16,624 nt of DNA, from positions 1 to 16,624 of the forward strand of contig JBIKWN010000126.1 in NCBI GenBank assembly GCA_044356295.1, written 5' to 3'. Position numbers and translations under genes: made by a program. Positions within the stretch are counted from its first letter, which is position 1. Each line of letters begins with the position of its first letter. Source of the DNA: Bdellovibrionota bacterium. GTDB taxonomy: Bacteria > Bdellovibrionota_C > UBA2361 > JBIKWN01. The notes under the pieces were generated by a model. That model worked only from the letters and a program-made list of their open reading frames with translations. It made no database searches and was not told the DNA's origin. Below, piece after piece: positions 1 through 16,624 of this stretch.

Positions 1-332
1 ATTGCGTCATACATTACAAGACATAAGGAGCCACCAAACAATATATTGTCCTTGTCTAATTTAAATTCAATATTGAACGTTTGCTGCCCATCTTCAGTAG
101 TCTCAGGCTCAACTATTAAGTCTGGATAACTTAGCAGAACATACAACAACGCATCACTGTTAGCTATCTCAATGATTCCTTGATTGCTATAGGAGAAAGA
201 CTTCTTAGCTTCTTCTAACTGTTCTTTATTTAAATTAAATACTGCTGCTTGCTGATAGCAGTAATGTAGATCACTGTTACTACTGTTTAAATAGGGCATA
301 CCTAAATTAATACTATGAATACCTTGCATCAT
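1..332 (-). CDS. Paralog family A member, runs off the left edge (not in ORF track)
   Basis: Manual translation from ATG 332 (GAGGA about 10 nt upstream): MMQGIHSINLGMPYLNSSNSDLHYCYQQAAVFNLNKEQLEE...LLYVLLSYPDL...LCLVMYDA. Matches 350..1045 (LHFGYAQAAVFE...LVYVLLSHSNL...KLVMYD). Confidence 0.85.
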   Translation of the reverse strand, partial: MMQGIHSINLGMPYLNSSNSDLHYCYQQAAVFNLNKEQLEEAKKSFSYSNQGIIEIANSDALLYVLLSYPDLIVEPETTEDGQQTFNIEFKLDKDNILFGGSLCLVMYDA

Positions 333-349
333 AGTATTGAGATCCTCTA

Positions 350-1045
350 TCATAGATGCTCCTCCACTTTGTAGATCCTTGCATATACAAGCTGATTAGG
401 ATTATCACTTAATCTATATTTAGTTCTAGATATTGGAATATGAACACTAAAAATACAATTAGGATTATCTTTAATAAGCCTTTGTGTCTCTTCATCAAAG
501 TCATCAATTTGCTCTAATAGCTTTTCTCTGCAGACCTTATCTCCTATAAAGAAAGTAGGATCTGTCTCTACTCCAACTACAGTTGCAAGAACTACATAGC
601 CCTCTTTATGATGATAAATTACTCTATCCCCAACTTTAAATGGATCTACGGTAGACTTCTTATAGACTTTAATAGCAGGAATGATGCGTTTATTGACGTA
701 GTCATACATTACTAGCTTTACTTCTTCATCGTAGTTTTCTAAAGTCTCTTGCTCATCAATATCAAATTCAAGATAGTACTCATTGTCGTACTTTAGAGAT
801 TGAGTCCTCTTTAAATTACTATGACTAAGAAGTACGTAGACTAAGTATGAATCTTCATTTACAGATACCGTTACTTCTCTATCTAGTTTATCTTTATTCC
901 TGTCTACCCAAGCCTTGTCTGTTTCAAATACTGCTGCCTGTGCATATCCAAAATGCAACTCTTTTGTATATCCATATCCATCTGCATCTACAGTCCTATA
1001 TAGATCCATAGATTCTAAATAGCTAGGAATAATGTTGGCGCTCAT
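350..1045 (-). CDS. Paralog family A hypothetical protein with a C-terminal KOW/SH3-like segment
   Basis: 231 aa ORF with shared motifs AAVFE, YVLLSH, VMYD..KRIIPAI, FKVGDRV, NPNCIFSV. Confidence 0.85.
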   Translation of the reverse strand: MSANIIPSYLESMDLYRTVDADGYGYTKELHFGYAQAAVFETDKAWVDRNKDKLDREVTVSVNEDSYLVYVLLSHSNLKRTQSLKYDNEYYLEFDIDEQETLENYDEEVKLVMYDYVNKRIIPAIKVYKKSTVDPFKVGDRVIYHHKEGYVVLATVVGVETDPTFFIGDKVCREKLLEQIDDFDEETQRLIKDNPNCIFSVHIPISRTKYRLSDNPNQLVYARIYKVEEHL

Positions 1046-1048
1046 ATA

Positions 1049-1468
1049 TTAATATCCTCTTACTTCTTTGTTCTGGTTTAAATCGTACTTTAATTCTTCT
1101 ATGCTTCTTTTAATCTTAATTACTTTGCCTTTAGTTACATGTTGCAGTAATTCAATATGGTGACACTCAATAGAATATTCTGGCGCTACTTCTACTAATT
1201 TATTTAATATCTCTAGACTGTCTGTATATACATAGAAGGTGTTAGAAGCATAATTCTCTGCGGCTTTAAATAGCTCTATTAAATAGTCTCTGTATTTACT
1301 ACTGTGCGTGTTTACTTCAATTGCTGCGTTTATTACAACAACTCCTTTCTTTTTATGCTTATACTTAAGAAAGGAGTTTAACGTAATAAAGCACTGTTCA
1401 GAAGAAGCAATCTCTCTGCAATAAGCTATAACTGCTTCTCTCTTTCCACTGAAGATGTTAATAGTCAT
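1049..1468 (-). CDS. Degenerate C-terminal half of an ABC/AAA_21-type ATPase (likely inactive)
   Basis: VVVINAAIEVNTH resembles Walker B/D-loop hhhhDEIENGLH, FYVYTDSLEIL resembles the H-loop FATTHSLE, and the C-terminus EELKYDLNQNKEVRG resembles COG1106-type ATPase tails. No P-loop. Confidence 0.6.
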   Translation of the reverse strand: MTINIFSGKREAVIAYCREIASSEQCFITLNSFLKYKHKKKGVVVINAAIEVNTHSSKYRDYLIELFKAAENYASNTFYVYTDSLEILNKLVEVAPEYSIECHHIELLQHVTKGKVIKIKRSIEELKYDLNQNKEVRGY

Positions 1469-2207
1469 TTAGATTAAAACAAACAAATGCTCTTGTCTCA
1501 CTAGATATAAACTGCACGGAAGATAAACAGTTTTCTCTTAAGAGATATTTATTGTCTACCTCATAAACCCAAGCCTCTCTGCACACAATATACAGTAAAT
1601 CTGGATTATTAGCTACAGTTAATTGGTCTTCTTTAGACAAAAGATAGCCTTCATCTAGCAAATCACGACCTAATGCAATGTCTGCTCTATGATGACTTTT
1701 AGTCTGCTTGACTTTAGTTACTTTACCAATAACGGTAACATAATTCTCTTCATCTTCTTGCCAGTAGTCCTTACTAACAAGATCACCTACCTTATACTTT
1801 GGCTCTTTTAGTTTGTTCTTACCAACTAATTCAATTGCTGCACTAAAAACCTTCCTTGTTGTGTTGTACATTGCTAGAACGTTTATACCTTCAGTTAATT
1901 CATTCCTAAAGATATAGGTGCCTTCTTCAGTATTAACCGTTAGATCTACATGAGTAAGTGCGACGTACAAATAAATAATATTTAATTCATTAGTTTCATC
2001 TAGATTAGAAGAACTCTCAGTAAAGCTCTGCAGGAATGTTTGAGGAATGTCCTTATACTTCTCTGCTTGTTCTGTTGTAATCTTAAACCTTGCACAGTAA
2101 ACTAAAGACCATGTAGGCTCATCAGCTAGTGCTTCGTCTACAGTAGTAAAGGTTCTAAAGTTAGGATAGGAGTAATAAGGAGTTTGAAAGCTATTATTAT
2201 TAGTCAT
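1458..2207 (-). CDS. Paralog family A hypothetical protein (start revised to ATG 2207, 249 aa)
   Basis: The track start at 2261 runs through a terminator-like hairpin; ATG 2207 has GAGAG upstream. Motifs LYVALTH, AMYN..RKVFSAAI, YKVGDLV, NPDLLYIV, YEVDN. Confidence 0.85.
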   Translation of the reverse strand: MTNNNSFQTPYYSYPNFRTFTTVDEALADEPTWSLVYCARFKITTEQAEKYKDIPQTFLQSFTESSSNLDETNELNIIYLYVALTHVDLTVNTEEGTYIFRNELTEGINVLAMYNTTRKVFSAAIELVGKNKLKEPKYKVGDLVSKDYWQEDEENYVTVIGKVTKVKQTKSHHRADIALGRDLLDEGYLLSKEDQLTVANNPDLLYIVCREAWVYEVDNKYLLRENCLSSVQFISSETRAFVCFNLNDY

Positions 2208-2227
2208 ATACGTTTCTCTCTTAGTAT

Positions 2228-2255
2228 AAAAAAAGTAGCAAGGCACGACACTACT
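2228..2255 (-). terminator. Intrinsic terminator-like hairpin (3' end of element 2)
   Basis: Minus strand AGTAGTG-TCGTGCC-TTGCTACT (stem includes G-U pairs) followed by a T run. Confidence 0.6.
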
Positions 2256-2312
2256 AGGCAAACAAATGGATTTATCCCTACAAAACCCTTCTACCGTACC
2301 TTAATGTAGTAG
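2228..2312 (-). ncRNA. Putative structured RNA or attenuator, copy 2
   Basis: CTAC..AAGGTACGGTAG 5' motif, short GGA-TAAA-TCC hairpin, then terminator. Homologous to 2372..2497. Confidence 0.45.
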
Positions 2313-2371
2313 TTGAGTTATTAAAGACAATATTTTTAATTAGTCTTAGTTAAGTTCTTTTAAGAACAATT

Positions 2372-2402
2372 AAAAAAAAGTAGCAGGATACGACTGCTAC
2401 TT
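2372..2402 (-). terminator. Intrinsic terminator (3' end of element 1)
   Basis: Perfect 9-bp stem AAGTAGCAG/CTGCTACTT with a 7-nt loop, running into T8 on the minus strand. Confidence 0.8.
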
Positions 2403-2497
2403 AATCTGACAAAACACAAATAAACCACCACAAGAATTAACACATATACCTTAATTCTTGCACCCATAAGACCTTCCTACCGTATCTTAGAGTAGTC
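2372..2497 (-). ncRNA. Putative structured RNA or attenuator, copy 1
   Basis: CTAC..AAGATACGGTAG 5' motif, perfect 10-bp hairpin CAAGAATTAA/TTAATTCTTG (2431-2460), then terminator. Confidence 0.45.
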
Positions 2498-2512
2498 AAG
2501 TCAACTAGTAAC

Positions 2513-2846
2513 CTATCTCGTATTAACTTGATACGGACATAAGCTCTGCATTATATACTCTTCTTGATTCCAATTAGTGCTTTCAAAGTCTGGCTTTGAC
2601 CACGTAATAAGACCATACGCCTTATTAAACTTAGCTAAAGATCTAAATTGAGAGGCCAATAAGTATGTATTTTTTTTGATTACCCCAATAAGTATTAGGG
2701 ATACTGGCATATTGCTCTTTATCTGGTATTAAAAATGCCGCTGTTTCTACTAGCTCAAATTCAATAGGATCATGGTTCTTCCAGTTATCAATACTGCATT
2801 CATCTATTAATGCTTGCCGTTCTTTAACCTGTTCTATTTCACTCAT
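2513..2846 (-). pseudogene. About 110-aa hypothetical gene split by one extra base in an A8 run
   Basis: ORF from ATG 2846 (MSEIEQVKE..YWGNQK) joins the 2513 frame (NTYLLASQF..) if one A is removed from the 2670-2677 homopolymer. Confidence 0.6.
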
Positions 2847-2850
2847 TGTT

Positions 2851-3432
2851 TTACTGTATCTCTTTAAACGTATAGTCACTCTTGTATCTATTACTAAAGT
2901 TGTAGCCTACCTCATATCTTAGTACATTATCTAAAATACTTAGCTCTTGAATAATATAACTGTTATTAGTAGCAACAATAAGGATATAGCCCCGTTTAAT
3001 AAGACTCTTAATTACAACGCATAAACTAGCATAGTCTTTTAGATTGACAAATCTATCCGGCTCTTCTAATACAATTAGACTATCAGGTACAAATTCTAAA
3101 ACAGCAGAGTATGGATGCCTATTACTAGCCGCATTATAATCACTTATATAACCATGTATATCTGGCAGATTTAAATAGTCAATACAGAGATGATGACATA
3201 GCACGGCTATAGATATTAGTCTGTAGTCATATAATCTATGTCCTATTCTCTTTGCAACAGATCTCTTAGGCTTAGTTTTTACTAGCTTTAACCAATTAGA
3301 AGTACTATGATATGAGCAGTTGTAGTGATACTGCTTAACTACATCTACTGGGTATTTGTATTGCAACTCCCCACTTAATAGAGTTAGTTTACCTAGCTCT
3401 ATCTCTAGTGTCTTTTTAATTATGAATCTCAT
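2851..3432 (-). CDS. Degenerate ABC/AAA_15-type ATPase-like protein (P-loop lost)
   Basis: IKKTLEIELGKLTLLSGE resembles the pre-P-loop strands but lacks GKS/T; SLIVLEEPD is Walker B/D-loop-like; ILIVATNNSYIIQEL is H-loop-like with His replaced by Asn. Confidence 0.7.
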   Translation of the reverse strand: MRFIIKKTLEIELGKLTLLSGELQYKYPVDVVKQYHYNCSYHSTSNWLKLVKTKPKRSVAKRIGHRLYDYRLISIAVLCHHLCIDYLNLPDIHGYISDYNAASNRHPYSAVLEFVPDSLIVLEEPDRFVNLKDYASLCVVIKSLIKRGYILIVATNNSYIIQELSILDNVLRYEVGYNFSNRYKSDYTFKEIQ

Positions 3433-3454
3433 TGCTTTCTCTATTACCTATTTA

Positions 3455-3479
3455 ATAGCACTAGTAATACTAATGCTAT
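3455..3479 (-). other. Intergenic inverted repeat/hairpin
   Basis: Minus strand ATAGCATTAGT-ATT-ACTAGTGCTAT with one G-U pair; no U tract. Confidence 0.4.
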
Positions 3480-3485
3480 AGTCTA

Positions 3486-4139
3486 TTATTCCTCTAAACC
3501 AACTACTCTCCATGAAGCAAGAATAATACTGTTGTTGACTTCATAGAAAAGCAAAGGCTCTCGTAATACATAAAGAAGATCTGGATTATACGTTATAAAC
3601 TGTACATCTTCTTCTCTACATTGTTTTAGTTGGCCTAGTAGTTCTAATTCAGTGCCTTTATACACTTCAAACAGATCATTATAAGACTGGTATATTACAT
3701 CAGTAATAATACCTGTTTTAGTTACTTCTCCTTCTTCCCAGGCAATTCTAGTATTAATACATAGGGCTGTGTACTCTTCAAATCTAATCTTCTTCTTGTT
3801 AACAACAATAGCAGGAAAGTATTTCTTCTTACTAATACTGTATATAGCAGCACTGCTTTTTGAACTAGTTAGACCCTTATATGTAATAACTCCATCAACA
3901 ATACTTAGTTCTTTGTTGTTTGTAGCAACGTACAATAGATGTTGATGCTCTAATTCATTAACGCCCTTTACAATAGCAGTTATGCACGTATCTTCTAAAT
4001 CTCTATACTGTTCTACCTGCTGCGGCTGAAGCTCAAATACTGAGCACAAGACAAGAGAAAAGTTATTGGGTGGATCTTCTCTAAGCTCATCAACATAGAT
4101 GGCGCCACTTACATCTAATAGTCTATTAATAGTACCCAT
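3486..4139 (-). CDS. Paralog family A hypothetical protein
   Basis: AGGAG RBS; motifs FSLVLCSVFE, LLYVATN, AIYS..KKYFPAI, NPDLLYVL, YEVNN. Confidence 0.85.
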   Translation of the reverse strand: MGTINRLLDVSGAIYVDELREDPPNNFSLVLCSVFELQPQQVEQYRDLEDTCITAIVKGVNELEHQHLLYVATNNKELSIVDGVITYKGLTSSKSSAAIYSISKKKYFPAIVVNKKKIRFEEYTALCINTRIAWEEGEVTKTGIITDVIYQSYNDLFEVYKGTELELLGQLKQCREEDVQFITYNPDLLYVLREPLLFYEVNNSIILASWRVVGLEE

Positions 4140-4236
4140 TTGTTTATTCTCCTAAGTTAACTTAATTAATTCTGTTTAATGGCTTAGGGTCTAACTATTC
4201 TCCAGCCATCATTGCTTTTACTATCCGTTGTTGTTA

Positions 4237-4851
4237 TTAGAGTCTTCTTATCTTAATTAATTCTCTTGTATTTACTAAAGCCTCAAATCCTTTTACTCTA
4301 TACTTATGATGTAGAGTTTTTACTAGGTACAATATATGCGGTATCAAAGACTGCTGAGTTTCATTGTCTAACGTTTTAAATAGACGTCTAAATACGTCTG
4401 CCTTTAATTCTCTACCAGTAAGAACTATAGAATTATTTTTTATAGTCTCAACTATTTCTTCTATAGTACTTACATAGTGAGTTTCGTCAACATCCACTAC
4501 AATTACTTCTTCACCTACTTCAAATATTTCTTCATTATCCACACCTACTATTTCTATATATGGAACTATTGTTCTTGTTCTCATATTAAACATAGCAGTG
4601 TGAATTAGGCCGCCTTCTAAGATGGGATCATAGCCTGCATAAGTATAAGTGCTCTGTTCTTTGTCTTTATATAAGATATTGCTTGGCGTGTTAATTAACA
4701 CAGACAACTGATTTAAATTAGAGTCGTAATAGTTTGTATCTGCATTAATGTCTTGCTTCTTATCATAGTTTTCACAGTAGAACCTTATTACTAATTGCTG
4801 TAGTAAGTCTTTATCTGTTACTTGAAGCATATTCAGTAGTTCTTGAGTCAT
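4237..4851 (-). CDS. Paralog family A hypothetical protein (most diverged member)
   Basis: Motifs AMFNMRTRTIVPYIEI, FEVGEEV, IPHILYLV, KYRV; ATGA overlap with the upstream gene. Confidence 0.75.
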   Translation of the reverse strand: MTQELLNMLQVTDKDLLQQLVIRFYCENYDKKQDINADTNYYDSNLNQLSVLINTPSNILYKDKEQSTYTYAGYDPILEGGLIHTAMFNMRTRTIVPYIEIVGVDNEEIFEVGEEVIVVDVDETHYVSTIEEIVETIKNNSIVLTGRELKADVFRRLFKTLDNETQQSLIPHILYLVKTLHHKYRVKGFEALVNTRELIKIRRL

Positions 4852-5222
4852 TTACTTTTTACCATTAGTATTTTGTCTGGAGGTATTATAGATGCTTCAG
4901 TATCCCATTCCCAATTATTGCGGGGCAAAGGAAGACCATTACTATCACAATCATAGTTAAGTATAGTACAGTCTTGCTTCCACTTCTCAATATCTTTATA
5001 GTAGATAATTAATGAGGCGTTGTCTTGGCATTTAAGAATGCCCCTATTATCTGCATTCTCTTGCCACTTCTCAGGACAAAAGCAATGAAAGTCAAAGCAA
5101 TTAGGTCTAGCATCCAGACGTTCTAAGCCTACGGTAGTTACATATAATTGTTTTTCTATCTCTACAACATGCATTACGTAGCGCTCATTGTCTATAAGCT
5201 TTGCTCTTAGAATTATTGACAT
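4848..5222 (-). CDS. Hypothetical protein (start revised to ATG 5222, 124 aa)
   Basis: MSIILRAKL...; stop overlaps the next start. Confidence 0.7.
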   Translation of the reverse strand: MSIILRAKLIDNERYVMHVVEIEKQLYVTTVGLERLDARPNCFDFHCFCPEKWQENADNRGILKCQDNASLIIYYKDIEKWKQDCTILNYDCDSNGLPLPRNNWEWDTEASIIPPDKILMVKSK

Positions 5223-5223
5223 A

Positions 5224-5419
5224 CTAATAGATTTTATTAAGTATTTTATTAATATTGCTAATACTTTTCTTATATAACACACTCAAGCTGCTAGCATAAG
5301 CCTTCTTGAAATACAAAAGGATGTGTTCTGTTCATATAAACAGCAAGTCTATGCATAGCCAGCAAAGAACACTGCTTATGTCTATTGCGTCTTATCCATC
5401 TCTTACTATGGCTCTTCAT
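5224..5419 (-). pseudogene. Small basic protein gene with an apparent frameshift
   Basis: ATG 5419 overlaps the upstream TGA (MKSHSKRWIRR..HP). Removing one base near CCTTTT continues LYFKKAYASS..NKIY* to TAG 5224, 1 nt before the next ATG. Confidence 0.4.
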
Positions 5420-5724
5420 TTTGATTTAAGTAATTTAGATAGTTTAGAATACATATTAAAAAGTAAGCCCAACGTAATACTGCAAACAATGCAAGTAATA
5501 GACAGAACAATACAAATAATACAGTATATGAATATACCCCTGCCTATATTCACTAATCCTTGATAGAGTAAGCTAAATACAAACTTTATAGTTGTAGACA
5601 CTAAAGGCAGAATAGAAGGCAGTGAGTATATTACTATAAATGAACCTATAATAGGAACACTTAGTACTCTTATGACTGTCAACAGAAAGATTAAGTGATC
5701 TAGTAGTACTAATACTATAAGCAT
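5416..5724 (-). CDS. Membrane protein
   Basis: 102 aa with long hydrophobic stretches; coupled to both neighbours. Confidence 0.65.
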   Translation of the reverse strand: MLIVLVLLDHLIFLLTVIRVLSVPIIGSFIVIYSLPSILPLVSTTIKFVFSLLYQGLVNIGRGIFIYCIICIVLSITCIVCSITLGLLFNMYSKLSKLLKSK

Positions 5725-5726
5725 TA

Positions 5727-5888
5727 CTAAGTCTTTTTGACATAAGAATAAACAGTTGTCTCTTTATTATTCTTAGCCAGCTCTGTTTGACTAGTACACC
5801 ATCTTTTTGCATCTTCTTCGGTATTAAAGGCCAAATCAATCTCAAAGCTCTGATCAGCCTTTTCTACTTTAACTTTATACATGTGCAT
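5727..5888 (-). CDS. Small hypothetical protein, 53 aa (not in ORF track)
   Basis: AGGAGG RBS then MHMYKVKVEKADQSFEIDLAFNTEEDAKRWCTSQTELAKNNKETTVYSYVKKT*. Confidence 0.8.
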   Translation of the reverse strand: MHMYKVKVEKADQSFEIDLAFNTEEDAKRWCTSQTELAKNNKETTVYSYVKKT

Positions 5889-5920
5889 ATATAGGTCCTC
5901 CTGTTTATATTTACTTAGTA

Positions 5921-6817
5921 TTAATTGTGAGCACTGTTCCAGTAATCAATTATGTTAGAGTAATTAACTCTTTGATCTGTGGAAGAGCGAGAAGTAGGCG
6001 CATATTGCATCTCTACTGCATCAATATACATTGAATGGGTAAAGTCATCCCCCATGTATAACTTATTCCACATCTCTTCAGAGAAGAATCTCTTTAACTT
6101 TAACTGCTCAATACCTAGATTATCAAAAGACAATAGACACTTGTCAAATAAAGATCTTACATAGATTATCCAGGATTGAAGATTATCTTCTACTGTCTTG
6201 TCAAAGTAAGTAATACCTCTTCCAAACGTCTTATAGCCTAGTACTAATATCTTTCTAGGAGCGCCCAGTTCAAGCATAGTAAGTACGTCTTTTACTGTAT
6301 GCACTCCTGCAATCATATGCAGTACTACTCTCTCTTGCGCTGTACTGGTTAACCAGGTAGGGAGACTAGCTACATTTACTATAGATACTCCTATTCCCTT
6401 AACAAGATCATTAACTACTAACTCTTGTATCAAGGATCTGTACTGAGTTAAGTGGCCCTGATTAATGGTGATATTGGCGTATTTACCTTGTTGCTTTACT
6501 GCGTACAAGAACTGTAACAGATTAGGGTGAGCTAAAGGATTTCCTCCACCAATAGCCAGCTCAATACCTTCAGGTAGAATAGCTAATTGATCTAGTAGTA
6601 GAGATATGTCTCCATGCCTTCCTTTAGTAGTAGAATCTTCATGACAGTAAGCGCAAGGCATATTGCAGTAATTAGTAATCTTTACGTCAATACTAGAAGG
6701 AAAGGCTGCTTTGGGATTAACTACGCTACTCTCTTTTGTAAACGTTCCACTGCTGTAGAGCGTGCATTTAAAGTCTCCATTTACATAACTTGCTAATACT
6801 ATATCTTCTGTTATCAT
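5921..6817 (-). CDS. Radical SAM enzyme
   Basis: CxxxCxxC motif (DVKITNYCNMPCAYCHE), GGE-like motif IGGGNP, ANITIN strand; no C-terminal SPASM cysteines. Confidence 0.93.
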   Translation of the reverse strand: MITEDIVLASYVNGDFKCTLYSSGTFTKESSVVNPKAAFPSSIDVKITNYCNMPCAYCHEDSTTKGRHGDISLLLDQLAILPEGIELAIGGGNPLAHPNLLQFLYAVKQQGKYANITINQGHLTQYRSLIQELVVNDLVKGIGVSIVNVASLPTWLTSTAQERVVLHMIAGVHTVKDVLTMLELGAPRKILVLGYKTFGRGITYFDKTVEDNLQSWIIYVRSLFDKCLLSFDNLGIEQLKLKRFFSEEMWNKLYMGDDFTHSMYIDAVEMQYAPTSRSSTDQRVNYSNIIDYWNSAHN

Positions 6818-6823
6818 TATTAA

Positions 6824-7273
6824 CTAATCGCCTTTAGTAACTAAAACTGATTTGGGATTAAAAATAAACTCTCTTAGAAGTTCGGGTACTTCAAATAAGT
6901 AATCAATATCTCTATTTTCAACGGACTGATGATCTATGTATCCTGTATTCTCTGAAGGCAGTACAACTTCTAAAGGCGCCCCTACTTGATCTTGAATAGT
7001 CTTAATTAAGACGCTCAAATATCTATTTTTATCTTTTTCTTTTTTTTGTATCCAATCTCTTATGTAGATAGCGCAATATGATGCCTTTGCTTCTGCTCCA
7101 TAATATTCATGCACACTTAGACCAAAGTCATATCCTCCTATAACAATCTTATTGTCCTTATTAGGATATAGAGTTTCTAGTACGTCTCCTAATTTACTTT
7201 CAATAATAGTTATACTGTGTGTACTTGAAGAGTTTGTCTCAAATAAGTTATGTCTAGTCTGTATGGTATTCAT
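6824..7273 (-). CDS. 'RxxxFETNSSSTHS' N-terminal motif protein, radical SAM-associated
   Basis: MNTIQTRHNLFETNSSSTHSITI, GYIDHQS and LREFIFNPKS motifs; ends 6 nt before the radical SAM gene. Confidence 0.8.
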   Translation of the reverse strand: MNTIQTRHNLFETNSSSTHSITIIESKLGDVLETLYPNKDNKIVIGGYDFGLSVHEYYGAEAKASYCAIYIRDWIQKKEKDKNRYLSVLIKTIQDQVGAPLEVVLPSENTGYIDHQSVENRDIDYLFEVPELLREFIFNPKSVLVTKGD

Positions 7274-7296
7274 GTCTTTATCTTTTTGCTATATCT

Positions 7297-7400
7297 CTAT
7301 TCAAACACAATTATGCCTCCATAGGATCCAAAGAACAGTATTAGCAGTATTCTTGCTGCATCATCCAACTCATTCCTCTTTGTCTACAGAATAGCTATTT
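7297..7400 (-). pseudogene. Remnant resembling the C-terminus of 10245..10736; may still encode a 23-aa TTG-start peptide (7297..7368)
   Basis: LFCRQRG/(frameshift)/ELDDAARILLILFFGSYGGIIVFE* versus MFCKARHIRLSIKQHLQLLCFFYSPPIGGLIRFG*. Confidence 0.45.
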
Positions 7401-7448
7401 ATGCTTTTTCTTTATTATTTAATCACATTCTTTTAAAGCTATTAATAT

Positions 7449-7835
7449 TTAATTTATATCTACCATCTCCTTGTCTTTGATAAACGGATTGACATAAGTA
7501 ATATTCTTTCTATTAGCTTCTTTGTCATATTTGGGAAAATTATAGTATTCATCAGAATCTTTCTTCCAATTTATATTTGATCCATTTATATCAATTACTG
7601 ACATAACGTAGAAAAATAGCTCTAAGGTATTACTCCCATACACATTATCCCATTCAGTCCTGGCAGTAAGAGACGCTACTTCAAGATGTTCTAGCCACCA
7701 TTTATTTCTTTTTTCTCTTACAAGTGTTTCTTCTAGGCATTCAACATTCTTTTTAGAATCAGTTATTGCTTTTGTAAGAGCCGCAAGGTTGCTGTCTGTA
7801 CTAATAATTAAATCAACCTTTGTATCTTTATCCAT
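7449..7835 (-). CDS. Paralog family B hypothetical protein
   Basis: N-terminal coiled coil, KWWLEHLEVASL..EWD, C-terminal ITYVNP. Confidence 0.7.
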   Translation of the reverse strand: MDKDTKVDLIISTDSNLAALTKAITDSKKNVECLEETLVREKRNKWWLEHLEVASLTARTEWDNVYGSNTLELFFYVMSVIDINGSNINWKKDSDEYYNFPKYDKEANRKNITYVNPFIKDKEMVDIN

Positions 7836-8592
7836 ATTGTTTGTATTTTATAGGTAATGAGTTATAAGTAATGTACAAGCTCTTTGCTGCTTTAATTGCA
7901 TCAAGATAAGGCATAAACCACTCATCTGTATCAAGATAACTATTACAAGAAGAAGATAGATGAATTTCTACAGTTTTATTACCGGTAAGCAATAAGCACT
8001 GTACAATACTCTGTTCTCTATTACCTTTGCACCATGCATTCACATAGCTGTAATCAATACAAAAAGAGGGCCCAACTGTACTTAGAATAGATTCTACGTT
8101 GTTATATAGTGGCGCATTGGGTAATGTGTTTTTAAATGCAATACGAAAGGTATGTATAAAGTCACAATAACTAGATCTAGGATCTTTGTCTCTTGGAAGC
8201 ACATATTCTAGACTGTGCCAATTATCCGTACAAAATTTATAGTAGACATCTCCTGTCCACATAGCTGCAGATTTTTCTTCTTTGTAAGGATTAATAGACC
8301 ATATAGGTACGTCAATGTCTGCAGAACAGAACAGCTTGTGTAGTGTAAAGTAATTAGCTGCTGCATCTGGATACGTTTCTTGTTTGCATCCATTAATATA
8401 CCAGAAAGCATCATGCCATAATACAGTATCAATGCCTGCATCTTTAATTCTTGCAATATCATCTACAGTAAAAGGAATACCTTCTGTGACCTCTATACCA
8501 TGTAAATTAAGTGGCTGTTTTAGTGCTTCATAAGTCTTTAAGAATGCATCAAAAGTTTTACCAGCACAAACGTTTGTACTTAAAATATACAT
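7828..8592 (-). CDS. Xylose isomerase/AP endonuclease 2-like TIM-barrel protein with partly degenerate metal ligands
   Basis: Strand motifs ILSTN, GIEVT, LWHDAF, WSINP, FCIDYSY (vs DxxH) and VEIHLS. Confidence 0.6.
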   Translation of the reverse strand: MYILSTNVCAGKTFDAFLKTYEALKQPLNLHGIEVTEGIPFTVDDIARIKDAGIDTVLWHDAFWYINGCKQETYPDAAANYFTLHKLFCSADIDVPIWSINPYKEEKSAAMWTGDVYYKFCTDNWHSLEYVLPRDKDPRSSYCDFIHTFRIAFKNTLPNAPLYNNVESILSTVGPSFCIDYSYVNAWCKGNREQSIVQCLLLTGNKTVEIHLSSSCNSYLDTDEWFMPYLDAIKAAKSLYITYNSLPIKYKQYG

Positions 8593-9005
8593 ATTAATGC
8601 CTCAATCTGCTTTAGTGTGTAGTTAGGATTAACAAGAGTAATAGAGTCGCCTCCTTTTAAAGAGAGAGCCATAGGTGGTATATCTTTTGTAAAAGAGTCA
8701 CACTGCTGAAACTCTACATAGGGATGTATACACTCTAATAACTCTTCTTTTCTTGAAGTACGATAAGGTTCATCAATCCATATTTCATTTACATCGTTAT
8801 ACCATACCTCATCAACTGTTTCGTAGTAGACATCATACTCTAAATAAAATCCTGGATAAGGTCCATTATCTTTCCACTCTTTCTCTGCATTTATAGTAAG
8901 TGAAATTAAATGCGGTCTATAGTAAAACCAGACTGCTTGTCTAACTTCTAACAATAAAGCTGCAAAAGATTGCAGCCGCTCAAACTGTTCTTTTATCTTA
9001 GACAT
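8580..9005 (-). CDS. Paralog family B hypothetical protein
   Basis: VWFYYRPHLISL..EKEWKDNG, C-terminal ITLVNP. Confidence 0.7.
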   Translation of the reverse strand: MSKIKEQFERLQSFAALLLEVRQAVWFYYRPHLISLTINAEKEWKDNGPYPGFYLEYDVYYETVDEVWYNDVNEIWIDEPYRTSRKEELLECIHPYVEFQQCDSFTKDIPPMALSLKGGDSITLVNPNYTLKQIEALICIF

Positions 9006-9327
9006 CTTTTAGAATAACATCAATACGTGCTTGAATCTCAGCATCGGTTTGGTATGGTCTTTTGACACGAGCATAAAAGTCTTTCATGTCTATAGCAACT
9101 GGATAACGTATACAGTTATAACTGTAATCCCAATCATAAAATTGTTCCCAAGGCTCTTCTTTGTCTCCTGTGTGAAATTTAGTTTCAGATTGCTGATATA
9201 CGGTTTCACCTTCATCATTTTGACAACGTTCTACACAGAGAAGAAAAGATTTTAGTTCAGGATTCTGTAACCACCACTCTAACTGAGCAACCTCAAGAGC
9301 CTTCTTTTGTAGTTCTTTACTTGTCAT
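8998..9327 (-). CDS. Paralog family B hypothetical protein
   Basis: EWWLQNPELKSF..ERCQNDEG, ARVKRP. Confidence 0.7.
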   Translation of the reverse strand: MTSKELQKKALEVAQLEWWLQNPELKSFLLCVERCQNDEGETVYQQSETKFHTGDKEEPWEQFYDWDYSYNCIRYPVAIDMKDFYARVKRPYQTDAEIQARIDVILKDV

Positions 9328-9694
9328 CTTTAGGCCTTACTGCTGCACCAATCATTTCATTTCTTGTGTCATACATACTGTATTTCCTGACAGAAAAAGG
9401 TCTAACGTAAAATGATTTAAAATAGTTTCTCCAGTTGTTCTCTAATTGTTCGTTGTCTGGATAAGCAGAAACGTTCATAGAATCACAGAACTCTGCCCAC
9501 TCAATGTAGTTAGCTGTAATCCAGTCATAATTCAATACAATGTTAGATGGCTTAAAGTAATAAATATACTCTCCGCCTTCAAAGTCTACAACATATCCAC
9601 AGTCAAACTGTAAAATATGTGGATGACTTGTCCACCATTCTTTGTTGTTTGCATCCATCTTACAGTACCTATAGTTAGTTTTAAGCCTGCTCAA
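9317..9694 (-). CDS. Paralog family B hypothetical protein
   Basis: EWWTSHPHILQF..DFEGG, AAVRP; TTG start. Confidence 0.65.
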   Translation of the reverse strand: MSRLKTNYRYCKMDANNKEWWTSHPHILQFDCGYVVDFEGGEYIYYFKPSNIVLNYDWITANYIEWAEFCDSMNVSAYPDNEQLENNWRNYFKSFYVRPFSVRKYSMYDTRNEMIGAAVRPKDDK

Positions 9695-9713
9695 TTACTT
9701 TCTTTGTTGACGT

Positions 9714-10052
9714 TTATGTTGTTTGTGGCTGTAACAAAAGACATAAACAGTTAGTATAAATAGAGTTATCAAATGGATGATTATTAGACGTTACTCTCAT
9801 TCTTGAGTCAAATAATATTTCATCATTAGCATTACTATTAAAGAATCTTACTCTATGTCTTAGATGACTATATTCTTCATACAGTAATGCTCTAAACATG
9901 TAGAACATTAATTCTTGATTTATAAATACAGTCTCAGATGTCTTTTGTTTACTTAGGTTGTCTAAATATTTTCTACAGACGGATTCAATTTGATGATCTG
10001 CGTGGCTAGTACCTTTATCAGATACTATTATTGTAAGTGTGCATTCTATCAT
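9714..10052 (-). CDS. Hypothetical protein weakly resembling the H-loop plus DUF3696-like tail of AAA ATPases
   Basis: TVFINQELMFYMFRALLYE..VRFF..EILFDSRMRV..F..L..LL pattern; the similarity is judged by eye. Confidence 0.45.
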   Translation of the reverse strand: MIECTLTIIVSDKGTSHADHQIESVCRKYLDNLSKQKTSETVFINQELMFYMFRALLYEEYSHLRHRVRFFNSNANDEILFDSRMRVTSNNHPFDNSIYTNCLCLLLQPQTT

Positions 10053-10069
10053 TGTTTATTTACTGTCTT

Positions 10070-10240
10070 CTACTTTAACAGGGCAAGTAATGCTTCAATA
10101 AGCTTAACTTGTGTCTGTTTCTTGCCCTCTTCAATTCCTGCTAGGTACGCCTCATATAATCTAGAGAATAAGGTCTTCTCTTTTTCATCTAAGTCCGGCC
10201 CAATACAATTAATCTGCTTATTTAAATCTCTATCTGTCAT
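10070..10240 (-). CDS. Small hypothetical protein
   Basis: MTDRDLNKQ..LYEAYLAGIEEGKK; fills the gap between co-oriented genes. Confidence 0.65.
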   Translation of the reverse strand: MTDRDLNKQINCIGPDLDEKEKTLFSRLYEAYLAGIEEGKKQTQVKLIEALLALLK

Positions 10241-10244
10241 GATG

Positions 10245-10736
10245 TTATCCAAATCTAATTAGACCACCTATAGGCGGTGAATAGAAGAAGCATAGAAGCT
10301 GTAGATGCTGTTTAATGCTTAATCTAATATGTCTTGCTTTACAAAACATAATAGTTTGTTTGTAGCTATATAAATTGGGTGAGTTATAGTCTTTCCAGCG
10401 AAATATATTATGTAGATGATGTCCTACGTAGAACACTCCTTCTTTATACTCTACTGGTCTTTCATGAAAACGACGACTGTATATAGCTGCTTGCCACAGA
10501 GGATGATTAGACTGTATTCTTTTTAGCCATACTTTATAGAATGCTCTGAGATCTTCTAAAGCCTCTAGACTAAAGTAGTATTCATCTTCTTCTTCATCTC
10601 TATAGGATAAGAACCACTCTACTTCTAGAGGATCGTATAGTTCTTCTAGGCTGTCCTCAATATAACTAATAACTTCTTTCTTTATTCGTCTTTTACTTTT
10701 AGTGCAGGGTTTATAGAGCCAAGTATGACAGCCCAT
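10245..10736 (-). CDS. Phage hypothetical protein (MGCHTW..GGLIRFG type)
   Basis: 163 aa with AGGAG RBS upstream. Confidence 0.75.
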   Translation of the reverse strand: MGCHTWLYKPCTKSKRRIKKEVISYIEDSLEELYDPLEVEWFLSYRDEEEDEYYFSLEALEDLRAFYKVWLKRIQSNHPLWQAAIYSRRFHERPVEYKEGVFYVGHHLHNIFRWKDYNSPNLYSYKQTIMFCKARHIRLSIKQHLQLLCFFYSPPIGGLIRFG

Positions 10737-10757
10737 ATTTTTCTAATCTCCTATGTA

Positions 10758-11204
10758 TTAAAGAAAAAAATACTGGACCCATAAATAATATCCATGTATT
10801 TCTGTTAACGACATAATTTTATTGCCTTGTTCTAAGGGACTTAAGCCCTCTCTAGCTTTCTTCCAACAATGGTCTTTAGATATGTCACTTAACTCTTGTC
10901 CACTTTTATCTTTAAGCTGTTTAAGCGCTGCATTAATACAATCCTTTTGATTGCTAGTTAAAGCGCCTATATCTCCATCGCTAAAATTGTTGTGATCTAC
11001 TCTAAAAACACCTTTATGGTAAGGATATAGAGCAGGCACTGCAGGACCTGTAGGCCATGCATGAATATCTTCATTAAATAGAGAGTGCTTATCCCACACA
11101 AGACACCATACTTGACTAAAGTAAATAAGCCTTTGTAGCTTCATTGGGGCTACTTCACCAATCTCTGTAGTTATATACAGAGCTACATCTACTACTCTTG
11201 CCAT
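10758..11204 (-). CDS. Panacea-domain (DUF4065, SocA/PanA-like) antitoxin
   Basis: DVALYI..MKLQRLIYFSQVW..LFNEDIHAWPTGPAVPALY..ELSDIS..WKKAR matches the DUF4065 signature KLQKLLY..AW..GPV. Confidence 0.88.
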   Translation of the reverse strand: MARVVDVALYITTEIGEVAPMKLQRLIYFSQVWCLVWDKHSLFNEDIHAWPTGPAVPALYPYHKGVFRVDHNNFSDGDIGALTSNQKDCINAALKQLKDKSGQELSDISKDHCWKKAREGLSPLEQGNKIMSLTEIHGYYLWVQYFFL

Positions 11205-11207
11205 TTA

Positions 11208-11561
11208 CTACCATCCAAAGTATATATTAGCTAAGCGTGCCTGTTCTTCAGTCTCTGCAATAGCGTCCTCAATTGCAGTTAAAGAATTAATAAGTCCTGC
11301 AAGCCTAGTCCTTACTACCTGCTCCGTAGCTTCTTTAACTCTATTTTCAAAACCACAGTTAATCTCATGTACTAACCTTTTAATATCTACTTCTATGCCG
11401 TTTATAGTGCAGTAGATATTTAGATCTGAAAGAGTATATACGCCTTCCTTTTGAATATGCCAGTTATCTACATTTGGATCTGCGTTACATAAAAGCACAT
11501 ATACTGCATTCTTCAGTAATAAGTCCTTCTCTGCATCAATAAGTTCTCTATTACTAGACAT
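11208..11561 (-). CDS. Hypothetical protein with a C-terminal coiled coil (start revised to ATG 11561)
   Basis: GAGG RBS precedes MSSNRE. Confidence 0.7.
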   Translation of the reverse strand: MSSNRELIDAEKDLLLKNAVYVLLCNADPNVDNWHIQKEGVYTLSDLNIYCTINGIEVDIKRLVHEINCGFENRVKEATEQVVRTRLAGLINSLTAIEDAIAETEEQARLANIYFGW

Positions 11562-11582
11562 TAATAAATACCTCAACATTAA

Positions 11583-11732
11583 TTAGAGAGCGCTAATAAG
11601 TAATATAGTAAATAAAGCAAATAAGGCAATATAGATACTAATAAACAATACACTCAGTTTTAAATAATCACATACAATGATAGCTACAGCTATAGTAATA
11701 AATATGACAACATAAGCTATGATTTTAATCAT
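11583..11732 (-). CDS. Small two-TM membrane protein, 49 aa (not in ORF track)
   Basis: MIKIIAYVVIFITIAVAIIVCDYLKLSVLFISIYIALFALFTILLISAL*; GAGAG upstream. Confidence 0.65.
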   Translation of the reverse strand: MIKIIAYVVIFITIAVAIIVCDYLKLSVLFISIYIALFALFTILLISAL

Positions 11733-11806
11733 TACATCTCTCAAATAATAAATTAATTATTGTGTGCGTTAACAGGATTTTAATAAGATGTGTCTATGTC
11801 TTAATG

Positions 11807-12076
11807 TCATTGCTTATTTAATCCACCGTCATTATTAGATATAAAGTCTTTTAGTAATTTAATTTCTTCGTCTAAGGTTCCTTCTGACCATTCAATGTAG
11901 GTCCAGTTAATTCTGTCTTCTGATTGTTCAATATGTATAGTCGCATCAATATTTAAATACTCATTGTAATCATCTATAGAAGCTGCAACTGCAAGCGCTG
12001 TCTCTAGTGAAGTACATTCCTGTATAAAAAGACTGTTGTCTTTATTGTTTAATACGCTTACATTATAGTAACTCAT
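11807..12076 (-). CDS. Hypothetical protein (paralog pair C)
   Basis: EYLNIDATIHIEQSEDRINWT; GAGG RBS; ATGA overlap. Confidence 0.75.
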   Translation of the reverse strand: MSYYNVSVLNNKDNSLFIQECTSLETALAVAASIDDYNEYLNIDATIHIEQSEDRINWTYIEWSEGTLDEEIKLLKDFISNNDGGLNKQ

Positions 12077-12363
12077 ACAAATACCTCAACTACTTTACCA
12101 TAAATGTTCTTTGTCCAGTCATTAATGCTGCCCTTGTTACTTCCAATTAAGCAACCACGTCTATTATCTTTTGCCTTTACAAGATGAGTATAAAAGCGCC
12201 CAGATACTTTACAGTAGACAATATCTCCTACATTAACCTCTTCCCAGTTAGCTGGAACTAAGCGATGTAGTTGTCCAGACTTTATAAGAGGAATCATTGA
12301 ATTGCCCTGCTCTTTAGTAATAAAGCTTTCACCTGCTTCTAGCTTCTCTACCTTCCAATTCAT
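12073..12363 (-). CDS. Stand-alone peptidase S24/S26-like domain
   Basis: GNSMIPLIKSG (catalytic Ser), VGDIVY, THLVK (His at the general-base position), IYGKV. Confidence 0.8.
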   Translation of the reverse strand: MNWKVEKLEAGESFITKEQGNSMIPLIKSGQLHRLVPANWEEVNVGDIVYCKVSGRFYTHLVKAKDNRRGCLIGSNKGSINDWTKNIYGKVVEVFV

Positions 12364-12386
12364 AATAGTGTTTGCTTATTGCTATC

Positions 12387-12632
12387 TTACACCGCAGCGT
12401 CTTTTAGTCTAGTACGAGCATAGAACATATCCCATACTTCTTCTGGTGCAGGGCTCCATGTAACTTCATCTTCTGATACAAGAATGTCAGCTCTACACTC
12501 TAACTCTAAATAAAAGCATAGTTCTTGAGCAAGATCATAGCAGTACTTTAGCTGCTCACGAGACTTATAATCTATATAGAACGGCCGCATGTTTCTGCCA
12601 TCTGTAATAGTTAAAACTAGTCTAAAGGTCAT
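12387..12632 (-). CDS. Hypothetical protein (paralog pair C)
   Basis: FYLELECRADILVSEDEVTWS. Confidence 0.7.
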   Translation of the reverse strand: MTFRLVLTITDGRNMRPFYIDYKSREQLKYCYDLAQELCFYLELECRADILVSEDEVTWSPAPEEVWDMFYARTRLKDAAV

Positions 12633-12634
12633 AA

Positions 12635-12654
12635 TAGTAGTAGTAGTAGTAGTA
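12635..12654. repeat. (TAG)6TA trinucleotide repeat
   Basis: tagtagtagtagtagtagta, 2 nt upstream of ATG 12632 on the minus strand. Confidence 0.9.
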
Positions 12655-12729
12655 TTCTAAAAGCTATCTTTAATTAGTAATTAAGTCTCACATTTAAAAA
12701 CAAACACTAACTAATATGCCGTGTTATTT

Positions 12730-12924
12730 TTATTCATATATCTTAATATCTCTCTTTTTTGATTGCTTTGATTTATCTCTTTTACCGCAAACATTACATT
12801 TACCGCCAGATGTAGTTAGGCCCTTATCACATGAACTACAGATAAACAAATGAGATCGCGGCCTCTTCTTTTTCTGACGGTTAGTAAGAGGCACTTGAAA
12901 GTCATCAAAATCATCAAGCTTCAT
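12730..12924 (-). CDS. Small basic zinc-ribbon protein
   Basis: CSSC-x10-CNVC motif; Lys/Arg-rich. Confidence 0.7.
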   Translation of the reverse strand: MKLDDFDDFQVPLTNRQKKKRPRSHLFICSSCDKGLTTSGGKCNVCGKRDKSKQSKKRDIKIYE

Positions 12925-13195
12925 ACGTAGATATCCTGTTTATAGTTATTACCAGTTTATCAAACTCTTTTGCTTTTGCAAGAGCAATCTCTGGTGTATC
13001 AAAGATATTTTCTGGAGACATAGTACGCTTACTATACTTAGAAAGCCTTTTTAAACTAATATGCATTTCATCTTGTATTACATCTACTGAAGTAATAGTG
13101 TCTCTACGAATCTCAATACTGTCTATACTTTCATTTGCTTGCACATAATATATAGTCTGACCAACAATATTATTATTTACTGTTGAATCTACCAT
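12914..13195 (-). CDS. Hypothetical protein
   Basis: AAGGAGG RBS; VGQTIYYV..NIFDTPEIALAKAKE. Confidence 0.8.
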   Translation of the reverse strand: MVDSTVNNNIVGQTIYYVQANESIDSIEIRRDTITSVDVIQDEMHISLKRLSKYSKRTMSPENIFDTPEIALAKAKEFDKLVITINRISTYEA

Positions 13196-13353
13196 CCTTG
13201 TACCTCCTTAGCTTTTGCAAAAGCTTCATCCTATGTAGCAAATGTGTCGTGTTCTTACGTTGGTTGTTGTAACCATGCTTGTCTTAAAACAATAGTCTGT
13301 CGTAATTCAAAGATGTCAGTCAAAAAAGATACTTCTAGGGGACAAAATTTCAT
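13189..13353 (-). pseudogene. Stop-interrupted paralog of 12914..13195
   Basis: MKFCPLEVSFLTDIFELRQTIVLRQAWLQQPT*EHDTFAT*DEAFAKAKEVQGW* in a single frame, overlapping both neighbours. Confidence 0.6.
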
Positions 13354-13607
13354 ACAGGTAAATCAATCATAGGTCGCCAATAACAATCAGATACGTCGTC
13401 ATCTTCAAGTATCAACACATCATTAAAATCTGGTGATAGAATCTTCCATACAGAATACACCTTTAAATCTTTAGGCTCATGATAGTAAGTACGTGCAAGT
13501 TTATGAAAATAGTGAGCCGTAAAAACTGCTTGTCTTTTATTATAGAGAAGAAGAAAATGAGTACCATCGCGTGGTGCTGTATCTAGTGGCTGCCAATTAG
13601 ATGTCAT
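13350..13607 (-). CDS. DUF551-like phage protein
   Basis: WQPLDTAPRDGTHFLL...YWRPM. Confidence 0.75.
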   Translation of the reverse strand: MTSNWQPLDTAPRDGTHFLLLYNKRQAVFTAHYFHKLARTYYHEPKDLKVYSVWKILSPDFNDVLILEDDDVSDCYWRPMIDLPV

Positions 13608-13635
13608 AGGTTTTCTTCTATTAATAATATCTAGC

Positions 13636-14211
13636 TTAATATAGTCGCTCTATTAATAATCTTGTTAGATCAATATTATTCTTTCTAATACCGCCTTCTA
13701 GCTCAATATTGTATCTACCATCAGTTCTATATAAAACACGAATAACACGGATAGGATGTGTAACTTTAGAAAGAGCTTTATGTAGATCTACGTCTGGTGC
13801 GCTCATAACTGCAAAGTCATAAAAAAGAGGAGTAGTTAATAGATCAGCATGTACATCTACTAACAACCTATACTTCATACTTTCTACTTTCTGCATAACC
13901 ACGTTATAGTTATCTAAGGACTCTTGAGCTAATCTAATAATTTGCTCTAAGTCTTCAGGTTCTAGTAAATAAAACTTCTTTTTAGAATTAACAATAATGT
14001 CTATTTCTGGTGTGTTGGGTGCTTGAAATAAATACTTAGCCTTAAAGTGCTGATTATAATTAACCGCATCTTCACTCTTAATGTATATTGGATTACCAAG
14101 CACTGCTTCAGTCTTAATAGCTACTGAATTAAAATATGAGTTTGGTCTAATTATCATAAAAACAGTACCAGCAGGTAGTTGTTTTAAATCATATTCGCTA
14201 ATCTCTTTCAT
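13636..14211 (-). CDS. Phage hypothetical protein
   Basis: 191 aa; LKQLPAGTVF..FYLLEPEDLEQII. Confidence 0.75.
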   Translation of the reverse strand: MKEISEYDLKQLPAGTVFMIIRPNSYFNSVAIKTEAVLGNPIYIKSEDAVNYNQHFKAKYLFQAPNTPEIDIIVNSKKKFYLLEPEDLEQIIRLAQESLDNYNVVMQKVESMKYRLLVDVHADLLTTPLFYDFAVMSAPDVDLHKALSKVTHPIRVIRVLYRTDGRYNIELEGGIRKNNIDLTRLLIERLY

Positions 14212-14404
14212 ATTATAATTTATTCACAATCTTACAAAATATTGTTTTTAATTATAGTCATATTCTGTAGCATCCAATTCTTTTGTAATTTTTAAAAAGT
14301 ATTTGTGCGTAAAATTCAACCAAGAATCTTCAATGCTATTTGCTTTTGATCTTAATTGTGTAAGTATTGAAGACCATAAGACTATTTGTTGTTTAGATCA
14401 ATTA

Positions 14405-14674
14405 CTACATAGATGGGTTGAAGTCAACCAATCTTTTGACATCAAAGGACTTTTGTTCAAGAGTTAATAGGCGAACTATCTTTTTCTTTTTATGTTTCAT
14501 ACTTGTGTATTTACTGATGGTGATAATGTAGTGTGTTTGAGGAGGTAAGAAGGTATTTGTTGCTAAAAGATAGCCTAAAATGTTGGCAAATCTTTGTTGA
14601 ATATGTCTACTGCAGCCTCCATGTTTTTCTAATACAATACCATTCTTTTCTACGGTTAACTGCCATTTAGCCAT
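14405..14674 (-). CDS. Hypothetical protein
   Basis: 89 aa; ATG immediately follows an upstream TAA. Confidence 0.6.
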   Translation of the reverse strand: MAKWQLTVEKNGIVLEKHGGCSRHIQQRFANILGYLLATNTFLPPQTHYIITISKYTSMKHKKKKIVRLLTLEQKSFDVKRLVDFNPSM

Positions 14675-14911
14675 TTACTTAATCTTCTCATCAGCTCTAT
14701 AGAAAATGTGAGTACCACCGAAGTCTTTTGTTTTTACGTTTAGTTGTTAGATTAATAACAACTTTAGGCTTTGTTTTCTTCTGTATTACTTTAGGCTTTA
14801 AAACGTAAAAGGAAGATCATAGCTATCTCTACATACTACTGGAATATCATTGCCATATTCAGCAGCTATCTGCTCTAACTGTTCAATGTACTGTCTTAAT
14901 GTTTTAGCTAT
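14675..14911 (-). pseudogene. Hypothetical gene with an ATA start and a one-base frameshift
   Basis: GGAG RBS then ATA-AKTLRQYIEQLEQIAAEYGNDIPVVCRDSYDLP. Adding one T in CCTTTT gives FYVLKPKVIQ..DEKIK*, abutting ATG 14674. Confidence 0.55.
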
Positions 14912-14912
14912 G

Positions 14913-15128
14913 CTACTCTCCTTTGTAGCGGAGATTATCAACATAACCATCCCAAGGAAAGAAATCATCAATATTGTATTTTGCTGTTTTATGTAGCCTC
15001 TCATCTTTGCTTTTATTAATACGGCTTTCTCTAATAACTTTTCTTAGAGCATTGCGTACATGAGCTTCACTCATATTACCAACTGCTACTTTTTTGCCAG
15101 AAGCAGTAATCCAATATTCTTCATTCAT
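14913..15128 (-). CDS. Phage hypothetical protein
   Basis: WITASGKKVAVGNMSEAHVRNAL motif. Confidence 0.7.
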   Translation of the reverse strand: MNEEYWITASGKKVAVGNMSEAHVRNALRKVIRESRINKSKDERLHKTAKYNIDDFFPWDGYVDNLRYKGE

Positions 15129-15341
15129 AATCTACATTGTTTTATTTCTGGTATTATTTATAATCTTACAGAGTATTGTTTTTTTTACATTATTGAGAAA
15201 AGAGATATAGAGCTGTTTTTTATGTTAACAACAAATATCAAATAATATTTGTGTTATTTTCACTCTTTAGGGTAACTGCTATCAACTAATAGTTCAAGCA
15301 TTAGACTTTCAAACTGTGGAACTGACTAGAAGAAAACACTA

Positions 15342-15827
15342 TTATAGATTAGGACATGTTTCAGGTTTATAGCAGCCTAAGCCTTCTTTTTTACCTGGTA
15401 GGGACCACCAATCGTATCTATAGACTGTTTTGTTACAGAATACACATGTAGCTTCTATTGGATAATTGCCTTCTCTTAACCATAAGATCACCTGATTAGC
15501 TATAGTGTCATCTTGCCATAGCTTTACACTTGAACTAGCCCAGTATTGCCATTGTCTTATTGGTAAAGTGTTTCTGCCTTTAATCCATCTAACTAATTGA
15601 ACAATAGCAGATTCACCAGTACCTCCTGTGCCTAAATTGCGACTGAACTTATCAGAGTTAAAATAGTGACTGCCCCGTTGAAGAATACATAGTCTACGAT
15701 AAGACTGCTCATTAACTGTCCAAGTTAAGTATAATCTGCCTTGTTCTACAACAAATTCATACGTCTCATTACCTATAGTCTTAAGTACTTTGTTAGCTAC
15801 TTCTAATCTATCTAGATATATTGTCAT
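15342..15827 (-). CDS. Hypothetical protein with a probable C-terminal zinc site
   Basis: CVFC..DWWSL..GLGC..C. Confidence 0.75.
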   Translation of the reverse strand: MTIYLDRLEVANKVLKTIGNETYEFVVEQGRLYLTWTVNEQSYRRLCILQRGSHYFNSDKFSRNLGTGGTGESAIVQLVRWIKGRNTLPIRQWQYWASSSVKLWQDDTIANQVILWLREGNYPIEATCVFCNKTVYRYDWWSLPGKKEGLGCYKPETCPNL

Positions 15828-16028
15828 TGAAATTCTGATTTGTCTTTGATAATGTCGTACTTAATAAGCGTAGCTACATATTTATCTACTGCGTCTAAAT
15901 ATGCAATCCAGTCAGTTTTGAGATCTTCTGGTATATTTCTACAGGGGATGATGGATTTGAAAGCATACTCTACCTGCGGCATGGCATTTTCTTAGATTAT
16001 TTAGCCAGTATTCAACATTATCTAACAT
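15824..16028 (-). pseudogene. Frameshifted small gene (or a 52-aa ORF at 15824..15982)
   Basis: MLDNVEYWLNNLRKCHAA/(shift)/VEYAFKSIIP..KSEFQ*; start and stop overlap both neighbours. Confidence 0.45.
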
Positions 16029-16486
16029 ATTGACACCTTTTTAGTAATTGTATAATCAGGATCTACTAAGTTAATTAACCAGCGCACTCTAAAGCTACAG
16101 TTCCAACGATCTGATATGTAGGATAATTGGTCCTTTATTGTCTCATCATCACTGTCTTCATCTGTATTATATCCATAAGTCTCAAAGCCTGATCTATAGT
16201 CAGGCTCTACAGCTAAACAGTTAAGTTCATAGTAGCGCTTTAACCAGGCTAGAAATGGTTGAAGTCTATGCTTAATTTCAGTAACGCTTAGGTTGTCTAA
16301 TACAGTAGAATCTGCAAAAGAATTCATTAAGGTACAGAAATCTCTATGCTTCTTACATCCATAGCGCTGGTATCTGTTGCGTCTCTTATACCTTCTTGAA
16401 AGCTGATTGTATTTATCTGTTCTGTTCTTTCTTCTTGTAATACGTCGTCTATAAAAGTATGTGAACCAAGGATCAAGACAAGACAT
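16022..16486 (-). CDS. Hypothetical protein with a very basic N-terminus
   Basis: 154 aa ORF; Arg-rich N-terminus and acidic patch DEDSDDE. Confidence 0.7.
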   Translation of the reverse strand: MSCLDPWFTYFYRRRITRRKNRTDKYNQLSRRYKRRNRYQRYGCKKHRDFCTLMNSFADSTVLDNLSVTEIKHRLQPFLAWLKRYYELNCLAVEPDYRSGFETYGYNTDEDSDDETIKDQLSYISDRWNCSFRVRWLINLVDPDYTITKKVSIC

Positions 16487-16498
16487 GTTCTTTATTCT

Positions 16499-16624
16499 CT
16501 ACAATAAGGGCAATTTAAGATTACTTATATACATCCAATGTGTAGGATTATGTAATAATTCTCCATGATTACCAGTAACACTATTATCTTTATCAGGCAC
16601 ATTAATGAGATAAGATACGGTGTT
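16499..16624 (-). CDS. 3' end of a DUF551-like protein (runs off the right edge)
   Basis: ..NHGELLHNPTHWMYISNLKLPLL*; PTHWM motif. Confidence 0.65.
   Translation of the reverse strand, partial: NTVSYLINVPDKDNSVTGNHGELLHNPTHWMYISNLKLPLL

Follow-up and report, generated by a model that had tools for sequence, protein, structure and literature searches.

Tandem, deeply diverged copies of a two-domain phage protein interleaved with predicted P-loop-less ATPase-like mini proteins: candidate non-enzymatic binders

What could a phage gain from carrying several strongly diverged copies of one gene side by side, alternating with ATPase-like reading frames? This question is raised by positions 1-4851 of a 16,624-nucleotide contig (the whole of which is called the window below), which form the terminal part of a block of co-directional genes. 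The contig is an outlier in tetranucleotide composition (distance 0.033 versus a median of 0.007; GC content 33.5% versus 38.7%). It groups with contigs C9, C10, C55 and C13 at distances of 0.017-0.021, versus 0.037 to two host contigs. Genes for sheath, baseplate, major head, portal, terminase, DNA polymerase, a UvsX-like recombinase and RNR are found on these four contigs. On composition, the contig falls among these large lytic freshwater myovirus contigs, which were binned into a bacterial MAG. Placing it in one phage with C9, C10 and C55 is based on composition; a search for assembly links found none. Its status as part of an early region is assumed from gene content. A SocA/Panacea-domain protein is also encoded in the window.

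The initial annotation listed five paralogous reading frames in this segment. All are present on the minus strand, with one start codon corrected. A2 (350..1045) encodes 231 aa, A3 (1458..2207) 249 aa counted from the ATG at 2207, A4 (3486..4139) 217 aa, and A5 (4237..4851), the most diverged member, 204 aa. A1 (3..353) starts at an ATG at 353 and not at 332, and comprises only the N-terminal 117 aa, because the gene is cut by the contig end; its full-length relatives have 233-236 aa (for example P0005 and L008:384-1094; 96% identity over the 117 aa). The start of A1 overlaps the stop of A2 by 4 nt, and the A5 start overlaps the stop of ORF 4848-5282, which lies upstream. Such start and stop codon overlaps suggest a compact, expressed operon.

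The count of five proved too low. On the minus strand at 2643..2879 lies the remnant of a sixth paralogue, A6, a 64-residue N-terminal stump with homology over 2688-2879. Window positions 2879-2688 correspond to amino acids 1-64 of the 242-aa protein P0007 (E 2.6e-11), while no relation is seen beyond that point and the frame ends at 2643. Contigs of two further runs carry this truncated form as well. Downstream, past the contig end, the 3,010-base metagenome contig L008 supplies a seventh member, with a nucleotidyltransferase of the RlaP family (PF10127, E 6.1e-9) behind it. The array thus holds a minimum of seven copies, all strongly diverged, of a single two-domain protein that has not been described before.

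Relatedness of the five annotated proteins goes beyond chance in all three types of comparison made. BLASTP linked A1 to A2 (9e-8) and A3 to A4 (1e-16). In HMM cross-searches against the 118 stop-to-stop ORFs of the window, the remaining family members ranked first or in the top five every time (A3+A4+A5 found A2 at 5e-6, A2+A3+A4 found A5 at 2e-4 and A1 at 3e-4, and A1+A2 found A3 at 7e-4). Profile-profile comparison of A5 with the other members gave 95.5% probability and an E-value of 1.5e-8 over 129 columns. The previously noted series of ordered motifs was seen again in MAFFT alignments (AVF, LYV, MY..K..PAI, VGDxV, NPDLLY, YEV). Only M1, F, V, Y, K and Y form invariant columns, with K replaced by Arg in A5.

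Pairwise and profile statistics therefore bear out a tandemly expanded, strongly diverged family. The tree contains the groups (A2,(A1,A0)) and (A6,(A4,P0006)) with support of 75-89, and adjacent genes cluster. Because neighbouring genes are mutual closest relatives, we conclude that the array grew by serial tandem duplication, which was followed by deep divergence (about 20-30% identity). End branches measure 0.7-3.9 changes per site. Divergence is equally high throughout the proteins (mean pairwise identity 18-26% by segment), and in the per-segment comparison no segment stood out as a 'specificity' domain.

A profile search of 1,835,955,588 representative proteins returned seven matches at E<=0.001, three of which were the window's own paralogues or near-identical copies. 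Among 41 genomes searched, only the source genome had family matches, and all six sites were on this contig. Word-index protein searches with A4, X2 and X1 (the latter two being the ATPase-like ORFs discussed below) gave near-identical relatives only. A5 has 13 relatives that are 91-100% identical to the window copy, the full-length ones among those listed all having 204 aa, and a relative of A4 is 94% identical; at such identity across samples, no ongoing rapid change is visible. INPHARED phages (megablast, tblastn), IMG/VR scans with A4, P0006 and P0008, and GTDB genome contigs with P0007 and P0010 yielded no match. Among metagenome contigs, P0006 had no match and P0010 matched only L008. 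The stretch is held at half or more of the sampled words by 18 DNA runs, and the stretch or part of it occurs in 20 runs from 16 studies, mostly of lakes or freshwater. Contigs from RNA libraries cover just 8 of 30 and 4 of 30 bins; they may be DNA, and the parts that they leave uncovered are uninformative. Relatives of 44,994 and 59,568 bases were also listed. Judged from these searches, the A family appears extremely restricted, being confined to one narrow phage lineage.

This narrow distribution, the uniform divergence and the truncated A6, which is shared with two other runs, would suit a mostly neutral expansion of ORFans in a region of the phage that is hyperplastic, in which copies drift and get lost and no specificities are partitioned. 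We regard this explanation as very unlikely. Six copies are still full-length open frames despite saturating divergence, the core motifs are retained in order, relatives in many samples are intact, and the codon overlaps noted above speak for expression.

Family databases do not assign a function to the A proteins: Pfam, PHROG, NCBIfam and PADLOC gave no family match. For Pfam, A1-A4 matched no family at E<=0.1, A5 had only unrelated sub-threshold rows, and P0005-P0008 had none at E<=0.01. No defence or anti-defence family was matched in PADLOC or PHROGs; the PADLOC rows for the A proteins, X1 and X2 were all weak (E 8e-4 to 0.03) and mutually unrelated. We found no account of such a family in the literature, and none of the terms ATPase, AAA, SH3, Tudor and paralog occurs in the main text of the preprint on the EVADES anti-defence catalogue.

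The AlphaFold2 model of A2 (pLDDT 68.6) places an N-terminal alpha/beta domain at about residues 31-129 and, at 130-231, an SH3-like barrel into which a helical segment of about 25 residues is inserted (model helices 168-193). Block means of pLDDT in the barrel domain are 59-85, except for the last residue. The C-terminal domain superposes on Tudor, chromo and KOW/ribosomal L24 barrels with VIA-align Z of 6-8.6 (rmsd 1.6-3 over 47-62 residues in most rows; 136 chains with Z>=5), so that the predicted model has a small beta-barrel fold of the SH3-like, Tudor or KOW type, as had been guessed from the sequence. The SH3-like fold is generic, and a Z below 8 may reflect merely a common arrangement. 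Known small barrels of this class differ from the A proteins, which match none of their sequence families (Pfam KOW and Tudor included), have the barrel broken by the helical insert, and carry it fused to an N-terminal domain whose structural matches never exceeded Z 3.9. On these models, built on alignments of 5-9 sequences with pLDDT of 54-69, the members of the family are predicted to share the N-terminal alpha/beta domain and the C-terminal SH3/Tudor-like barrel with its helical insert.

The best VIA-align match of the A2 model was chain S of PDB entry 8qkh, from the virion neck of phage 812 (Z 8.6, rmsd 1.6, 56 residues); this chain is presumably gp164. Entry 8qkh appeared again (8qkh_s) in the Foldseek search of pdb (E 0.071, prob 0.80), and the top BFVD match was an uncharacterised 146-aa protein of Staphylococcus phage phiSA_BS1 (E 4.3e-3). 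The protein gp164 is described as a stopper decoration protein with a globular alpha/beta domain at its N-terminus and a beta-barrel at its C-terminus, a two-part plan like that of the A proteins, whose top structural match it is (PDB 8qkh; PMC12886913). The main rival to the explanation that we favour hence gives the A proteins a virion-associated role, as decoration or adaptor proteins resembling gp164. We consider it unlikely. The 8qkh chain has 148 residues, compared with 204-249 in the A proteins, and only the barrels align (model 132-229 with chain 96-152), the N-terminal domains not. Unrelated Tudor and chromo rows come within 1 of the Z of 8.6. Foldseek gave no match at E<=0.001 with the A2 model, and the A proteins have no sequence similarity to any PDB chain. 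Where PMC12886913 describes one stopper decoration protein, the present array has at least seven tandem paralogues. Seven diverged copies, one of them dispensable, since it is truncated in the widespread form, are a poor fit to a structural role. The A genes also lie amid small ORFs of no assigned function, and the sheath, head and portal genes are on other contigs.

Tudor-like and KOW domains bind RNA polymerase or the ribosome. The A2 matches include ribosomal L24/KOW, DSIF KOW6-7 and the UvrD1 Tudor domain (Z 6.1-7.8), and the A proteins might accordingly act on gene expression, with RNA polymerase, the ribosome or nucleic acid as the docking site of the barrel and the paralogues tuning different phage or host steps. 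To us this seems rather improbable: Pfam gave no KOW or Tudor match, the A proteins of the window are acidic (pI 4.8-5.3), which does not favour direct nucleic-acid binding, and the fold matches, whose rows lie within 1 Z of one another, do not separate barrel families.

The array is punctuated by two ORFs, both on the minus strand: X1 (1049..1468; 139 aa, basic, pI 8.7), which overlaps the end of A3 by 11 nt, and X2 (2851..3432; 193 aa, basic, pI 9.0), predicted to be a mini protein with an ABC-type ATPase fold. As reported, a paralogue precedes such an ORF at two places (3486-4139 before 2851-3432, and 1458-2207 before 1049-1468). The description of these ORFs as dead fragments, in the sense of decayed genes, did not hold, as both are intact and have near-identical copies on other contigs. 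Their ATPase-like nature was upheld at the level of the predicted fold. Atlas models of both share the core fold of AAA_15/AAA_21 ATPases (PF13175/PF13304; TM by query 0.58-0.69), with model pLDDT of only 0.55 for X2 and 0.66 for X1. X2 had feature scores of 0.92-0.94 to ABC_tran/AAA_21 clusters and structure TM of 0.58-0.63; X1 had structure TM of 0.63-0.69 to AAA_15/AAA_21 and no feature match. With a profile made from 10 of the assembly's own ABC ATPases, X2 came first among the 118 window ORFs at a weak E of 0.0094 (next 0.82; X1 5.2). Residues of about 118-165 of X2 align weakly to the region running from Walker B through the D-loop to the H-loop as LEEPD...ATNN, with Glu for the consensus Walker B Asp and Asn for the consensus H-loop His.

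The two ORFs also depart from these ATPases. The AAA_15/AAA_21 Atlas clusters are mostly about 340-470 aa long (201-700 among the rows listed), and a regular-expression scan for Walker A (GxxxxGK[ST]) found none in X1 or X2. Pfam returned nothing for either even at E<=10, the window lies outside the 29 PF13304 matches of the assembly (E<=0.001), and a PDB sequence search with X2 gave chance-level rows only. By hhalign, X1 and X2 have no similarity, and the idea of the same ATPase occurring twice is therefore without sequence support. We thus describe both as having a predicted ABC-type (AAA_15/AAA_21) ATPase core without a P-loop; for X1 the likeness is that of one predicted model, and for X2 that of the predicted structure together with the weak Walker B to H-loop alignment. 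Co-folding of A3 (with the family alignment) and X1 scored 0.00 against a mark of 0.32, in a run without controls that speaks neither for nor against binding.

Between the genes, the structured RNA elements of the initial annotation came down to one intrinsic terminator in a locally duplicated intergenic module. The intergenic region (2222..2512, minus strand) contains this module twice, at 2368-2512 and 2222-2326, and both copies bear a TACGGTAGRARG-type core. The terminator at 2402-2378 is clear, and a weaker copy, a hairpin with a T-run, is found at 2249-2228. Rfam gave no match below E 0.045 (the best of three sub-threshold matches reached 29.7 bits versus a gathering score of 55), the tRNA search found none, and the fold z-score of 2208-2530 was -1.66. 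Promoter-like sites were not enriched (21 observed versus a shuffle mean of 26.4). Across the whole assembly, the TACGGTAGRARG core was seen nowhere but in these two intergenic copies, which ruled it out as a phage-wide promoter.

Together, we tentatively favour, at somewhat less than an even chance, the reading that the array encodes diversified non-enzymatic binders for host takeover or counter-defence, accompanied by P-loop-less ATPase-like mini proteins. The A proteins would most likely be binding or adaptor proteins without enzymatic activity, because nothing is invariant except hydrophobic or aromatic residues of the core and the one Lys. A common scaffold would show differing surfaces to differing partners, and X1 and X2 could be non-hydrolysing stand-ins for ABC-type ATPases. 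A more specific version, which we see as a long shot, is a counter-defence battery in which the P-loop-less mini ABC-ATPases would serve as non-hydrolysing decoy subunits and jam ABC-ATPase-driven defence complexes (PrrC/RloC, PARIS, Septu, Gabija class), each SH3-like paralogue would be an adaptor for a different host system, and the RlaP-family nucleotidyltransferase at the end of the array would mend tRNA damage done by several of these systems. Segmental amplification of anti-defence loci is reported for phage T6 (PMC13096335). On that description, the A array resembles the T6 loci in that accessory genes of a lytic myovirus have been multiplied in tandem; it differs in that the A copies are ancient and deeply diverged, not recent and identical, and in that an anti-defence role is here only proposed.

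The A family is well delimited and new, and its function is inferred. Large environmental phages bear many unexplained multi-copy gene families. The architecture of the present one is tractable, combining a generic binding barrel with an N-terminal domain that has no clear match to a known fold, and its companions with a P-loop-less ATPase fold are unusual. Should the A proteins turn out to decorate the virion, a neck component would have been multiplied in an unusual way. Should the copies bind different host factors, the array would amount to a compact natural collection of binders for takeover or counter-defence, through which the defences of an uncultured freshwater host could be identified.

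Five diverged paralogues (A1 to A5) of the array lie in the window, which is a whole contig of 16,624 bases, one of 128 in the 2.96-Mb assembly, with a GC content of 33-34% and all its long ORFs on the minus strand. In transcription order, the genes are an ORF of 144 aa (4848-5282), A5 (4237-4851, 204 aa), A4 (3486-4139, 217 aa), the small ORF X2 (2851-3432, 193 aa), a short ORF of 78 aa (2643-2879) that contains the stump of a further paralogue, A6, a non-coding stretch of about 430 bases (about 2208-2642), A3 (1458-2207, 249 aa), the small ORF X1 (1049-1468, 139 aa), A2 (350-1045, 231 aa) and A1 (3-353, 117 aa, cut by the contig end). Starts overlap preceding stops at the junctions of the 144-aa ORF with A5, of A3 with X1 and of A2 with A1, which indicates operon-type packing.

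As judged by sequence comparison, the five A proteins are a genuine protein family. BLASTP linked A1 to A2 (9e-8) and A3 to A4 (1e-16), the remaining pairs being marginal (0.04-0.06). HMMs built from subsets of the family were run against the full set of 118 stop-to-stop window ORFs, and in every search the left-out members were placed first or in the top five (A3+A4+A5 found A2 at 5e-6; A2+A3+A4 found A5 at 2e-4 and A1 at 3e-4; A1+A2 found A3 at 7e-4). In hhalign, nine non-A5 sequences matched 14 A5 sequences with 95.5% probability (E 1.5e-8, 129 columns), which makes A5 a family member starting at the LYV motif, with an N-terminus too divergent to align. The ordered motif series on which the initial annotation had proposed five diverged paralogues is visible in the alignments. 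Strict conservation is confined to core residues (F, V, Y, K, Y invariant). No further paralogue pairs were found within the window at E<=1e-3.

The family is larger than five. A profile of the A proteins, scored against 1,835,955,588 representative proteins, retrieved seven at E<=0.001. Three of these were A3, A2 and A5 of the window, or copies nearly identical to them; the others were a full-length A1 (P0005, 233 aa), an A4-like protein (P0006, identity 40%), P0007 (242 aa) and P0008 (224 aa). The window ORF at 2879-2688 corresponds to the first 64 residues of P0007; identity ends abruptly past ...IPNTY, and the remainder of P0007 has no counterpart in the window. Together with its score in the whole-assembly search (E 2.6e-11), this marks the stump as a sixth, truncated paralogue, A6, which the initial annotation had overlooked. 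Contigs of two other runs bridge the truncation as well (records over 2312-3674 and 1965-2533), which rules out an assembly error. Contigs from two other runs also carry one extra base in a homopolymer run at window position 2669, just past the A6 break. A seventh paralogue, A0, is represented by P0010 (224 aa), which belongs to the P0008 cluster. It sits on L008, a metagenome contig of 3,010 bases that extends past the left end of the window. There, the last part of A2 and a complete A1 (236 aa) precede A0, and directly after A0 comes an RlaP-family RNA-repair-pathway nucleotidyltransferase of at least 374 aa (L008:1889-3010, plus strand; PF10127, E 6.1e-9). By cluster look-up, one contig of 44,994 bases carries all seven A types and one of 59,568 bases carries five.

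Neighbouring genes are mutual closest relatives, as predicted for serial tandem duplication. The maximum-likelihood tree contains the groups (A2,(A1,A0)) and (A6,(A4,P0006)), with A3 and A5 joining the second; support is moderate (75-89, none starred), and mean pairwise identity is 18-26% across every protein segment. The array is thus probably a product of serial tandem duplication; given the moderate support and the very long end branches (0.7-3.9 changes per site), no order of events is claimed.

The missing part of A6 is replaced by the non-coding stretch. It holds one clear intrinsic terminator (2402-2378) and a locally duplicated intergenic module (2368-2512 and 2222-2326), whose 12-base core was not found elsewhere in the assembly. 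Structured RNA elements had been proposed within the array; apart from the terminator, the data do not support them. No tRNA was found in the stretch, no Rfam match came close to a gathering score, and the region folds no better than shuffled sequences (z -1.66; 7 of 100 shuffles fold equally well).

The A proteins are predicted to have two domains. The AlphaFold2 model of A3 (5-sequence alignment, pLDDT 54) is confident at residues about 30-120 only; that of A2 (9-sequence alignment, pLDDT 68.6) covers both domains, an N-terminal one (about 31-129) that is mostly beta with one helix, and a small barrel (130-231) interrupted by helices at 168-193. In an exhaustive structural search, the barrel matched Tudor, chromo, PWWP, ribosomal L24/KOW and DSIF KOW domains (Z 6-8.6), which supports the earlier proposal of a KOW/SH3-like C-terminal domain. 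Such Z values, reached at Z>=5 by 136 chains and at Z>=8 by one, may reflect a mere common arrangement, and with rows tied within about 1 Z no barrel sub-family can be named. The matches to ribosomal and DSIF domains bring to mind expression factors that dock via the barrel on RNA polymerase or the ribosome, a role that we consider quite improbable. For the N-terminal domain, nothing scored above Z 3.9, the weak matches being ferredoxin-like two-layer folds. Foldseek found no match at E<=0.001 in either BFVD or the PDB.

The best VIA match of the barrel is 8qkh_S, a neck chain of Staphylococcus phage 812 (Z 8.6, rmsd 1.6, 56 residues), which is presumably gp164. This stopper decoration protein combines a globular alpha/beta domain at the N-terminus with a beta-barrel at the C-terminus (PMC12886913), the same two-part plan as in the A proteins. 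The A proteins might accordingly decorate the virion or serve in it as adaptors, in the manner of gp164. The alignment is limited to the barrel, though, and sequence similarity is absent; we regard this alternative as unlikely.

The two small ORFs between the A genes had been described as dead, degenerate ATPase fragments. They are not gene debris, as both are intact and have near-identical copies on other contigs (X2 with 100% and 86% identity, X1 with 99%). Neither matches the family libraries, the two show no mutual similarity, and both lack the Walker A motif GxxxxGK[ST]. A degenerate ATPase is a reasonable description of X2. By features, it adjoins ABC_tran/AAA_21 clusters in the ESM Atlas (0.92-0.94), its ten best family-bearing matches all falling into one clan, and by structure it lies near AAA_15/AAA_21 (TM by query 0.58-0.63 over 144-167 of 193 residues). 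When the 118 window ORFs were scored with a local profile of ten ABC ATPases from the same assembly, X2 came out on top (E 0.0094, next 0.82). Its SLIVLEEPDRF...ILIVATNN aligns to the stretch of Walker B, D-loop and H-loop, with Glu in place of the consensus Asp and Asn in place of the consensus His. For X1, the description is a lead only: it had no feature match in the Atlas and went undetected by the local profile (E 5.2), while in structure the Atlas model of X1 matches the AAA_15/AAA_21 ATPases found for X2 (TM by query 0.63-0.69). X2 and X1 are basic (pI 9.0 and 8.7), and the A proteins of the window are acidic (4.8-5.3).

By composition, the window stands out from its assembly (tetranucleotide distance 0.033 versus a median of 0.007; GC 33.5% versus 38.7%). 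It groups with four other outlier contigs, namely C13 and a chain of three (C9, C10 and C55) that overlap at their ends by 127 bases. The outlier contigs encode a tail sheath, baseplate wedge, major head protein, portal and large terminase, a DNA polymerase, primase and helicases, and a UvsX-like recombinase, ribonucleotide reductase and thymidylate synthase; an RNA-ligase-like gene lies on C55 (L011:99-773). Most likely, therefore, the array belongs to a lytic myovirus with a genome above 100 kb whose contigs were binned together with a bacterium, the window contig being linked to the others by composition only. About 115 kb of phage DNA, including the window, appears to have been binned into the bacterial MAG. 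One ORF of these contigs (L011:955-6594, minus strand) is unusually long (1,879 aa) and shows similarity to ribonucleotide reductase (phrog_367) over five distinct segments, which could reflect inserted elements such as inteins.

The remaining window, mostly small unknown ORFs, is a typical accessory block, again on the minus strand. It includes a radical-SAM protein (5921-6817; PF04055, E 2.4e-8; phrog_16999, E 3.4e-63) with weak likeness to pVip models (E 8.6e-9), a phrog_28997 protein of 149 aa and unknown function upstream of it (6824-7273), a SocA/Panacea-domain, antitoxin-type protein of 148 aa (10758-11204; PF13274, E 1.9e-13; phrog_1281, E 3.4e-25) with no obvious toxin partner adjoining, and a 96-aa ORF (12073-12363) whose likeness to S24 peptidases is borderline (23.1 bits versus a cut-off of 23.3).

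From these searches, the A family appears to be undescribed in every library covered and confined to one phage lineage. The A proteins matched no Pfam, PHROG, NCBIfam or PADLOC family and no PDB sequence. The family was found in none of 40 related genomes; the window's own assembly alone carries it, with all six places on the window contig. Searches of INPHARED, IMG/VR and GTDB contigs gave no family matches; one metagenome scan likewise found nothing, and a second yielded L008 only. The window DNA itself is common. At least half of its sampled words are present in 18 DNA runs, and 20 runs from 16 studies contain the window DNA or part of it, mostly lake or freshwater metagenomes with one labelled seawater. 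The relatives of A5 in 13 other records are 91-100% identical, the full-length ones all 204 aa. Intact orthologues thus occur in many samples, and one copy is dispensable. That the array is a largely neutral ORFan expansion seems very unlikely to us.

We are highly confident of the descriptive part of our reading, a tandem family of seven two-domain proteins whose barrel is of a generic binding type, in an accessory region of a lytic myovirus, with two P-loop-less ATPase-fold proteins as neighbours and an RNA-repair-type nucleotidyltransferase at the array's end. The A proteins would be non-enzymatic binders whose surfaces diverged so as to engage different partners, and host takeover or counter-defence is the most plausible setting; as a whole, we hold this reading tentatively, at a little under even chances. 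ABC-type ATPases are linked to defence systems, among them PrrC, PARIS, Septu and Gabija. Septu is reported to cleave tRNA-Tyr (PMC13096335). As a long shot, X1 and X2 could act as decoy subunits and jam defence complexes driven by ABC-type ATPases; the A proteins would serve as matched adaptors, and RlaP would mend tRNA damage. Large phages are already known to carry tandem ORFan families, and the SH3-like barrel is equally familiar; what is unusual here is the combination of such an array with ATPase-fold proteins that lack a P-loop.
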